Virus record (IMG/VR): IMGVR_UViG_3300050343_000191
Coordinates: 167,086-231,085 of that record
Direction: 5' to 3' (one strand)
Length of the DNA stretch: 64,000 nucleotides
In this document: positions 1 through 64,000 of the stretch, in pieces
How the letters are laid out: each line of letters starts with the position of its first letter
How positions within the stretch are numbered: the stretch's first letter is position 1
The notes under the pieces: generated by a model
What the model was told of the DNA's origin: nothing
Database searches by the model: none
The model's input: only the letters and a program-made list of their open reading frames with translations
Made by a program: the position numbers and the translations under genes

Positions 1-17
1 TTACCTCTTCAACTTTT

Positions 18-248
18 TTATAGAGATCCATTGTCTTCTATTTTAATTGCTTGTTCAATGATAGCAGTAATTTCTTTACTTGTCAATCCATTTAGAAATT
101 TCCAAGTAGGATCATTTTTATCCCATTCAAGGGTAAATGTACCATCTTTATTTTGCTCAACTTTGAGAGAATCACTAATTGCTAAGTTAGTATCCATACC
201 GTCAGTCATCGAATACCTTGCACATAGGGGAACCGGGGTGATCATCAC
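18..248 (-). CDS. Hypothetical phage protein; true start probably a downstream Met
   Basis: ORF colinear with the surrounding minus-strand small genes. Confidence 0.55.
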   Translation of the reverse strand: MMITPVPLCARYSMTDGMDTNLAISDSLKVEQNKDGTFTLEWDKNDPTWKFLNGLTSKEITAIIEQAIKIEDNGSL

Positions 249-432
249 AGAACTTATCTAAAACTTTATCCTGATGACGATTCTCTGGATTAGCAATCTT
301 ACCTTCTGTAGTAGGATCCCACTCATCAGGTGAGTGTGTCTCATTACAGTGCAAATCTACCTTGTACTCATTCCACTTATCATTAGGATCATAAAGTGGA
401 TCGGATGGATCTTTTTGGCGTGGTTGTGACAT
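202..432 (-). CDS. cp12: CP12-like protein (Calvin cycle regulator domain)
   Basis: C-terminal FCDDHPGSPMCKVFDD matches the CP12 C-x8-C-x-V-(Y/F)-D-D pattern. Confidence 0.7.
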   Translation of the reverse strand: MSQPRQKDPSDPLYDPNDKWNEYKVDLHCNETHSPDEWDPTTEGKIANPENRHQDKVLDKFCDDHPGSPMCKVFDD

Positions 433-435
433 AGT

Positions 436-618
436 TTAACAGTCCTTATCTTTTTTGAATTGTTTACGGCACCCCTTAAGTACCTTGAGTTCTTCTTTGA
501 TAGTTTTGTAGGCATCTTCGGCAGATAGTTTTCTTCCCATCTCCAGAGCAATTGTTAATTCTACCCTAGTTCCAAAATGTTTAAGTGCCTCCTCAAAACA
601 ATTTAAGTCTTCATACAT
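436..618 (-). CDS. Small helical protein resembling a conserved cyanobacterial small protein
   Basis: Motif LEMGRKLSAEDAYKTIK resembles the LETxGKLSxEEAYxxIK motif recalled from cyanobacterial small proteins. Confidence 0.55.
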   Translation of the reverse strand: MYEDLNCFEEALKHFGTRVELTIALEMGRKLSAEDAYKTIKEELKVLKGCRKQFKKDKDC

Positions 619-883
619 TACTTATAAGTTCAGTTTTCAATTTATGTATTTCATCAAAAGCAAGAATCATATTTTCCTCAAGTTTATTGAGTTTTTCGTC
701 GTGAGACTTCAACCAATCAAAATGTAAATCATTATCAAAATTAGGATCATCATAAAGGGTATTGGCATCAACACCATACCTTTCTGCTGCCCAAGAGGGG
801 GGAGTAGATGATTTCCAAGGATAAAGTATATGCTCTAACTCAGCAATCATCCCCCACAACCAAATATGCAATGTACGAATCAT
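611..883 (-). CDS. Hypothetical protein
   Basis: 90 aa ORF overlapping both neighbours by a few nucleotides. Confidence 0.6.
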   Translation of the reverse strand: MIRTLHIWLWGMIAELEHILYPWKSSTPPSWAAERYGVDANTLYDDPNFDNDLHFDWLKSHDEKLNKLEENMILAFDEIHKLKTELISNV

Positions 884-1212
884 AACTTTCCACTAACAAC
901 ACCAGAATTTACCACACGAGTATAATTTTGAAGTGTACCATCTTGAAGACATTTGAGATGCCATCTTGACATTTCGATGATACCATTCTCAGTTGCACCA
1001 GTAAGAAAGTGTGCTCCAAGTGGTTCTTTTAGAATAGATGTAAAAAGACCGAATATACTTTTTTTAATATAGAAAGCATCATCAATCCACACAACATCCT
1101 CTGGGATATTCTTTTCAATAGTATTGTTTGGACCCAGTGTTGATGCTAGTGTAGGTTTTTTGACTTCAGTCTCCGAGTTCATAACATCCCCACTTTCCAG
1201 ACTCTTCATCAA
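880..1212 (-). CDS. Hypothetical protein
   Basis: 110 aa ORF in the operon; start may be the internal MNSETEVKK. Confidence 0.6.
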   Translation of the reverse strand: MMKSLESGDVMNSETEVKKPTLASTLGPNNTIEKNIPEDVVWIDDAFYIKKSIFGLFTSILKEPLGAHFLTGATENGIIEMSRWHLKCLQDGTLQNYTRVVNSGVVSGKL

Positions 1213-1492
1213 AGATTGCTACTGTGTTTGGATATACATCCTCTGGTTTATCAACAAGAGGAACACCATCCTTATTAGTTTCAATCTGATCACGAATAAA
1301 ACCGAAAGGTCCAATTTTACCTTCAGATTCTAATCGTTTCTTCATAACAACAGAACCAAGAGACTCCATAATTTTCAGGATGTCTTCTGCTTTAGCACCT
1401 TCACCTAGTTGTTTTGCAACGTAAAAGTATTTGTCGAAGAATTCTCCGCTATACTTTTCGTAGTCTTCAACCGTTATTGATTTGTCTTTCAT
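1166..1492 (-). CDS. Hypothetical protein
   Basis: 108 aa ORF in the operon. Confidence 0.6.
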   Translation of the reverse strand: MKDKSITVEDYEKYSGEFFDKYFYVAKQLGEGAKAEDILKIMESLGSVVMKKRLESEGKIGPFGFIRDQIETNKDGVPLVDKPEDVYPNTVAIFDEESGKWGCYELGD

Positions 1493-1637
1493 GAGGTCTT
1501 TTCAGTTTAAGTTCAGCAAGTTTGTGTGCAGTGTCTAGAGAGGATATACTCAATTTTTTTACTGCGGCAATAAGTTCGGGAGTTTCTTCCCATTCCCATA
1601 TATCACCTTTAGGTGATGTAAATTGTCTGGTTGTCAT
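1467..1637 (-). CDS. Hypothetical 56 aa protein (not in ORF track)
   Basis: Manual translation MTTRQFTSPKGDIWEWEETPELIAAVKKL...; fills the gap, with ATGA-type overlap at 1634-1637. Confidence 0.55.
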   Translation of the reverse strand: MTTRQFTSPKGDIWEWEETPELIAAVKKLSISSLDTAHKLAELKLKRPHERQINNG

Positions 1638-1858
1638 AATGCCTCCCTAGCATTTTTAAGTGTGGTAAGCAAGTGCATATTGCCTTTCAAGTATCCTAAC
1701 ACAATGATACCCAATATGGCAAGTAGAGTAATACCTAACATTATTATATTAGGTAAGGGTGTCGATAAAGTAACTTCCTTTTCGGAGTTTGTATCTTTGG
1801 ATGTGTTTTGTTCTGTGTTCTTCACATTCAAAGTGGCAGATTCTGTTTTCTTTTCCAT
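1634..1858 (-). CDS. Small membrane protein; real start probably near MLGITLL (about 1745)
   Basis: Hydrophobic stretch LGITLLAILGIIVLGYL. Confidence 0.45.
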   Translation of the reverse strand: MEKKTESATLNVKNTEQNTSKDTNSEKEVTLSTPLPNIIMLGITLLAILGIIVLGYLKGNMHLLTTLKNAREAL

Positions 1859-2003
1859 CAGTGTATTCTAATCTAAAAGGAAAACTTGAAAAAGGATGTC
1901 TATCTTTAATAGGAAGTTCTTTCCTTTTTACCTTTGCTTTGGGTTTTGTTTTAGGTTTTGTTTTAGGTTTAGGAGTTGTAGTGACTTTCTTTTTTGCAGT
2001 CAT
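1749..2003 (-). CDS. Basic hypothetical protein with KPKT repeats
   Basis: Lys/Pro-rich N-terminus; ATGA overlap with the upstream gene. Confidence 0.6.
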   Translation of the reverse strand: MTAKKKVTTTPKPKTKPKTKPKAKVKRKELPIKDRHPFSSFPFRLEYTDGKENRICHFECEEHRTKHIQRYKLRKGSYFIDTLT

Positions 2004-2218
2004 TTGAAACCTTTGCTCTGCTGCTTTCTATCCAAGACTTCAATGTGTGAAATATATTTTCCACGTCCACGAGTCCACCAAATTTCTTGTGCTAGCATAT
2101 AGTCATCAACTACAATACTTTCACCAGTTTTTGAAACAACTTTGTATTGATGACGACCATAATCTCCATCAGATGTCTCGGTGAAGTATTGAGGGTCTTC
2201 AGGTTGGATCAATTCCAT
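2000..2218 (-). CDS. Hypothetical protein
   Basis: 72 aa ORF in the operon. Confidence 0.6.
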   Translation of the reverse strand: MELIQPEDPQYFTETSDGDYGRHQYKVVSKTGESIVVDDYMLAQEIWWTRGRGKYISHIEVLDRKQQSKGFK

Positions 2219-2372
2219 CGGTTGCTTTTCGGTGATTGTATTCTATCACATATTTTTCACAAACGGTGGTGTCATCTGTTACCACATAATGTTTTAAGAT
2301 GTAGTGTGGATCCAGTTTTTGCCCTATAGAATGGAGTTGCCACAAAATTTCATTCTTCTCTTTCCCATCCAT
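2199..2372 (-). CDS. Hypothetical 57 aa protein (not in ORF track)
   Basis: Manual translation MDGKEKNEILWQLHSIGQKLDPHYILKHYVVTDDTTVCEKYVIEYNHRK... Confidence 0.55.
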   Translation of the reverse strand: MDGKEKNEILWQLHSIGQKLDPHYILKHYVVTDDTTVCEKYVIEYNHRKATDGIDPT

Positions 2373-2373
2373 C

Positions 2374-2541
2374 TTATGCTTTTTTCTTAGACCTTTTTGA
2401 TGTCATCATAAAAATGGCAAGAACAGATAAAGTAACTGCCGAAAAAGAAATTAATCCAAAAACAGGATCATAAGGATTAGTGCTTACACTTTCCCAAGTT
2501 CCTGGCAAAAAATAAACTGATGGAGTTGAAAGAAAAATCAT
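2374..2541 (-). CDS. Hypothetical 55 aa membrane peptide (not in ORF track)
   Basis: Manual translation MIFLSTPSVYFLPGTWESVSTNPYDPVFGLISFSAVTLSVLAIFMMTSKRSKKKA. Confidence 0.55.
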   Translation of the reverse strand: MIFLSTPSVYFLPGTWESVSTNPYDPVFGLISFSAVTLSVLAIFMMTSKRSKKKA

Positions 2542-2578
2542 TCTGTTATCTCATTTTAACTATCTATTAAATTTTAGA

Positions 2579-2773
2579 CTAATCATTTAGAGATTGTGCT
2601 AATTTGTTTACACGATTATACTCTTCATATGCTTCATTTGCGCGGGAATGAAGAATATCATAGATGTCTTCACGGATAGTTTCAATATCCACATAATCAT
2701 CAAAATACTTATCTAACGCTTCTTTAAGGTACCTCTTCCGGTGCCATTCAATCGAATAGGGTTTGTAATCCAT
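2579..2773 (-). CDS. Hypothetical protein
   Basis: 64 aa ORF directly downstream of a consensus promoter. Confidence 0.65.
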   Translation of the reverse strand: MDYKPYSIEWHRKRYLKEALDKYFDDYVDIETIREDIYDILHSRANEAYEEYNRVNKLAQSLND

Positions 2774-2795
2774 AATGTGAGGTTCTTATGAACGT

Positions 2796-2824
2796 ATTAT
2801 ACCACTATCTATTGTTAGGGTCAA
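2796..2824 (-). promoter_or_regulatory. Sigma70-type early promoter
   Basis: TTGACC-17 nt-TATAAT on the minus strand, with TG extension. Confidence 0.7.
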
Positions 2825-3071
2825 TACCCAATTCCTTAAGATATTCTGTCCACCAGTCTGGATCTCTCTTACACTTCCAATCAGGAACTGGTAAGTTATG
2901 AAGCGAATACCACTCGTTAATCGCTTCATCGATAGTCTGTGCGATCTGTAAATTCTTCTTCCTCTTTATCAAGGTCTGCATACGGATTGTCCACGTATGG
3001 TCCTCGTTTTCGTAAAGGTTCTTTTCCGACATAAGAGTTTTCTGTGTTGATTGCAGATACCCATACGGCAA
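2805..3071 (-). CDS. Hypothetical Trp-rich protein; start uncertain
   Basis: C-terminal EWYSLHNLPVPDWKCKRDPDWWTEYLKELGIDP looks protein-like; overlaps the upstream ORF. Confidence 0.5.
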   Translation of the reverse strand: MPYGYLQSTQKTLMSEKNLYENEDHTWTIRMQTLIKRKKNLQIAQTIDEAINEWYSLHNLPVPDWKCKRDPDWWTEYLKELGIDPNNR

Positions 3072-3135
3072 GTTTCATTACTATAAAAATTAAAACCAGT
3101 GGTGTAAAGCAACCGATTAAAATTATTGGATTCAT
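2926..3135 (-). CDS. Hypothetical membrane protein
   Basis: N-terminal hydrophobic helix and acidic tail. Confidence 0.6.
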   Translation of the reverse strand: MNPIILIGCFTPLVLIFIVMKLAVWVSAINTENSYVGKEPLRKRGPYVDNPYADLDKEEEEFTDRTDYR

Positions 3136-3368
3136 AGTAGATTATTCTCTTGAAAATAGTGTAATGTATCTTTGAGTCCACCAATATGCTTATATCCAAT
3201 AGAAACTTGTGGATACTCCGCACCTTCACCAAACTCAGAAACAAATGCTCTCTGAGTAAAATGGTTATTTAATTTATATTCCTGTATTTGACTATTAAGT
3301 TTTTCTAAAAGCATTCTAGCACGTTCACATTCTTGATTTCCGTTCGTGTATAACACTATTGAGTTCAT
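3132..3368 (-). CDS. Glutaredoxin-like protein lacking the first Cys of CxxC
   Basis: IVLYT-NGNQEC, cis-Pro motif YPQV and HIGG of the glutaredoxin fold. Confidence 0.65.
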   Translation of the reverse strand: MNSIVLYTNGNQECERARMLLEKLNSQIQEYKLNNHFTQRAFVSEFGEGAEYPQVSIGYKHIGGLKDTLHYFQENNLL

Positions 3369-3385
3369 TATTTCTCCTAAGTTGG

Positions 3386-3685
3386 TTACAATGTTCTTTC
3401 TAATCTACTTGTTGCTTGATCGGGAAAGTCTCTAGGACGACTATCTGTTGCGTTATCGGTTCTAGGTGAACCTTCATTTGCCTTCATTGTATGCTGATAG
3501 TTAGGTCGTGGATATCTAATGCAAAATGGATCAGGCATCCAATATGTTACTTGCCATTCTTGATCAGGACATAACTCAAGATGTTTTTCTACAGTGTGAG
3601 AGAAACTACCCAATTGTATGTATCCATCATGACTAATACATCTACCATTACCAACATCAACCAAGAACATCATCTTACTACTCAT
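3386..3685 (-). CDS. Hypothetical protein
   Basis: 99 aa ORF in the operon. Confidence 0.65.
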   Translation of the reverse strand: MSSKMMFLVDVGNGRCISHDGYIQLGSFSHTVEKHLELCPDQEWQVTYWMPDPFCIRYPRPNYQHTMKANEGSPRTDNATDSRPRDFPDQATSRLERTL

Positions 3686-3870
3686 AGTATTTTTTGTTCT
3701 GGGTTGAGGTTCTTTACAAATTGCACGGGATCTTTTTCTGATTTATGAACCCAATGATACCGAATACATTCAAACTCAGGATCCCAAGTCTGAACGCAGA
3801 TATAATCAGTCACGTTGCCTCCAATCATCAGGTTTATCCTGCTGGAACCAATCTTTGATGTCATCAGCAC
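3682..3870 (-). CDS. Hypothetical protein; start probably the GTG at VTDYICV
   Basis: ORF in the operon with an overlap at the stop of the upstream gene. Confidence 0.5.
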   Translation of the reverse strand: MLMTSKIGSSRINLMIGGNVTDYICVQTWDPEFECIRYHWVHKSEKDPVQFVKNLNPEQKIL

Positions 3871-4120
3871 TATTGAACCCCGTTTTGTGATTGGATGGAT
3901 CGGGGTCTCCTAAACCCATCCTATTCAGAAAATCGTCGGTACTGCCTTCTTCAATTTCTTGAGAAGATTGTCGTCGTGCTTTTTGTAACCAATCACGAGC
4001 AGTAGTGTGACTTTTTGCCAACTTCTCTGCCCAGATCATATCGTCTAATTTTACCTCTTCGCCATTTGCAATACATTTACAAATAAACTCCAGTCTCAGA
4101 CGGTATTGAGTAGATAACAT
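3806..4120 (-). CDS. Hypothetical protein
   Basis: 104 aa ORF in the operon. Confidence 0.65.
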   Translation of the reverse strand: MLSTQYRLRLEFICKCIANGEEVKLDDMIWAEKLAKSHTTARDWLQKARRQSSQEIEEGSTDDFLNRMGLGDPDPSNHKTGFNSADDIKDWFQQDKPDDWRQRD

Positions 4121-4140
4121 AAAGTTACGCTTCGTTACTT

Positions 4141-4359
4141 TTATTTATTTTCTTCCATCAATCTCTTCGACAAACTAAGAGAGCGACGGTATATCATATA
4201 TTTTACCACAGGATTTCTAGGATTGTTAGTCAACCACCAGATTTGGCGTCTTATGTAAGTATTTGCTAACTTAAATCCATAATAAAAAATGGCAGCAGCA
4301 CCTTCATCTGTAAGGATAAAGTATGCTACTACCACAAATAGTATGAATAATAGAGTCAC
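4141..4359 (-). CDS. Hypothetical membrane protein
   Basis: N-terminal hydrophobic segment. Confidence 0.55.
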   Translation of the reverse strand: MTLLFILFVVVAYFILTDEGAAAIFYYGFKLANTYIRRQIWWLTNNPRNPVVKYMIYRRSLSLSKRLMEENK

Positions 4360-4538
4360 TTAGACTCCTCATATCTTCTTTTTTCAAGATATTCAATCAT
4401 CTCTTGCCTCCACTCCATCAGTTCATAAAAACACTCTTGATTGTGAGCACAACCGCGAAGACGACTATCAGGTTTGATTACACTTTCAAGCATTAAACCA
4501 AGTGCATCACGTCTTTTTTGTTCTTTGGCGCAACTCAT
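4356..4538 (-). CDS. Hypothetical protein
   Basis: 60 aa ORF with 4-nt overlaps on both sides. Confidence 0.6.
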   Translation of the reverse strand: MSCAKEQKRRDALGLMLESVIKPDSRLRGCAHNQECFYELMEWRQEMIEYLEKRRYEESK

Positions 4539-4762
4539 TGTTTTCTTTTTCGTTTAGTGGTTTTTAATTGGTTTTTGATGAAGTCTACTGATTGTTTGTA
4601 GGTGCTCAGGATTTTAATTTGTTTACAGTTATGTATGATGACAAATTTTTTCCCAATAGGAATTGCTGCCCACATACCATCGTTAGTACAATAACCCAGA
4701 GGATTGCCAGGTTTAGGATTAAGAATCCCAGGACGTTCGATATGTGGTTTAAGAAATCCCAT
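4535..4762 (-). CDS. Hypothetical protein
   Basis: 75 aa ORF coupled to its neighbours. Confidence 0.6.
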   Translation of the reverse strand: MGFLKPHIERPGILNPKPGNPLGYCTNDGMWAAIPIGKKFVIIHNCKQIKILSTYKQSVDFIKNQLKTTKRKRKQ

Positions 4763-4902
4763 TAGAAAGTAGCAGTGACACCCATAACTGTTGCATTAGG
4801 ATTGCGTGCAAGTGCTACCTCGCGTGCTTCCTTGTAATCGCGTGCCTCAACCATTTCGTTGAAGACTTTACCAGCGACGTAGAGTTGAACTTTGCAGCGC
4901 AT
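4762..4902 (-). CDS. Hypothetical 46 aa protein (not in ORF track)
   Basis: Manual translation MRCKVQLYVAGKVFNEMVEARDYKEAREVALARNPNATVMGVTATF; TAATG overlap with the next gene. Confidence 0.6.
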   Translation of the reverse strand: MRCKVQLYVAGKVFNEMVEARDYKEAREVALARNPNATVMGVTATF

Positions 4903-4926
4903 AATCAGTTTGTTTCGACGTTCTTA

Positions 4927-4952
4927 GTATAGCACATCAGATCGATCTGATG
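4927..4952 (-). promoter_or_regulatory. Extended -10 element overlapped by a perfect 18-bp palindrome
   Basis: TGTGCTATACT at 4927-4937 (minus strand); CATCAGATCGATCTGATG at 4935-4952 is self-complementary. Confidence 0.45.
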
Positions 4953-5428
4953 AAGGACAGATCAAAATCTTCAGATTCTCTAAAGTAATCACGTACTTGC
5001 TCACGCTCCTCTAAGCAGTTATAACCAGTGAGAAAGAAGTCAGAAATTTCAGGGTCTGCAATCGCATTTACACAAGCACCGTTGTCTTTGATGTTCTTTA
5101 ATTTTGACTTAGGAATACAACATCCCTTCCCCTTCTTTACATCAGTTATGATAAAATAATCGGCAAGTTTGTCCACATAATTTCCTGCCTGACGACGATT
5201 CTTAAGAATCAATCCTCTCACCGCCATCTGCGATTTGTTCTTAAATTGAGTTACTTTTGATTCATAAGTTGTTCCATTGGGACCAATCAAATCAATGCCA
5301 GGAAGATTTACTCTAGTGAGAAGACCATTACTATACTCAGCAAGTGCTTTCTCTACAAGTTCTCCTGCTTTGGGGTACCTTAGATTGTTGTCAGTGTAAT
5401 CGTGAATCGTTTCTAAAAGTTTAGTCAT
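4937..5428 (-). CDS. Putative PD-(D/E)XK endonuclease
   Basis: N-terminal helix GELVE followed by GIDLIGPNGTTYESK (D-x9-E-x-K). Confidence 0.55.
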   Translation of the reverse strand: MTKLLETIHDYTDNNLRYPKAGELVEKALAEYSNGLLTRVNLPGIDLIGPNGTTYESKVTQFKNKSQMAVRGLILKNRRQAGNYVDKLADYFIITDVKKGKGCCIPKSKLKNIKDNGACVNAIADPEISDFFLTGYNCLEEREQVRDYFRESEDFDLSFIRSI

Positions 5429-6388
5429 CGACGAATCTCACTGATAGCGGGTTGACCTTGATTAAACACAACATCAACAACTGCCTGAACTTTCTTGGCA
5501 GTGCTGATACCAACTCTATCATAAGTTGGAATACAAACTAAACCAAACGTCTTCTCAGTGCTACCCAGACGGATCACACGACCGATAGACTGACTGATAC
5601 CAATGTAATCCATATTACGCATAAAGATGACTGCCTCAAGTCCACTGACGTTGATACCCTCAGACAGAATAGAGTGGTGAAGAACAACAAATCTTATTGA
5701 TTGCATTGTCATCGATGGTTTCCAACAAATTCTGTGAATCTGTGAGTCTAAAGTCCCCTTGTGGCAATTGTTTAACAACCACTTTTGGAGGAAGAATATA
5801 CCCTTCATTGACAAGCAAAGGAGCAGGAACATTACATAAAACTTGACCATATACTGACCCATCATTCATCCCTGGTTTGAAAATAGTAACACTATGCTTA
5901 GGAGTAGCAGTGAAGAAGTAGCAGCGATCAGAATCAGAAGCAAAGTGTTCCGTAGCAGGGAAAAAGTTTCTTTGAACCGAATTATGCGCTTCGTCAAAGT
6001 AAATGGTATCGATTTCAATTCCTGCCTCCTGAATACGGTGCAACGAATGATATGTAGTAAAAATCAGTTGATTTCGATACGCTTGTTTACACCACCGCTC
6101 AATATATGCAGGTTTTGTGCTACTGAAGTGCTCAGTTTCTCCACTGTGAACGTGAAACACGGCAGCATTGTCAATAACTTCCAAAAACTCTTTACAGAGT
6201 TGTGCTGCCAAAAGAATACGAGGAGCAACTACAACAATCCTTGTAGGACCATCAGAATCGAATCGTACTTTAGCGTCTTCAATCATACAAATAGTCTTGC
6301 CACCACCAGTAGGGATGATAACCTGACCTTTAGTATGTTTCTGCATCGCTTCCAAAGCATTCTGCTGATGGGGGCGAAGGGTGATCAC
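5425..6388 (-). pseudogene. SF2 (DEAH/Res-like) helicase split by a frameshift near 5690
   Basis: Q motif LRPHQ, Walker A PTGGGKT, DEAH and TATP in one frame; motifs V/VI (ILSEGIN, QSIGRVIR) in another; motif IV region absent; probable GTG start at 6388. Confidence 0.75.
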
Positions 6389-6471
6389 GGGTTTCCTGTT
6401 TGGTATGGAATTATTATAGCAGAAGATCACCTACTAAGATACCTTGCAGACAGTCTAAGAACTGGAACAAG

Positions 6472-7086
6472 TCAGTAAACCCTACGCTCTTCTCCATATA
6501 GTGTTACGATTGCGTTGAATGAAATTGTTATTCGTGGTTTTTCAGTTGCCTTGCCAGGTGGTACACAATGCTGCAAATATGAAGGAAACATCAACAAATC
6601 TCCCTCTTCAATTTTTGGAACATATACCTCACCACAATTGTTTGAGTTCATCTCCAAACTCAAATACCTCATAGATCTCAGAGGATCCCAAAATTCAGGT
6701 GGTTGGTGCTCATCTTTATCATAAGATAAAAAATGAATGAACGAGAAATGAGAATGGTTTATCTTAGAGTACAGATGATCGTGAATTTCTTGGTACTCAC
6801 CATCTCGATACACATTATACCAAAGATCAGTGAAGTGCAATCCATATTGATCATCAAAAAATTCATCAATCGTATTGTGATAGATGTTCAACAAGATATC
6901 TTTATCTTTCTCGATGAAATCTTTTTCTTGATTAAAAGAAGTAAGAATTTTATTAGTGGTCCAGTCTTCAGGTATTTCTAGTTCATCTAGAGAATCTAGT
7001 ATAGATTGAACTAGATTTTGTTTTAGAATCTCGTTTCCATTTACTCTAGATTGAAATATAGTTACTGGAAATACTTCCGTTTTCAT
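6472..7086 (-). CDS. 2OG-Fe(II) oxygenase (TIGR02466-like)
   Basis: YQEIHDH, LLMFPSYLQHCV and RITISFN motifs. Confidence 0.8.
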   Translation of the reverse strand: MKTEVFPVTIFQSRVNGNEILKQNLVQSILDSLDELEIPEDWTTNKILTSFNQEKDFIEKDKDILLNIYHNTIDEFFDDQYGLHFTDLWYNVYRDGEYQEIHDHLYSKINHSHFSFIHFLSYDKDEHQPPEFWDPLRSMRYLSLEMNSNNCGEVYVPKIEEGDLLMFPSYLQHCVPPGKATEKPRITISFNAIVTLYGEERRVY

Positions 7087-8207
7087 GCACCACCAACATT
7101 ATTATACCAACATTTATAACTTGGAGGTTCCCAATAAGCATACTCTAAGTCTTCTTGATTTTCAGGGTTAAAAATATATGGGAGTTCTATACACTTTTGA
7201 ATATGATCTATAAGTGCATTATTATTTGAATATGCTAAAGACTGTGCATAATTCCAGAATGGGGTATCATAAATTGATCCATTCTTATAGTGCCACAAAA
7301 TAAAATCTTGAACTTGAAGTATCTCAGTATGAACTATATTATTCACTTCTTCTCTTGATTGAGCACCAATCATTACATCATACAAAGATTCGGATACATT
7401 ATGATGAACAAGAGATGCAATCGCTTCCATTGGTTCAATGAATGAATATGAGTTGCCATTCAAAATAGTTCTCTCACCTCTCCACATATCTTTAGCGATA
7501 TAATTATCGAAAGAAAGATAACCATTAGGTTCTACATCAAATCTTTGAATAAAATCTTTCTCAGCATCTTCTCTAGTTGTAATTGTATTATTATACAAAT
7601 AACCATAAGAAACACTATCGTGATTTGGAATTACAAATACCCAACCATTTGGTGTCGCAATATGCTCTGTCCACAATAAATTTGGATCCGCACCTTCCTT
7701 TCTGGCAAGAATTACAGAATTGATAGGATTTGTTAAAATGTCATAAGAATCATCTAACTTATCTGGTCTTCCTCTACAATCTATAATGTATGTTGCATCA
7801 ATTTCATTTTCTGGATCAGTGATGGTTTTTTCAACAACATTAAAAATACCAGATTCTAAAACCTGTTCAGAAAATAGTTTCGGTACATAGTGCATTGCAA
7901 ATGAACCACTCCGAAAAGCGTGAAAGAAGTCATCAGTATTCTTTCCCCATCCCTTATATCGAATACCTTGCTTTATTGTTGCTTTAATATTATTTTTATT
8001 TACCCAATCCAAATCAAGGACATCAAAAATAGTTTCACGAATATTTAATTGTGTTCCTTGACCAACTTTCTCAATATTAATATTAGGATCGTGATAGATT
8101 TCAATTTCATCAATATCATAATCTTCAGTTTCCCTCAAATAATGAAGATTTAATGCTGAAATACAACCTGCGTTTCCTGCACCAATGATAGCAATTTTTT
8201 CTGTCAT
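7083..8207 (-). CDS. Flavin-dependent halogenase-like protein (tryptophan halogenase family, short form)
   Basis: IIGAGNAG FAD motif, ATIKQGIRYKGW containing the catalytic-Lys position, GWVFVIP variant of WxWxIP, FIEPMEA. Confidence 0.75.
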   Translation of the reverse strand: MTEKIAIIGAGNAGCISALNLHYLRETEDYDIDEIEIYHDPNINIEKVGQGTQLNIRETIFDVLDLDWVNKNNIKATIKQGIRYKGWGKNTDDFFHAFRSGSFAMHYVPKLFSEQVLESGIFNVVEKTITDPENEIDATYIIDCRGRPDKLDDSYDILTNPINSVILARKEGADPNLLWTEHIATPNGWVFVIPNHDSVSYGYLYNNTITTREDAEKDFIQRFDVEPNGYLSFDNYIAKDMWRGERTILNGNSYSFIEPMEAIASLVHHNVSESLYDVMIGAQSREEVNNIVHTEILQVQDFILWHYKNGSIYDTPFWNYAQSLAYSNNNALIDHIQKCIELPYIFNPENQEDLEYAYWEPPSYKCWYNNVGGA

Positions 8208-8776
8208 TCTTTTTCAGTAAAGTTGTATTTGATAGCAACAGTGAAACGATATCCATTTCGGTATGTTGTTGCTTTATGTAGGATGCTTGCGGGAAATCCA
8301 ACTAATCGATTTTGAATTGGAGGAATTCCATAAAAAGAACCATCTACAAGGAATTGTGTTTCTCCACCATTATCGATATCATATCCTGGTGTGGTGTAGA
8401 AAAGAAATGTTTTTGCATCTACACCTTCATCTTCATCAGTATGAAAATATGGATTCTCACTTGGAGCGAAACAATTAATATACAATCTTACAATATTTTT
8501 TTTATCACAATCGGAGAATTTTTCTACAATTTTATCAGCAAATATATTATAAAATCTTTTTGTGTCTATGGTTGAATCATCAACAGCATTTTTTGGAATT
8601 CTTTCACTGGTAAGATCATCTTCCTCCATACCATCAAACCAGACATTATGAACTAATCCTGTTACTGGTGTATCAGAATTATCTGCCTCTCCATAGTAAT
8701 AAGGAGCATCGACACAATACTCAACTACAAAGTCAAGTTCTTCTTGTGTTAAAAAATCATCTACAACATCAATCAT
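8204..8776 (-). CDS. 2OG-Fe(II) oxygenase (prolyl-hydroxylase-like)
   Basis: FHTD, GGET, ILHKAT and RFTVAIK motifs. Confidence 0.8.
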   Translation of the reverse strand: MIDVVDDFLTQEELDFVVEYCVDAPYYYGEADNSDTPVTGLVHNVWFDGMEEDDLTSERIPKNAVDDSTIDTKRFYNIFADKIVEKFSDCDKKNIVRLYINCFAPSENPYFHTDEDEGVDAKTFLFYTTPGYDIDNGGETQFLVDGSFYGIPPIQNRLVGFPASILHKATTYRNGYRFTVAIKYNFTEKE

Positions 8777-9494
8777 TATACATTTCTCCTTGATAATCTA
8801 AAACTCTAAAATTAAATGCGATTGTAATTCTTGGATAGTCTGGGGTTGGTTTTCCTGGTTTAACAGAATGAGAAAGATAAGAAGGAAACATAATAAAGTC
8901 TCCTTCTTTAAGTTCTGGATACCAAGTGTGTGCATAATTGTTTCTATCTAATTCAACACTCAAATTACGAAGTTGTGAAAGTGGATCTCTAAATTCAACT
9001 GGTTGATGAATTTTTGGATCAAAAGATAAAAAATGAATGCAAGAATAATGCGAACCATGAGGACCACCAACGTGATCATGCTCCTCTTGCCATTCACCAT
9101 TCATATAAACATTATACCATATTTCATCAATATCAATCTTATATGGTGCATCAAAAATTGCATTAATACAAGCACCATATCTTTTTTCTAATACCTTTTG
9201 ATAAGTATCATCTTCACCAAAAAATATTTCTTTCCCTCTTGGTTCTCCATCAAATGATGTCATTAACTTATTAGTGAACCAACCCTCTGGAATCTCTAAG
9301 TTTTTTGCATCTGCTACAATCTTATCAATAAGTAAATCTTTTAATTTATCATTATCAGTCATTGACAAATGATAATATGTAATTGGAAATACTTTACAAA
9401 CAAAGTCTACAGATTTTGATATTTCTAACAGAGTTTTATTAGAAGTATCATTTTTTATAAAATTTATAGGTCCTTTAATATCTTTAGAGCTCAT
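8769..9494 (-). CDS. 2OG-Fe(II) oxygenase (TIGR02466-like), paralog of 6472-7086
   Basis: WQEEHDH, FIMFPSYLSHSV and RITIAFN; shares IPEGWFTNK and DPLxxLRxLS with the paralog. Confidence 0.8.
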   Translation of the reverse strand: MSSKDIKGPINFIKNDTSNKTLLEISKSVDFVCKVFPITYYHLSMTDNDKLKDLLIDKIVADAKNLEIPEGWFTNKLMTSFDGEPRGKEIFFGEDDTYQKVLEKRYGACINAIFDAPYKIDIDEIWYNVYMNGEWQEEHDHVGGPHGSHYSCIHFLSFDPKIHQPVEFRDPLSQLRNLSVELDRNNYAHTWYPELKEGDFIMFPSYLSHSVKPGKPTPDYPRITIAFNFRVLDYQGEMYND

Positions 9495-9514
9495 TCTTCA
9501 AAAGCAACAAACAT

Positions 9515-9543
9515 ATTCTAATCATAATTTAGGTTATTGTCAA
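9515..9543 (-). promoter_or_regulatory. Sigma70-type promoter for the oxygenase/halogenase cluster
   Basis: TTGACA-17 nt-TAGAAT. Confidence 0.75.
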
Positions 9544-9564
9544 GCCCCTCTTAATATGATAAGA

Positions 9565-11688
9565 TTAGAACAATGCGAGAGATGTAGTACCAACACCAGG
9601 AACAACGAATTGAATTTCATTTCCAACTACATTCATTTTAATACCTGTTCCAATACCACTACTGAATCCATTCAAAGCAGTCATAATTCCTGTTGTACGA
9701 ATATCTGCGCTAGGTGTTCCATCAGCAGTAGAATCGTCAAGAGCACCTTCACTAACAAAGACTGGTCCTTGAATATTAAGAGCACCAGTTGTCATTTGAG
9801 TTACCCCAACACCTATCGCAAGGCGTTCAATAACAGCAGTTCCATAAACTGTGAGAGCAGTAAATTCATCTAATGCAGTGGTGCCAATTCCAACTTGACC
9901 ACCGTCTAGTAGTGTAATATCACTTACAGATGTTTGATCAATAGTTCCACCAATACCAAGTTGATCCCCAGTAAATTGATCAAGAGGATGACCTATTTGT
10001 ACTGCTGCAAATGGTGTTTCTGTATATGATATTGGATTTATAGAAAGACCGCCACCAGTCAAATGATCATCATCAATACTAAGTCTGCCATCTACAAATA
10101 GATCTCCAACAGTAGAGACACCTGTGATATTTAAACTATTGAAGTTTTGTCCTGGTGCTGGAATAATTTCTGTTCCATCAGGATTTAGAAGTCCTGCTGA
10201 ACCATCTTCAATATAGATTGCTCTAGTAGTGATTGAAGAACCAGTTCCAGGTACGGAGATGTCACCATCTACTGCAATATTTCCACCAACTTCAACACTA
10301 GTCTGTACGAATAAGTCTGATGTACTAGTAAGTCCAGTAACTTCTAATCTTGCAGTTGGATCAGTTTTACCAATACCCAGACTACCACCATAAGTGAGAG
10401 TCATAAGGTTATTTGATCCTGTATGATGCCAATGGAAATCTCCAGTTCCGACACCAGCAGTTCCTGCTTGAAGATAATAATTTACATTACCATTTCCAAA
10501 GTTGATAAGATCTAATGACTCATAAAGACTGTATGGGAATGCTGTATTTGGATTATTATATCTAATTCCTCCACTATTTTCTGCTAAAGAAGTAGTCGAA
10601 CCTAAAGAAACAAGAGATTCTATATTAGTTGTAGTGTTAATACCACTCGATAATTGGAGAATAGATGGAGAGTTAAATTTTCTAATTGTAATATCTGATG
10701 TTAATTCAGAATCTGTCCCAACACCAATTAAAGTTGCGCTTAAAATATTTGAAACAGTTGCAACACCGACTGTAAGATCATTAATATCTACATCAGCATC
10801 AGATGTTAAACTTCTTGCTGTTGTTGCTGTACCAGTAACATCTCCAGTGATTCCACCAATGAAACTTGATGCAGCAACTGCGGATGCTGTCAATATACCA
10901 ACAATAATATCTGGAGTTCCAACTAATCCTTCTGCACCAGTTGCAATGCCAGTAACATTACCAGTAACATTACCAGTAACATCTCCAGTTAAAGGTCCAC
11001 TGAATGTACCAGCAGTGATAATACCTGATAAATTAAGATTGCTTGGTATTCTATTATTTTCAAGAATGGGAAGTCTATCGTTAGAGATAGTTCCTAATTC
11101 AATATTTGTACCATCTAATAATGTTAATTCGGAACCAATACCTGCAAATGAATGTGCTGTTACAATTCCAGTTGCATAGATGTCTCCAGTTGAATTGATG
11201 CCGACACCGTTTCCAAAGTTGAGTGGGTCTGTAGTGCCACCAATTTGAAGTGTAAATCTAGGATCATCAGTTGCAACACCAACAAAACCTCTATTGTAGA
11301 TGCTGGTAAATCCCAAACCAACATCTATATCTAACCACTGTGATGTTGGCATTCCTTGTAGGAATCTGGCATCACCATAATATGTGACAATTCCTGATGG
11401 ATCTGTTGCAGTGATGAAACCAGATTGAATACTAATTCCAGCACCAATTAAAGTATTCCCTACCTCTATATTTTCAATCGTCGCAGTATCAGAGACGGAT
11501 AATGTTTGACCTCTTAGTTGAGATGCAGTTAAAAATCCTGTAACTCTTGCATTTCCGCCATTAACGTGCAAGAGTTCTGTTGGAACCGTAGTTCCAATTC
11601 CAACCAGTCCAGTAGGACTTACAACCAGATTGTCATCATCAACTTGAACGCCATTGCGAAAGTTGAATTGCTTTCTTATATTCGCCAT
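9565..11688 (-). CDS. Tail-fibre-like virion protein
   Basis: Repeated VGIGTT and VTGN fibre motifs, Gly/Thr-rich, late promoter upstream. Confidence 0.7.
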   Translation of the reverse strand: MANIRKQFNFRNGVQVDDDNLVVSPTGLVGIGTTVPTELLHVNGGNARVTGFLTASQLRGQTLSVSDTATIENIEVGNTLIGAGISIQSGFITATDPSGIVTYYGDARFLQGMPTSQWLDIDVGLGFTSIYNRGFVGVATDDPRFTLQIGGTTDPLNFGNGVGINSTGDIYATGIVTAHSFAGIGSELTLLDGTNIELGTISNDRLPILENNRIPSNLNLSGIITAGTFSGPLTGDVTGNVTGNVTGIATGAEGLVGTPDIIVGILTASAVAASSFIGGITGDVTGTATTARSLTSDADVDINDLTVGVATVSNILSATLIGVGTDSELTSDITIRKFNSPSILQLSSGINTTTNIESLVSLGSTTSLAENSGGIRYNNPNTAFPYSLYESLDLINFGNGNVNYYLQAGTAGVGTGDFHWHHTGSNNLMTLTYGGSLGIGKTDPTARLEVTGLTSTSDLFVQTSVEVGGNIAVDGDISVPGTGSSITTRAIYIEDGSAGLLNPDGTEIIPAPGQNFNSLNITGVSTVGDLFVDGRLSIDDDHLTGGGLSINPISYTETPFAAVQIGHPLDQFTGDQLGIGGTIDQTSVSDITLLDGGQVGIGTTALDEFTALTVYGTAVIERLAIGVGVTQMTTGALNIQGPVFVSEGALDDSTADGTPSADIRTTGIMTALNGFSSGIGTGIKMNVVGNEIQFVVPGVGTTSLALF

Positions 11689-11708
11689 CGTATATGGTGA
11701 TTTTTATC

Positions 11709-11715
11709 TATTTAT
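11709..11715 (-). promoter_or_regulatory. T4-like late promoter
   Basis: ATAAATA 21 nt upstream of the start codon. Confidence 0.6.
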
Positions 11716-12737
11716 CAAAAGACTCCACCATTAAATGTTGGACCGTATATAGTCCCAGATACGACATAATTTACACTTCCACTACCTGAGATAACAATAG
11801 ATCTACCTTTGCCACCGCCACCACTATCACCACTACTACCATTACTACCATAACTTCCACCATTGCCGCCGCTACGAGCGCCATCGCCGCCGCCACCACC
11901 GCCGCCTCCAGGACCGCCTTGACTACCATCACCACCTCTACTACCGCCGTTGCCGCCTCCAGAACCACCTGCACCGCCTGGAAATCCTTGACCGCCGCCT
12001 CCGCCGCCGCCACCTTTTCTTCTTCTATCCTTCCTTCTATTTCTACCTCTGGAATCACACCACCATCCACATCTCCTATAATCACGGGATCGTTTGTGCC
12101 TATCCTTTCTTTTACCAGCACCGCCGCCTCCTCCACCGCCGCCACCAGCGATGAATCCATAGTTAGTAATATCGAGAGGATATTCAACACCTAATCCAGA
12201 AGATCCCCTCTTACCACCACTAGGACCTCCACTTCTATTTCCACCTTTTCCACCAGCACCAGCGGCACCAATAATTGCACCAGAACCACCAATATTCAAA
12301 TCAAGATTGGTATTACTATTCCAACTACCAGTTCTTAATGCACACTTTAGTCCACGACTACCATCATACTCTGATCCAATTCTCTTATTGACGTGGATAA
12401 TAACTCTAGTTCCATTAGTATTACTCGGTCTTCCCCTAAAACCACCAATTGTTTGAACTCTATTGGAACTACCATTATTATATCTGTTTCTAGCAGTAGC
12501 TCTTCTTATATTACTACCATCATAATAATTTACAACACAATTAAGTTGTTTGCTGTAAAAATTACTTATACGGATAGTTCCACTCTGTGGAACACCAGTG
12601 TCAAGGGGCAGATTGGACATTGCCCCAAAAGTTTCACTAACTCGATATCTACCTAAACTAACCCCACCTCCACCATCAGCGCGACCAAACTCACTAATGA
12701 TATTAGAGAACCTTATTGTTCCAGAACCCTGTAACAT
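11715..12737 (-). CDS. Glycine-rich adhesin-like virion protein
   Basis: Poly-Gly blocks; lies directly downstream of the S74-bearing fibre; contains an Arg-rich insert. Confidence 0.65.
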   Translation of the reverse strand: MLQGSGTIRFSNIISEFGRADGGGGVSLGRYRVSETFGAMSNLPLDTGVPQSGTIRISNFYSKQLNCVVNYYDGSNIRRATARNRYNNGSSNRVQTIGGFRGRPSNTNGTRVIIHVNKRIGSEYDGSRGLKCALRTGSWNSNTNLDLNIGGSGAIIGAAGAGGKGGNRSGGPSGGKRGSSGLGVEYPLDITNYGFIAGGGGGGGGGAGKRKDRHKRSRDYRRCGWWCDSRGRNRRKDRRRKGGGGGGGGQGFPGGAGGSGGGNGGSRGGDGSQGGPGGGGGGGGDGARSGGNGGSYGSNGSSGDSGGGGKGRSIVISGSGSVNYVVSGTIYGPTFNGGVF

Positions 12738-12749
12738 ATCTCTTTTTGA

Positions 12750-15700
12750 TTATTTATTGAGTTTATCTTCAAGAGTAGAAACTTTATCAGAAAGTTCCTT
12801 AATTGCCTCAATCAAAAGTGGGACAATTTTTTCATATTGAACAGTAATGTAATCATCATCACGAGTCTTAACTGCTTCCGGAAGAACTTTTTGAATTTCT
12901 TGTGCAGAAACACCTACGTTTCTTACATCAGTTGGGAAACCAAGTTCAGCACCTTTTTCATTGAAGTTGTACGTAAATCCACTTAGAGAGCAAACTTTAG
13001 CGAGAGCATCATCTAGTGGTGCCTTGTCGGTCTTAACACGATCATCAGATATGAAAGCGACAAGATCTCCAAGCAATCTTAAAGTATTGCTTGATGAGTC
13101 ATAGGATATTCCAGAATCAACTCTTGCTGTTGTATAATGATTTCCAGGTGCGGTCCCTTCTTGTAGTAAGAGATAATGCGGACCAAAGGAATTTCCTAAT
13201 CCATTAACTCTGATTTGATTAGACTTATCAGCAGTTCCTGCAAATCTGGATGCAGTAACAGTGTTGCCACCAAAGTTTCCAGATCCATTTACAGTTAATG
13301 TTCCATCAATAGTAGTAGCATCAAGTGTTGTGTTTCCAGCAACATTAAGTCCATCAAGTTCTGTAGTACCATCAACATCAAGGTTGCCTGTAACAACTAA
13401 GTTATCATCAACTCTTGTTGTTCCACTAGCAGAGTCGAGTTCTAAGTTTCCTGTTGCTGTATCAATTTCATTGTCACCACTTACACCAATTCTAATTTCA
13501 TCAATGTGTGCCTCAGAGAATGGTTTTGCTGCTGTACCAAGATATGCACCCTCATCAGTATCGGGAACAATACCAGTATCAACAGTGACTTCTCCAGTTA
13601 ATTTGGAAGATCCATTAACAGTAAGGGTTCCATCAAGTTGTAAGTTACCACCAAAATCAACATCACCACAAACAAATAGTTTCTTGCCGATTGCAACACC
13701 ACCTTGAACTCTCAGTGCAGCATTTGCATCTGTGCAAGAAGTTGCATCATTAGTATTTTGAAAGTCAACTCTACCAATAACTCTCAAATCATTATTGAGA
13801 ACCAGTTTCTTGTTCATTCTCACATCACCGTTGAAGGTGATAGGACCATCAAACTGTGAAAGAATTTGCTTAGACTTACCACCCTCAACCAAGATTCTTT
13901 CTTTGACAATAACCTCATCAAATACAACAGAGAGTCTATTGGGATCTTCACCAGTTACGGTTGGTGTTGGAACATCAAATGTGGTTTGCTCACCAGACTG
14001 TGCCGAATACTTAGTGTTTCCAATGTAGAAATCACCATCACTGTCCATACCAGTGTAAAGAACAGTACCACAAGAGGTTTCTTGTGCTTGAGACAAGAAC
14101 TCTTCCTTTTCACTAAGAGTCTTAACTTGGACTTGTGGGAGACCAGTAGAGTAGTTACCAGGACCATAACCAAGATATTCAAAGGTATGACCAGAAGCAC
14201 GAAGGATTGAAGGTCTACGAAGTTCAATAGGTGCTAACTTAATTTTCTTAATCTGAGCACCGTTTGCGTGCGGTTCAATAATGGTTCCCATAGAACCGCG
14301 AATGACCTGAATCTCATTATTACCACCACCAATGAGAGTTGTAGACTTAAGTCTCATAATCTCATTGCCAATCTGGAGGTAAGAACCAAGTGGGAATCTT
14401 GCGATTACTTCACTTGCACCAGTTGGAAGATTGGCAATAAAGTTCTCTTCAGTTGTAATTGATTGACCCAAGAACAACACTTCATTATCATAATTTGGAA
14501 TACCTCTAGTTCCAAGATTTTCACCTAGAGAGTCGGCACTTGCATTGTTAGCAGAAAATCCGTGCTTCAGTACGTGCTTAGTAGTAGAAAGTGATGTAGT
14601 GGAGGAAACTTGGAAAGTATTGTATGTGGCATTATTGACAATAAAATCACCAACAAGACCATTTGAAGCATCAGTAAGTCTTACTTTGTTACCAACAACG
14701 AGTCCGTGTCCTTCAGTTGTGACAATTTGTTCAATCCCAGTAGTAGGTGTAGTTACACCATTAGCAGCAACGATACCAACTCTGCCAATAACCATTGCAT
14801 ACTGACCTGAGATAATAACAGGATCATTTGCAGTTTTTGCAATCGTTAATTGTTTTTTGGAACTAGAATCACTAATTCTATAGTAACCATCAGTTGCAGT
14901 ACCAATACCAGTAATTTGAACATAGTCTGCTGTTGCTGTTGAAATGCCAGATAATGTGGTTACAATATTTGCAGATGGTGTTCCACCAATAGTGCTAGAA
15001 TCAAAGTAAAGTGTTTCTGAAGGGGTATATCCAGATCCAGGTTCTTTAATAGTTGCAATAGTAACAGCACCACTACTAACTGTAACGTCAGCAGTAGCAC
15101 CATCCCACATAGCATTACTTGGTGCGGCATTATTATTAAACAGTCTTACATTAAAGTAATCTCCATCAATATGACCTGATCCACCATTTAATGTTGTATA
15201 GGAATTTAATCCATTCAGTTGGTGCTCGTCGTCAAATACGATTACCGCAGAAGCACCACTATCAACAACACTAGTAATCTTATTACCAAGAGAGAATGAA
15301 TCGACAAACTTGTCAAGAGTTTCTCTAGTAATACTTCTCTTCAGATCATTAGTGACAACCTCACCAATTGGATTTCTCTTAGCAAGACTAACTGCCGATG
15401 TTGGGTTATCGTCTACATTATCTCTATCTAACTGTGGGTATAGATTTGTTACCTTTTGACTATACTTAGAATTTACAAATTCACTACCAATAGCATTTCC
15501 ACTGTTAAGAACATACAGATAATAAACACCATCTTGAACATTTTGGATGTATGGTTTAATAACTTCTGTACGATAGAGATAGAAGTTTTCATTATTATTG
15601 TTTCTCTTGAATCTTGGAAGTACTTTATTTCTGACGTTGGTATCATTCAGAATATTACCAGGATCATGAGTAACACCAGAAATATCTACATCATTAACTG

Positions 15701-18521
15701 TAAATGTCTTATCATCTACAATATCCTCAACATTGAATGTACCATTAAATCCAAAGTCTTTACTTGCTGCACCATTTGTACTGCTAACTACATCAGAAAT
15801 AATAACAACATCTTCATTCTTTAGATTGTGTGGTTTATCTGCTCTAATTGTGATTAAGTTTGCACCATTGTCGTAAGTGCAAGTAGTAATAAATCTAGGA
15901 TTACGATCAAAATCATAATCTGATCTACCAATATCAGTAAGATTAAAGTCAGAAGTCTCTCTTACATTGACAGTGCTTGAATCTTGTAAAATAAATCCAT
16001 TGACTGGATCTCTGGTATTGTCAAGTTCCTTAGGAACAACATAACGCATTCTATAGAGTTTTTCATCCAAACTTCTATCATCTGCCTTTCTCTTGACATA
16101 TGTGATTTCACTATCGTTATTGGAAAGAGTAATAACGTGCTGGAAAAGTGGGCTGTTGTTCTCACAGTGAATGAACCATCCAGCAGTTTCATTTGTTACT
16201 ACACTAGTTTCTACATTGGTGATAGATCTAGTTGCAGAGTCATATTGAATTGGATGTCCAAGTTCACCTGCTTCTTTATCTGAAACTCTACTCTCTACTC
16301 TAATTTCAGATCCAAGATAGACTGGAATGTATATGGGAGTCTGTGCTTCAGCATTAGTTTTAGAAGAAGCAACTTGGAACTGAGTACCATTGAGAGACAT
16401 TCCATCTGCTCTAGTACCATTCTTTTCAAGGGTGATCGCAAAATATACACTTTCTTCTTCTAAACCTTCAGGAAGATCGCCATTTTCACTGAAAATACGA
16501 ATCGATTCACCATTTTTTAGATCGTGAGATGCTGTACAATTAAACACCATTTGAGTTGGTGATTGTGCAACAGGAGTTGTGATAGTTACATCTCTATAGA
16601 TCTTTGCAGAAGTATCAGTTCCAGAGATGGTATTTGTATTAAGATCTAATGGACCATTGGTCATTAAAATCTTACCGGCATTAGTATCAGCGTCTAAGAA
16701 AACTTCATCATCGACTTTAGCACCAATCCTAAAACCCTGAGAAATAATTGGAGGTGGTACATCCTCTGCAGTGTATCCTAACAGATAGATTCTATTCGCT
16801 CTATTAATACTCTTAGTTCTAGAAACATCAAACTGAACCCACTCAACCTCAAATTCAGAATTAGAAACTGATCTAGGAGCAATAATATTGGTAATATAAC
16901 CTTTATCATCTTTGGTGAATGCATCTCTCTTAAATCCTTCCGCGCCAAGAGAGAACTGACCAAAGTTGGAGTTGGAGTTAGTAATTGATGCGTCACCACC
17001 ACTATCTGCAAGGAAGTGTAAGTGGAAACCAATAGCAAAAACAGAAACAACCTGAACAACCGAATCGTTGCTCATTTTAATGTGAACTGTCTTCCAACCT
17101 TCTCTATAAACAGCGTCAGAACTTAAGTGTAAGACTTGATTTGAGTTTGAAGACTCTGCAGATAGTTCATCTCCAGATCTAGTTTTATAGTTGATACCCT
17201 GCCACTGACGGTTACTCTTATTGTACTTAACAAAAGCACGATCATCTTTCTGCAGAGATACAGCAGTAAATTGTGCAACAACCATTGAGCGGAAACCATC
17301 CGCCTTAGAACCATCAGCATGCATACCCTGCATACCATAAACAGAACGCAATGATACGTTAAAGATATATGGAGATGCACCAGAAACTGTATCAGTCTCA
17401 ATAGTTACGCTGGCATTTGATCCAATACTTAATCCCGCAGGTTGACCAGCAGGAAGGTTTGCCCTTACAAATGGGAGTGCATACGTAAATCTAGTTTCAT
17501 CAAGAACTTGAACAACTTTTGTTGAGATATTATAGTCAGGTTCACTGATTCCACGAATCTTAACAGGTGTGCCTGCACTCAGTTCGTGAGCAATCTGAGT
17601 TGTAACTGTAACGATAGTTCCAGGAGTTGCACCATCACCAGAGATAATATTGGAGATCCTTACTGGGTCAGCACCAAATGCACCAACAATTTCCCATTCT
17701 GGACGCTGCTTAGAGAAAGATTCTGCCTGTGATGGATACTTCTGATCAATTTCTCTACCAGATGCTCTGTTGAAAGCATTACTGATCTTGCTATAGTACA
17801 TATCAAGATCAGTGAGTTGATACCCACCAACCAAGTTAACACCATCAGCATACTCAAAGCAGGTAACTTTGTGGTGTGAAAATACAGGTTTTGATCTATT
17901 ATTCTCAGAGAAATCTTTGGGGTCCGTGTAAACTAACCCACTTTCATCACCATCAAAGAAGGTAAACTGCCAGAAATAGCAAGCACCAGTAATTCTAAAG
18001 ATTGCAGACTGCCTTACAGTATCGTCTGTTGGATTTGGAACATATTTTGGTCTAACTTTAGTCTTTCTTAAATCTAGACCAACGATAGAAGTACCACGAG
18101 GAATAATGATACCACCATACACACTATTAAACTTATACAGGATATTATTTTCCTGTGTAAGGTCAAAGTTGGAGTTGAGAGTGAGAGTTAATTCTGATTG
18201 AGCATTTGTTTGTGCTCCATTTGGTGCAACGGAAATTGCATTATTGCCAATATCCTGAATTGCATATCCAGGTCTATTATCAATTAAGTGCTCACCAGGA
18301 AACACTAGAATTGTGGTCTTCTCTACAATATCGTTGTCTTCACCTCTAAGATATGAAAATCTTGCCGACTCAATCAGAGCACGTTGAATTGTTTTAAAGG
18401 GTTTTGTTAATGAATTTCCTTGATTTTCAACACCATCAGTGGAATCAAGGTCATTAGGATTAACATACAGAATGCGACCTTCAGCATTCTTGATAAAATT
18501 CTCAAGCTTATTAAGAGGCAT
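12750..18521 (-). CDS. Large structural/fibre protein with C-terminal peptidase S74 intramolecular chaperone
   Basis: 1923 aa; C-terminal SDDRVK...GFTYNF...VGVSAQEI...YEKIVPLLIEAIKEL. Confidence 0.8.
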   Translation of the reverse strand: MPLNKLENFIKNAEGRILYVNPNDLDSTDGVENQGNSLTKPFKTIQRALIESARFSYLRGEDNDIVEKTTILVFPGEHLIDNRPGYAIQDIGNNAISVAPNGAQTNAQSELTLTLNSNFDLTQENNILYKFNSVYGGIIIPRGTSIVGLDLRKTKVRPKYVPNPTDDTVRQSAIFRITGACYFWQFTFFDGDESGLVYTDPKDFSENNRSKPVFSHHKVTCFEYADGVNLVGGYQLTDLDMYYSKISNAFNRASGREIDQKYPSQAESFSKQRPEWEIVGAFGADPVRISNIISGDGATPGTIVTVTTQIAHELSAGTPVKIRGISEPDYNISTKVVQVLDETRFTYALPFVRANLPAGQPAGLSIGSNASVTIETDTVSGASPYIFNVSLRSVYGMQGMHADGSKADGFRSMVVAQFTAVSLQKDDRAFVKYNKSNRQWQGINYKTRSGDELSAESSNSNQVLHLSSDAVYREGWKTVHIKMSNDSVVQVVSVFAIGFHLHFLADSGGDASITNSNSNFGQFSLGAEGFKRDAFTKDDKGYITNIIAPRSVSNSEFEVEWVQFDVSRTKSINRANRIYLLGYTAEDVPPPIISQGFRIGAKVDDEVFLDADTNAGKILMTNGPLDLNTNTISGTDTSAKIYRDVTITTPVAQSPTQMVFNCTASHDLKNGESIRIFSENGDLPEGLEEESVYFAITLEKNGTRADGMSLNGTQFQVASSKTNAEAQTPIYIPVYLGSEIRVESRVSDKEAGELGHPIQYDSATRSITNVETSVVTNETAGWFIHCENNSPLFQHVITLSNNDSEITYVKRKADDRSLDEKLYRMRYVVPKELDNTRDPVNGFILQDSSTVNVRETSDFNLTDIGRSDYDFDRNPRFITTCTYDNGANLITIRADKPHNLKNEDVVIISDVVSSTNGAASKDFGFNGTFNVEDIVDDKTFTVNDVDISGVTHDPGNILNDTNVRNKVLPRFKRNNNNENFYLYRTEVIKPYIQNVQDGVYYLYVLNSGNAIGSEFVNSKYSQKVTNLYPQLDRDNVDDNPTSAVSLAKRNPIGEVVTNDLKRSITRETLDKFVDSFSLGNKITSVVDSGASAVIVFDDEHQLNGLNSYTTLNGGSGHIDGDYFNVRLFNNNAAPSNAMWDGATADVTVSSGAVTIATIKEPGSGYTPSETLYFDSSTIGGTPSANIVTTLSGISTATADYVQITGIGTATDGYYRISDSSSKKQLTIAKTANDPVIISGQYAMVIGRVGIVAANGVTTPTTGIEQIVTTEGHGLVVGNKVRLTDASNGLVGDFIVNNATYNTFQVSSTTSLSTTKHVLKHGFSANNASADSLGENLGTRGIPNYDNEVLFLGQSITTEENFIANLPTGASEVIARFPLGSYLQIGNEIMRLKSTTLIGGGNNEIQVIRGSMGTIIEPHANGAQIKKIKLAPIELRRPSILRASGHTFEYLGYGPGNYSTGLPQVQVKTLSEKEEFLSQAQETSCGTVLYTGMDSDGDFYIGNTKYSAQSGEQTTFDVPTPTVTGEDPNRLSVVFDEVIVKERILVEGGKSKQILSQFDGPITFNGDVRMNKKLVLNNDLRVIGRVDFQNTNDATSCTDANAALRVQGGVAIGKKLFVCGDVDFGGNLQLDGTLTVNGSSKLTGEVTVDTGIVPDTDEGAYLGTAAKPFSEAHIDEIRIGVSGDNEIDTATGNLELDSASGTTRVDDNLVVTGNLDVDGTTELDGLNVAGNTTLDATTIDGTLTVNGSGNFGGNTVTASRFAGTADKSNQIRVNGLGNSFGPHYLLLQEGTAPGNHYTTARVDSGISYDSSSNTLRLLGDLVAFISDDRVKTDKAPLDDALAKVCSLSGFTYNFNEKGAELGFPTDVRNVGVSAQEIQKVLPEAVKTRDDDYITVQYEKIVPLLIEAIKELSDKVSTLEDKLNK

Positions 18522-18553
18522 CTTATTTTGACAACTATTAGATTTCTATGTTT

Positions 18554-18560
18554 TATTTAT
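18554..18560 (-). promoter_or_regulatory. T4-like late promoter
   Basis: ATAAATA upstream of the 1923 aa gene. Confidence 0.6.
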
Positions 18561-18868
18561 TAACCCATAAAATCTTCTTCATCATAGTATGGAATTAAAT
18601 CTTCAGGTAATTCTTTTGCGTTTGAAATTTTAATAGGATCAAAGCATGGATGCATTTCTTCCATCATTAGATAATTAGATCCTTGATAGACATCTTTTAT
18701 TTCATAACTCCAATGTTTATTTGCCTCTTCTACTAAATCTCTATCCCAAAGATGACCCTCAGGCATTTCGTCGAAGGTGAATGGTATTCCTTCTAAAAAA
18801 TACATTTTGACAATTTCTCTCTCATCGTTATACCAACAATGCTTCGTAGTTATCTTAAATGACGACAT
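18560..18868 (-). CDS. Hypothetical protein
   Basis: 102 aa ORF with ATAAATA at 18889-18895 upstream. Confidence 0.65.
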   Translation of the reverse strand: MSSFKITTKHCWYNDEREIVKMYFLEGIPFTFDEMPEGHLWDRDLVEEANKHWSYEIKDVYQGSNYLMMEEMHPCFDPIKISNAKELPEDLIPYYDEEDFMG

Positions 18869-18900
18869 AAAAACTATGCAAGTGGTTTTATTTATTTTGA

Positions 18901-18985
18901 TGCGAGTAGGGAGACTTGAACTCCCACGAGATTAATTCTCAACAGATTTTAAGTCTGGTGCGTCTACCGATTCCGCCATACTCGC
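18901..18985 (-). tRNA. trnL: tRNA-Leu(UAA)
   Basis: GCGAGTA acceptor stem, GGCGGAATCGGTAGACGC D arm, CTTAAAA anticodon loop, long variable arm, GTTCAAG T loop; no encoded CCA. Confidence 0.92.
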
Positions 18986-18989
18986 TTAG

Positions 18990-19062
18990 TGCTTCCTGTG
19001 AGGATCGAACTCACCTTAGGCAAATTATGAGTTTGCTGCATTCACCAGATTGCTAAGGAAGC
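18990..19062 (-). tRNA. trnM: tRNA with CAU anticodon (Met, or lysidine-dependent Ile2)
   Basis: GCTTCCT/AGGAAGC acceptor stem, GCAAA-CTCATAA-TTTGC anticodon arm, GTTCGAT T loop. Confidence 0.88.
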
Positions 19063-19065
19063 AGA

Positions 19066-19137
19066 TAGGAATGCCGAGAATTGAACTCGGATGACCCCGT
19101 TATAAGCAGGGCGCATTAACCATTATGCGACACTCCC
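19066..19137 (-). tRNA. trnI: tRNA-Ile(UAU)
   Basis: GGGAGTG/CATTCCT acceptor stem, CCCTG-CTTATAA-CGGGG anticodon arm, GTTCAAT T loop. Confidence 0.85.
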
Positions 19138-19147
19138 TGATGATGAA

Positions 19148-19321
19148 TTACTGAGCGTCATTATTGCTCTCAGTGTGTATTCGTATTAGTTCATCATCAG
19201 CAGGCATCATTACTGCTGCCTTACCATCTTCTCTCACAATACCTATGGTTTCACCGTTTTCGACTCTTTCCATAAGTTTATCAAAATTATCTTCCCATTC
19301 TTTTAGAGTAAAAATTTCCAT
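19148..19321 (-). CDS. Phd/YefM antitoxin-like 57 aa protein (not in ORF track)
   Basis: MEIFTLKEWEDNFDKLMERVENGETIGIVREDGKAAVMMPADD fits the Phd DNA-binding domain pattern. Confidence 0.6.
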   Translation of the reverse strand: MEIFTLKEWEDNFDKLMERVENGETIGIVREDGKAAVMMPADDELIRIHTESNNDAQ

Positions 19322-19524
19322 TAAACTTTATTTCCTTTAACTGAAAGATCTGCATATTGAATTTGATCATCATTAAGATGTGAAGTACATACTTCCATGA
19401 CGTTCATAAACTCTTCAGGACTATCACATTGAATTAAACGTTCTTCTTCTTGATCACTAATGAGAAGAAAGGAGCGAGAACAAATATCTATCACTACACC
19501 TTCAACGTATGCCTCAGTGTTCAT
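19321..19524 (-). CDS. Hypothetical protein
   Basis: 67 aa ORF with TAATG coupling to the Phd-like ORF. Confidence 0.65.
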   Translation of the reverse strand: MNTEAYVEGVVIDICSRSFLLISDQEEERLIQCDSPEEFMNVMEVCTSHLNDDQIQYADLSVKGNKV

Positions 19525-19547
19525 AGTGGTTTTTTGATTACCTTGAT

Positions 19548-19576
19548 ATTATAACGGATTCTAGTCGGAGCGTCAA
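19548..19576 (-). promoter_or_regulatory. Sigma70-type promoter for the small ORF/tRNA unit
   Basis: TTGACG-17 nt-TATAAT. Confidence 0.75.
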
Positions 19577-19577
19577 G

Positions 19578-22070
19578 TCATTCAAAGGTGATAATCACCA
19601 ATCCACTCTGACTACTTCCACCATATCCCGCAATATAATCAGGATCACCAGTGTCTTGAGCACTCCTACCTCCTGCTTGTCCAGTCTGTCCTGATTGACT
19701 TACAGTATTTGTCCAGTTACCAGTGATGATACCTGAACCACCGCCACCACCGCCGCCAGTACAGTCACTATCATATCCACCGCCGCCACCGCCGCCATAG
19801 TATCCAGCACCACCGCCACCACCACGTTTTCCCTGATAGGTTCCGTGACCACCAGAGTCTCCGCCATTATTGCGGTAGAAAGCATTATATCCAGAGGAAC
19901 TAAAATATGTTCCAGAATTAGCAGTATTTCCACTACTGGAACCTGCTCCTCCGCCACTACTTTGGCTGGCACCTCCACCACTATTTGGTCCACCAAGACC
20001 ACCTGATCCTCCACCACCAGAACCATTCCCCCCACCATATCCACCATTAGATGCCTGACCAGCACCACCTCCACCGCCTGCGATCATAAGGTTAGTGCCA
20101 TTATAAACAACACCTGTTAATCCACCACCATCACCAGCACCAGAATCTGCCATACTGTCTGGTTGTGAACCTGCATTTGTTCCACCAACCCACACAACTA
20201 CCTGACTTCCACCTGTTACAGGTATTGTTCCCTCAACGTGACCACCTGAACCACCACTAAAGTTTCCACCATCAAGACCAGTTCCAGAGGCAGGACACTC
20301 ACCATTTCCATAACCACCAGCACCCCAGACTTTAGCAGTCATTGATGTTGAGTTAGCAGGAACATTTACAGTATATGTATCGTTATCATTACCCGTGCCT
20401 ACATACGCAAAAGAATTAATACCTTCAAATACTACCTTCGCATCTTCTCCAGGATCACCAGCATCTTCCCTATCTGGATGTGAAGAACCTGAAGAAAATG
20501 CACCAGTAAATCCATTAGATACGGAAGAATGAACATAACCTGAACCACCACCGCCGCCGCTACCAGCACGGGTAGCATCACCAAAATCATTACCACCTGC
20601 TCCACCACCACCGCCATAGTATCCAGCACCGCCTCCACCACCCCCAGCAGCGTTATTGCCACCAAAACCTGTTGCTGCATTACCACCATTGCCACCTTGT
20701 AATGCTGCGCCACCAGAACCATTGGCACTTACTGATACAGTCTGAGAGGTGGTTTCATTTCTTCCACCAGTACAAACAATGGTGTGGTATTTAACGTTGA
20801 CCTGTGTATTATTATCATTTCTATACCACCTGACTCTGAAACTATTATTACTCTTATTATCAACTACAGCATAAAATCCTTGAGGTTGATATGTTCCATT
20901 TGATTGATAGTTTAAATCCATACTCATATTACTAGCAGACACTGAATAAGAGTTGTTATCATAAGACTCATTCACGGTCCAAATATATTCAAAGGTATTC
21001 TGATGAACACAACTAGCTTGACTACCTGAACTAATATCAAAAGTAGTATTCACACCACCACTTCTTTCATGAAGCAAACCTGCCTCTGTTCGTGAACTTG
21101 AATTATATGATGTGGTAGTCTTAGTAAAACTACTATCAGCAGTTCCAGCACCACCAGCACCACTTTGTGTTCCTCCACCACCACCTTGTGAGTTTATCTG
21201 ACTCTGATTCGCAATGCCGCCATTAACACCTGTATTTCCTCCACCATCACCACCATTTGTTGATGAACTTCCACTAATTGATCCTACTCCACCACCACCT
21301 CCACCAGCAATCAGTCTGGCAGTAGATTGATTGATTGTTGATGATGAAAAAATGCCTGCTAATCCACCACCACCACAAGCAGCATTTGTTCCAGAACCCG
21401 ATCCACTACCAGCATTACTAGCACCGTAGTTTAAACGTATGTGAAGTTGATCACCTTGAGTTAAATTAAAAGTTCCATAGCTATGTCCACCTAAAGATCC
21501 ATTAGTTGCACATCTGCCGCCTTGACCCCATAGATATGCCTTTAACTTTACGTCTGTAGCAGCAGTATATGTGTATGATGTTGATGTATTTGCATCAAAT
21601 ATCAGATTTCCATCACTACCAAAATCGTGGAATGTAGAACCACCTTGCCCATCATCTACTCCACCAACTCCAGTTGAAGTTGAACCTTGAATATAAACTG
21701 ACTGTGTTGTTTCAATTACATTCGATGTATGTGAAGTCTCTCTAATATCAATAACGAATCCTTCACCTTCTTCAACAACACCATCCGCAGCAATTGCTTT
21801 AGTGAAAGAACCACTATCATTATTGATAGTAAATGTTCCTGTTAAGGAATTATCTACAAAATCCGACGCTGTTATTGTACCAAGATTTCCTCTGATAGTA
21901 TAATAAAGAGTCGTTCCATCTTCAATACCATCTGAAGTCACCGTGACAGTAATTACATTACCTTCTGTTAGATTTCTTGGTGCAACAGTAGATTGTATGG
22001 TTCTCTGAATTGAACCAAGAAAACCATATCCACCAGCGTTAATTGATGAATTTGTTCCAAATATAGGCAT
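19578..22070 (-). CDS. Glycine-rich virion protein with a Calx-beta-like N-terminal domain and two Gly-rich domains
   Basis: EGNVITVTV...DGVVEEGEGFVIDIR, then two GAxGxx...LIAGGGGG units ending SGLVIITF. Confidence 0.65.
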   Translation of the reverse strand: MPIFGTNSSINAGGYGFLGSIQRTIQSTVAPRNLTEGNVITVTVTSDGIEDGTTLYYTIRGNLGTITASDFVDNSLTGTFTINNDSGSFTKAIAADGVVEEGEGFVIDIRETSHTSNVIETTQSVYIQGSTSTGVGGVDDGQGGSTFHDFGSDGNLIFDANTSTSYTYTAATDVKLKAYLWGQGGRCATNGSLGGHSYGTFNLTQGDQLHIRLNYGASNAGSGSGSGTNAACGGGGLAGIFSSSTINQSTARLIAGGGGGGVGSISGSSSTNGGDGGGNTGVNGGIANQSQINSQGGGGGTQSGAGGAGTADSSFTKTTTSYNSSSRTEAGLLHERSGGVNTTFDISSGSQASCVHQNTFEYIWTVNESYDNNSYSVSASNMSMDLNYQSNGTYQPQGFYAVVDNKSNNSFRVRWYRNDNNTQVNVKYHTIVCTGGRNETTSQTVSVSANGSGGAALQGGNGGNAATGFGGNNAAGGGGGGAGYYGGGGGAGGNDFGDATRAGSGGGGGSGYVHSSVSNGFTGAFSSGSSHPDREDAGDPGEDAKVVFEGINSFAYVGTGNDNDTYTVNVPANSTSMTAKVWGAGGYGNGECPASGTGLDGGNFSGGSGGHVEGTIPVTGGSQVVVWVGGTNAGSQPDSMADSGAGDGGGLTGVVYNGTNLMIAGGGGGAGQASNGGYGGGNGSGGGGSGGLGGPNSGGGASQSSGGGAGSSSGNTANSGTYFSSSGYNAFYRNNGGDSGGHGTYQGKRGGGGGAGYYGGGGGGGYDSDCTGGGGGGGSGIITGNWTNTVSQSGQTGQAGGRSAQDTGDPDYIAGYGGSSQSGLVIITFE

Positions 22071-22561
22071 TATCCAGCACCAAAACTACTCAAAGTTCCT
22101 AAAACTGTATAATCTGACACATCATTTTTAATAATTGCAAATGTATATGCGTTTATTGCGTTTGTAAATCCAGAAGTTGGTGAAGTTGAGTTTATCCACT
22201 TAACTGCGACTACTTGACCATCAATTTTAAATCCAGTTGTAGTTGGGTTTGATATAACATATGCACTGCTGCCCATATTGATGAGCACAGTAACCACTAT
22301 GCTTTTTTCCTTTGATATACCTCTAAGACCTGTTATGTTAAAGGTAAAATTTCCAGTAGATTGTCCACTATAATTGTGGAGAGATCCCTTTCCTAAATCA
22401 ATTACAAGTTCATTGTATGCTGTATCTTTATATACACAAACTTTTTCAAAAATTTCTTGTACATTTGCAGTTGACTCTAGATTTAATCCACCAGAAAATT
22501 TTGCATTAGAGAGAAAATCTGAGTTTCCTGCAAAAGTAGACTCAAAATTGTATTGTGTCAT
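22070..22561 (-). CDS. Short fibre-tip-domain protein
   Basis: KIDGQ...KWINSTSPTSG...AYTFAIIK resembles the C-termini of the 45915 and 49447 genes. Confidence 0.55.
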   Translation of the reverse strand: MTQYNFESTFAGNSDFLSNAKFSGGLNLESTANVQEIFEKVCVYKDTAYNELVIDLGKGSLHNYSGQSTGNFTFNITGLRGISKEKSIVVTVLINMGSSAYVISNPTTTGFKIDGQVVAVKWINSTSPTSGFTNAINAYTFAIIKNDVSDYTVLGTLSSFGAG

Positions 22562-22563
22562 AG

Positions 22564-23166
22564 TTATCCTAATGCCTTAATTGCCTTACTTGCAACGCTT
22601 ACTGCCATTCCCGCACCAGGTCCACCCGCTGCAGTTGCTGCTGCTCTTGCAATACCCTCAGCATTTAACCCAGAATATACTTGATTTAACATACTATTTG
22701 CATTATCTTCCGTTGCAATACAATCTGGTCCATATGAATGTGGTGCCTCACAATATGCTTCTTTTGCAAAGATATCAAATCTATTACCACAATCCAACTT
22801 CATATTACCACCACTCTTGAAAGTCATTTCACCTTTTGACTCTACGGTGACTTTTGCACCTTTAATTAAAATTTCACCATTTTCTTGAGCAGTAATAAGA
22901 ATACTACCCTTCATTCCAGTGATACAAATATCTACACCACCACGTTCACTATTCTGTCCCCCAATAATTTCTATGGTTTTATCGTTATAGAGACGATAGA
23001 TACCACCCTGCGTCATACCAGCAAGTGATACGTCACCGTCATCATTGAATCCATAAAGATCATAGATTCCTGGACCATTGAATCCGACCTGTGGATTATT
23101 TACTTCAATCCTAAAATTAGGTGAAAATGAAGTAAATGCGTGTCCTTGTGGATTTTGATTTGACAT
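22564..23166 (-). CDS. gp5 C-terminal beta-helix-like spike protein
   Basis: Repetitive beta-strand pattern (ILITAQENGEILIKGAKVTVESKGEMTFKSGGNMKLD), directly downstream of gp5. Confidence 0.5.
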   Translation of the reverse strand: MSNQNPQGHAFTSFSPNFRIEVNNPQVGFNGPGIYDLYGFNDDGDVSLAGMTQGGIYRLYNDKTIEIIGGQNSERGGVDICITGMKGSILITAQENGEILIKGAKVTVESKGEMTFKSGGNMKLDCGNRFDIFAKEAYCEAPHSYGPDCIATEDNANSMLNQVYSGLNAEGIARAAATAAGGPGAGMAVSVASKAIKALG

Positions 23167-23190
23167 TTATATTATTCTCCGTTCAAATAT

Positions 23191-25758
23191 TTAGTATCCA
23201 CCCCCATATCCACCTCCACCTTGATTTGGTGGTGGTGTTGGAGGAGATGGTGTTGGAGATGGTGTAGGCGAAGACGATCCTCCTCCCCCTCCACTACCAG
23301 ACGTGCTACTCTGTATATTTGTTATTGGTGTTGGTGCAGGAGTTGGTTCTTGCACTGATGCTTGTTCAACTTCTACAGTAGTTGTTGATGTTTGCCTGTT
23401 TATTTGAGTTGTAGTGCTTATATTTGACGGTAAAGATCCAAGACTTTCTGATTGAGTGTCGTAAATGTATTGATGTGGTGCTTTTCTATGCGTTGCACCA
23501 ACCATTTTTCTTCCATTTGTTGGGTGAATATGGAACGGTCCATAGTAAGGTTCGCCATTTACATATCCTACAAGATCATCTTCTTTAGAAATACAGTCAA
23601 TAACTTGCTTAACTTCGCCCTGTAATTCTGTGGGTCTCTTAATAAGTCTTGGTCTCAGTCTCAAACCTGCACCAGTAGCAGAAACTGCATTGTATTCTAC
23701 AGTATTTTCTACTGACTTATAAGTTAATGTGCCAGTACCAGTACCAGTATCATCAACTTCACTAGTAGTACGAATTACATTGTAAACTCTACCTGAAGTG
23801 TCAACTTGGACTGAATATTCATTTCCTTCACTATCACGGACAACATCATCTGGATTATATCCACTACCAGATCTGACAATAACCGGACCTTTCTGATCAT
23901 CTGGAATGTAATCCTCAACCTCACCACCAATCGTATAGTTTTCTCCTTCAGTTACAACGTAAATATCAGTAATATTTTGGAAGGTTGGAGAATCTGGATC
24001 ATAATCAATAATTGCTCTTGCAGATGCGCCATATCCTCTATCACATTCATCAACAATCTCAACAAATGGTGGGAATGTATATCCACCACCACCATTTACA
24101 AGGTCTACACCAAGAAGACTACCAGTCAATCCTCTATCAGCATTGGCAAGAGCCTTAATTCCACCAAAGATTGCATTTGCAGTTCCACCTTCACCATTTC
24201 CACCAAAGATCTTGATCTTTGTACCACCACATCCACCAAGTTCTGGAAGACCTGTATAGCAACTGCCAAGAGCACTCTTAAATCCTGGAACTGAAACACT
24301 TGGATTCATAAAGTCAAATACACCCAAAGCACTTTCGGCAGCTCCAGCAATATCTTGAACGGTATCTAATGCTGCTGTACCAATACTAAGTGCCTGGTTT
24401 GCCGTTTCTAAGATATCACTAACAGGTCTTCCTACTTTATCACTAGATCCCTTACCAATAATCCATTCATTAGAACCAAGATTAAATTCTGGAGCAATTG
24501 CATTACAACTGAGAGAATCTGCAATACCAAGAATTGCATCAGCAGTATTTTTTAAGAAGTTGAGAGGACTGAATCCCATCAAAATCTTATCAAGACCACC
24601 AAGTAATGGTTGAATAAATTTAGTTACTCCACCTATAATATGATTGATAATGGAACCGACTACTTGATCTGCAATACAGGATGCAAAGTTTGTTACGTTA
24701 TCTACTACATTCTTAAGAACTCCATCAATCATACCAGAGAGTCCATTAATTACATTATTTGCAATACAGGGTATTGCATCAGATAATTTTTTAACTGGAC
24801 CAATTAATAGTGCCTGTGCAACAGTTCCTGCTTTTGTTGCAATAGGATCGCTTCCTGTTGCAGCAAGAACTGTATTATACACACCATCATATAAGACTTG
24901 TAATCCACCATTCAATACTGGAACCATAGCAGCACTAAGGTTCTTTGTCATATCCTGAACCATACGAGTAGCACCCTTTTGGATACTCGCAGTCATATTA
25001 CTAATTTCTCGATATAGATTTTGCTTTACATTCCCAATTGCTTGATCAACATTACTCATAAATCCAGTTACACCATCAGTGATATCCTGAATCTTCTTTA
25101 CAAAGTTATCAACATCATTTTTAATAGTCTTAACTGCACTATCTTTTCCACTGTCAGCAGCAGTTACTTTTTGACCAATAGCACTAGATGCTGATATTTC
25201 TGCATTTGGATTTGCAGGATCTCCTCCAGTTCCATTTGATTTATTTAACTTCTTAGCGGTAGCATTATCTATAGATCGTACATGCTTTTGCGAAGTAGTA
25301 TTAGACTCATTCGATTCATTTCTTGGAATATTTGCGCCATCATTCTTAACAGCACCAGTATATCCAGTAAATGCTTCAAAAGGTCCTTTATAATCGGTTG
25401 ATGGAACCATATTGGTTCTACCAAATATACCGATAATTACAGGTTGTTGAGCATTATCACCATCAAGAAAGAATCCAAAAACAGAATCACCAGGAGAAAT
25501 CTTTACCGATGTTGCTCTATTCTGAGCACCAGAACCATCAGTACAACCTAGAAGTGCTTGTGCCCAAGGAAGTTTATCATCAGGAAGATCAATTACACTA
25601 TAGGGGTGATATCCAAGAATACGAACTCTGAATCTATTGCCCCATCCACCACCATTGATCTGTTTGCCCTGTGCTATCTCCGGAGCAATCTGACCAATCC
25701 ACCAACGGAATCCGTCTCTTCCTATAAAATTTGTTTTAAGTAAAGACTCCTCTAACAT
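23191..25758 (-). CDS. gp5: Baseplate hub gp5-like protein (N-terminal OB fold)
   Basis: GRDGFRWWIGQI...GNRFRVRILGYH...LPWAQ...VFGFFLDGDNAQQPVIIG. Confidence 0.85.
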   Translation of the reverse strand: MLEESLLKTNFIGRDGFRWWIGQIAPEIAQGKQINGGGWGNRFRVRILGYHPYSVIDLPDDKLPWAQALLGCTDGSGAQNRATSVKISPGDSVFGFFLDGDNAQQPVIIGIFGRTNMVPSTDYKGPFEAFTGYTGAVKNDGANIPRNESNESNTTSQKHVRSIDNATAKKLNKSNGTGGDPANPNAEISASSAIGQKVTAADSGKDSAVKTIKNDVDNFVKKIQDITDGVTGFMSNVDQAIGNVKQNLYREISNMTASIQKGATRMVQDMTKNLSAAMVPVLNGGLQVLYDGVYNTVLAATGSDPIATKAGTVAQALLIGPVKKLSDAIPCIANNVINGLSGMIDGVLKNVVDNVTNFASCIADQVVGSIINHIIGGVTKFIQPLLGGLDKILMGFSPLNFLKNTADAILGIADSLSCNAIAPEFNLGSNEWIIGKGSSDKVGRPVSDILETANQALSIGTAALDTVQDIAGAAESALGVFDFMNPSVSVPGFKSALGSCYTGLPELGGCGGTKIKIFGGNGEGGTANAIFGGIKALANADRGLTGSLLGVDLVNGGGGYTFPPFVEIVDECDRGYGASARAIIDYDPDSPTFQNITDIYVVTEGENYTIGGEVEDYIPDDQKGPVIVRSGSGYNPDDVVRDSEGNEYSVQVDTSGRVYNVIRTTSEVDDTGTGTGTLTYKSVENTVEYNAVSATGAGLRLRPRLIKRPTELQGEVKQVIDCISKEDDLVGYVNGEPYYGPFHIHPTNGRKMVGATHRKAPHQYIYDTQSESLGSLPSNISTTTQINRQTSTTTVEVEQASVQEPTPAPTPITNIQSSTSGSGGGGGSSSPTPSPTPSPPTPPPNQGGGGYGGGY

Positions 25759-25763
25759 TTGTT

Positions 25764-27062
25764 TTACTTGTTATTTTTTCCGTATTGACCAAAAGTGTCT
25801 CTGATCAATTTTAATGAAGTATATGATCCTTCAGCATCAAAGTGATGGCAAAGTTCCTTTATCATATATAGACCACTAATTTCAGTATCGAATTCTCCAC
25901 CTTTTGAAACTGTCGTAGATGGGAAAAGACATTGAATAAGATTTCCTGCTCTCAAATTTGTATTAGATGGAATAGTTATGGTCATTGCTTGAGTGAACAT
26001 AAGATTATATCTCATAATTGATTGAGACTGATACTTAAAAGCATCCGCATTTTCTTCATAAGATACGCCATCTTCAAGTGTTCCAATATCTACAATTCCA
26101 GTGACTAATCTACTTGGAATGTCTGCAAGAGTAAGTTCAGAACCTTCATTTATTGGTGGCATTCCAAATGATCTACCAAGATTCTTAGACTTACCTGCAT
26201 AATTTTCTAATTTGAATAGTCCCTTTTCTGGTCGAGTGTACTCAAATGAAAGAGGATTAAAGTAACTTCTCTGTGTAGAAAACTGACCTAAACGAAGTTT
26301 TTCCAGAAGATTATTATTTCTAGTTGTCACATGATTAAGTATTTGAAAGTCTTGCTTATTATTAGGATCAGAAATCTCAGTAGCAGTATAAACTTCAGAA
26401 ACCTTTTGAGTGATTAAACTATCAACAGACTTAAAACAATAACCATCTTGTGTTTCATAGAAAAAATACCCAGCAGTTGCATCTTCACCAGATTCTGGCA
26501 CACCTTTTGATGCCAACCAAGTCAGTAAGGTAAATGGTTTTTTCATATTACCAATAAAACCATACTTATTTGATGTCTGATCAATAAAGAGTTCTTTACT
26601 TGTTACCAAATATTTTTTTATAATTTCTTCCGCTGATACTGATATTGGAGATGATGTTGGAAATCTTATAGGAACTCTGGAAGTTTCATTAGTAATTGCT
26701 TCTCTTGAGCATAGATTTAATACAAAAGTCTCTTGCTTACTATCACGAATGACATTAGTAATACCAGAAACATATAATGAATTATTACCAGAAAAGTCTA
26801 ATCCTGGATTATTATCAGTATTACCTTGAAGTTTGATGGATAGTCTTTCACCACCTCTCAGTGGAAGTCCCAAATATACACCAGCATTATCAATAACACT
26901 ACCAGTTGTAGTTACCAGAATCTTAGCAGTAATAGTTGGAGAAAAAAGATCTTCATAATAATCTATAGACTGAACACCTGTTCGCAGATCTATAGTTCTA
27001 TTCTTATCTGTAGTAGATTCTATAAGTATCTCATCATACTGTGAACTATCTGTTGCTGACAT
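25764..27062 (-). CDS. Baseplate hub protein (gp27-like)
   Basis: Position upstream of gp5; YYEDLFSPTITA, YFFYETQDGYCFKS, and SGLYMIKELCHHF. Confidence 0.55.
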   Translation of the reverse strand: MSATDSSQYDEILIESTTDKNRTIDLRTGVQSIDYYEDLFSPTITAKILVTTTGSVIDNAGVYLGLPLRGGERLSIKLQGNTDNNPGLDFSGNNSLYVSGITNVIRDSKQETFVLNLCSREAITNETSRVPIRFPTSSPISVSAEEIIKKYLVTSKELFIDQTSNKYGFIGNMKKPFTLLTWLASKGVPESGEDATAGYFFYETQDGYCFKSVDSLITQKVSEVYTATEISDPNNKQDFQILNHVTTRNNNLLEKLRLGQFSTQRSYFNPLSFEYTRPEKGLFKLENYAGKSKNLGRSFGMPPINEGSELTLADIPSRLVTGIVDIGTLEDGVSYEENADAFKYQSQSIMRYNLMFTQAMTITIPSNTNLRAGNLIQCLFPSTTVSKGGEFDTEISGLYMIKELCHHFDAEGSYTSLKLIRDTFGQYGKNNK

Positions 27063-29050
27063 TATGTATTTCCTAGTTCTGTTAACAGTAAAGTAGTCAT
27101 AAATCTATTTAACGGATCAGATGATGAAATATTCAGAGGTTTACTTGCTGGTGGACCGCCGCCTGTTGGTTGTTGAGATCCAGCAGGTGGTGGTGCTGCT
27201 GGATTTATTGGCACTGTAATGTTTCTAGATTTATTTACAGGTGCCAAACTTGGTGGTGTTGATGTGCCAGAAGATGTATTATTTGATTGTGCCGATACTT
27301 GTGCTGGTGGCACTGGTGGTGTAGTGCCAGTAATTTGCACACTTGTAAGTTGAATCAAAGAAACATATGGATCTGGTGAAGTATTACTTCCATATGTTGT
27401 GCTTCCTTTGTTTGTATTTGCTTCAAAGTGAATATGTGATCCCGCAGGTCCTGGTGGATCAACAGTTCCAGAATATCCAGTGACTGTAAATGATGTGCCT
27501 GCGGGTATTTTACCAGAAGTAATAATGTGCCTGGTGCTATGTGCGAATCTTAATTGAACACCTAAAGATTCTACCCAAACATCAATAACTTCACCATAAC
27601 CACCACCTCTTGCGCTACCCATAACTTCACAATCTACTTTCAAAGAAACAAATAATCCAGGATCGCAACCGATATCAATACCACCGTGTGGTCCATGCTT
27701 TCTAGATGCTCCTAAAAGACTGGTAATAGATGCATTTTTCCCAAGAAGACTGGTTACATTCTGACCTTTAGTATATCTTTTACCTGAATCTATCGTAGGT
27801 GGAGGTGTTGTTTGTGCAGGTGACGGTGACTGTGGTTCTTGATAGTTTTTGAACTGCTCAAATGCCGCTTCGACTTTATCTGGAGTAATCGTTGCTCGAT
27901 TTCCATTAAAGTTTCTGTAATAACTTTGACCCCTCTTAACAAGTTGTTTGTACCCCTGAGTGTCTTCTAAAACAGGGATTCCAGCAAATTCCATTGCAAG
28001 TCTTTTTGCAGCTTCATTTGGATTATTAACGATCATATCTGCGGTAATTCCGCGTGCTTTAATCAATGCTATAGCAATCTTATCCTGATTTGCTGGACTG
28101 AATAAATCTGTATTAACATCAAGACCTGCCAGTTCTGCTTGTTGTATTGGTGTTGTTAATTGATATCTACCAATCGCACCATTTCCACCATCAACTCCAA
28201 CCGCTTTATTTGCCTCAGCGATTGTCATATTTGTAAGATTTGGATTCTCATCGTTTGGTGCGATAGATGTATATCCACCCTCAGCACTTCCAATCAGATT
28301 TAATATTGGAGAAAATCTACCAGCATTTGCTGCTCCGCCAGATGATGTTCCTGGTCCTGGTGGTTGTGATGGATCTATACCTGGTCTTTTTTCAAATGAT
28401 CCGATAAAGTCATTATACCATGTACGAAGATCAAAATTTTGGAATGATCGAACCATTCTGAGAATATTATCTTCAAGTGAGTTAATACCTTTACGTAATT
28501 TTTTCTCATTGTCTTCTGCTTCTTTGACTTCATCTGGTCTTAATATGCCAGATATTTTTCCTAAGATTCCATCAAGTGCTGAAGTAAAGTCTTGGAAAAA
28601 TTCAGTCGTATTATCAATCCAAGATTGTAAGATTTTTCTTGCTTCCTGTATTCTCCCAATAAGGGATTGAACTGCCTTAATAATTCCAGGTAAATTTGTC
28701 AGTAACCATCCAAGCATAACAGTACCAACAAAATCCATAATCCTTCCAAGAAATCCCTTGGTGCTTCCAGATATGGTTCTTTGTGCGCTAGAAATAATAT
28801 TTGGAAGTTTTCCAGATTCAATTACACTCTCTCGTTCTTTTCTCTGTACTGCTTCTCTTCTTGTTCTGAATATTTCAGATTTTTTTAGAATTGCTCTCTG
28901 CTTTTCTCTATTGTTTACATTAAGACCTTTTTGAATACCAATACTAGTGGAGTTTGCGGTTTTTAAACCTTCGCCAAAAGATAGTAGAGAACTTCTAATG
29001 TTCCCTAAACTATCACTATTTTTTAGTAGAGATTTTTGTGCTTCTGCCAT
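27062..29050 (-). CDS. Hub/tape-measure-associated protein with lysozyme-like and M23 peptidase domains
   Basis: Coiled-coil N-terminus; LIGSAEGGY...AIGRYQ...FSPANQD; HGGID...FAH...HIHFE. Confidence 0.75.
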   Translation of the reverse strand: MAEAQKSLLKNSDSLGNIRSSLLSFGEGLKTANSTSIGIQKGLNVNNREKQRAILKKSEIFRTRREAVQRKERESVIESGKLPNIISSAQRTISGSTKGFLGRIMDFVGTVMLGWLLTNLPGIIKAVQSLIGRIQEARKILQSWIDNTTEFFQDFTSALDGILGKISGILRPDEVKEAEDNEKKLRKGINSLEDNILRMVRSFQNFDLRTWYNDFIGSFEKRPGIDPSQPPGPGTSSGGAANAGRFSPILNLIGSAEGGYTSIAPNDENPNLTNMTIAEANKAVGVDGGNGAIGRYQLTTPIQQAELAGLDVNTDLFSPANQDKIAIALIKARGITADMIVNNPNEAAKRLAMEFAGIPVLEDTQGYKQLVKRGQSYYRNFNGNRATITPDKVEAAFEQFKNYQEPQSPSPAQTTPPPTIDSGKRYTKGQNVTSLLGKNASITSLLGASRKHGPHGGIDIGCDPGLFVSLKVDCEVMGSARGGGYGEVIDVWVESLGVQLRFAHSTRHIITSGKIPAGTSFTVTGYSGTVDPPGPAGSHIHFEANTNKGSTTYGSNTSPDPYVSLIQLTSVQITGTTPPVPPAQVSAQSNNTSSGTSTPPSLAPVNKSRNITVPINPAAPPPAGSQQPTGGGPPASKPLNISSSDPLNRFMTTLLLTELGNT

Positions 29051-30597
29051 TATACTGAAGGTACGTTAAATGCAGAGACAGCTGCTAATCTGTACATATT
29101 GTCGGAATCACTAGTTGCATACAATGGAACATTTCCAACAGGACCAGATGCAGAAGGTGCAGATGCGGGTGCAGGTGCCTGTTGACTAGGAGCAGGTGGA
29201 ATTGGTATTGGAATAACGTTTATTGGTTGCTCTGCTGGTGGTTGAGAAACTTTATCCGCAACTGTTTGTGCCTTTTGAATTGGCGTAAACATATTTGGTG
29301 GGAGTTTTCCAGTTTTGCCAATAAAATTCTCATCATCAATAAATCCTTGAACTTCTTTTGTACTAAATCCCATATCAGCAAGTGTCGTATCACCAGGAGT
29401 TATTTGTCCAGGTTCCAATCCTTGTGATGGATCTCCTGCAAGGGGAACATTTGCAGGTTCTGTTTTAGAATTGTCTGAAGCAGGAGTTGGTTCTAATTTT
29501 GCATCTAGTTGATCTTTATGACCTCCTTTCTCTGCATCATCAAGTTTCTCACCAGATATATTCTCCATTGGTTGCACTTGAGCAGCAGGAGAACTAATGT
29601 CTGGTGCGTTTGTTGCAAAGAGCGATTGACCAAGACGCATAGATTCCATAAAATCTACACCATAATTATTAACTATATTCTGTGGCATAACAAATTCCCC
29701 GTCAGTCAGCAGTGCGGGGATTTGATCAATACCTGATGTTCCTTCTACAGATCCGCCTTTATTGAATTGCTGTGGTGGTGGCGCATTTGCTCCCGTTCCC
29801 GGTGGTTCTGCCGGATTTATTGGATTTTGATTTTGGTTCGGATTTTGGTTCTGATTGTCAGGAATTTCTGGTAAAATTCGATCCGCAAAGGGAATATTAT
29901 CTCGTATACCATTATAAAAATTCTTAGCAGTTTCTTTTATTATTTCTATAAAATCTCGTCCTGGTTGCGTAAATAATCCGGCAGCAGCAACGCCAGCAAG
30001 TAGAATAGCAATTCTACCAAAACTACCAGTTAAAAGAGTAAGTGCTAGTTTAGATGCAACAAAAACACCAGTTATAATACCAAGACCAGTTATAGTCTCA
30101 GTTTTTATTTCATTAAGTTTTTTCGTATTTCCTTCAGACCTAGCTTGAAGAGCTTCAACTATATTACTTCCCAACCATCCACCAATAAGTGTAAGGAAGA
30201 ACGTTCCCAACTTACCTAAACTAAATGATGCTTTACTTGCCAGTTTCTGTGCAGGTGCAACGGCAGCAGCTTCAATTTTTTTCTCTATTACACTCTCTTT
30301 ACCTTCACGCAATTGTTGTTGCGCTAATTTTGATTCTAGTGCTTGTTCTTGTTGTTCTTTCTGCCTTTCTAATGCTTGAGAAGTTGCTAAACTATTGCTA
30401 ATTACTTGCAGTGATGTATTGAGAGAAGCAACATCTCTATTGAGACTGTTTATCTGTGTTGCAACCAATCCAAGTTGCAATGAGTTTTGGTTGAGTAACT
30501 TATTAGTTACTGGATCTGGTTGAGCAGGATCTGCCGTTCTTCCTGCAAATGCAAGGGGTGATATCAGTGATCTTCTACTTCCAGGGGTACTAACCAT
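29050..30597 (-). CDS. Baseplate hub/tail-length protein (gp29-like)
   Basis: Coiled coil, FNKGGSV...IPALLTDGEFVM motif, position after gp51. Confidence 0.5.
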   Translation of the reverse strand: MVSTPGSRRSLISPLAFAGRTADPAQPDPVTNKLLNQNSLQLGLVATQINSLNRDVASLNTSLQVISNSLATSQALERQKEQQEQALESKLAQQQLREGKESVIEKKIEAAAVAPAQKLASKASFSLGKLGTFFLTLIGGWLGSNIVEALQARSEGNTKKLNEIKTETITGLGIITGVFVASKLALTLLTGSFGRIAILLAGVAAAGLFTQPGRDFIEIIKETAKNFYNGIRDNIPFADRILPEIPDNQNQNPNQNQNPINPAEPPGTGANAPPPQQFNKGGSVEGTSGIDQIPALLTDGEFVMPQNIVNNYGVDFMESMRLGQSLFATNAPDISSPAAQVQPMENISGEKLDDAEKGGHKDQLDAKLEPTPASDNSKTEPANVPLAGDPSQGLEPGQITPGDTTLADMGFSTKEVQGFIDDENFIGKTGKLPPNMFTPIQKAQTVADKVSQPPAEQPINVIPIPIPPAPSQQAPAPASAPSASGPVGNVPLYATSDSDNMYRLAAVSAFNVPSV

Positions 30598-30766
30598 TCA
30601 TTTGTTGCGCTTTTAAATTTTCTTCTTCAATGTATTGTTGGAGGAAAGCAAGATAAATTTCTTTCTCCCAAGGTATCATATTTTCCAATTCTGTTAATGA
30701 GTATTTATGATGTTGCATCAAAGCAAAATTAATTCTAAAGTATGACTCAATATTAGTATGAGCCAT
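30590..30766 (-). CDS. gp51: Baseplate hub assembly catalyst (58 aa, not in ORF track)
   Basis: MAHTNIESYFRINFALMQHHKYSLTELENMIPWEKEIYLAFLQQYIEEEN. Confidence 0.85.
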   Translation of the reverse strand: MAHTNIESYFRINFALMQHHKYSLTELENMIPWEKEIYLAFLQQYIEEENLKAQQMNG

Positions 30767-30768
30767 AC

Positions 30769-31485
30769 TTACCCGAAAAAACTTGCTAATCCCTCCAAAA
30801 CAACCTCATTATCAACTTCAGTGTTTGGATTCGTCACTGTCATAGTATGAGATAATTTAGGCATTGTTAGATAAAAGTTCTCAATTTCTTTAAACTGCTT
30901 AGAACTCAGTTGCTCCACAAATTCACGAAGTTCTTTCTTAGTGCAATCTTTAGTGGACCAAGATTCTTCTTCACTATAAATCTGCTCAATGGATGACATA
31001 ATGACATTGAAAGTTTCATCAAGATTGATTTCACTAACCGCAAAGTTATTCTTGACAAATTCTTCCATTGATGGATATTTCATTCTTAATGTCAAACTAT
31101 CATCAAGTTTAATATCTTTAGAGTGAGTATCATCAAACTGCACTTGAATCTCATCAAGACTAATAAGTACAGGAACTTTTGTTACGCCATCATCTGGACA
31201 GGTAACCAAAACTTCAACTTCTTCACCAACAGACTTACCACGAATGTTGAGGAACAAATATTCAATATCAAATGTAGAAAGTTCTTCTACTTTTACACCT
31301 CTTGTCAGAATACAAGATTTAATTACGTCTTTAACCGCATTGACAATTTGTGAAAGATCTTCACTCTCCATTGCAATAACAAGAACTTTTTCTTCTTTAA
31401 CTAGAAATGGTCTATACCTGATCTTTTTTCCAGTAGAAGGGATCGCCAACTCATAAGTTGGTGTAGAAATTTTTGGTAAAGGCAT
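30769..31485 (-). CDS. gp26: Baseplate hub subunit
   Basis: MPLPKISTPTYEL...YRPFLVKEEK...FDIEYLFLNIRGKSVGE. Confidence 0.9.
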   Translation of the reverse strand: MPLPKISTPTYELAIPSTGKKIRYRPFLVKEEKVLVIAMESEDLSQIVNAVKDVIKSCILTRGVKVEELSTFDIEYLFLNIRGKSVGEEVEVLVTCPDDGVTKVPVLISLDEIQVQFDDTHSKDIKLDDSLTLRMKYPSMEEFVKNNFAVSEINLDETFNVIMSSIEQIYSEEESWSTKDCTKKELREFVEQLSSKQFKEIENFYLTMPKLSHTMTVTNPNTEVDNEVVLEGLASFFG

Positions 31486-31525
31486 TACAATTCATGCACG
31501 TCAGTAAAATTATTTAGAGGGGTTA

Positions 31526-32410
31526 TCAGAGGAACTTAAATTCTGAAGACCAGGAGGAATTTATGATATCATCATTCAATATACTACTACCCGATTTAAA
31601 GAATTCTCCACTATTACTCAATCCAGTAAATCTGGGAATGGCAGCATCAGATAAAAAGTCAGTACCTGATGAAGAATTACTATTAGAATTATTAAAACCG
31701 TTTGCTAATTTCTGTTGCCCTCGTTGTGACTGATTTCCAGTTCCAGTTCCAGAATCAAGTCCATCTTTATTACTAGTTGTCCCTAAGAAATTTGCAAGAG
31801 AACTTGATTGTCCAGAGACATATCTGTCATATTGAAATGTTACTGAAGCCTTCAAGATATTAGAACCTTCATATGAAACTGTAGTAGAATCTAAAGAAAG
31901 TGGATATAGACCATAAAATCTATACTCAACATATTTCTTATAATCTTTTTCAAATTTTGTAATTACAGTTTGATCACATTTATATTGCTTCGGATAATTC
32001 ATTCTATAATAATATCCTGGCGTTAAATTACTTACTCCATCAGTAAATTCAGTTCCTGAAGCAATAAACTCCATCCAATGCTCAATAAACTTTAAAGATC
32101 TATATGAATTATCAACATAAAACTCCATAGTCATTGGAGTGAATATTCTGGTATGTGCAAATTTCTCTGCAACACCCATAAAATTTCCCACAACATCTGC
32201 TGTAGCAAATCCACTACCAGGTAGGATTGCTCTACTGCATAAAAGTCCAATTGTCTCAGTAATATATCTACTATCAATACCCCTCTGACCCAGGTATTTT
32301 CTTAAAGTACCAGCAAGACCACCAAACTGCACCATATAGTGTGAGGTTAGTGCAACATTTCCTATGACTGGTTTTATTTGAGATATTTTTTTCGGTAATG
32401 GTCTAGGCAC
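31526..32410 (-). CDS. gp54: Tail-tube initiator (gp54/gp19-like fold)
   Basis: LCSRAILPG, MTMEFYVD, FIEHWMEFI, YYYRMNYP, YGLYP. Confidence 0.55.
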   Translation of the reverse strand: MPRPLPKKISQIKPVIGNVALTSHYMVQFGGLAGTLRKYLGQRGIDSRYITETIGLLCSRAILPGSGFATADVVGNFMGVAEKFAHTRIFTPMTMEFYVDNSYRSLKFIEHWMEFIASGTEFTDGVSNLTPGYYYRMNYPKQYKCDQTVITKFEKDYKKYVEYRFYGLYPLSLDSTTVSYEGSNILKASVTFQYDRYVSGQSSSLANFLGTTSNKDGLDSGTGTGNQSQRGQQKLANGFNNSNSNSSSGTDFLSDAAIPRFTGLSNSGEFFKSGSSILNDDIINSSWSSEFKFL

Positions 32411-32411
32411 T

Positions 32412-32446
32412 CTAAATATATTATAGGTGATTGTTTAGTTATTTAG
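32412..32446. promoter_or_regulatory. Two opposed late promoters in a 36-nt intergenic gap
   Basis: CTAAATA on the plus strand at 32412-32418 and on the minus strand at 32440-32446. Confidence 0.6.
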
Positions 32447-32884
32447 ATGTCATATAAGGGAAAATACAAACCATCTTATCCTAAAAAATATAAGGGAGAT
32501 CCTACTAATATAATATACCGTTCTCTTTGGGAACGCAAGTTTATGGTTTACTGTGACAATAATACAAATATTATAGAGTGGCAGTCAGAAGAATTTTGTA
32601 TTCCATACCGATCTCCTATTGATAATCGAGTTCATAGATATTTTCCAGACTTCTTTATCAAGTATAAAGATGTCAATGGTAGAGTTAGATCATCTCTTAT
32701 TGAAGTAAAACCTTTAAGGCAATGTTCACCTCCACCTAAACCTAAGAGACAGACAAAAAAATACTTGAATGAGGCATTTGAATATGTCAAAAATCAAGCA
32801 AAGTGGGAAGCAGCACAAGAATACTGCAAAGATAGAATGTGGGACTTCAAAGTTATGACAGAAAAAGAACTTGGTATCAAGTAA
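32447..32884 (+). CDS. gp4: Head completion nuclease
   Basis: KGKYKP..PKKYKGDP..IIYRSLWE...YFPDF...IEVKP...KWEAA. Confidence 0.9.
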   Translation: MSYKGKYKPSYPKKYKGDPTNIIYRSLWERKFMVYCDNNTNIIEWQSEEFCIPYRSPIDNRVHRYFPDFFIKYKDVNGRVRSSLIEVKPLRQCSPPPKPKRQTKKYLNEAFEYVKNQAKWEAAQEYCKDRMWDFKVMTEKELGIK

Positions 32885-33360
32885 TGGCAATCAAAAAGAG
32901 GGAAACACTCTTACAGTCACAACGAAGAAAACTTGCTGAACAAAGGGCAGCAAGAGCAGCGGCAGAGGCATCTCAGAGACCCACAGACACTGATGAAAAT
33001 CGTAATAGGATTCGCACTGTAACAAATAAAGTAATAGGTGTCAGAGACCCAGATATCGTTATGAATCAACTACTTGAAGTCCTTGAAAAAGCGGATGCGC
33101 CAGTTCCAGGAAAGTTATACGTCTACAAATATGTTGCAATCACTCCAGGTATCCGATATGATAGGAACCCTGTGGTACAGATAAGAAACGTATCGGATAG
33201 AGGTTGGATAGGTCAGAACTTTCATTGGTTAGGAAAAGGTCAATCAATAAGAAATTATCTTGCAAGTGAAGTTATATCTGATGGCATTTATGAAATTTAT
33301 CCATCAGAACTTAGAGACGTTATGATGCTACCTATCAGAGATTTCAAAGTTGGCGGCTAA
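32884..33360 (+). CDS. gp2: DNA end protector-like protein
   Basis: PGKLYVYKY, YDRNPVV, GQNFHW resemble gp2 motifs; TAATG coupling to gp4. Confidence 0.5.
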   Translation: MAIKKRETLLQSQRRKLAEQRAARAAAEASQRPTDTDENRNRIRTVTNKVIGVRDPDIVMNQLLEVLEKADAPVPGKLYVYKYVAITPGIRYDRNPVVQIRNVSDRGWIGQNFHWLGKGQSIRNYLASEVISDGIYEIYPSELRDVMMLPIRDFKVGG

Positions 33361-33379
33361 ATAAATAAAAACCATTTAA

Positions 33380-34498
33380 ATGGCAGAAACTAGAATTAGC
33401 AGAATTACTAGAAGAGGAGGGGGAGATGTAAGACCTTCAGCAAAGAAAGCACAGGATGCTGCCAATTCTACAGAGAAAGGTGGTGGTAATACCAAAAATA
33501 ATCCTAATAATGCAGATACTGGACCAGAGGTCTATCGATATCCAAGAGAAGCGTTATCAAATACCACAGATGCTTTATACATATCAATATTTGATCAATT
33601 TAGAACCAGTGATACTGGTGCTTCTAATCTTTTTAATCTTGATGGTCTTATAGAAAAAACAACAACTGGTACTGGTGATAAAAAAGTTACTACTATTGAT
33701 AGCGTAAATCTTAAAAAATTAGGAGTTAAAGCAGCTTCTGACTTTTTTCAAAGAAATACAGATAAGGTAAAGAAAAAAAATACAAAATACATATATCTAC
33801 CAATTCCACAACAAATTAGTGATGCATTAGCAGTATCTTATTCTGAAGATTCATTAAATCCACTACAAGCTGTTGGAACTCAAGTAACTGCCGAAATTTT
33901 AAACGATCCTGGAAATGTTGGTACTCTTATAAGTAAACTAACCAAAGGAAATTTTGAAGGACTAGACCAAAATACTGTAAAGACAATACAATCAGGTCTT
34001 GCTGGAAAAGCACTCAATAGTTTAGGCGCTAACGTAAGTCCTAACTCGATAATTTCTAGGGCAACTGGACAAATCCTACAATCAAATCTTGAACTCTTGT
34101 TTAGTGGCGTAACTCTTAGATCATTTCCGTTTACATTTGATTTTACACCAAGAGATCAAGTTGAAGCAAAAGAAGTAATGGCAATTATTAGATGTCTAAA
34201 ATCATCAATGGTACCAAAAAAAGGAAGCAATCCCGCACTGTTCATTGGTTCACCTAAAGTATTTCAATTGGAATATGTGACTGGACAAAGAGAACATCCA
34301 TTCTTGAATCGATTTAAAATATGTTCTTTAGCACAACTGAGTGTTAACTATACAGCATCTGGAACATATGCAACTTATCCAGATGGTACACCAGTTCATA
34401 TTCAAGTCTTATGTGAATTCAAAGAAATCAATCCAATCTATGCAGAGGATTATGAAGATCAAGAGGATGGATACTTAGCAGGAGGTGTAGGTTACTAA
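33380..34498 (+). CDS. gp48: Baseplate tail-tube cap
   Basis: IYLPIPQQISD, NLELLFSGVTLRSFPFTFDFTPR, LNRFKICSL, FKEINPIY. Confidence 0.88.
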   Translation: MAETRISRITRRGGGDVRPSAKKAQDAANSTEKGGGNTKNNPNNADTGPEVYRYPREALSNTTDALYISIFDQFRTSDTGASNLFNLDGLIEKTTTGTGDKKVTTIDSVNLKKLGVKAASDFFQRNTDKVKKKNTKYIYLPIPQQISDALAVSYSEDSLNPLQAVGTQVTAEILNDPGNVGTLISKLTKGNFEGLDQNTVKTIQSGLAGKALNSLGANVSPNSIISRATGQILQSNLELLFSGVTLRSFPFTFDFTPRDQVEAKEVMAIIRCLKSSMVPKKGSNPALFIGSPKVFQLEYVTGQREHPFLNRFKICSLAQLSVNYTASGTYATYPDGTPVHIQVLCEFKEINPIYAEDYEDQEDGYLAGGVGY

Positions 34499-35265
34499 TG
34501 TCTTATTTCAGAGAACTACCAAATCTTTTATATCAATCAACTCTTTTAGACAAAGTTTCTTCTAGAGACTATGTACTAATTAAAAACTTATTCCGTAGAG
34601 TCAAACTTCAAGACTATATTACGGATAAAGTTGCTTTTTTTGATAAGTATACAATCTTAGATCTACAGCGACCAGATAATGTCGCAGAGATCTTTTATGG
34701 TAAAGCAGACCTAGATTGGGTTGTAATCCTGACTGCAGGTATTACTAATATCAAAGATGAATGGCCGATTTCTAACTATGATCTCTACAGGTATGTTGAA
34801 AATAAGTATGGTATCACAGAAGTAAATAATGTTCACCACTATGAGACCATTGAAGTTAAAGATAATAGGGGGAGATTAATTTTACCTGGTCGTCAAATAG
34901 TTGATCAAGATTTTAAAATTAAGACTCCATATGATGCTTCTGCAACTAAGTTTTACATCACTAATCCAGACATTGGTGGTGGGGGTGGTGCTCCTCCAGA
35001 CCCTGATGCAAATCCACCTTTTGCTGGTTACGGATCAACAAAGTATACAGGTGTTAATCAAGAAATAAATCCGGTAACAGGAATTTCAAACTATGAGTAT
35101 GAAACATTAAAAAATGAAAAGAAAAGAAAGATTCAATTAATGAAACCATCATATCTACAAATATTCTTGAATGATATGAGAAATATTATGTACTATGAAG
35201 ATAGTAGTCATACAATTAATTCAAGATTATCAGTTACAGATAATACCAGATTGATCGGTCCATAA
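34498..35265 (+). CDS. gp53: Baseplate wedge subunit
   Basis: MSYFRELPNLLY, KNLFRRVKL, RPDNVAEIFYG, EWP, YEYETLKNEKKRKI. Confidence 0.88.
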   Translation: MSYFRELPNLLYQSTLLDKVSSRDYVLIKNLFRRVKLQDYITDKVAFFDKYTILDLQRPDNVAEIFYGKADLDWVVILTAGITNIKDEWPISNYDLYRYVENKYGITEVNNVHHYETIEVKDNRGRLILPGRQIVDQDFKIKTPYDASATKFYITNPDIGGGGGAPPDPDANPPFAGYGSTKYTGVNQEINPVTGISNYEYETLKNEKKRKIQLMKPSYLQIFLNDMRNIMYYEDSSHTINSRLSVTDNTRLIGP

Positions 35266-35276
35266 AAGATCTAGAA

Positions 35277-35306
35277 TGAATCCGCAGAAGTAACTCTGCG
35301 GATTCA
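35277..35306. terminator. 12-bp hairpin between convergent gp53 and gp32
   Basis: TGAATCCGCAGA-AGTAAC-TCTGCGGATTCA; U-tract weak. Confidence 0.55.
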
Positions 35307-35322
35307 CTATGGTAATCAGACT

Positions 35323-36252
35323 TTACTCCTCAGCAAGTTTAGCAAAGTATGCCATTGCGTCATCTTCTTCACCACTAGAAGAACTAGAACTCACGATGTC
35401 CTCTGCATTAAAGTCACCAGGAGTAGAAGTTACTGCAGGAGCAACACCACGACTAGAAGATCGGAAATCTTCCTCCGCCTCAACAGTTTCCTGATCTTGG
35501 AAACGAGGGGTGCCCTTGTTACCCAGAACATAATCAAGACGCTTCTTCAGTGCGTCATAGTCCTTAAACTGATCGGCAGCAGTGAACTCAGCGAGAGAGT
35601 TCTCTTTCTTCCAGATTGCTTCCATTGCGTCATCATCGTCCAAGAGTGCGCCTTGTGCGGCAAACTCAGAAGAATCATAGTTACGATAACCAGCAACGTT
35701 CTTTGCCTTCAGTTTGAAGTTAGCACCTTGCCAGAAGTCGAACGGATCGATTGCTTCCTCATCTTCAAACTCGGGTTGCATAGCAGCAGTGAGTTTGTCA
35801 AAGATCTTCTTGCCATACTTGTACAACATCACCTTACCTTCATTGGAAGGATTGGCAGGATCTTTTACAACGTAGATATTGCTGATGTAAGTCAATTTAC
35901 GCTTCTGCTTACGTGCAGCATCTTTGCCTGCATCGGTGCCGTTGTTCCACAACAGTGAGTTATACTCAGATACAGGATCTTTCTGACCCAAACTAGTCAG
36001 AGAGTTTTCAATGTACCAACCACCAGGACCTTGGAAGGCGTGGGAGTACAGTTTCACGAAGGGAAGATCTTCACCATCAGGTGCAGGCAGGAAACGGATG
36101 ACGGCATAACCATTGCCGCTCTTATCACACTCCAGTTTCCAGAGACGGTCATCAGAAGAACCGCCAGTATTATTCATTTTTTCGACTTCCTTGACCAGTT
36201 TTTGTGTCAGGGAGCCCAGTTTGGATTGCTTTTTAAGGTCTGCGAAAGACAT
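35323..36252 (-). CDS. gp32: Single-stranded DNA-binding protein
   Basis: DDRLWKL...GNGYAVIRFLPAP, HAFQGPGGWYIENSLT, YGKKIFDK, acidic tail. Confidence 0.95.
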   Translation of the reverse strand: MSFADLKKQSKLGSLTQKLVKEVEKMNNTGGSSDDRLWKLECDKSGNGYAVIRFLPAPDGEDLPFVKLYSHAFQGPGGWYIENSLTSLGQKDPVSEYNSLLWNNGTDAGKDAARKQKRKLTYISNIYVVKDPANPSNEGKVMLYKYGKKIFDKLTAAMQPEFEDEEAIDPFDFWQGANFKLKAKNVAGYRNYDSSEFAAQGALLDDDDAMEAIWKKENSLAEFTAADQFKDYDALKKRLDYVLGNKGTPRFQDQETVEAEEDFRSSSRGVAPAVTSTPGDFNAEDIVSSSSSSGEEDDAMAYFAKLAEE

Positions 36253-36295
36253 TTAGATACCTCGGATAGGTTGGATGTTTTGGATTTGCTTAGAT

Positions 36296-36324
36296 AGTAT
36301 AACAAAGAATCCATCAGGCGTCAA
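36296..36324 (-). promoter_or_regulatory. Sigma70-type promoter for gp32
   Basis: TTGACG-17 nt-TATACT. Confidence 0.72.
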
Positions 36325-36646
36325 CGTGTTTTCTGAGTGCCTCGATGGTTGCATTCATACTACTGAATAGCATAGTCATATCAGTCTCAGGTGGGAAACC
36401 CATCATCGCGACTGATTTACGAAGATTCTCTTTCATTTCGACCGCTTTAGGATCGTCTGAAAGAGATAGTCTAGTATACATCACTCTTTGCTTTTCTAGC
36501 AAGTTTGTCAGTATACTAATATGTTCCAGTTGTTCTTCTTTGGACATCATACCAAAATCAAAGAGAGAACCATAGATTTTCTCTTGGAGATTATTAATTT
36601 CAGTTAGTTCTTCCTGAATAATTTCAGAGTCAAAAAATTCACCCAT
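36314..36646 (-). CDS. DUF1825-like protein
   Basis: FFDSEIIQEEL...QRVMYTRLSLSDDPKAVEMK; usual position between gp59 and gp32. Confidence 0.65.
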   Translation of the reverse strand: MGEFFDSEIIQEELTEINNLQEKIYGSLFDFGMMSKEEQLEHISILTNLLEKQRVMYTRLSLSDDPKAVEMKENLRKSVAMMGFPPETDMTMLFSSMNATIEALRKHVDA

Positions 36647-37235
36647 TTACTATTAACCGTAGAAGTTTTTTGTAATTGAATACATCTATATTTATGAAAG
36701 GACTATATTTTTTCAATTTCAAACTGACGGTTTCCCATACTGGATCAGTTAATTTCTTATCGAAATTTTTTGAAAAATGAAAGATTTTTTCGTAGATCAC
36801 GAAATTTTCTAGAGACAATCTCCCGCTTAAGTATCTTTTCAGAAGAATGGGGTGTCCTTTGGAACAATCGAATAGTTTCTCGAATTCGTTCTCCGAGAAC
36901 AACTCGTTGCTTTGTTCTTTGAACAAGTAAGTCGAACTCTGTTGTCGTTTTTTCCATTCGGCGTAAGTCCTTTCGCCAGAATTGATAATTTCTCCAATCC
37001 ATAGATTTTGTGGGTTATCAGCAGCAGAAAAATTAGATACTAAAAAATTAACGACCTCTTCATCAGAATACTTACGAGAAGTCTTTTCAAACCAGTACTT
37101 ATCCTTTCTCTTATTGAAAGAGGACACACTAGCACGAGTCTTAGCTCCGTATTTGAAGAAGTCGTATTTAGGATTTGTGAAATGATTTTTTAGTGACAAA
37201 TAATGTTGATATGTTTCAAAGGGTGTCACGATCAT
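36639..37235 (-). CDS. gp59: Loader of gp41 helicase
   Basis: YLSLKNHFT..KYDFFKY..K, KRKDKYWFEK. Confidence 0.88.
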   Translation of the reverse strand: MIVTPFETYQHYLSLKNHFTNPKYDFFKYGAKTRASVSSFNKRKDKYWFEKTSRKYSDEEVVNFLVSNFSAADNPQNLWIGEIINSGERTYAEWKKRQQSSTYLFKEQSNELFSENEFEKLFDCSKGHPILLKRYLSGRLSLENFVIYEKIFHFSKNFDKKLTDPVWETVSLKLKKYSPFINIDVFNYKKLLRLIVNG

Positions 37236-37492
37236 AAAGGAAGTTTTGCTCTTGAAGTTCGTTTCATAAAGTTAAGACGTGTTGCGTCCCACTTAAGTTT
37301 CTCTTTTAGAGGTTTTGAAACGAGTTTGGTAATTGAGTCTACCTCAAGTTCATTGATTTCGCAATAGTGTACGATAGCATCAATGTAATTAAATTTTTCT
37401 TCGGAAGCAATTTTTTCAATCTCCAAAGCAAATTTGGAAGGAGTTAGAAATTTACTTTCGATTGCCTTCTCTAGTTCTTTATTAGGTTCCAT
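37232..37492 (-). CDS. gp33: Late transcription coactivator
   Basis: KFALEIEKIA...YIDAIVHYCE..ELEVDSITKLVSKPLKEKLKWDA; start at MEPNKE. Confidence 0.88.
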   Translation of the reverse strand: MEPNKELEKAIESKFLTPSKFALEIEKIASEEKFNYIDAIVHYCEINELEVDSITKLVSKPLKEKLKWDATRLNFMKRTSRAKLPL

Positions 37493-38159
37493 AGAGCTCC
37501 AGTTTATCTCTAACAAACTTTCCAATGTACTCGGTAAGAAGTTTGATGTACTTTGATTTGTCTCTTTCTTCATAGACGACGCATTCTCCATTTTCACAAG
37601 CCATAATAATTACAAGTTTTTGGACTGATATTCCAGTCAGTTCATACAGCATACAACCATATGCCATGCACTGTACAAAATAATGATCGATCCATTCCCG
37701 TGGTTTGGGTTTGGCAGATGTTTTGAAGTCGATTATAGCTAACTCGCCGTCGTATTCAGCGATACAATCTACAGTCCCTGCTACGCCTAATTGTTTGCTG
37801 TACAGAGACCCTTCAAGGGCGTAAATATTATTTATAAGATTTAACTTTTCTTTACAGATATTAAAAAGAAATTTAGAAATAGGAGGAACATCTGGTAGTT
37901 GTTCATTTTTTATGAAGTATTCAACCAATGTATGCATATCTGTACCACGTCTTGTAGAACGTTTAGTGATACGATCTGCTTCCTCATTACCAACTCTTTT
38001 ACGCCATTTGACAAAGATTTCCTTATTGAAATGACTGGTCACCGAAGTAATGGAGACCAGTCTAAGGAGTTCTTCTTCATCAGGCACTTTATAATAACGG
38101 ACCCCATCAATAGTTTCTCTTTCTAGAGATGGAAGATCCACATCAACGTGATTGAACAT
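37482..38159 (-). CDS. Phage exonuclease (PD-(D/E)XK)
   Basis: SITSV, RGTDMH, AGTVDCIAEYDGELAIIDFKTS, YFVQ. Confidence 0.88.
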   Translation of the reverse strand: MFNHVDVDLPSLERETIDGVRYYKVPDEEELLRLVSITSVTSHFNKEIFVKWRKRVGNEEADRITKRSTRRGTDMHTLVEYFIKNEQLPDVPPISKFLFNICKEKLNLINNIYALEGSLYSKQLGVAGTVDCIAEYDGELAIIDFKTSAKPKPREWIDHYFVQCMAYGCMLYELTGISVQKLVIIMACENGECVVYEERDKSKYIKLLTEYIGKFVRDKLELYGT

Positions 38160-38917
38160 TAAAATCCAGATTCCATTTTTGCGATAATGTATTCTTTGAC
38201 AAGTCCAGAACGAACAATGTCATCTACATCAAATTCAATTATATCAAATGATTGCATTTTACGCAAGATGTTCATAAAATCAACAATACCATTTCTCTCA
38301 TTTGCCTTATTTAAATCAGACTGACGAGAGTCACCACAGAAACAAATCCTAGTATTTTCACCAACACGAGTGATAATACTATCAAGTTCGTGGAAGTTTA
38401 GATTTTGAAACTCATCTACAATAACAATAGCATTATCAAGAGTGGTTCCACGTAAGAATGAAGTGGACCAGAACTTGATCGATTCCTGAGACTTTAGGTT
38501 ACCATACAACATCTCAAAGTCAGCATCACTAGGCATTTGGAACATATACTTGACCATATTCTTATAAGGAATCTGGTAAATATCTGCCTTATCTTCATGA
38601 GATCCAGGAAGAAAACCAATCTCTCTAGTAGCAACAAGAGAACGTACAAGGTAGATACGCTCATACGGTGTATTCTCATCTAAAACATCACGAAGTGCGT
38701 TGTAGAGGGTTATAAAGGTCTTTCCTGTACCTGCACATCCATATGCAATAATATGCTTGCCTTCATTATAAGAATCAAATAGTCGTTTTTGATTATCCGA
38801 TAAAGGATCAATATCAACCAAATATTCTCGACTAAGTGGTTTTTTCCGCTTCATCTGCTTGGTTGTAAGACCAACTCCAATGGGTTGTTCTGCAGATGCT
38901 CTCTTTCTTCTAGGCAT
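38159..38917 (-). CDS. phoH: PhoH family ATPase
   Basis: GCAGTGKT, IGFLPGS, SFLRGTT, VDEFQN, GDSRQSD, DIVRSGLV. Confidence 0.95.
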   Translation of the reverse strand: MPRRKRASAEQPIGVGLTTKQMKRKKPLSREYLVDIDPLSDNQKRLFDSYNEGKHIIAYGCAGTGKTFITLYNALRDVLDENTPYERIYLVRSLVATREIGFLPGSHEDKADIYQIPYKNMVKYMFQMPSDADFEMLYGNLKSQESIKFWSTSFLRGTTLDNAIVIVDEFQNLNFHELDSIITRVGENTRICFCGDSRQSDLNKANERNGIVDFMNILRKMQSFDIIEFDVDDIVRSGLVKEYIIAKMESGF

Positions 38918-38918
38918 A

Positions 38919-39161
38919 CTAAATCCTTCTTACTCTTGAACCAGGTGCTTTCGATGCTTTGCCAAGTACATCATTCCATCCAGGATTTCTAGCAACTAAT
39001 TTATCTTTCCACTCACCCACTTCCTGTGCAGAGGCACATCCTTTACTCCAATCTTTATCCCAATCAGGATTGTCCTTGCGCCATTGCTCATAATTTGCAA
39101 TGGTCATATTCAACTCTTTTTCTTCCCCAGTTTTGCTGTTCTTTACAGGATATGATGGCAT
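38919..39161 (-). CDS. Conserved T4-like hypothetical protein
   Basis: MPSYPV..KTGE and GWNDVL motifs; late promoter upstream. Confidence 0.7.
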   Translation of the reverse strand: MPSYPVKNSKTGEEKELNMTIANYEQWRKDNPDWDKDWSKGCASAQEVGEWKDKLVARNPGWNDVLGKASKAPGSRVRRI

Positions 39162-39185
39162 AGTATTAACTCCAAGGTATTTTAT

Positions 39186-39821
39186 TTAGATCCACTCAAG
39201 TGCTTCTGCACAGGTGGGAAATTGTTCAATAAAGATCTTTTTACAACCTTCTGCAAGATCCATATGCTCTTTCTGAGTACCGTTAGCAGTTCTCAGATTT
39301 ATGTAATGGATCCACGACCTACATGAGCCCGACATATAGATTTTGGTGGGTGTGGCGAGTGGGAGCACAAAACGAGCACACTCTTTTGCAATCGATGCAT
39401 CAAGCATCTCTTTGTATAGTTTCATTCCTTCTTCAAAATGTTTTTGCATTTTGATTTGGAATTCTTGATGAGTAAACGCATCAATATCATCAATAGAATT
39501 CTGACGATTCTTAGTGTCTTGTCTCCGAAGTTCTGGAAGAGGAATTGTATCCGCAAGCATAGAACTATCAGCATACCGTTGAGAAAATTCTTGATATGTG
39601 AAAGATCTATGGCGGAGCACTTGAGCTGCCACACCTCTAGTAGTTTCCAATTCAAGAGTCATAAATGCCTGCTCAAACACTGACCAGTGGTTGTGCTTGA
39701 TGCAGTATCCTAGCAATTTTGCATAATTTGGATTCTCTTGATTGTTAGGGTTTGACACACGAGCAACGTATGCCATCATTTTCTCCGCATCGGGAGTTAC
39801 ACTAATCAGTTTTACACTCAT
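39186..39821 (-). CDS. thyX: Flavin-dependent thymidylate synthase
   Basis: HWSVFE and the ThyX motif RHRSFTYQEFSQRY. Confidence 0.95.
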   Translation of the reverse strand: MSVKLISVTPDAEKMMAYVARVSNPNNQENPNYAKLLGYCIKHNHWSVFEQAFMTLELETTRGVAAQVLRHRSFTYQEFSQRYADSSMLADTIPLPELRRQDTKNRQNSIDDIDAFTHQEFQIKMQKHFEEGMKLYKEMLDASIAKECARFVLPLATPTKIYMSGSCRSWIHYINLRTANGTQKEHMDLAEGCKKIFIEQFPTCAEALEWI

Positions 39822-39988
39822 TTAAATCCTTTTGATACTTTTTTCTCTAATACTGCCAATTCTTCCTCAAGATCTCGCAGTTGTTTCTTCATCTCAATCA
39901 GTTTTTCTTCTGTATAAAGATGCTCTTGCTTCACTAGTCTGCGAAGCAGTTTCATATACTTTCTTGCCCTATCAGTCGGGATACCCAT
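39818..39988 (-). CDS. Hypothetical coiled-coil protein
   Basis: 56 aa from MGIPTDRARK; 4-nt overlap with thyX. Confidence 0.55.
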   Translation of the reverse strand: MGIPTDRARKYMKLLRRLVKQEHLYTEEKLIEMKKQLRDLEEELAVLEKKVSKGFK

Positions 39989-40151
39989 CGTCATCGTTAA
40001 AAACCTCGTCGTAATCGCCGTAATGTGCAGGATCATCGAAATTCTCTCGCTTATCTGTATAAGCATTCGGATCCGAATACACCTCTGCCTTTAACCCATC
40101 AACCAAGAGTTCCAAGTTACGGACGATGAGTTTCAATCGTTCTTTGTCCAT
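39972..40151 (-). CDS. Hypothetical protein
   Basis: MDKERLKLIVRNLELLVDGLKAEVYSD; extended -10 TGTGCTATAAT at 40173-40183. Confidence 0.65.
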   Translation of the reverse strand: MDKERLKLIVRNLELLVDGLKAEVYSDPNAYTDKRENFDDPAHYGDYDEVFNDDDGYPD

Positions 40152-40182
40152 AATAGTGTGTACACTGCAAGTATTATAGCAC

Positions 40183-40210
40183 AAAAAAAGGGGGAGGTTT
40201 CCCCCCCCCG
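40183..40210 (-). terminator. Intrinsic terminator
   Basis: G-rich stem, GAAA loop, C-rich arm and U7 on the minus strand. Confidence 0.7.
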
Positions 40211-40218
40211 ATTTTAAA

Positions 40219-40419
40219 TTAATTTGCTAGTAGAATTTTACAAATTCTTTTACATGTTCCTTGGTCCTCTTCGCATTCGATTAAACAGTCAAAATAGTCA
40301 TTTACCAAATCCAATTCTTCGTTAGATTTAGAAAGTACATTTTCGATATGTACCCATTCTGCCAATTGATTACGGGAAATGCGATTATGCATTTTCACCT
40401 CCATAGATTTTAATACCAT
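40219..40419 (-). CDS. Small Cys-motif protein; start probably MHNRISRNQL
   Basis: YFDCLIEC-x5-CKRIC motif. Confidence 0.6.
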   Translation of the reverse strand: MVLKSMEVKMHNRISRNQLAEWVHIENVLSKSNEELDLVNDYFDCLIECEEDQGTCKRICKILLAN

Positions 40420-40514
40420 AAGAAGGAATTACTTCATAGGCTAGCCTTAATTCTATACTATGTAGACTACTTTGTGTTAATTCACTAACATTTGTTAATT
40501 CGTTACTTAAAGAC

Positions 40515-40543
40515 AAAAAAAGAGAGGGTTATAAACCCTCTCT
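40515..40543 (-). terminator. Intrinsic terminator ending the riboswitch unit
   Basis: AGAGAGGGTT-TAT-AACCCTCTCT 10-bp stem followed by a U6 tract. Confidence 0.85.
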
Positions 40544-40561
40544 GTAATGTAAGTTAATGAA

Positions 40562-40729
40562 TCACTTAGTATAAGTACGACCACGATAGCAGAATGTACC
40601 GTGCGACTCTTTACTTTCTACACAACGAGTATCATACTCAACACCACGATATGAGGTGTGGGTAATCTGTGCGTTGTGAAGTGCAGATGCTTTGTTGATC
40701 TGCTGTTTTACCATTTGAAGGGTGTTCAT
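40562..40729 (-). CDS. DUF4278-like 55 aa protein (not in ORF track)
   Basis: MNTLQMVKQQINKASALHNAQITHTSYRGVEYDTRCVESKESHGTFCYRGRTYTK, with two YRG motifs and an AGGAG RBS. Confidence 0.7.
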   Translation of the reverse strand: MNTLQMVKQQINKASALHNAQITHTSYRGVEYDTRCVESKESHGTFCYRGRTYTK

Positions 40730-40764
40730 TGTAGTTACTCCTAAAGTAGTTGGATTTTTAGGTC

Positions 40765-40994
40765 CGTTCCTTTAGTCGTTTGCGTCCCATGGATAGCAAT
40801 CAGGTGTAGATTCCTTTACGGCTTCTATTAGTTCAATCTTAACTTGGTTGTCAAGATTTTTATTATTCCTCATCCGAAACATAATAGCATCGGCATCAGA
40901 ACAACTGAGTGATGAATATAAAAGTAATTCAATCATGGGATGAACGGCTCCGTTCCGCGACTTACTTGCGTCCCACTCAAGAGTGGGATGAACG
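40765..40994 (-). ncRNA. Tandem glutamine-riboswitch-like aptamers (glnA / Downstream-peptide family)
   Basis: Two units of CGTTCA-P2-CGCAA...GGAACGG: 40951-40994 with an 8-bp P2, and 40765-40946 with a 7-bp P2 TCCCATG/CATGGGA enclosing a long loop. Confidence 0.7.
40772..40936 (-). CDS. 54 aa ORF nested in the second aptamer (not in ORF track)
   Basis: MIELLLYSSLSCSDADAIMFRMRNNKNLDNQVKIELIEAVKESTPDCYPWDAND; GGAG 11 nt upstream. Confidence 0.6.
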   Translation of the reverse strand: MIELLLYSSLSCSDADAIMFRMRNNKNLDNQVKIELIEAVKESTPDCYPWDAND

Positions 40995-41003
40995 TCAGGT
41001 CTT

Positions 41004-41032
41004 ATTATAGACCTTATGCATTATTTAGTCAA
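41004..41032 (-). promoter_or_regulatory. Sigma70-type promoter with an embedded late-promoter motif
   Basis: TTGACT-17 nt-TATAAT; CTAAATA overlaps the -35 element and spacer; first aptamer starts 9 nt after the -10. Confidence 0.8.
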
Positions 41033-41078
41033 GTGTCTCAGTATCAACACAAACATTTTATTTAAAATCCTCACAGAC

Positions 41079-41112
41079 AAAAAAATTGCCGGAAAAATTT
41101 ACCGACAATTTT
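41079..41112 (-). terminator. Intrinsic terminator
   Basis: AAATTGTCGG...CCGGCAATTT stem followed by a U run. Confidence 0.65.
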
Positions 41113-41116
41113 GAAA

Positions 41117-41500
41117 TTATTTTTTCTTTTTGATTTTAGGGGGCGGTGCTCCCCATAACTTAGGATTATGTGTGCCCAGACCGTAATCAATACCCTTCAA
41201 CCCATCACGAAACTTATCCCAGTACATATTAAAAATACTTACTGCTTTTGCACCTCGTGTAAGATCATATCGCACTTGACCATCAACAGTATATGTAACA
41301 ATATTAGCGTCATTTGGGCAATCCTTTGTTCTCACTTGCTCCAAAGTACCATTATCAATCATAATTTCCACCCCATACTTTTTTTTGGAGTTTTCTTTTT
41401 CTGATTGTGTCCAAGAATTCATAGGTTTCTTTTCGTTATCGTTATCGGTATCTGTTGACACCTCTGTGAGTTCCTTTATCATTATGAGCGATTTCCCCAA
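41117..41500 (-). CDS. Hypothetical protein; start uncertain
   Basis: ORF with basic C-terminus KLWGAPPPKIKKKK. Confidence 0.6.
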   Translation of the reverse strand: MGKSLIMIKELTEVSTDTDNDNEKKPMNSWTQSEKENSKKKYGVEIMIDNGTLEQVRTKDCPNDANIVTYTVDGQVRYDLTRGAKAVSIFNMYWDKFRDGLKGIDYGLGTHNPKLWGAPPPKIKKKK

Positions 41501-42117
41501 TTAATATCAGGATATGCTTCAGATACAATGTCTTTTGGAATCTTATATTTTGTTTCAAGTTGTTTATCTTTGATTAGACAAACAATCTGTGCTTCCAATG
41601 GATGAAGACCAGAGAGAATATTAATAAACATAGTTTCTCTACGAAGGTTACTTAAACCATCGTTGCCACCTTTTACAAAATTATAAAACTTTTGATATTC
41701 TTTTCTGAGTGAGGTTTGACCTTGATCCTGAGACCCAAGAGATTTGGATCCAAGTTCACCCATTTTAGATACAGCATCATCAATCTTTTCAGTGAGAGTT
41801 CCACGAAACCCATCTTCACCATCAAGTGCTGCATAAGGAACATCACCTGGAGGTAATACAGATTGAACTGTATCATCAAAGTTCCAAATAAAAATTGTTT
41901 TTAAGGATGGATGTGCATATTTTTGAAGCACTTCCACTTTCTTTGCTTTACTGCGTTGTTTTCCACAGAGTTCAAAGATCTCAAAAATAAATGGATTTGC
42001 TGGAAGATTGGGAATGGATTGTGGTTCCTTCACAACTTTCAGTGTTGCGGGTTTTCTAGTCCTCGCTGTCGTCGTTTTCTTCGCTGTCGTCATGATAGTT
42101 TTCAAAATTAAATGCAA
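41482..42117 (-). CDS. Conserved T4-like hypothetical protein
   Basis: FIWNFD..V.S.LPPGDVPY and RRETMFINILSGLHP.EA motifs; start probably MTTAKK. Confidence 0.75.
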   Translation of the reverse strand: MHLILKTIMTTAKKTTTARTRKPATLKVVKEPQSIPNLPANPFIFEIFELCGKQRSKAKKVEVLQKYAHPSLKTIFIWNFDDTVQSVLPPGDVPYAALDGEDGFRGTLTEKIDDAVSKMGELGSKSLGSQDQGQTSLRKEYQKFYNFVKGGNDGLSNLRRETMFINILSGLHPLEAQIVCLIKDKQLETKYKIPKDIVSEAYPDINWGNRS

Positions 42118-42286
42118 TTACCTCATCAGGAATCAAGTTTCCTTGATTATCAAACATTTCGGGGTGAGGTCTAGGTACTTCCCGATAGTTCATCATATAT
42201 TCTCTAGCAGTCCAACCTCCAATTAGTCCCACTAAAAGAAACAAGATGGTTAAGAATGAACCTAAGACTAAACTTACTGCTAACAT
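42056..42286 (-). CDS. Hypothetical membrane protein
   Basis: N-terminal TM helix; PHPEMFDNQGNLIPDEVIA. Confidence 0.65.
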   Translation of the reverse strand: MLAVSLVLGSFLTILFLLVGLIGGWTAREYMMNYREVPRPHPEMFDNQGNLIPDEVIAFNFENYHDDSEENDDSED

Positions 42287-42304
42287 TTTTCTTACCTCTG
42301 GGAA

Positions 42305-42637
42305 CTAATTTTTCTTCCTTGCCGTTAAGGAAAACTCAAAGTAGATAGTTACTTCCCTATTGAAAAAGGAAACCATCTGATCAAATATAATATGAAATGG
42401 TTTTTTCTGCTTCTTCCCCCCGTTAAGAATAAGTTCAACTCCGCGATTCACCTCACGGATGGTAGTTTTATTTATGTCTCGATTAGATAACTTTTTCTTC
42501 TCTGAGAAACTGAATGGTGTCACTACATCCTCCCAACTTTTGATCATCACAAAGAACTTGTGGAAAGGTTGAACCATTTCCAAATTTACCATAGAATTCT
42601 TCTCGCGTAAAGTCTCTGTCAAGTTTATACTCAACAA
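42305..42637 (-). CDS. Hypothetical protein; probably only the 3' half is coding
   Basis: NRGVELIL...FFNREVTIYFEFSL; the 5' part overlaps glutaredoxin. Confidence 0.45.
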   Translation of the reverse strand: MLSINLTETLREKNSMVNLEMVQPFHKFFVMIKSWEDVVTPFSFSEKKKLSNRDINKTTIREVNRGVELILNGGKKQKKPFHIIFDQMVSFFNREVTIYFEFSLTARKKN

Positions 42638-42719
42638 ATCTCTTACCAGTCATCTCTAGGACTGTCATTATTTTAGTGCAGAAAGGGCAACCTGCCTTTG
42701 AATATACTAAAAAATTCAT
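42483..42719 (-). CDS. nrdC: Glutaredoxin
   Basis: CPFC, TFPQV, LGGCSD; extended -10 TGTGCTATAAT at 42742-42752. Confidence 0.88.
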   Translation of the reverse strand: MNFLVYSKAGCPFCTKIMTVLEMTGKRFVEYKLDRDFTREEFYGKFGNGSTFPQVLCDDQKLGGCSDTIQFLREEKVI

Positions 42720-42774
42720 ATCAAATTAGTTACACTCGACTATTATAGCACAACTTACTAGAAATTAAATTTAT

Positions 42775-43134
42775 CTACGCAAGAAAATCTCTAACTTCTT
42801 GTTTACGTCTTTCCAATTCATTAGTATCTAATGTTTGCTTTGGACTAGCATTTTTTATATCCTGAATATTTGATTTCCAGGCATCAACACCTTGATGGAA
42901 GATCTGATCAAGTTGTTCAGATATTGGTGGGTATTGACGTTGCTGTTTATACGCAAATACTTCTTGATTATAATACTGCTCAACAGATGCTAGAGCAAGA
43001 TCTAATTGATTGGGTTTGGATCCTAATCTTTCGTCCCAACTCAAAGTAGAGTAATCGAATGGGTTGGAATAACTCCACCCATTTTCTTCGGGACCAAATA
43101 AATTAAATGTGGGTGTTGCGTAATCTATATTCAT
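42775..43134 (-). CDS. Tail-fibre-associated small protein
   Basis: RQYPPISEQLDQIFHQGVDAWKSNIQDIK motif typical of fibre accessory proteins. Confidence 0.55.
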   Translation of the reverse strand: MNIDYATPTFNLFGPEENGWSYSNPFDYSTLSWDERLGSKPNQLDLALASVEQYYNQEVFAYKQQRQYPPISEQLDQIFHQGVDAWKSNIQDIKNASPKQTLDTNELERRKQEVRDFLA

Positions 43135-43139
43135 TTTAA

Positions 43140-44753
43140 TTAGTTGGTAAAACTTCCTGTTTGACTGACTTCATTTGTAGTAGTACCGGTAAAAGTAACA
43201 CTATATTTCCTTACAAAACTATTATTATAAAGATCAAGTCCTTTATTACAGTTAAGGAGTGAAACTCCATTTAGCATTGCGCTTCCACCTGTTTCAGCGC
43301 CATAATGATTTAGACCAAGTCTAATTCCAGTATTAAAATTATTTACATTCCACTGACCAGTTAAAATTGACCCATTGACAATTGCTACAGCAGCCTGACC
43401 AAATTGTGCTCCAGTCTTAGTAATACTGCGAGTACCGTCAATGTAAGAATTATATGCAACAATTACAGCACCCAATCCGCTAGACGCTGTGCTGGCAATA
43501 GTAACATCCATTTCATCAGTAAATCCTGAACACATATTATATTGTACGCGATACGACCAACCACCAGTAGCAGTTATATTCATATCACACGAAGTATATA
43601 TCTTAGATCTATTACAATTAGTAAAAATAAGATTTCCACCAGAAGCGTCACAAATGAAATTTATATTCTGAAATCTAAGTCCATCGATGCTTTCAAAATT
43701 AAGAGTTGATCTTAAATATACATCAATTTGAGAACCAGACTCTGATTTAATATCGACTGCTGGACCATACTGCCAATTTCCACCAGAACCACCACCTCTA
43801 CAATAATGTGTAGTATCAACTGTATATGATGTTCCCTTAATCAATATTCTGGGAGCGTGATTGAAGGAGTAAACCCTTGGTATATGATACCATGCTTTAT
43901 TAAGAGTTCTGTATGGATTAGAAGTTGTTCCATCACCAGTAGAATCATTGCCCGAATCTGAAACATAAACGGTAGGTGTATTTTCACCAGAAGAAATTAG
44001 ACATAAATCAGTACCATTTGTCTGCCAATGACCTGTTTGATTAGCCTGAATTAAATCACCATCAGCATCTATACGAAGTGCTTCACTACCAGCAGTCTCT
44101 ACCGCAAATGTATCAGCAGCAGGGAATCTAATTGCGGTGTTAGTGTCACCAGTGTGAATAATCTTATCTGCTATTGATACGTCACCAGCAAAAGAGACAC
44201 TACCGTCTGAATTGATTTTGCTCGTTTGAGTGCCAGAACTATTTACACCTTGCCATAGTCCACCATTGCCGCTGTTTTTGGCATAAAGAGTAGGAAATGC
44301 ACTGTTGTTATAAAGACGAGAAGCATACGAGGTAGTTGCACTAACTCCACCATCAACTGTGCCTCCCCAAATTGTGCCACCAGAAGTTATATTACCATCA
44401 ACCGCTAAACTATCAACAGCAGTAACAGCGGTATCAATAGTTGTGGTAGTTCCGTTTACGGTTAGATTACCACTTAACGTAAGGTCAGAACCAGTAGCAC
44501 CTGATCCCAAAGCACCAGCAGTAGTTGCTGTTGTAGCAGAAGTAGCAGTATCAGCATTACCAGTTACATTACCAGTTACGTTACCAGTTACGTTACCAGT
44601 TACGTTACCAGTTACGTTACCAGTAACAGGTCCACTGAAACCAGTAGCAGTTACAATACCAGTAACAGAGAAACCATCAGCAACACCATTAGGAAACTTA
44701 GGTCCACCAGACCCTACTCTGTTGACTAATTTATCAGCTCTTATTCTGGACAT
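43140..44753 (-). CDS. Fibre protein with a C-terminal beta-helix (pectin-lyase-like) domain
   Basis: MSRIRADK...FPNG anchor, VTGN repeats, VYVSDSGNDSTGDGTTSNPYRTLNKA motif. Confidence 0.7.
   Translation of the reverse strand: MSRIRADKLVNRVGSGGPKFPNGVADGFSVTGIVTATGFSGPVTGNVTGNVTGNVTGNVTGNVTGNADTATSATTATTAGALGSGATGSDLTLSGNLTVNGTTTTIDTAVTAVDSLAVDGNITSGGTIWGGTVDGGVSATTSYASRLYNNSAFPTLYAKNSGNGGLWQGVNSSGTQTSKINSDGSVSFAGDVSIADKIIHTGDTNTAIRFPAADTFAVETAGSEALRIDADGDLIQANQTGHWQTNGTDLCLISSGENTPTVYVSDSGNDSTGDGTTSNPYRTLNKAWYHIPRVYSFNHAPRILIKGTSYTVDTTHYCRGGGSGGNWQYGPAVDIKSESGSQIDVYLRSTLNFESIDGLRFQNINFICDASGGNLIFTNCNRSKIYTSCDMNITATGGWSYRVQYNMCSGFTDEMDVTIASTASSGLGAVIVAYNSYIDGTRSITKTGAQFGQAAVAIVNGSILTGQWNVNNFNTGIRLGLNHYGAETGGSAMLNGVSLLNCNKGLDLYNNSFVRKYSVTFTGTTTNEVSQTGSFTN
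44395..44414. repeat. Invariant 20-nt core, copy 1 of 4
   Basis: CCATCAACCGCTAAACTATC within a roughly 85-nt shared segment. Confidence 0.9.
44557..44628. repeat. Six tandem 12-nt repeats encoding VTGN
   Basis: TTACCAGTTACG x6, with minor variants. Confidence 0.9.
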
Positions 44754-44754
44754 C

Positions 44755-44786
44755 GATTATCTTATGCCTTTATGAAAGTATTTAGT
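44755..44786 (-). promoter_or_regulatory. Late promoter and leader, 32-nt exact duplicate (copy 1)
   Basis: ACTAAATACTTTCATAAAGGCATAAGATAATC, identical at 47950-47981. Confidence 0.8.
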
Positions 44787-44801
44787 GGGGATTATATTAG
44801 A

Positions 44802-45902
44802 TCAGTATTTGATAATAATGACGCCATTACCACCATCTCCACCAACAGCTCCTGATGACCCTGATCCTCCACCGCCAGCACCTCTATTGTCAAGACCAGC
44901 ACCACCAGCGTCAGTGTTTCCTGTTCCACCTACTCCACCAGTTCTATTATTAGTTCCTCCACCTCCATCTGGGTATTCACCACTAGGGTTATATATTCCC
45001 CAAGGTGAGTGAGATCCTGCAGCTCCTCCACCACCAAATGCTCTTCTATAATCATTTGGTTGAGGATTTGGAACACCTAAAAATTTTGTTGGAGTCCCAA
45101 GTGCTGCTCCTAAAGTAGGAATTGCTGGTGTTGGTAAGAATCCACTAGGACAGATAAAATCATCACCTCCAGAAGATGCACGTCCTTGTGGATTTGTATT
45201 TGGAACTTCATTTGATCCAGGTCCACCATCTGGACCGCAACCACCACCGCCACCACCACTTCTACCACCAGAATTATAATCAGTTCCACGTCCACCAGCA
45301 TTACCAAAAATAAATGGACTTGATAATGGGTGAGTCGATGGTGTAGTTACTGTGCCGCCAGCCTGTCTGACAGGAGGACTTGGGTGAAGGGGAGTCATAC
45401 CACCTCCGCCGCCACATCCACCAGATCCACCAGGCATCAATGTCGTATTTGGTTGATTCATCTTACGTCCACGACCACCACCATTTAGGACAATGTGTTG
45501 AGGAGTTCCTGGTCCAAATATGGTATTAGATCCATTAGCAGAGTTATCACTATGTGCTGGACCACCAGTACCACCATTACCAATAGTGATAGAATATGTT
45601 CCAGCATCAAGTTCGAGAATTTCATTAAAGTATAATGCACCAGCACCACCACCGCCGCCGTGCTGAACTCCACCACCACCGCCACCAGCGATCGCTAATA
45701 TTGAAACTGATCCACCGGCAGTAACATTAAAAGTTCCATCTGCAGTAAAAATATGGTATTTTGACCCACTCGCTAATGTTCCATTAACATTACCACCAGA
45801 TGCTTCAACACCTCCACCACCACCTGTCAAGAAACCAAGACCTCCACCAGAACCTTGCAGTCCCAGAAGAGGTGCTTCCTTTTTATTGAATAAATTAAAC
45901 AT
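44802..45902 (-). CDS. Glycine-rich adhesin-like protein
   Basis: MFNLFNKKEAPL N-terminus, YHIFT, IAGGGGGG, ending GNGVIIIKY. Confidence 0.7.
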   Translation of the reverse strand: MFNLFNKKEAPLLGLQGSGGGLGFLTGGGGGVEASGGNVNGTLASGSKYHIFTADGTFNVTAGGSVSILAIAGGGGGGVQHGGGGGAGALYFNEILELDAGTYSITIGNGGTGGPAHSDNSANGSNTIFGPGTPQHIVLNGGGRGRKMNQPNTTLMPGGSGGCGGGGGMTPLHPSPPVRQAGGTVTTPSTHPLSSPFIFGNAGGRGTDYNSGGRSGGGGGGCGPDGGPGSNEVPNTNPQGRASSGGDDFICPSGFLPTPAIPTLGAALGTPTKFLGVPNPQPNDYRRAFGGGGAAGSHSPWGIYNPSGEYPDGGGGTNNRTGGVGGTGNTDAGGAGLDNRGAGGGGSGSSGAVGGDGGNGVIIIKY

Positions 45903-45914
45903 TATATTCTCCTA

Positions 45915-46878
45915 TCAATCGTAGTTGGTTGCAGCACCATAAACTATATAATTATTTGCTGCAGTACCATATTTTTGAAGAGCAAAAGTGTAAACATCAT
46001 AACCAGATGCTCCCGCAGAAGGTGCTGAACCACCTGACCATTTCAATCCACCTGCTGGGGATTGACCATCTATCTGAACTGTTGTAATTTTACCAGCTCC
46101 GCCAGGATCAAGTATGACTGTGAAAGAACAAAACTCATGTTGACTTAATGTTGCATGAACATCAGTAAAGTTGATTGTGAGAGAGGTGCCTGTATCACCA
46201 ACTGCAAAGGCAATAACGTTTCCATTAAATATTGAATGATTTGTATTACTTGCAAGATTTCCCGAAATAGAATTATATTTTTCAGCAAGTCCTGCCTTGA
46301 AGATTGCTGTGCCAGCAGCAGTTATACGAAGTCTTTCTGTATTATTTGTTCCAAATGAAATTGTTCCACCACCTCCTGCTCCTCCCATCCCTGCTCCAAC
46401 GTATGTTGAACGATTTCCAGAGATATCAAATGTTTCAAATCCACCACTAACGTCTGCAATAGTATTTGCATTTGCATCATGTAAATGTATTCTTGGACTA
46501 TTGTCTAAGATCTTAACATCACCAACAACATCAAGTGCATTCTGAGGATTGTCAGATCCAATACCGATCCGACCAGCAGAAGTTATAATATTTCCATCAA
46601 CCGCTAAACTATCTACAGCAGTAACTGCAGTGTCGATAGTGGTTGTAGTACCATTTACAGTCAGGTTGCCGCTGAAAGTTGCATCAGTACCCGTTACAGT
46701 TCCAACAGTAATGTTTGGGAGTACCAGTAATTCCTTGTGCATTAGTAGCAACAGTAGCAGTATTCGCTAAGGTAGCAGTGGTTGCCGTACCAGTTACATT
46801 GCCAGTAAGACCATTAGGAAAGTCAGGAGCACCCGTGCCCGCTCTATCACGAATACTATCAGCTCTAAGTATCGACAT
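45915..46878 (-). pseudogene. Fibre protein with a +1 frameshift near 46716
   Basis: MSILRADSIRDRAGTGAPDFPNG...GITGTP joins PNITVGTV... after removal of one base. Confidence 0.75.
46594..46613. repeat. Invariant 20-nt core, copy 2 of 4
   Basis: CCATCAACCGCTAAACTATC. Confidence 0.9.
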
Positions 46879-46904
46879 TAACTACGACCAACTTTTAATT
46901 ATAT

Positions 46905-47948
46905 TTATATGCCTGATGTGTTGATAACTAATTCACAATCAGAACCAAGTATCAAACTCTTAGTAGCAGCAACAACAACTGCTCTACGCTTTGTGGTTAC
47001 AGTAGAAGTTGTAGAACCAGCAATAGTCTTATCTTCGGTTACGTCAAGAACATCCTGAATGGTTATAAATCCATCATCATTTTCTTCATCATTAATACCA
47101 GAACCAGCACCAAGTTGAATACCGAATGGGAATGTTGGTGCTCCGTTACCTGCTCTGTTAGTGAAGTTATCAGCACGAACTCTACCACCAGACCCTCCAA
47201 GTGGTGCAGAACTCTCTGGCGATAATCCGAAAATATCAGCAACAAAATCATCACCATCAGCAACAATGAAGTCAGCACCATCATCTACAGCGAGATCAGA
47301 GTGATGAGTGTAACCAACATTACTATCAGAGTTGTTGGGCACGTCCATTGTGACTGTGCTGCCAACACTTAGAGTGTGATTTCTATAGAAGATATTACCA
47401 AGTACATCCGTGTTTACTGTAAGAGCAGTGCCTAATCCAATGACACCTGAAATTCTAGAACCATCGCCAACAAACTGACCAGCAGTAACAATACCAGTGA
47501 CGTTTAAGTTTGTAAGTTCTGCATTAATAGAAGTATTAGTTCCTCTATCTTTAAATCCAATAATCTCAACTACATCACCTGCTTCTGCAGCAACGTCAAG
47601 AGTGAATTGTGTAGGAGGATTTTCAGTGAAGTCAGATTGATTGAGTTTAACACCATTCAAATATACTTCAAGGAACCCAGTACTAAACTGTCCTTCAGTA
47701 ATATTGAATACTGTCTGAGTTCCTGATACGTTGAAAGTCTCTTTTAATATCTCACTATTACCACCACCGCCACCGCCAGCGATACTAATATCAACAGTAG
47801 TTCCATCAGCACTAACTGCAAAGGTATTACCTGCACCAACAAAGTTGAGCATCGTAGCGCCGACAGCCGATCATTCCGCCATTAGCAGGTCTTAATGCCG
47901 ACGTGACCCGACGTCTAGACCTCTATATTCTACCTTTGTAAATGACAT
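46905..47948 (-). pseudogene. Adaptor-like fibre protein with a 5' end disrupted by three apparent 1-nt insertions
   Basis: ATG at 47948 (MSFTKVEYRGLDV); the repaired N-terminus aligns with the paralog at 50695-51111; main ORF 46905-47852 is intact. Confidence 0.65.
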
Positions 47949-47949
47949 T

Positions 47950-47981
47950 GATTATCTTATGCCTTTATGAAAGTATTTAGT
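47950..47981 (-). promoter_or_regulatory. Late promoter and leader, 32-nt exact duplicate (copy 2)
   Basis: Identical to 44755-44786. Confidence 0.8.
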
Positions 47982-48418
47982 TGATTAAGTCTATATCTAA
48001 TAAACAACAAGTTGACTTCTTTCTTTTTTGGAAGAAAAGTTTTCCAAAAATATTTTAGTCTCTTTACTTTATAGTAAGATTTAAAGAGTGTAAGATCAAA
48101 ATTATTTTGTAATACTATATCTTGTAAACTATCATTATGCAAATCTTTAAAAGTAAACTTGAATGGTTCGATAAAAGAAGAATCTAATGTTACAACACAC
48201 GTATAATCACATGATTCTTTTGAAAGTTTTTTTCTAAATCCAGATTTCCAAGTTACTTTTTCATAATCAATAACTTCTAAGATATCATCACCCATCCACA
48301 TATTTAAAGAATGAGTAATATATTCAACATATGATGGTGTGTTAGGTGTTTTACAACTAGGTTCTATATGTTCTTTAATATATCCATGTCGTTCAATATA
48401 ATCGATAAATGTAAGCAT
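47957..48418 (-). CDS. AT-rich hypothetical protein
   Basis: 153 aa ORF, non-fibre composition; its last codons run through the duplicated promoter. Confidence 0.5.
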   Translation of the reverse strand: MLTFIDYIERHGYIKEHIEPSCKTPNTPSYVEYITHSLNMWMGDDILEVIDYEKVTWKSGFRKKLSKESCDYTCVVTLDSSFIEPFKFTFKDLHNDSLQDIVLQNNFDLTLFKSYYKVKRLKYFWKTFLPKKKEVNLLFIRYRLNQLNTFIKA

Positions 48419-48436
48419 ACTAATAAAAAATATATT

Positions 48437-49432
48437 TTAAGCAGTAAGAGAATAAGAAATAATACATAATCCAGATCCACCGTTTCCTGGTGGATCTCCA
48501 GAACATCTTGATCCACCGCCGCCGCCACCTGTATTGGCGGTTCCATTAGCCGCACCAGAGTTGCATGATGGATCATCTGGTATACCATCATTGCAAGAAC
48601 ATCCTTGCCCACCACCACCAGGTCCAGCGGTATTAGCACCAGGATCATATCTATCTGCACCACCACCTCCACCACCTACCGTTGATCCACTAAATGGAAC
48701 TCCTGGAAAATTTGGTGCTGGAATAGTTCTACCACTTCCACCTTGTCTTCTTGCTGTATTGCTTGCTGGAGGGGACCCATTTGGTGAACCAATACTACCA
48801 ATACCACCGCCACCTGAACAGGAATATCCAGTATGCCATATACCACCACCAAAACCATAATTATTTCCTGTATATGATCCTGGTATTGAGAATCCTGGTT
48901 GATTAGCGGATGCAGGATCCTGCTCACCATAACCCATACCACCACCACATCCACCATTTGCATATCCTGGACTGGATGGTTCACTTTGCGCTCCACCAGC
49001 ACCACCACCATAAGCAGTTAAATCTGAACCGAATGTAGAATTGCCTCCAGTCTTTCCATTATTATTAGGAGCATTAATCCCATTAGCACCAGCACCAATT
49101 GTTATTGCATAAGAACCGCTGGTTATTGATGAATCAGTGACTTCAATCATTCCACCAGCACCACCACCACCTGCATTACCAACACTACCGGAACCACCAC
49201 CACCAAGTAAGATTATTCTTAAACCTCTGTCGGCTACAGATGAGTTAAATGTAATGTTTCCAGGTGAATTAAATTGAATAACAGCTCTACCAGATGATTC
49301 TACATCAGATATTGATGCACCTGATGCGGAGTGTATAGGACCAGGTGAATCTGCACCACCACCTCTACCAATACCACCACCCAGTCCTGCTAATGCCTTG
49401 AGTGGTGCTTCTTTTTTATTCCAGTTAAACAT
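48437..49432 (-). CDS. Glycine-rich adhesin-like protein, paralog of 44802-45902
   Basis: MFNWNKKEAPL N-terminus, LGGGGSG, ending GSGLCIISY. Confidence 0.7.
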   Translation of the reverse strand: MFNWNKKEAPLKALAGLGGGIGRGGGADSPGPIHSASGASISDVESSGRAVIQFNSPGNITFNSSVADRGLRIILLGGGGSGSVGNAGGGGAGGMIEVTDSSITSGSYAITIGAGANGINAPNNNGKTGGNSTFGSDLTAYGGGAGGAQSEPSSPGYANGGCGGGMGYGEQDPASANQPGFSIPGSYTGNNYGFGGGIWHTGYSCSGGGGIGSIGSPNGSPPASNTARRQGGSGRTIPAPNFPGVPFSGSTVGGGGGGADRYDPGANTAGPGGGGQGCSCNDGIPDDPSCNSGAANGTANTGGGGGGSRCSGDPPGNGGSGLCIISYSLTA

Positions 49433-49446
49433 TTATCTACCTCCTA

Positions 49447-50463
49447 TCAAGCGTGATTAGATAGTGATGCGAATATTCTAAACGAAGCATTCAATCTCTT
49501 GAAGATTGTAAAGGTATAAACATCATATCCAGAAGCACCACCTGCTGATGGTGCTGAACCACCCTGCCACCAAACAGTATGTGCATTAGACCCATCAATT
49601 CTAAGTTCAGTCATATAATTACTTGCACTATTTTGAGCAGATATTAACTGGAATGATAATGTTTCTTGGTCAGTCATCATATCATTCAAATCGGTCGAAC
49701 CATCACCTGTAATATCATAAGTCCAGGTTCCTGATGAGTTATTAGTTGCCCAGTGAACGTTTCCATAGGTCTTGAGGTGATGAGCATAGTTTCCAGTTAA
49801 TCCAGCACCACCATCTCTATTACATTTCTCAGTCAGAGGAGCACCGAACTTAACCATTCCGTGCTGACTGATATTCATTCTATCAGAGTGACCACCACTA
49901 CCAAACTTTATATCACCAGTAGATTCTTGGTTGGTAATATAAAGATCAGTATCAGACCACATAGAAATGTGAGCACCATCTCCAGCAGCATTACCTGTTG
50001 TTCCATTAGTTAAATGGATTTGTGATCCAGCACTACTACTATTTGGTTGATGAAGATGAAGTGCTGCACCATTGTAGTTAGCAGCACTGGCAACTGGTGA
50101 TACAGTTCCGATGCCACAATTACCAAGAGCAGTGATAGAACCATCAACCGCTAAACTATCTACCGCAGTAACGGCAGTATCGATAGTTGTGGTTGTGCCG
50201 TTTACAGTCAGGTCGCCGCTTAATGTAAGGTCAGCACCAGTAGCACCTGCTGATAAGACTCCAGTACTACCAGCGGTTCCGGAAGCATTTCCAGTTACGT
50301 TACCAGTAAGAGGTCCAGTAAAACTACCAGCAGTTACATTTCCACTAACATTCTGATTTAGAGTTGTCGCTGTTACGACGCCTGTAACAATAATACCGTT
50401 CGGAAAATTAACAGCACTTCCACCATCTTTACCAGTAATAGTATTTACATTAATTTGTGACAT
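49447..50463 (-). CDS. Fibre protein
   Basis: MSQINVNTI...FPNG anchor, shared core, C-terminal WQGGSAPSAGGASGYDVYTF domain. Confidence 0.7.
   Translation of the reverse strand: MSQINVNTITGKDGGSAVNFPNGIIVTGVVTATTLNQNVSGNVTAGSFTGPLTGNVTGNASGTAGSTGVLSAGATGADLTLSGDLTVNGTTTTIDTAVTAVDSLAVDGSITALGNCGIGTVSPVASAANYNGAALHLHQPNSSSAGSQIHLTNGTTGNAAGDGAHISMWSDTDLYITNQESTGDIKFGSGGHSDRMNISQHGMVKFGAPLTEKCNRDGGAGLTGNYAHHLKTYGNVHWATNNSSGTWTYDITGDGSTDLNDMMTDQETLSFQLISAQNSASNYMTELRIDGSNAHTVWWQGGSAPSAGGASGYDVYTFTIFKRLNASFRIFASLSNHA
50141..50160. repeat. Invariant 20-nt core, copy 3 of 4
   Basis: CCATCAACCGCTAAACTATC. Confidence 0.9.
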
Positions 50464-50485
50464 CGCCTTCAGTCTTTCTTTCTAG

Positions 50486-50695
50486 TTATTTATCAAATAT
50501 ATTATAAACATCAGGTATCAAAGTTTTACCTTCTCCAATCGTGATAGTAACACTATCATCTACTGTAAGCATTGCTTGATTAGTTACTATATGAGCAGCA
50601 CCAGTAACAGTGTTGGCATCATTGATTGTTATCGATTCCGTAATAACAACTGTCGATTTATTAAAATTACTGTCACCAACCTGTTGAAGTTCCAT
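50486..50695 (-). CDS. Small adaptor-like protein, duplicate of the C-terminal half of 50695-51111
   Basis: TVVITESITI...AAHIVT...TVDDSVTITIGEGK.LIPD. Confidence 0.6.
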   Translation of the reverse strand: MELQQVGDSNFNKSTVVITESITINDANTVTGAAHIVTNQAMLTVDDSVTITIGEGKTLIPDVYNIFDK

Positions 50696-51111
50696 CAGTT
50701 TCTAAATCTCTCTGGAGTATCAAACACATTAAAGAGGTCAGGAATTACTTTCTTACCTTCCTCAATCGTAATCGTAACACTATCATCAACGGTTATCATT
50801 GACTCACCAGTCACAATGTTAGCAGCACCAGTTCCAGAGTTTGAGTTGCCAAGAGTAATAGACTCTGAGATTACAACAGTGTTGAGAATAAATGGTGACT
50901 TGGTTCCACTTGGATAGTCGATTGCCTCACCTGCTTTGGTTCCACCACCACCTTCAATCGATACATCAACGGTAGTACCATTGACAGCAAAAGTATTACC
51001 AGCACCAACAAAGTTGATGTTAGCAATAGTAGAAGCAATGGTAGTTCCAGCAGAACTGATGCCTACAGTACCTAGATCTTTTGCTAGTTGTCTTGCCTTT
51101 GATAGAGACAT
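50695..51111 (-). CDS. Adaptor-like fibre-associated protein
   Basis: INFVGAGNTF motif shared with 46905; C-terminal TVDDSVTITIEEGKKVIPD. Confidence 0.65.
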   Translation of the reverse strand: MSLSKARQLAKDLGTVGISSAGTTIASTIANINFVGAGNTFAVNGTTVDVSIEGGGGTKAGEAIDYPSGTKSPFILNTVVISESITLGNSNSGTGAANIVTGESMITVDDSVTITIEEGKKVIPDLFNVFDTPERFRN

Positions 51112-51127
51112 CGTGCTTTCTTATTAT

Positions 51128-54100
51128 TTATCGAGCGTTGGACTGTGCGCCATACAAGTTAAATGTTGGTGCTTCTGCCCAGGCGGCGTACATATATTGT
51201 CTAGAACCATCGTTAATAGCACTGTGACTACTTCTTATTTTAAATCCGTTTGATAAAAAATCAATAGGTCTATTTGAGTTGTGATGGTTTTCTATTTCAT
51301 TTGTGGCAGGATATAACTCATTTGTAGCACCATTATAAGTGGTCCTTGAAGTATCTTTGATGTTCCAAAATCCACCTGCCGTAAGGTCCTTGTAAAGAAT
51401 TATTGCCGGACGGAATCCAGTTTCTATGTATGGACCATCTGCATTGGCATTTCCTTGCCACTTTCCAAATTTCTGTAGTCCGGGGACATCGTGCCACAGA
51501 TATGCAATATAATTATGTGAGTTTCCATAAGTCCTATAACGATTACCAGAGCTCACGCTTGAATTACACTTCACACTAAATACAGAGTTTGTTGGGGTGG
51601 CGTCAATAAACGAAGTATACTCGCTATTTAAAAATTGCTGATTGTCATCAAGATATCCGTTTGTCGTGGGACTTGATTGGTGCCAAACAGCCCAACCTTT
51701 AGATGAAGGTGAAAAGTCTCTACTTTTAATAATCATAAATCCAATGTTCTCATTTAATCCATGTGGAATAGTTGCAGTCAAATCTCCTGTGCCAGATTCT
51801 GATGTATAAGATACAATACTAAACCCTTGCTTGGTTCCAACTGATGCACCAGTCGCAGCGATTGATGGGACATTTGCAACAGACACTCCATTATCCACTA
51901 AAAGTTTGCCGTCTAATCTGACACCCTTAAGCGTTGCATACTGACTAGCACCCTGAGTGTTAATTACAAGTGGATATGTCGCATTAATCGTGCCAGAACC
52001 GGTAAATACTGTTACCCATGCCCCCCCACCAGGATTTACGGAATTACCGTTCCAAGATGCTGTAGGAGTGGCATCCCCTTGGTCACAATAAACTTCTAAT
52101 ATGGACGTGAATGAAACACCTGAACTAGGCGCAAAAGTAAGAGTTTGATTAGTTCCTGCTGAAGATTGTGCTCTAGTTGAAACGCTTCCATAAAGCACCA
52201 ACACTCATATTAACAGCAGCAGCAGTTGCATAACCTACATCATCAACATTAAATGTGTTTTTGTTTCCACCAGCCTTCCAAGACCAGGAAACCATATTAT
52301 CCGCACCTTGTCCAGACTCATTTAATGCTCCACTATTAGCATTAACAGTATAACCAGTGCTGGTAAATGTAAGTTTATCATTAGCAGCATTCACTGTTTC
52401 CGCAGCTTCAGTATCAGAATTCAAATAATTATTTGAACCTCTCACACTATCGTGCAAATAATGACTATATGCTTGCGTCCTTGATTTACTCCAGACTAGA
52501 TCTGGTTGGAAACCAAGATTTACTTCTGCAGGAGTTGAAGGACCACTACCAGTATATAATTTTACCCCCAAAAACTGATCAGGACGTGTAATCACAGTCT
52601 CTGGTCTTACTTACATTAGCAGCATTCAGTGGTTGGAAACCATCTGGTGGTGGGAACTTGAAGGGTTTTTGTCCGAAGTTGAACTTTATAACCATCACAC
52701 ACCAGTTAAAGTAACTGTTGCAAGAGTTGATGTGCCAGCAGTAAATTGACTAGTTACATCTACATCATTTACTTCAATTTTGGCAATAGAACTAGATGCA
52801 TCCCTTGCTGCTCTCAATTTTAAAGATGTAGTAAAAGGAATTCCACCAGGTATTTCCCATATTGCTCTTGGATCATTGGTGTCATTAGCTGGTCTTGCGA
52901 TGGTAGTGGTGGATCCATCAAATCCATTAATCAGTGGGTTTGAGGTATCCCAAAATGAATTACCAAAAGAACTCCATTGTGTTCCATCATTAACTCCACC
53001 CATATTTGGTGCAGTGCTAGCAGCACCTGGTTGAGTATTAGACTGACAACACAGAAGTTTTGTATTGGTTACATTTGTGAGTTCTCTGGTTGGTGGTGTG
53101 AAGTTTGATGTATAGAGTGCGGTTCCTTTGATAACTCTTACATTTGAAAGAAAACCGTTATATAAGTTACCTGTACTGCCAGTACCGCCACCTATTCTTA
53201 AAGAATTTTCTGTAGATATTATATCAGTGGAGTTTGTGGATGTTGATCCTTGCTGTATTCCATCCATAAAACATTTAAGATCTGTTCCCGATCTTGTGAA
53301 CTACATGATACCATCGTTTGGCCGCAGCAGTAGTGGCGAATGTAGTTTCAAATATCCAACTACTGTTAGATTGATATGTTTAGATTAGAAGTATTTCTTA
53401 TGATCCATCCACTCTTACCAGATCCTAAGTAAACACTATTATTTGATGTTCCAAGTATATCATTACCATAAGAATTTGCATTGGCGAAAAATTCAATAGT
53501 GAAATCCCCTGTTCCAAAATCAAATTCACCACTACCAGATTCTACAACATCCAAATAATCACCAGTACCATCAAAATACACAGCACCATCAGTGATTTTA
53601 GCAAGTTTAGAACTACCACTCACACCTGATGGAGTGTCTGGGAGAATATCTGGGGAGGTTGATGCTGGAACGAATACTTGATCACCTACACTTTTTCCAG
53701 AAACATCATATTTGTCAATACCTTTATAGATACGAAGATCACTTATATTTCCATTATACCAATAATAAGCAGCGTTGGAACTATTACCACTTGCTATTCT
53801 ACCAACTGATAATCCATTTGATGCACCATCACTTAAATTACGAGTAACATTAGATGCTTGTGCTACAATAACTCCATCTAGAAGAAAAGTCATCAGATTG
53901 GAAGAATTTCTCTGAGCAACTACATGATACATTCTATTAGTATCAGTGCATCCTAAATTTGTAAATGAATTAGTTTGTCCACCTCCTTGTCCATTATATG
54001 AATAGAAATTCATCGACCCACCATTGGCAGTACTAAATCTAAAATACCAGTTTCCAGTGCTTGCATTATAGTATCCTTTACTGCAAATTGGACTTGAATC

Positions 54101-54860
54101 ATTAGGGCACGGAGATGCATACATTTCTATTGTAAATGCACCATCAAATCCCAAAGTACTACTACTACCATAGTTTATATTATCATTAGAACCATCAAAG
54201 GACCTTGAACTACTATAGAAAGAACCAGTTTTACCCCTCTGTATTGAACCATAGTTATCAGATCCCTTATTAGATACGGTGCAATTTATATTACCAGAAA
54301 TATCTTCTTTATCACCAGCATATGGACACGCCAAAACAATACTTGATGCATATTTGTCTGCCTTGGTTTCATCAGTTGTTACGCTGATACTACCATTCAT
54401 AGCCTCTGAATGGGCACTACAATAATAATATAAAATATCTGGCGCATTATGAGGAACAGTAATGTTACAGTGTAAAATTTATTTTCTTCACTACCAAATA
54501 CACCAACTGCTGCCTGAGTTCCACCAGGAAGTGTATTCAGGATTGGTCTTGCTCCTGATACAATACGGTTATCAAGTGATACTGAACCACCAAATCCTGA
54601 TGGTGTCCAGTTGTTTCCATTTCCAGATTTATCTTCTCCAATTGGTGAGTTTCCATCCATTGGGAGGTAGAAACCATTGGTGCCAAATGTTCCTTCGTAC
54701 TTTTTAGGTCTCCAAGTATTAGTGAGTCCGTCAGTATATCCAAAACTATCAGGAGTAAGTGCTTGTATTACCAAACTTCAAACTACCATCAATAACCTGA
54801 GCACCAGATGCCCTATCTTACAGTCCAGGTGTAACTACCTGAGGTAATGCAGATTCCCAT
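51128..54860 (-). pseudogene. One long LamG/concanavalin-containing fibre-tip gene broken into at least 5 ORFs
   Basis: Fragments 54397-54774, 53366-54400, 52695-53267, 52173-52595 and 51128-52204 continue each other across frames (e.g. FNFGQKPFKFPPPDGFQPLNAANV then RPETVITRPDQF). Confidence 0.7.
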
Positions 54861-54869
54861 TTATCTACC

Positions 54870-55650
54870 TCAGCTAAAGTTTACAGATGCGCCAGCAAGC
54901 AGTTGTGTTCCTGCTGCTCCTACCCTATTTACCGTGAATGAAATCAAACTAATTGCTCCGTCTGCAGTCGGTAATGATGGTGTAGAACCTGATGGGAATA
55001 AGAAGTATGTGCTAAATCCACATTGTTGCAATACCGAGTTGATAATTCTTACTGTATGACTGATCTTGTCTGCTTCTGTTCCACCAGTAATACCTCCTCC
55101 ACCACCACCAATCTCTCCCCACTCTGTGATTGTTGCAATACCAGATTGCTGTCACATCTTATGAATATTATTATTTCTTGTGCTGTGTCAGGGTAAGAAA
55201 ATCTTTTGTTACCAGCACCATTCTTATGTATGGATCTGCTGCTGTTAGATGTAATTGCACCTGTGGATTTGTGGTTCCAATTCCAACCGAACCATCAACC
55301 GCTAAACTATCTACCGAAGTAACAGCAGTATCAATAGTTGTAGTGGTTCCATTTACTGTTAAGTTACCACTGAAAGTGGCATTAGTTGCTGTAATATCTC
55401 CAGTAACAGTAGCACCAGTAGCGGTTGCTTGAACTTTTACATTGTTTCCATCTTTCAGAGCACTAGGATCACCAACTCCAGATAATCCAGAACCATCTCC
55501 GTGGAAAGAACCTGCAGTTATAGACCCACCAATACTTACTTTACCAGCACCAGAGATTGTACCAGTCCCAGGAACAACAGCACCATAGGTAAGTTCGGGT
55601 GCGCCCGTGCCCGCTTGATTTACTACCTTATTAGATCTAAGCCTAGACAT
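54870..55650 (-). pseudogene. Fibre protein with a frameshifted middle
   Basis: MSRLRSNKVVNQAGTGAP N-terminus; C-terminal FLFPSGSTPSLPTADGAISLISFTV...SVNFS stop in another frame. Confidence 0.65.
55292..55311. repeat. Invariant 20-nt core, copy 4 of 4
   Basis: CCATCAACCGCTAAACTATC. Confidence 0.9.
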
Positions 55651-55680
55651 TAAATTATCCTAGTACCAATTTAAATATAT

Positions 55681-56727
55681 TTATACCGCGAGGTTGTGTA
55701 CGTCGATTACAAAATCTGCGGTTCCACCAAGAATTAAATCAGCATCACCTGTGATTTGAACTTCTTGATATTTAACGAATGTGATATCGTGTCCTGTCTT
55801 GGGTTGAACAGTTGCTGTTGCTCCACAGGCAAGAACAGTGGGCATACTAATAACTTCTGCTAAGAATGAAGCAGAACCCGTACCTACAGTTTCTTCACCA
55901 CCACCAATCTGACCAGTCAATGAATCATTAACAGTTAGATTATCAATCGATGAATCAATAATAGTATTCTGAACTACAGAACTATGAATCAGAACATCAA
56001 CAACATCACCAGGTATTGCTGGTTCGGCAAGTGTGATTGTAGTAGAATCAGTCTCAGTAAAATCAGAAGGTGATAATCTAACACCGTTTACAAATACATC
56101 TACGTATCCAGAATTATAAGAGTTACTTAAGTTGAATACAGTCTGATTAGTAGTGACATTGAATGTCTCCTTATGGATAACACCTGATCCACCTCCACCA
56201 CCAGAACCAGAAATTGTGACTTCAATTGTATCACCAACTTGTTTGATGCTGTTACCAGTACCAACAAAGTTAATAGTTCTGACAGTACCAATACCAACAC
56301 CACCAGATTGAATAGCAACAACAGGGTCACTATCAACAATAGTAACTGTTCCAACTCTTCCGTGGAATGAAGTTACATCACTATTAACTGGTGAAGCAAA
56401 TCCAATATGACGTACTTGAATCTCATCACCAAGAGATGGTGCTCCAGTAAATGATAAGATTGTATCATAAACGGAATAGGCACGCGCACCTTGATTATCA
56501 GTGGCGTGCTGAACAACACCATTGATTGTAACTACAACACTCGCATTATTAGGAACTGTTCTTGACAGAGTAAAATCTGTCGTTGTTCCATCACCAGTAA
56601 AGTTATCAAGTTCATTATCAGCAATATCAAACGTTGCTAATGCTTCAGCAGTAATCTGACCCCAGAAAGTTTCTAGGTTGGTAGGTGCCGAAGCAAACTC
56701 AATGTTACCACCAGCATCAATCGACAT
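55681..56727 (-). CDS. Adaptor/wedge-like protein with beta-sandwich repeats, possibly 5'-truncated
   Basis: FTGDGTTTDFTL...VTINGVVQ and ETFNV...VFVNGVRL repeats; ATG abuts the terminator U-tract. Confidence 0.6.
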   Translation of the reverse strand: MSIDAGGNIEFASAPTNLETFWGQITAEALATFDIADNELDNFTGDGTTTDFTLSRTVPNNASVVVTINGVVQHATDNQGARAYSVYDTILSFTGAPSLGDEIQVRHIGFASPVNSDVTSFHGRVGTVTIVDSDPVVAIQSGGVGIGTVRTINFVGTGNSIKQVGDTIEVTISGSGGGGGSGVIHKETFNVTTNQTVFNLSNSYNSGYVDVFVNGVRLSPSDFTETDSTTITLAEPAIPGDVVDVLIHSSVVQNTIIDSSIDNLTVNDSLTGQIGGGEETVGTGSASFLAEVISMPTVLACGATATVQPKTGHDITFVKYQEVQITGDADLILGGTADFVIDVHNLAV

Positions 56728-56754
56728 AAAAAAAGGAGGGTTAAGACCCTCCTT
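56728..56754 (-). terminator. Intrinsic terminator
   Basis: AAGGAGGG-TCTTAA-CCCTCCTT followed by a U run. Confidence 0.8.
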
Positions 56755-56759
56755 GTGAT

Positions 56760-57203
56760 TTATTCAGGTGTGGTTAGAACCCATGCTGTTGCTGGGTCTG
56801 CTTGATAATTACTTTCGTTCCATACGTAATACTTATTTGCTGCTACTTCATCATCAGTCAATGTAGGTGCTGCACCAGGAGTTGAGGGTGGTTCCCACTG
56901 TGCTGCTGTGGTGCTAATCGTCCAAGAAGCATAAGGTTGTGGTGAGATAAAGATATCAGTAGAACCAACTCCAAGGGTTGCAACATTACTCATGTAGGTA
57001 TATCCAATACCTGCATAGTTGCCTCTCATATTACCATTATAAGAAGTTTGCTTCCAGTTAGTAGAAGCACCAAGAAGTTTCTGACAGAAAGCAACACCAA
57101 TGCTTTCAGTTTCTACTCCACCTGAGTCGGAAGTGTCATCGTTGCTCACAACAATGACTTGAGTGACGATGTTATCACCATCTAGTTGTGCGAAATGAGC
57201 CAT
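56760..57203 (-). CDS. Fibre-associated small protein
   Basis: MAHFAQLD..NIVTQVIVV...WKQTSYN..R.NYAGIGYTY; this type commonly follows Gly-rich genes. Confidence 0.65.
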   Translation of the reverse strand: MAHFAQLDGDNIVTQVIVVSNDDTSDSGGVETESIGVAFCQKLLGASTNWKQTSYNGNMRGNYAGIGYTYMSNVATLGVGSTDIFISPQPYASWTISTTAAQWEPPSTPGAAPTLTDDEVAANKYYVWNESNYQADPATAWVLTTPE

Positions 57204-57227
57204 GTTTAATATCTAAGTTTAATGTTT

Positions 57228-58757
57228 TTAATATTTAGGACCACCAGGACTGCCTTGTGGAGGTGTTGTTGCTGGAGTATTGCCTGCTCCTCCAGATGCT
57301 CCAGTAGCTGCCCAATCTGATCCTCCACCACCAGAACCACCAGATTGTCCAGCAACATTGGGTCCACTACCACCACCGCCACCAGCAGCTGCAGTGATTG
57401 GTGTTCCAAAATATGAATCAGTTCCAGTTGATCCAATCTTTACTGTATTACCACCGTCTGATCCTGGTGAGTGGGCACCAGCACCAACCTGAATGGTTGT
57501 AGATACTGGATGTGCTCCGATTGGAGTTGTCCCTGTTCTATATCCACCAGCACCGCCACCTCCAAATAAAGCAGCACCAGAACCACCACCGGCAACTACA
57601 ACATATTCTACATTTGCTGCAGACCAATTTGGTTCAGTTGCAAAAGTACCAGAACCAGTAAAGGTATGAATAGTTTTACCACCATAGTAACTGATAGCAC
57701 CACCAGTTGCTTTTGCTACTGCTGCTATTGTTCCTATTTGATAACGAACTACTACGATACCGGAACCACCTGATTCAGAGTAGTTACTTGCACCATTTCC
57801 ACCGCCACCGCCACCAGTTCCTTCTATTCCTGCAGATGCTCCAGTTGGTGTTCCAGTGGTTCCGTTCCAATCGCCACCTTTTCCTCCACCACCATTTCCG
57901 CCAGCACCACCACCAGGTCCTGGATTATTTGTTCCGCCACCGCCACCACCAGCATAAAATTTTGCTGTTGATGTTTCTATGGCAATTGGTAATCCAGCAC
58001 CACCATAACCACCTGCTCTAGGACCAGGATTCAGAGTATGTGCATGTTCTCCTTGTTGACCTGCACCACCGCCACCTCCACCAGCAGTATAAGCAACTGA
58101 TCCATCAGATCCACCACCACCTGGAAAACCTTGTTGATTGGGTCCAGGATAATCTTGTCCTGCACCACCGTTGTTACTACTACCACCACCTGATCCTCCA
58201 CCACCAGAACCACCAGCTTGTCCAGCAACATTAATTTCACCACCAGGCACACCGCCGCCACCGCCGCCACCTAGTGAGGTTATTGTTCCAAATGATGAAT
58301 TTGTTCCAGGATTTCCAGTTGTCTTGACATATAAACCAGCACCACCACCACCAATTTGAACAGGATAAGATTGAACAGATACTTGGAATGGTGAACCTGC
58401 CAATGGGTGACCAGAAATATTAGTTCTTAATCCACCAGCACCACCACCGCCAGCACCCCAGGATGGAAAATTGGAACCGCCACCGCCACCGCCAGCAACT
58501 ACAAGATACTCAACAGTATCACCAAAAGAACCTCCTGCAGTTACATTCAGTGCTCCTGATGAAGTAAAGATGTGTGCTCTATAAACACCACCAGGAGCAG
58601 TAGTATAATCACTAATTACACCACCAGTTGCTGTTAGACCTACTGGTGGAGGTGGTACAGGACTTACTGCATCCTTTCCTGATGAATCGCCACCAAGAGC
58701 TTTAACAAACTTATTTCCAAAGGTGTTTGCTTGATTTCCTAATCCTTTAATACCCAT
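57228..58757 (-). CDS. Glycine-rich adhesin-like protein with two modules, the second apparently truncated
   Basis: HIFTSSG...VVAGGGGGG...SGIVVVRY, then HTFTGSG...VVAGGGSG ending abruptly at GGPKY. Confidence 0.7.
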   Translation of the reverse strand: MGIKGLGNQANTFGNKFVKALGGDSSGKDAVSPVPPPPVGLTATGGVISDYTTAPGGVYRAHIFTSSGALNVTAGGSFGDTVEYLVVAGGGGGGSNFPSWGAGGGGAGGLRTNISGHPLAGSPFQVSVQSYPVQIGGGGAGLYVKTTGNPGTNSSFGTITSLGGGGGGGVPGGEINVAGQAGGSGGGGSGGGSSNNGGAGQDYPGPNQQGFPGGGGSDGSVAYTAGGGGGGAGQQGEHAHTLNPGPRAGGYGGAGLPIAIETSTAKFYAGGGGGGTNNPGPGGGAGGNGGGGKGGDWNGTTGTPTGASAGIEGTGGGGGGNGASNYSESGGSGIVVVRYQIGTIAAVAKATGGAISYYGGKTIHTFTGSGTFATEPNWSAANVEYVVVAGGGSGAALFGGGGAGGYRTGTTPIGAHPVSTTIQVGAGAHSPGSDGGNTVKIGSTGTDSYFGTPITAAAGGGGGSGPNVAGQSGGSGGGGSDWAATGASGGAGNTPATTPPQGSPGGPKY

Positions 58758-58759
58758 AA

Positions 58760-59155
58760 TTAGATATCCGTATCGCCATTTACCAAGAAATTAACTGCAG
58801 AACCAATACCCACACCACCAGCATCTGGTGGAGTAACATCAACACTAAGAGAATCAGTAGATGTTAGTACAATGGGATAATTGGATTCAAAGAATGTTGT
58901 TTCATTAGGAGCAACATCAATCCTTAAAATTCTATTTCCTACAACAGGAGTGGAAGTAACTGGATTAGTATCAGGGTTAATGTAGAGTGAAACCCTAGCA
59001 GTACCAAGTCCAGTGTTATGCATAATGACACTTCTAATATAGCAAGTACCTGCCACACCAGCATCAGTAGGTGTAACCCCAGCAGTTAAAATACCGACAG
59101 TTGCAATGCCAGTCACCGAAGTTATATTTAATACTTTAGTCTTTTGAAGTGCCAT
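58760..59155 (-). CDS. Small beta-sandwich virion-associated protein
   Basis: IRSVIMHN...VSLYI...IVLTSTDSL resembles 61325-61702. Confidence 0.55.
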   Translation of the reverse strand: MALQKTKVLNITSVTGIATVGILTAGVTPTDAGVAGTCYIRSVIMHNTGLGTARVSLYINPDTNPVTSTPVVGNRILRIDVAPNETTFFESNYPIVLTSTDSLSVDVTPPDAGGVGIGSAVNFLVNGDTDI

Positions 59156-59180
59156 CTTATACTTCGTTTTCCTTTATTTA

Positions 59181-59936
59181 TTAGATGAACAGAGAGGAGG
59201 TTATATCAAGTGCTCCACCGCCAGCAGCAGCAACACCAGTTAATTGTGAACCATCACCATGAAAAGCAGTAGCACTCACAATACCTGCATTAGTATACAT
59301 TGTAATACCAGTACCAACTAGTACGTTGCCACTAGTTACAGCAGCTCCAACACTAACAAGTTCAACCCAAGCACCTGCGTGAGCAAAGTATGCTTTTCCT
59401 TCTGAGTGAACGTGAGCAAAAGCACCATGATAACTTGATGCTAATGGTAAATCAGAAAGATTATTATAAAGGAAGGGAATTGTATTATTAGTTGCAGAAG
59501 CAACAATTCTTCCACTAAACGTAGAAACACCAGATACGTTTATATTATCAAGTTCACTATGTCCTACAACATTGATACCTTGTCTAAAAGTACCAATACC
59601 TTGAGAATCAACGTTAGTTACATCCTCATAAGTAATAGTTCCACCAACAGAAATGCTACCACTAAAAGCAGCGGTAGCAGCAGTAATTCCACCAACACTA
59701 ATACTATTAGATGTTGTGTTTCCTTGTGTTGTTACAGCATCTAGATTTGGAGTCGCCCCAGCGGGTAGATTAGTTAAAGCAGAACCGTCACCAGAAAATC
59801 CAGTAGCAGTAAGAACACCAACAACTGATGCTACATTTTTTAGCGAAGAATTTCCTACATCAAGACTATCACCAGATTGCAACTCTTGCAACTGGTTCGC
59901 ACTGGGATTATAAACTAGCGGATATCTATCTGCCAT
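59181..59936 (-). CDS. Fibre-like protein
   Basis: ATGFSGDGSALT, ITYEDVTNVDS.GIGT and AFHGDGSQLTG fibre motifs. Confidence 0.65.
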   Translation of the reverse strand: MADRYPLVYNPSANQLQELQSGDSLDVGNSSLKNVASVVGVLTATGFSGDGSALTNLPAGATPNLDAVTTQGNTTSNSISVGGITAATAAFSGSISVGGTITYEDVTNVDSQGIGTFRQGINVVGHSELDNINVSGVSTFSGRIVASATNNTIPFLYNNLSDLPLASSYHGAFAHVHSEGKAYFAHAGAWVELVSVGAAVTSGNVLVGTGITMYTNAGIVSATAFHGDGSQLTGVAAAGGGALDITSSLFI

Positions 59937-59961
59937 TACATTAGTATAGTCTTTTTATTAT

Positions 59962-60363
59962 TTATGCCTTGTTGAAAGCAATGAATCCTTTGGTCCCATC
60001 TCTCTTCACTACACCAAGATGTTCTCCGTGAAGATCAATCGTTGCAGCAGCAGTTCTTGTTCCAATCGTTAAACTGGTCAATGATGGAGTCGTTTGAGTA
60101 GTACTCAATACTACTGCATAAAACGAATCGTTAGTCTTAGGAGCAGCAGCAAATGTTATTTGGTTCTCATTAATTATATAAGATTTAACAGGTTCTTGAA
60201 TCACACCTTCAAGAGAAATCAAAACAGAATAAGAGTTCTGACAAAAGAAAGGAAGACCTCCAATCACAAGATTGAAGGATACAAGATTTCCGTCAAACTG
60301 AGATGAGATATCATCCAGTTTTCTATATGCTCCTGATTCGTTTGGTCTTCCGATGTATGGCAT
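59962..60363 (-). CDS. Baseplate-wedge/adaptor-like beta-repeat protein
   Basis: MPYIGR...LDDISSQFDG...LISLEGVIQEP...ITFAAAP. Confidence 0.6.
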   Translation of the reverse strand: MPYIGRPNESGAYRKLDDISSQFDGNLVSFNLVIGGLPFFCQNSYSVLISLEGVIQEPVKSYIINENQITFAAAPKTNDSFYAVVLSTTQTTPSLTSLTIGTRTAAATIDLHGEHLGVVKRDGTKGFIAFNKA

Positions 60364-60365
60364 TG

Positions 60366-61310
60366 CTATCTAATAAAAATAAAGAACGCCTGACTATTAA
60401 AATCAACTCTAGTTGCATTTGGTGCAACGTTAGTTTGATTATTATCATACCACGCTGGTCCATTACCGTCATCAGTACCAATCAATGCTGATGAGTCAGT
60501 ATCTTGTCCTGAATAAGCAACAGTAGCAGATACACTCCATTTAGCATCATTCATACCCTGATAGAACCACATATCAGTTCCTGGTGTTGAAAAATATCCA
60601 GGTCTACAATAGTTTTCCAGCGATGATGCAGTGTCAGATATTCTGTGATGAATATAACCACTGTTAGACCATCTTCCTCTACCATCTCTGGCACCGGCAC
60701 AAACAGTTCCTTGTTTTGGTCCTGATGTTACCTGCCCATAAGCAACTTTAGATGTATTCGTGTAATTCGTTTGATTTGTGAAGAATCTGATAGAATTCTG
60801 ATTACTTGGTACCTGATAAATCCAATCACTACTTCTGTTGGTCATCCAATCAGCAGTATCAATACATCCAATACACCTAACTTCAGTCGTAGTATATGTT
60901 CCAAAATCAGCAGACCACCTACTACCACCGCCTTGAGTAACGTCTGATAAACCTCTTACGGATGTTATCGCATTCTTAATAGTGCTCTTCCCATCAGCAG
61001 CGAAACGAGCAACAAGCATCCATCCATAATCTCCACCCTGAGACGATCCAGTGGTGAACATACAATAGATTGGCTGCTCTCCACCATCAGGAGTGTTTAT
61101 ATAATAAACTCCATCGGTTGTGACTCCTATAGATCTGAGTGCTTCGGCACTTGATGCAGGGTTACCTTGTCCACCAAGAGGAATCGACCATCCACCCTCT
61201 TGCTTCATATAATACTGTTGGTCCATTGTGAAAACACCAGTAGTATCCGATACAACAGTGTTACTACCTACAGTGTTTCCAAAAACTCCGCCCAACCATC
61301 TTCTTGTCAT
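60366..61310 (-). CDS. Fibrinogen-like domain protein (putative receptor binding)
   Basis: DGVYYI...IYCMF...GWMLVARF fibrinogen C-terminal-like motif. Confidence 0.6.
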   Translation of the reverse strand: MTRRWLGGVFGNTVGSNTVVSDTTGVFTMDQQYYMKQEGGWSIPLGGQGNPASSAEALRSIGVTTDGVYYINTPDGGEQPIYCMFTTGSSQGGDYGWMLVARFAADGKSTIKNAITSVRGLSDVTQGGGSRWSADFGTYTTTEVRCIGCIDTADWMTNRSSDWIYQVPSNQNSIRFFTNQTNYTNTSKVAYGQVTSGPKQGTVCAGARDGRGRWSNSGYIHHRISDTASSLENYCRPGYFSTPGTDMWFYQGMNDAKWSVSATVAYSGQDTDSSALIGTDDGNGPAWYDNNQTNVAPNATRVDFNSQAFFIFIR

Positions 61311-61324
61311 TTTAGATCCTCCTA

Positions 61325-61702
61325 TTAGGCGTCGTCTAGTTCTTCATATGAAATAATTATTTCTAAATCACTAGCGTTGTCTGCACCCGCACGGATTTCA
61401 TCTCCTTCTTCAAGATAGATTGGAGCATCTTTACCAAGAACAATCAAAGTTGAGGTGGCAGGAACACTAACTGCTTTTGCAATGTGCCATGATGCTGGTG
61501 CATTAGTTCCAGCACTGTCGTAGAACTTTACTGTGACCGAAGCAGAATTAACCCCATCAACGTTTGATACAATGATAGAATTAATTTTTAATATCTTATC
61601 GCTAGGACATAGAAGTATCTGCGTATTAGCAGAAGTGCCGAGTGCGGCACCCATCGTCTTACCGTAGATACTCGTTACGTTTACAACGTTTGGTGCAGCC
61701 AT
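61325..61702 (-). CDS. Small beta-sandwich virion-associated protein
   Basis: KINSIIVSNVDG...APIYLEEGDEIRA. Confidence 0.6.
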   Translation of the reverse strand: MAAPNVVNVTSIYGKTMGAALGTSANTQILLCPSDKILKINSIIVSNVDGVNSASVTVKFYDSAGTNAPASWHIAKAVSVPATSTLIVLGKDAPIYLEEGDEIRAGADNASDLEIIISYEELDDA

Positions 61703-61734
61703 TGTTTTTTAATCTCCGTAAATCTATTTAGCAA

Positions 61735-62419
61735 TCAACCAAAAACCATCGCCATAGCGATTGCCTTTCCAGTTGTGGCAAGGCATACCTTGAATATCCC
61801 GCCACCCTCTATATCCCATCACCAGTTGAGTGCTTACGGTACCACCTGCTGTCTTATCACCATCAGCACCACCATAAACTACAATCACCACCATTAGCAG
61901 TAGTATTATTTGTAGTTCCTGAGACATCAACTAAGTCCAACTGTTGTGGTATCTCAATCTAAACTAGTGGTATTAATCTTGGTTTCAGTACCAGTGACTG
62001 TAAGATTGCACCACCAATCTGTTCCATCATTAGTTACAACTAGTGTGGAAATAGTTCCTGTAATATCACCAAACGATGTAGAACCAGAAACATTTAAAGT
62101 TCCTGTGGTAATGATACCCGATGGGTTATTAAAACTACCACCACCAGTTACGTTCAGTGCTCCAGTTATATTAGTAGCACCAGTAACATTCAGAATGTTA
62201 GAAACGGTAGTAACACCAGCAATCGTAGCACCACCAGCAAGTGCAAATATCGCTTGTGCCAGAAGCAGTTATCGCACCAGCAATAGAAGTGGCACCACCA
62301 ACAACGAAGTCACCGTTGTTAGTCAAAGTAACACCAGCACCAATATTCAATCCCTTAGAATAAATCGGTGCGGCAGAACCACTCTGACTTACAATATTAT
62401 CAACTCTAAGTTCTGACAT
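61735..62419 (-). pseudogene. Fibre protein broken by several frameshifts
   Basis: MSELRVDNIV...GAAP anchor; middle AGGATIAGVTTVSNIL... in another frame; C-terminal LATTGKAIAMAMVFG stop at 61735. Confidence 0.65.
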
Positions 62420-62442
62420 CGCGTCTAATACTTTCTAGTTAT

Positions 62443-62709
62443 TTAGACGACAGTGTGTGGCAGATTATAGTGATTGATAACTAAATGTCTGTCATCAGCA
62501 ATATCAAGTGTTGCTCCAGTATCAACTCTTACGTGAGTCTTGTTGATGCTAACGAGAGCATCGTTGGCACCAGCGGTTGTGCTATCAAGAGTGAAATTAG
62601 CACTAACAACTTTTGGTGATGTATCGATGACCGCAAATTCATCAGCGGCAACAACACCTTCATAGTTGGTAGCACTAACAAGTCTTGTTGTATCTCTTGC
62701 TCTAGTCAT
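62443..62709 (-). CDS. Small adaptor-like protein
   Basis: C-terminal VRVDTGATLDIADDRHLVINHYNL motif shared with the other adaptors. Confidence 0.6.
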   Translation of the reverse strand: MTRARDTTRLVSATNYEGVVAADEFAVIDTSPKVVSANFTLDSTTAGANDALVSINKTHVRVDTGATLDIADDRHLVINHYNLPHTVV

Positions 62710-62716
62710 AAGTCTA

Positions 62717-64000
62717 TTAAACTACCTTACCCATTTCAATGTTATGGGTAGTTGCACCCTGCATTCTTGCTCGATTATGCATTACTGTCCAGTTGGTGCC
62801 ATCATCGGAAGCTTGAACTTGCCAATCACATACCACAGTACCTCCACCAATCCAAATTTTAACTCTATCAAATAATCTCTTATTACCTGAACCAAGATCA
62901 AGTTGCAACCACGATCCTACTCCAGAACTGTCAGTATGGAAACAATTATTACCACTATTATTATCAGTTACATTTGATGCACTAAAACCTACCAATCCAC
63001 TATGCGTATAATTTTGATAATTACTACCTTGATAATAAGTCGATGAACCTTTTTCAAAGAATTGAACTTCATTATGCCAAGGACCACCACCAGCACCATT
63101 CATCTTATAAAGTCTCCAATATCTATATCCAACAGTATGTGCAGTTCCACTTGCTAGAGATGAATTTACTTGTGGGTATCTAACTACAACAATTCCACCA
63201 GCACCATCTCCACCTGGAGTAACTATTGCAGGGGACCACTGTCCACCTCCACCACCAGATCCGGTATGCAATGTTCCATTAGCTCCAGACCATCCACCAC
63301 CACCACCTGGGTTGGCGGGGGCACCTTTTCCACCACCACCTGTTCCACCTTCTCCACCATCTCTATTTTGAGGAGTTTCACCCATTCCACCCCCACCACC
63401 AGCAAATCTACCACCGAAGGGGTTGAGGTAAGATAAACCAATTATGGGTCCAGTAAAAGCAGGGAATTGTCGTCCATCACCACCTGCTCCAGGTTGCGAT
63501 CCACCATCAGTACCAACGGAAGTAGATCCACCTCCACCTCCACCCATCAATGGACTATTGCCAGGAGTGGCACCACCATTAGAACCATAAGTAGAAACAG
63601 TACCACCACCAGCACCAGTTACTTGTGGTGCTGATGATTGAATTGTGAGACCACCGTTATCTGAACCAGGACCTGCTGCTCCACCACCACTACCACCGGG
63701 AGCGGGATTTTGGGTCCATCCAGCACCACCGCCGCCACCTTTGGCAGTTAAAGATAATCCATAGGGGTGAGTAACTGTTGCATCTCCTCCGGTTGCACCA
63801 GTATCATTTGCTGCAACACCACCAGTGCCACCAGCAGGTATGGTAATTACATATTCACCCTGTACAAGAGTAGTACTTTCTAGTAGAACAATTCCACCAG
63901 CACCACCGCCACCGGATGCACCATTTCCACCAGCGCCTCCACCACCTGGAGCTACAACGAATATGTCAGCATTTTCGACCTCACCAATCGCTGTAAAAGA
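62717..64000 (-). CDS. Glycine-rich protein with a C-terminal discoidin (F5/8 type C)-like domain; 5' end outside the window
   Basis: Frame open from 64000; GGIVVVRYP, then FHTD...WLQLDLG...WQVQASDDGTNWT. Confidence 0.7.
   Translation of the reverse strand, partial: SFTAIGEVENADIFVVAPGGGGAGGNGASGGGGAGGIVLLESTTLVQGEYVITIPAGGTGGVAANDTGATGGDATVTHPYGLSLTAKGGGGGAGWTQNPAPGGSGGGAAGPGSDNGGLTIQSSAPQVTGAGGGTVSTYGSNGGATPGNSPLMGGGGGGSTSVGTDGGSQPGAGGDGRQFPAFTGPIIGLSYLNPFGGRFAGGGGGMGETPQNRDGGEGGTGGGGKGAPANPGGGGGWSGANGTLHTGSGGGGGQWSPAIVTPGGDGAGGIVVVRYPQVNSSLASGTAHTVGYRYWRLYKMNGAGGGPWHNEVQFFEKGSSTYYQGSNYQNYTHSGLVGFSASNVTDNNSGNNCFHTDSSGVGSWLQLDLGSGNKRLFDRVKIWIGGGTVVCDWQVQASDDGTNWTVMHNRARMQGATTHNIEMGKVV

What the first reader, a model, noticed from the sequence alone, without database searches (positions are those of the whole stretch)
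40765..40994. Phage tandem glutamine-riboswitch-like RNA with a whole protein-coding gene inside the second aptamer
Seen in the sequence (minus strand): a consensus promoter (41004-41032) is followed 9 nt after its -10 by CGTTCA-TCCCACTC-TT-GAGTGGGA-CGCAAGTAAGTCGC-GGAACG, a GAGC linker, and a second unit CGTTCA-TCCCATG-[about 140 nt]-CATGGGA-CGCAAACGACTAAA-GGAACG. The ATG of a 54-codon ORF (40936) lies in the 5' strand of the second P2 helix. Its last codons (P-W-D-A-N-D-stop) form the 3' strand of P2 and the junction before P1. Its likely RBS (GGAG, 40948-40951) spans the end of aptamer 1 and the linker. Established: CGUUCA...GGAACG P1 with a variable P2 is the architecture of glnA and Downstream-peptide glutamine riboswitches of cyanobacteria. 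Inference: translating the nested ORF and folding aptamer 2 should be mutually exclusive, giving a nitrogen-status switch between two small phage proteins, or a ribosome-coupled riboswitch. I do not recall such a nested arrangement being described, but could not check.
Basis: partly seen in the sequence, partly recalled or inferred. Interest (0 to 1): 0.9.

Follow-up and report, generated by a model that had tools for sequence, protein, structure and literature searches.

The report
Gene nested inside phage glutamine riboswitch
A marine cyanophage carries a glutamine-sensing RNA switch, built from two interlocked sensor cores, that has a complete small protein gene sitting inside one of its hairpin loops, so that reading the gene and folding the sensor must compete; I found no published description of this arrangement.

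Summary
On the minus strand a near-consensus promoter drives an RNA that starts at CGUUCA and ends at a strong terminator. It holds two glutamine-aptamer-like units, a 54-codon ORF inside the hairpin of the second unit, and a downstream DUF4278 (IF17-like) gene.

In 156 distinct related elements from cyanomyoviruses:
- The hairpins are either short (11-47 nt) or hold a whole ORF (142-234 nt).
- The ORF frame is open in 150 of 156 inserts; each other frame is open in 0-5.
- dN/dS is about 0.3 and two cysteines are invariant.
- The closing stem covaries and is favoured by the native coding sequence.

The two units are not independent tandem aptamers:
- Their tails pair through a covarying helix flanked by loop-E-type AGUA and GAA.
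- A compensatory swap shows that GAACG of unit 1 pairs with CGUUC of unit 2.
- Insert-free relatives pass Rfam's glutamine model only as this composite.

The nested ORF's stop codon lies inside a hexamer that is complementary to the downstream gene's ribosome-binding region.

That translation and sensing are coupled is inferred, not shown. I rate it a new variant of a known kind, of high interest.

The parts
41004..41032 (-). Sigma-70-type promoter: TTGACT, 17-nt spacer, TATAAT. An inverted repeat (GGTCT..AGACC) straddles the -10.
   Evidence: Matches 11 of 12 positions. In 110 of 156 related elements a -10-like hexamer ends 7-9 nt before CGUUCA(1).
40989..40994 (-). CGUUCA(1): 5' strand of the outer P1 helix, at or next to the RNA 5' end.
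   Evidence: Sequence. Aligned as P1 by the Rfam Glutamine model in insert-free relatives.
40971..40988 (-). Hairpin 1 (UCCCACUC-UU-GAGUGGGA), the variable hairpin of the outer core.
   Evidence: 100% paired, with compensatory changes at 3 of 4 pairs in the alignment of insert-free elements. Carries an ORF in 30 of 156 related elements.
40963..40970 (-). CGC linking strand followed by AAGUA, the loop-E 5' strand.
   Evidence: CGCAAGTA begins all ten unit-1 tail types seen among the 156 parsed elements, although the parser itself required the CGCA. Matches the Rfam consensus CGgAAGUA.
40958..40962 (-). AGUCG: 5' strand of the inter-unit helix (P3 of the composite aptamer).
   Evidence: Pairs with CGACU at 40778-40774. 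Positions 1, 2, 4 and 5 are paired in at least 155 of 156 elements, with compensatory changes.
40950..40956 (-). GGAACGG(1): pairs with CGUUC(2) to form the inner helix.
   Evidence: Compensatory GCAACGG / CGTTGA variants occur with both outer strands unchanged. The inner hairpin is present in the MFE folds.
40948..40951 (-). GGAG, the likely ribosome-binding site of the nested ORF, lying in or next to the inner hairpin loop.
   Evidence: Present in 102 of 126 elements with an ORF in unit 2 and in 0 of 30 without.
40941..40946 (-). CGUUCA(2): 5' strand of the inner helix.
40785..40940 (-). Hairpin 2: stem UCCCAUG (40940-40934) with CAUGGGA (40791-40785), closing a loop that is the ORF.
   Evidence: Stem positions 2-6 are 87% paired against 13-58% in slid registers, and positions 1-5 are each paired in 115-126 of 126 elements, with C-G/U-A/U-G variation at position 4. 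Ensemble probability of the stem is 0.91 for the element identical to the window's (L008, 0.78 codon-shuffled); the median over 57 elements is 0.81 native against 0.31 shuffled.
40772..40936 (-). Nested gene, 54 codons plus stop: a small acidic two-cysteine protein (phrog_504).
   Evidence: Frame open in 123 of 126 unit-2 inserts. dN/dS 0.27-0.32. C12 and C47 invariant. AlphaFold2 two-helix hairpin with pLDDT 84.7.
40779..40784 (-). CGC(2) linking strand plus AAA.
   Evidence: Sequence. CGC is invariant and the following three bases nearly so (A, A or C, A) in the insert-free elements.
40774..40778 (-). CGACU: 3' strand of the inter-unit helix. Its U is the first base of the nested ORF's stop codon.
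   Evidence: The stop falls at this position in 117 of 126 unit-2 ORFs.
40771..40773 (-). AAA (GAA in many relatives): the loop-E 3' strand.
   Evidence: The position is G or A followed by AA throughout. Aligned to GAAG of the Rfam consensus (L098).
40764..40770 (-). GGAACGG(2): 3' strand of the outer P1, plus the G that pairs with the C of CGC.
   Evidence: Pairing role from PMC6698751.
40738..40775 (-). Expression platform: anti-SD CUAAAG (40775-40770) against CUUUAG (40746-40741), which overlaps the SD AGGAG (40742-40738).
   Evidence: Fully complementary (6 of 6) in 132 of 141 elements against 1.5% of shuffled leaders. It covaries: A goes with UUUAG and G with UU(U)CAG. The helix is present in the MFE folds.
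40562..40729 (-). Regulated gene: 55-aa DUF4278 / IF17-like protein with two YRG motifs (phrog_545).
   Evidence: Pfam DUF4278 at 21.8 bits for this copy. 44 of 47 diverse orthologues match. phrog_545 at E 2e-35.
40521..40543 (-). Intrinsic terminator that ends the transcription unit.
   Evidence: 10-bp stem followed by a T-run.

Best explanation
This is a cyanomyovirus glutamine riboswitch controlling a DUF4278 (IF17-like) gene. A separate small protein gene has been captured inside an aptamer hairpin loop.

Shown by comparative analysis:
1. The RNA starts at CGUUCA(1) and contains two glutamine-aptamer cores that are interlocked rather than side by side.
   - CGUUC(1) pairs with GAACG(2), forming the outer P1.
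   - GAACG(1) pairs with CGUUC(2), forming the inner helix.
   - The two tails pair with each other (AGUCG with CGACU), forming a shared P3 flanked by loop-E-type AGUA and RAA.
2. The apical loop of hairpin 2 is filled by a conserved, selected protein gene. In relatives the ORF sits in hairpin 1, in both hairpins, or in neither.
   - Its AUG lies in the 5' strand of the stem.
   - Its stop codon is the U-A-A that spans P3 and loop E.
3. The hexamer containing that stop codon (CUAAAG) is complementary to the sequence overlapping the Shine-Dalgarno of the DUF4278 gene.

Inferred:
- Without glutamine, unit 2's tail pairs with the SD and the downstream gene is off.
- Glutamine stabilises P1, loop E and P3, which frees the SD. 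This is an ON switch, as shown for cyanobacterial gifB.
- A ribosome initiating on the nested ORF must open the inner helix and the hairpin-2 stem.
- A ribosome terminating on it sits on P3, loop E, the outer P1 and the anti-SD.
- So translating the nested gene and folding the sensor are mutually exclusive. Nested-gene translation should transiently unmask the downstream SD (translational coupling), while the folded, glutamine-bound state should hide the nested AUG.
For: Identity as a glutamine riboswitch:
- Rfam hits to unit 1.
- Insert-free relatives pass the Glutamine gathering score only as the composite: 41.1, 43.6 and 41.0 bits against 35. L098 has the window's exact tails.
- The core features match PMC6698751.

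Interlocked fold:
- The inter-unit helix is paired in at least 155 of 156 elements at four positions, with compensatory changes.
- The formal count gives 97.1% of cells paired against at most 57.7% in slid registers, and 7 pairs changed on both sides.
- GCAACGG(1) with CGTTGA(2) occurs while both outer strands stay unchanged.
- The composite fold is 1.3-3.7 kcal/mol more stable than the side-by-side fold.

Nested gene:
- Hairpin lengths are bimodal.
- The frame is open in 123 of 126 and 27 of 30 inserts; each other frame is open in 0-5.
- It is one protein family, with dN/dS 0.27-0.32 and two invariant cysteines.
- The structure model is confident.
- Free-standing homologues exist.
- The GGAG in the linker is tied to the presence of the ORF.
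- The closing stem covaries and is favoured by the native codon order in 55 of 57 elements.

Expression platform:
- The hexamer is fully complementary in 132 of 141 elements, against 1.5% of shuffled leaders, and it covaries.
- The helix appears in the MFE folds.
- The same principle was proposed for gifB (PMC6212724).
- The downstream protein is DUF4278.
Against: - No ligand-binding, structure-probing or expression data exist for any of these phage elements. The direction of switching is taken by analogy.
- The window's own composite cannot be scored by a covariance model because of the 156-nt loop; only the halves are found.
- The P1 strands are invariant, so the outer P1 is inferred by elimination plus one compensatory event in the inner helix, which probably arose only once.
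- The window has AAA where the consensus loop E has GAA.
- If nested-ORF translation unmasks the downstream SD whenever it occurs, it could blunt the glutamine response rather than refine it.
- The elements are phylogenetically related, so the counts and p-values overstate independence.
- Whether the inner core binds glutamine is unknown.
Confidence: 0.6

Rival explanations
1. Passenger gene in a permissive loop. The element is one functional glnA-type aptamer (outer P1, hairpin 1, long-range P3 with loop E). Everything inside P3 is scaffold that merely brings the P3 strands together. The small gene sits there because the loop tolerates insertions, and its translation has no regulatory link to glutamine sensing.
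For: - The Rfam model needs only the outer parts.
- The inner hairpin loop tolerates an insertion of about 100 nt in L024.
- The protein family also exists as ordinary free-standing genes.
- ORFs have moved between the two loops like cassettes.
Against: - The inner unit keeps every aptamer-core nucleotide (CGUUCA, UCC..GGA, CGCA, GGAACGG) even in ORF-free elements. That is more than a scaffold would need.
- The start and stop codons sit precisely in helix strands and in the anti-SD.
- A ribosome on the last codons must physically occupy P3, loop E and P1, so some coupling is hard to avoid.
- GGAG co-occurs with the ORF inside the conserved junction.
Confidence: 0.25
2. Two independent side-by-side aptamers. 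Each CGUUC pairs with the GGAACG of its own unit, and the ORF lies in the hairpin of the second aptamer.
For: - Each unit has a full set of core motifs.
- Unit 1 alone gives sub-threshold Rfam hits.
- In the longer-tail class a single unit can pass the gathering score on its own: 38.1 and 36.7 bits.
- The 2010 alignment treats the units as separate tandem hits.
Against: - The compensatory GCAACGG(1)/CGTTGA(2) swap would put a mismatch in both helices of this fold.
- The covarying inter-unit helix and the facing AGUA/RAA strands are left unexplained.
- It is less stable in nearest-neighbour energies.
- Class-I units fail the gathering score individually.
Confidence: 0.05
3. Decayed switch. Insertion of the ORF destroyed sensing, and the flanking half-sites persist only as coding sequence, translation signals or the anti-SD.
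For: - A stem of 5-7 bp closing a loop of about 150 nt is marginal on paper.
- A natural single-unit deletion variant exists (L017).
Against: - The stem still covaries across the insert.
- The native coding sequence favours stem closure over codon-shuffled versions in 55 of 57 elements.
- The core sequences are the same in ORF-bearing and ORF-free elements.
- 69 of 70 RNA-unbiased loci keep a complete or near-complete two-unit element.
Confidence: 0.06
4. The insert is a structured non-coding RNA domain and the open frame is not translated.
For: No direct translation evidence was available here. The insert is predicted to fold compactly.
Against: - Only one of six frames is kept open.
- dN/dS is about 0.3.
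- There are exactly two Cys at conserved spacing in all 74 diverse members.
- The protein model is confident.
- Free-standing homologues have ordinary ribosome-binding sites.
Confidence: 0.03

Closest known systems
Glutamine-I riboswitch (glnA RNA, Rfam RF01739)
   Same: - CGUUC/GAACG P1.
- A variable hairpin directly after CGUUCA.
- A CGN linking strand.
- AAGUA ... GAA loop E flanking P3.
- Lies in the 5' UTR of a DUF4278 gene.
- Insert-free phage elements pass the family's gathering score.
   Different: - P3 is not a local hairpin. It is a long-range helix between two units and encloses a second core.
- The linchpin pair is C:G, as in Glutamine-II, not G:C.
- One or both hairpin loops hold a 50-75-codon gene.
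- The window's own element does not reach the gathering score.
Glutamine-II riboswitch (Downstream-peptide motif, RF01704; structure 6QN3)
   Same: - CGUUCA-hairpin-CGCA core.
- GGAACGG with the C:G long-range pair.
- A downstream short ORF with YRG motifs.
- The apical loop of the first hairpin is dispensable for binding; the authors replaced it with UUCG.
   Different: - There is no local 3' hairpin enclosing GGAACG.
- Scores are below gathering: 25.6-32.1 bits against 33.
Tandem (doublet or triplet) glutamine riboswitches (Weinberg 2010; Sherlock et al. 2022, PMC9481103)
   Same: - Two or three units lie upstream of one gene.
- These marine sequences are already in the 2010 glnA alignment.
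- 157 doublets and 4 triplets were reported.
- L199 is a triplet.
   Different: - They are described as separate, pseudo-cooperative riboswitches.
- In this element the units share a helix and exchange P1 strands.
- The 2022 survey discarded candidates with intervening ORFs, so ORF-bearing units would have been missed.
- I could not read Ames & Breaker 2011 to see whether an interlocked arrangement was noted there.
uORF inside the M. tuberculosis metE B12 riboswitch aptamer (Kipkorir et al. 2024, PMC11260477)
   Same: A translated ORF overlaps an aptamer, and its translation alters expression of the downstream gene.
   Different: - That uORF is about 16 codons long, starts with UUG, is weakly translated and is not known to encode a conserved protein.
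- The phage ORF fills a hairpin loop and encodes a conserved, selected protein family.
- Its start and stop codons are built into helix strands and the anti-SD.
ORFs in peripheral loops of group I and group II introns (my own knowledge, not tested here)
   Same: A protein gene sits in a loop of a structured, functional RNA where it does not disturb the core, and it sometimes extends into core sequence.
   Different: - Those are self-splicing introns with homing endonuclease or maturase genes.
- The host RNA in this case is a metabolite sensor, and the protein shows no sign of nuclease or mobility functions.

Membership tests
Glutamine riboswitch (Gln-I / glnA RNA, RF01739) | Scores at or above the Rfam gathering threshold (35 bits). 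| tested here: inconclusive
   In the window, unit 1 alone scores 24.7 bits and there is no hit at gathering. Natural insert-free homologues with the same tails score 41.0-43.6 bits as the composite. The ORF-filled loop prevents direct scoring.
Glutamine riboswitch (Gln-I / glnA RNA, RF01739) | P1 CGUUC/GAACG, a hairpin after CGUUCA, and a CGN linking strand whose last base pairs with the base after GAACG. | tested here: met
   All are present in both cores. The hairpins covary. The C...G linchpin combination is as in Gln-II. The P1 strands are invariant, so there is no covariation for the outer P1.
Glutamine riboswitch (Gln-I / glnA RNA, RF01739) | Three-way junction with P3 and a loop E (AGUA opposite GAA). 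| tested here: met
   AAGUA-AGUCG ... CGACU-AAA. The helix covaries. The window has AAA where many relatives have GAA. P3 is long-range rather than a local hairpin.
Glutamine riboswitch (Gln-I / glnA RNA, RF01739) | Selective binding of L-glutamine. | not testable with these tools
   Needs in-line probing, ITC or SHAPE.
Glutamine riboswitch (Gln-I / glnA RNA, RF01739) | Lies in the 5' UTR of a DUF4278 / IF17-like gene, with the aptamer's 3' part able to pair with the RBS. | tested here: met
   DUF4278 in 44 of 47 orthologues. The anti-SD is complementary in 132 of 141 elements and covaries. The model is in PMC6212724.
Glutamine-II riboswitch (RF01704) | GGAACG lies in the loop of a local 3' hairpin, forming a pseudoknot with CGUUC; gathering score 33 bits. 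| tested here: not met
   Scores are 25.6 bits (window unit 1) and 32.1 bits (L004 unit 2), and the 3' hairpin pairs are poor.
Independent tandem riboswitches (pseudo-cooperative doublet) | Each aptamer folds on its own, with its own P1. | tested here: not met
   Compensatory change between GAACG(1) and CGUUC(2). Covarying inter-unit helix.
DUF4278 (PF14105) / IF17-like glutamine synthetase inactivating factor | Pfam match at the curated cut-off (25.3 bits). | tested here: inconclusive
   The window copy scores 21.8 bits (E 2.5e-4), below the cut-off. 44 of 47 orthologues match at E of 0.01 or better, best 2.3e-7. The two YRG motifs are invariant. Inhibition of glutamine synthetase was not tested. 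Short picocyanobacterial homologues lack the C-terminal residues needed for GS binding in Synechocystis (PMC6212724).
Nested protein family (phrog_504 and relatives) | Profile match, two conserved cysteines and a helical hairpin. | tested here: met
   phrog_504 at E 1.5e-27. C12 and C47 invariant in 74 sequences. Model pLDDT 84.7. The function is unknown, with no PDB fold match.

The most novel reading that the evidence does not exclude
A ribosome-gated riboswitch. Two interlocked glutamine-binding cores share one helix, and a protein gene lies inside the sensor. Initiation, elongation and termination on that gene successively dismantle the inner core, the hairpin and the outer core together with the anti-SD. 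The phage would thereby combine glutamine level with translational status to choose between, or to order in time, two small proteins: a secreted-type two-cysteine protein and an IF17-like factor that may act on host glutamine synthetase. The interlocked, strand-exchanged double aptamer would itself be a new riboswitch architecture.
Probability: 0.4. Interest if true: 0.9.

Novelty: new variant of a known kind. Interest (0 to 1): 0.8.

Why it matters
Riboswitch aptamers are treated as non-coding, and surveys discard candidates that are interrupted by ORFs.

This case shows a metabolite sensor that has repeatedly hosted a real gene in its hairpin loops. The start codon, the stop codon and the anti-SD are all built into sensor helices. 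The arrangement is conserved across hundreds of abundant marine cyanophages.

- **A natural test system.** ORF-free, one-ORF and two-ORF versions all exist in cultured phages. These can be used to ask how translation and RNA sensing interfere with or cooperate with each other.
- **Missed aptamers.** Covariance-model searches systematically miss split aptamers, so more may be hidden in other genomes.
- **Phage biology.** The phage appears to carry the host-like regulatory logic (a glutamine switch, possibly with an NtcA-type operator) in front of an IF17-like gene. That points to manipulation of host nitrogen assimilation during infection.
- **RNA architecture.** The strand-exchanged double aptamer bears on how tandem aptamers achieve sharper responses.

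Tried and rejected
- **Rfam on the window.** At gathering threshold the whole window gave only three tRNAs.
- **My own covariance model.** Built from 23 insert-free elements, it could not bridge the ORF. It returned unit 1 and the 3' half as separate hits, so the requested test with the hairpin-2 ('P2') loop removed had to be replaced by natural insert-free homologues.
- **Cellular genomes.** The three cyanobacterial hits were ordinary coding sequence. Absence from hosts is therefore not established.
- **Protein function.** Pfam gave nothing for the nested protein. Foldseek against the PDB gave nothing with E below 1.
- **Papers.** Ames & Breaker 2011 and Ren et al. 2015 were not available.
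- **Errors corrected.** My first anti-SD test used a hexamer one base out of register and was redone. A relaxed parser for strand variants produced many spurious outer-strand calls, and only the clean GCAACGG/CGTTGA class was used.
- **Fold models.** I considered and rejected the side-by-side tandem fold. I also considered a pseudoknotted, Gln-II-like version in which each unit keeps its own P1 and the units share the helix. The inner-helix compensatory swap and the facing AGUA/RAA strands argue against it.
- **Unit 1 ORFs.** The idea that they are a separate family was rejected. All nested proteins form one cluster and have swapped sites at least twice.
Full report
**1. What is in the window**

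Reading the minus strand gives, in order:
- Promoter TTGACT-17-TATAAT, 41032-41004, matching 11 of 12 positions.
- After 9 nt, CGUUCA(1) at 40994-40989.
- Hairpin 1, 40988-40971.
- CGCAAGUA-AGUCG-C, 40970-40957.
- GGAACGG(1), 40956-40950.
- A short linker containing GGAG, 40951-40948.
- CGUUCA(2), 40946-40941.
- Stem strand UCCCAUG, 40940-40934.
- A 54-codon ORF, 40936-40772.
- Stem strand CAUGGGA, 40791-40785.
- CGCAAA-CGACU-AAA, 40784-40771.
- GGAACGG(2), 40770-40764.
- A 34-nt leader with AGGAG, 40742-40738.
- A 55-codon ORF, 40729-40562.
- A strong intrinsic terminator, 40543-40521.

CGTTCATCC occurs twice in 64 kb, only here, against 0.26 expected.

**2. Is it a glutamine riboswitch?**

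At Rfam's gathering scores the window has no riboswitch hit. In a search of the locus alone, unit 1 matches Glutamine-II (25.6 bits, E 2e-4) and Glutamine (24.7 bits, E 3e-3). Both are below threshold.

The locus is conserved at 70-80% identity in more than 420 cyanomyovirus records. Among them are natural versions without any insert. On these, the Rfam Glutamine model passes its gathering score of 35:
- L004, 41.1 bits.
- L106, 43.6 bits.
- L098, 41.0 bits; its tails are identical to the window's.

It passes only by joining the 5' half of unit 1 (CGUUCA-hairpin-CGCAAGUA-AGU) to the 3' end of unit 2 (ACU-RAAGGAACG), with everything between placed in the P3 loop.

The core nucleotides agree with the solved Glutamine-II structure. 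That paper describes the CGUUC/GAACG helix, the CGC strand in its groove, and the C pairing with the G after GAACG. It also shows that the first hairpin's loop can be replaced without losing binding (PMC6698751).

**3. Survey of related elements**

I collected loci from IMG/VR in two ways: by the downstream protein, which is unbiased for the RNA, and by the junction pattern. Together with the loci fetched from annotated phage records and the window itself, parsing gave 156 distinct elements.

- Hairpin lengths are bimodal: 11-47 nt or 142-234 nt, with one of 408 nt.
- 23 elements have no insert, 103 have one in unit 2 only, 23 have one in both units, and 7 have one in unit 1 only.
- Among 70 protein-anchored loci with enough upstream sequence, 62 have the exact two-unit element.
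- Seven of the remaining eight are variants of it. Five carry the compensated inner helix, one has an insertion of about 100 nt in the inner loop, and one shows only one CGTTCA within the 520 nt searched, probably because hairpin 1 is long.
- One locus, L017, is a single-unit deletion form.

**4. The inserts are genes**

- The frame set by an AUG 4-5 nt into the 5' stem strand is open across the insert in 123 of 126 (unit 2) and 27 of 30 (unit 1) cases. Each of the other five frames is open in 0-5.
- Stops fall at fixed places in the RNA core. In unit 2 the usual stop is the U-R-A spanning CGACU and RAA (117 of 126). In unit 1 it is the UAA of CGCAAG-UAA or a stop in the 3' stem strand. This explains the WDAND ending.
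- All 148 distinct products form one BLAST cluster.
- dN/dS is 0.27-0.32 at dS of about 1.
- In 74 diverse members the only invariant columns are two cysteines. Every member has exactly two, 32-40 residues apart, after a hydrophobic N-terminal segment, and the body of the protein is acidic.
- AlphaFold2 gives a confident two-helix hairpin, pLDDT 84.7, with no informative PDB match.
- The family is phrog_504, phrog_6471 and phrog_13397, all of unknown function.
- A profile search of 1.8 billion representatives finds 341 clusters.
  - Most of the best hits end in the RNA-encoded ...DAxD.
  - Some read the core in another frame.
  - Four hits with unrelated C-termini were checked, and all four are ordinary free-standing genes with normal ribosome-binding sites or 4-nt gene overlaps.
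- So a pre-existing small-protein gene was captured into the loops.
- A tree shows at least two well-supported moves between the unit 1 and unit 2 sites.
- The GGAG in the linker is present in 102 of 126 elements with a unit-2 ORF and in none of 30 without.

**5. The stem still closes around the gene**

- Positions 2-6 of the closing stem are 80-87% paired, against 13-58% in slid registers, and positions 1-5 are the consistently paired ones. There are C-G/U-A/A-U changes at positions 3-4.
- In 55 of 57 elements the native ORF gives a higher ensemble probability for the stem than codon-shuffled versions of the same ORF. The medians are 0.81 and 0.31.

**6. The two units are interlocked**

- The segment after AAGUA in unit 1 pairs with the segment before RAA in unit 2.
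  - Positions 1, 2, 4 and 5 are paired in at least 155 of 156 elements.
  - Compensatory changes include G-C to A-U, G-C to U-A and A-U to G-C.
  - A longer class has an 8-bp version that switches U-A to A-U.
- On 23 insert-free elements the composite structure has 97.1% of cells paired, against at most 57.7% in slid registers, and 7 pairs changed on both sides.
- AGUA and RAA face each other at one end of this helix, as in the loop E of glnA RNAs.
- The decisive evidence is in L041, L055, L068 and L087, with L071 as a variant. There, GGAACGG(1) has become GCAACGG and CGUUCA(2) has become CGUUGA, while CGUUCA(1) and GGAACGG(2) are unchanged.
  - This preserves a GAACG(1):CGUUC(2) helix.
  - It would put a mismatch into both helices of a side-by-side tandem.
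- Nearest-neighbour energies also favour the composite fold, by 1.3-3.7 kcal/mol.
- Because the inner unit keeps every core nucleotide even where there is no ORF, I think it is a second, circularly permuted binding core that shares P3 with the outer one. That is inference.

**7. Expression platform**

- The hexamer CU-R-AAG in unit 2's tail comprises the end of P3, loop E and the first G of GGAACG.
- It is fully complementary to the leader 9-11 nt before the downstream AUG in 132 of 141 elements. The figure for shuffled leaders is 1.5%.
- It covaries: A goes with UUUAG in 52 of 60 cases, G goes with UU(U)CAG in 47 of 81, and A never occurs with the C form.
- The unconstrained MFE folds contain this helix together with the inner hairpin.
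- This matches the ON-switch model proposed for gifB, in which the aptamer's 3' nucleotides mask the RBS until glutamine binds (PMC6212724).
- The downstream protein has two invariant YRG motifs and matches DUF4278 in 44 of 47 orthologues. Glutamine riboswitches control this family in cyanobacteria.

**8. How it probably works**

What is shown: the anatomy, the coding status and the complementarities.

What is inferred:
- Glutamine stabilises the outer P1, loop E and P3, which frees the SD of the IF17-like gene.
- A 30S subunit on the nested AUG would cover GGAACGG(1), the linker, CGUUCA(2) and the stem strand.
- A terminating ribosome would cover CGACU, RAA and GGAACGG(2), but not the SD about 30 nt further on.
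- So nested translation excludes sensor folding and should transiently unmask the downstream SD.
- The folded, ligand-bound state buries the nested AUG.
- Whether the outcome is reciprocal expression, ordered expression or coupling cannot be decided from sequence.

**9. What is known and what is new**

Already known:
- Glutamine riboswitches in T4-like cyanophages (PMC9964418).
- Tandem glutamine aptamers.
- The link to DUF4278.
- The 2010 glnA alignment already holds these marine sequences, as separate tandem hits. ORF-bearing units appear there only as unaligned flanks.
- One precedent for a short translated uORF inside an aptamer, in the M. tuberculosis metE B12 riboswitch (PMC11260477).

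In eight full-text searches I found no description of a conserved protein gene inside an aptamer loop, nor of the strand-exchanged double aptamer. Ames & Breaker 2011 was not readable here.

**10. Limits**

- There is no experimental evidence for binding, structure or translation.
- The elements are related, so counts are not independent events.
- The outer P1 is invariant.
- The cellular-genome scan was truncated.
- The window belongs to an uncultured cyanomyovirus with no close isolate.

Noticed in passing
window 41001-41016 (minus strand), and the 40 nt upstream of CGUUCA(1) in related loci: An inverted repeat straddles the -10 box: GGTCTATAATAAGACC in the window and GTATGCTAACATAC in L091-type elements. 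GT-N10-AC lies 1-5 nt before CGUUCA(1) in 58 of 156 elements, against 1.7% of shuffles. It resembles the NtcA site consensus (my own knowledge). NtcA represses gifA and gifB in cyanobacteria. This may be a second, transcriptional nitrogen control.
   Followed up: partly
L017 (IMGVR_UViG_3300017735_001824), upstream of 1201: A single-unit variant: promoter, then CGTTCA-TCCCATG-[ORF]-GGGACGCAAACGACTAAAGGAACGG. Everything between the two CGTTCA repeats is missing. It is either a natural deletion by recombination between the repeats or an assembly collapse.
   Followed up: no
L024 (IMGVR_UViG_3300021964_006878): An insertion of about 100 nt lies between GGAACG(1) and CGTTCA(2), that is, in the loop of the inner helix.
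   Followed up: no
L199, near 6500-6860: A triplet arrangement. An extra unit with a class-II type tail precedes an ORF-bearing unit and a third unit, and the last two pair through AGUCA/UGACU.
   Followed up: no
public protein databases (P0002-P0120): Many gene callers predict 75-81-aa versions of the nested protein. These start at an in-frame codon in the promoter or unit 1, upstream of the likely transcription start. Two of these 81-aa entries (P0002, P0007) carry the JGI name 'uncharacterized OsmC-like protein'. These are probably mis-annotations.
   Followed up: partly
window 40989-40994 with 40724-40729: In MFE folds, CGUUCAU(1) pairs with AUGAAC, the start codon and second codon of the MNTL-type DUF4278 gene. 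Genes of the MAQV type lack this complementarity. It may be an artefact of where I cut the sequence.
   Followed up: no
window 18901-19137 (minus strand): A cluster of three tRNA genes.
   Followed up: no
window 39186-39821 (minus strand) and 42483-42719 (minus strand): The 39186-39821 ORF is a flavin-dependent thymidylate synthase (ThyX-like), judged by the annotation of its homologues. The 42483-42719 ORF looks like a glutaredoxin or thioredoxin (CPFC motif; identification from my own reading, not tested). This is typical cyanomyovirus context.
   Followed up: no
window 40186-40209 (minus strand): A second very strong terminator-like hairpin (G9-AAA-CCTCCCCC followed by a T-run) lies after the next small gene.
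   Followed up: no
L106 1021-1116: A PhotoRC-II RNA (57.1 bits) lies on the same viral contig as an insert-free glutamine element.
   Followed up: no
inter-unit helix position 3 in the longer-tail class: There is a conserved non-Watson-Crick C.A (or A.C, A.A) at position 3, and an A.C at position 6, of the 8-bp version of the helix. The 5-bp class has U-A at position 3.
   Followed up: no
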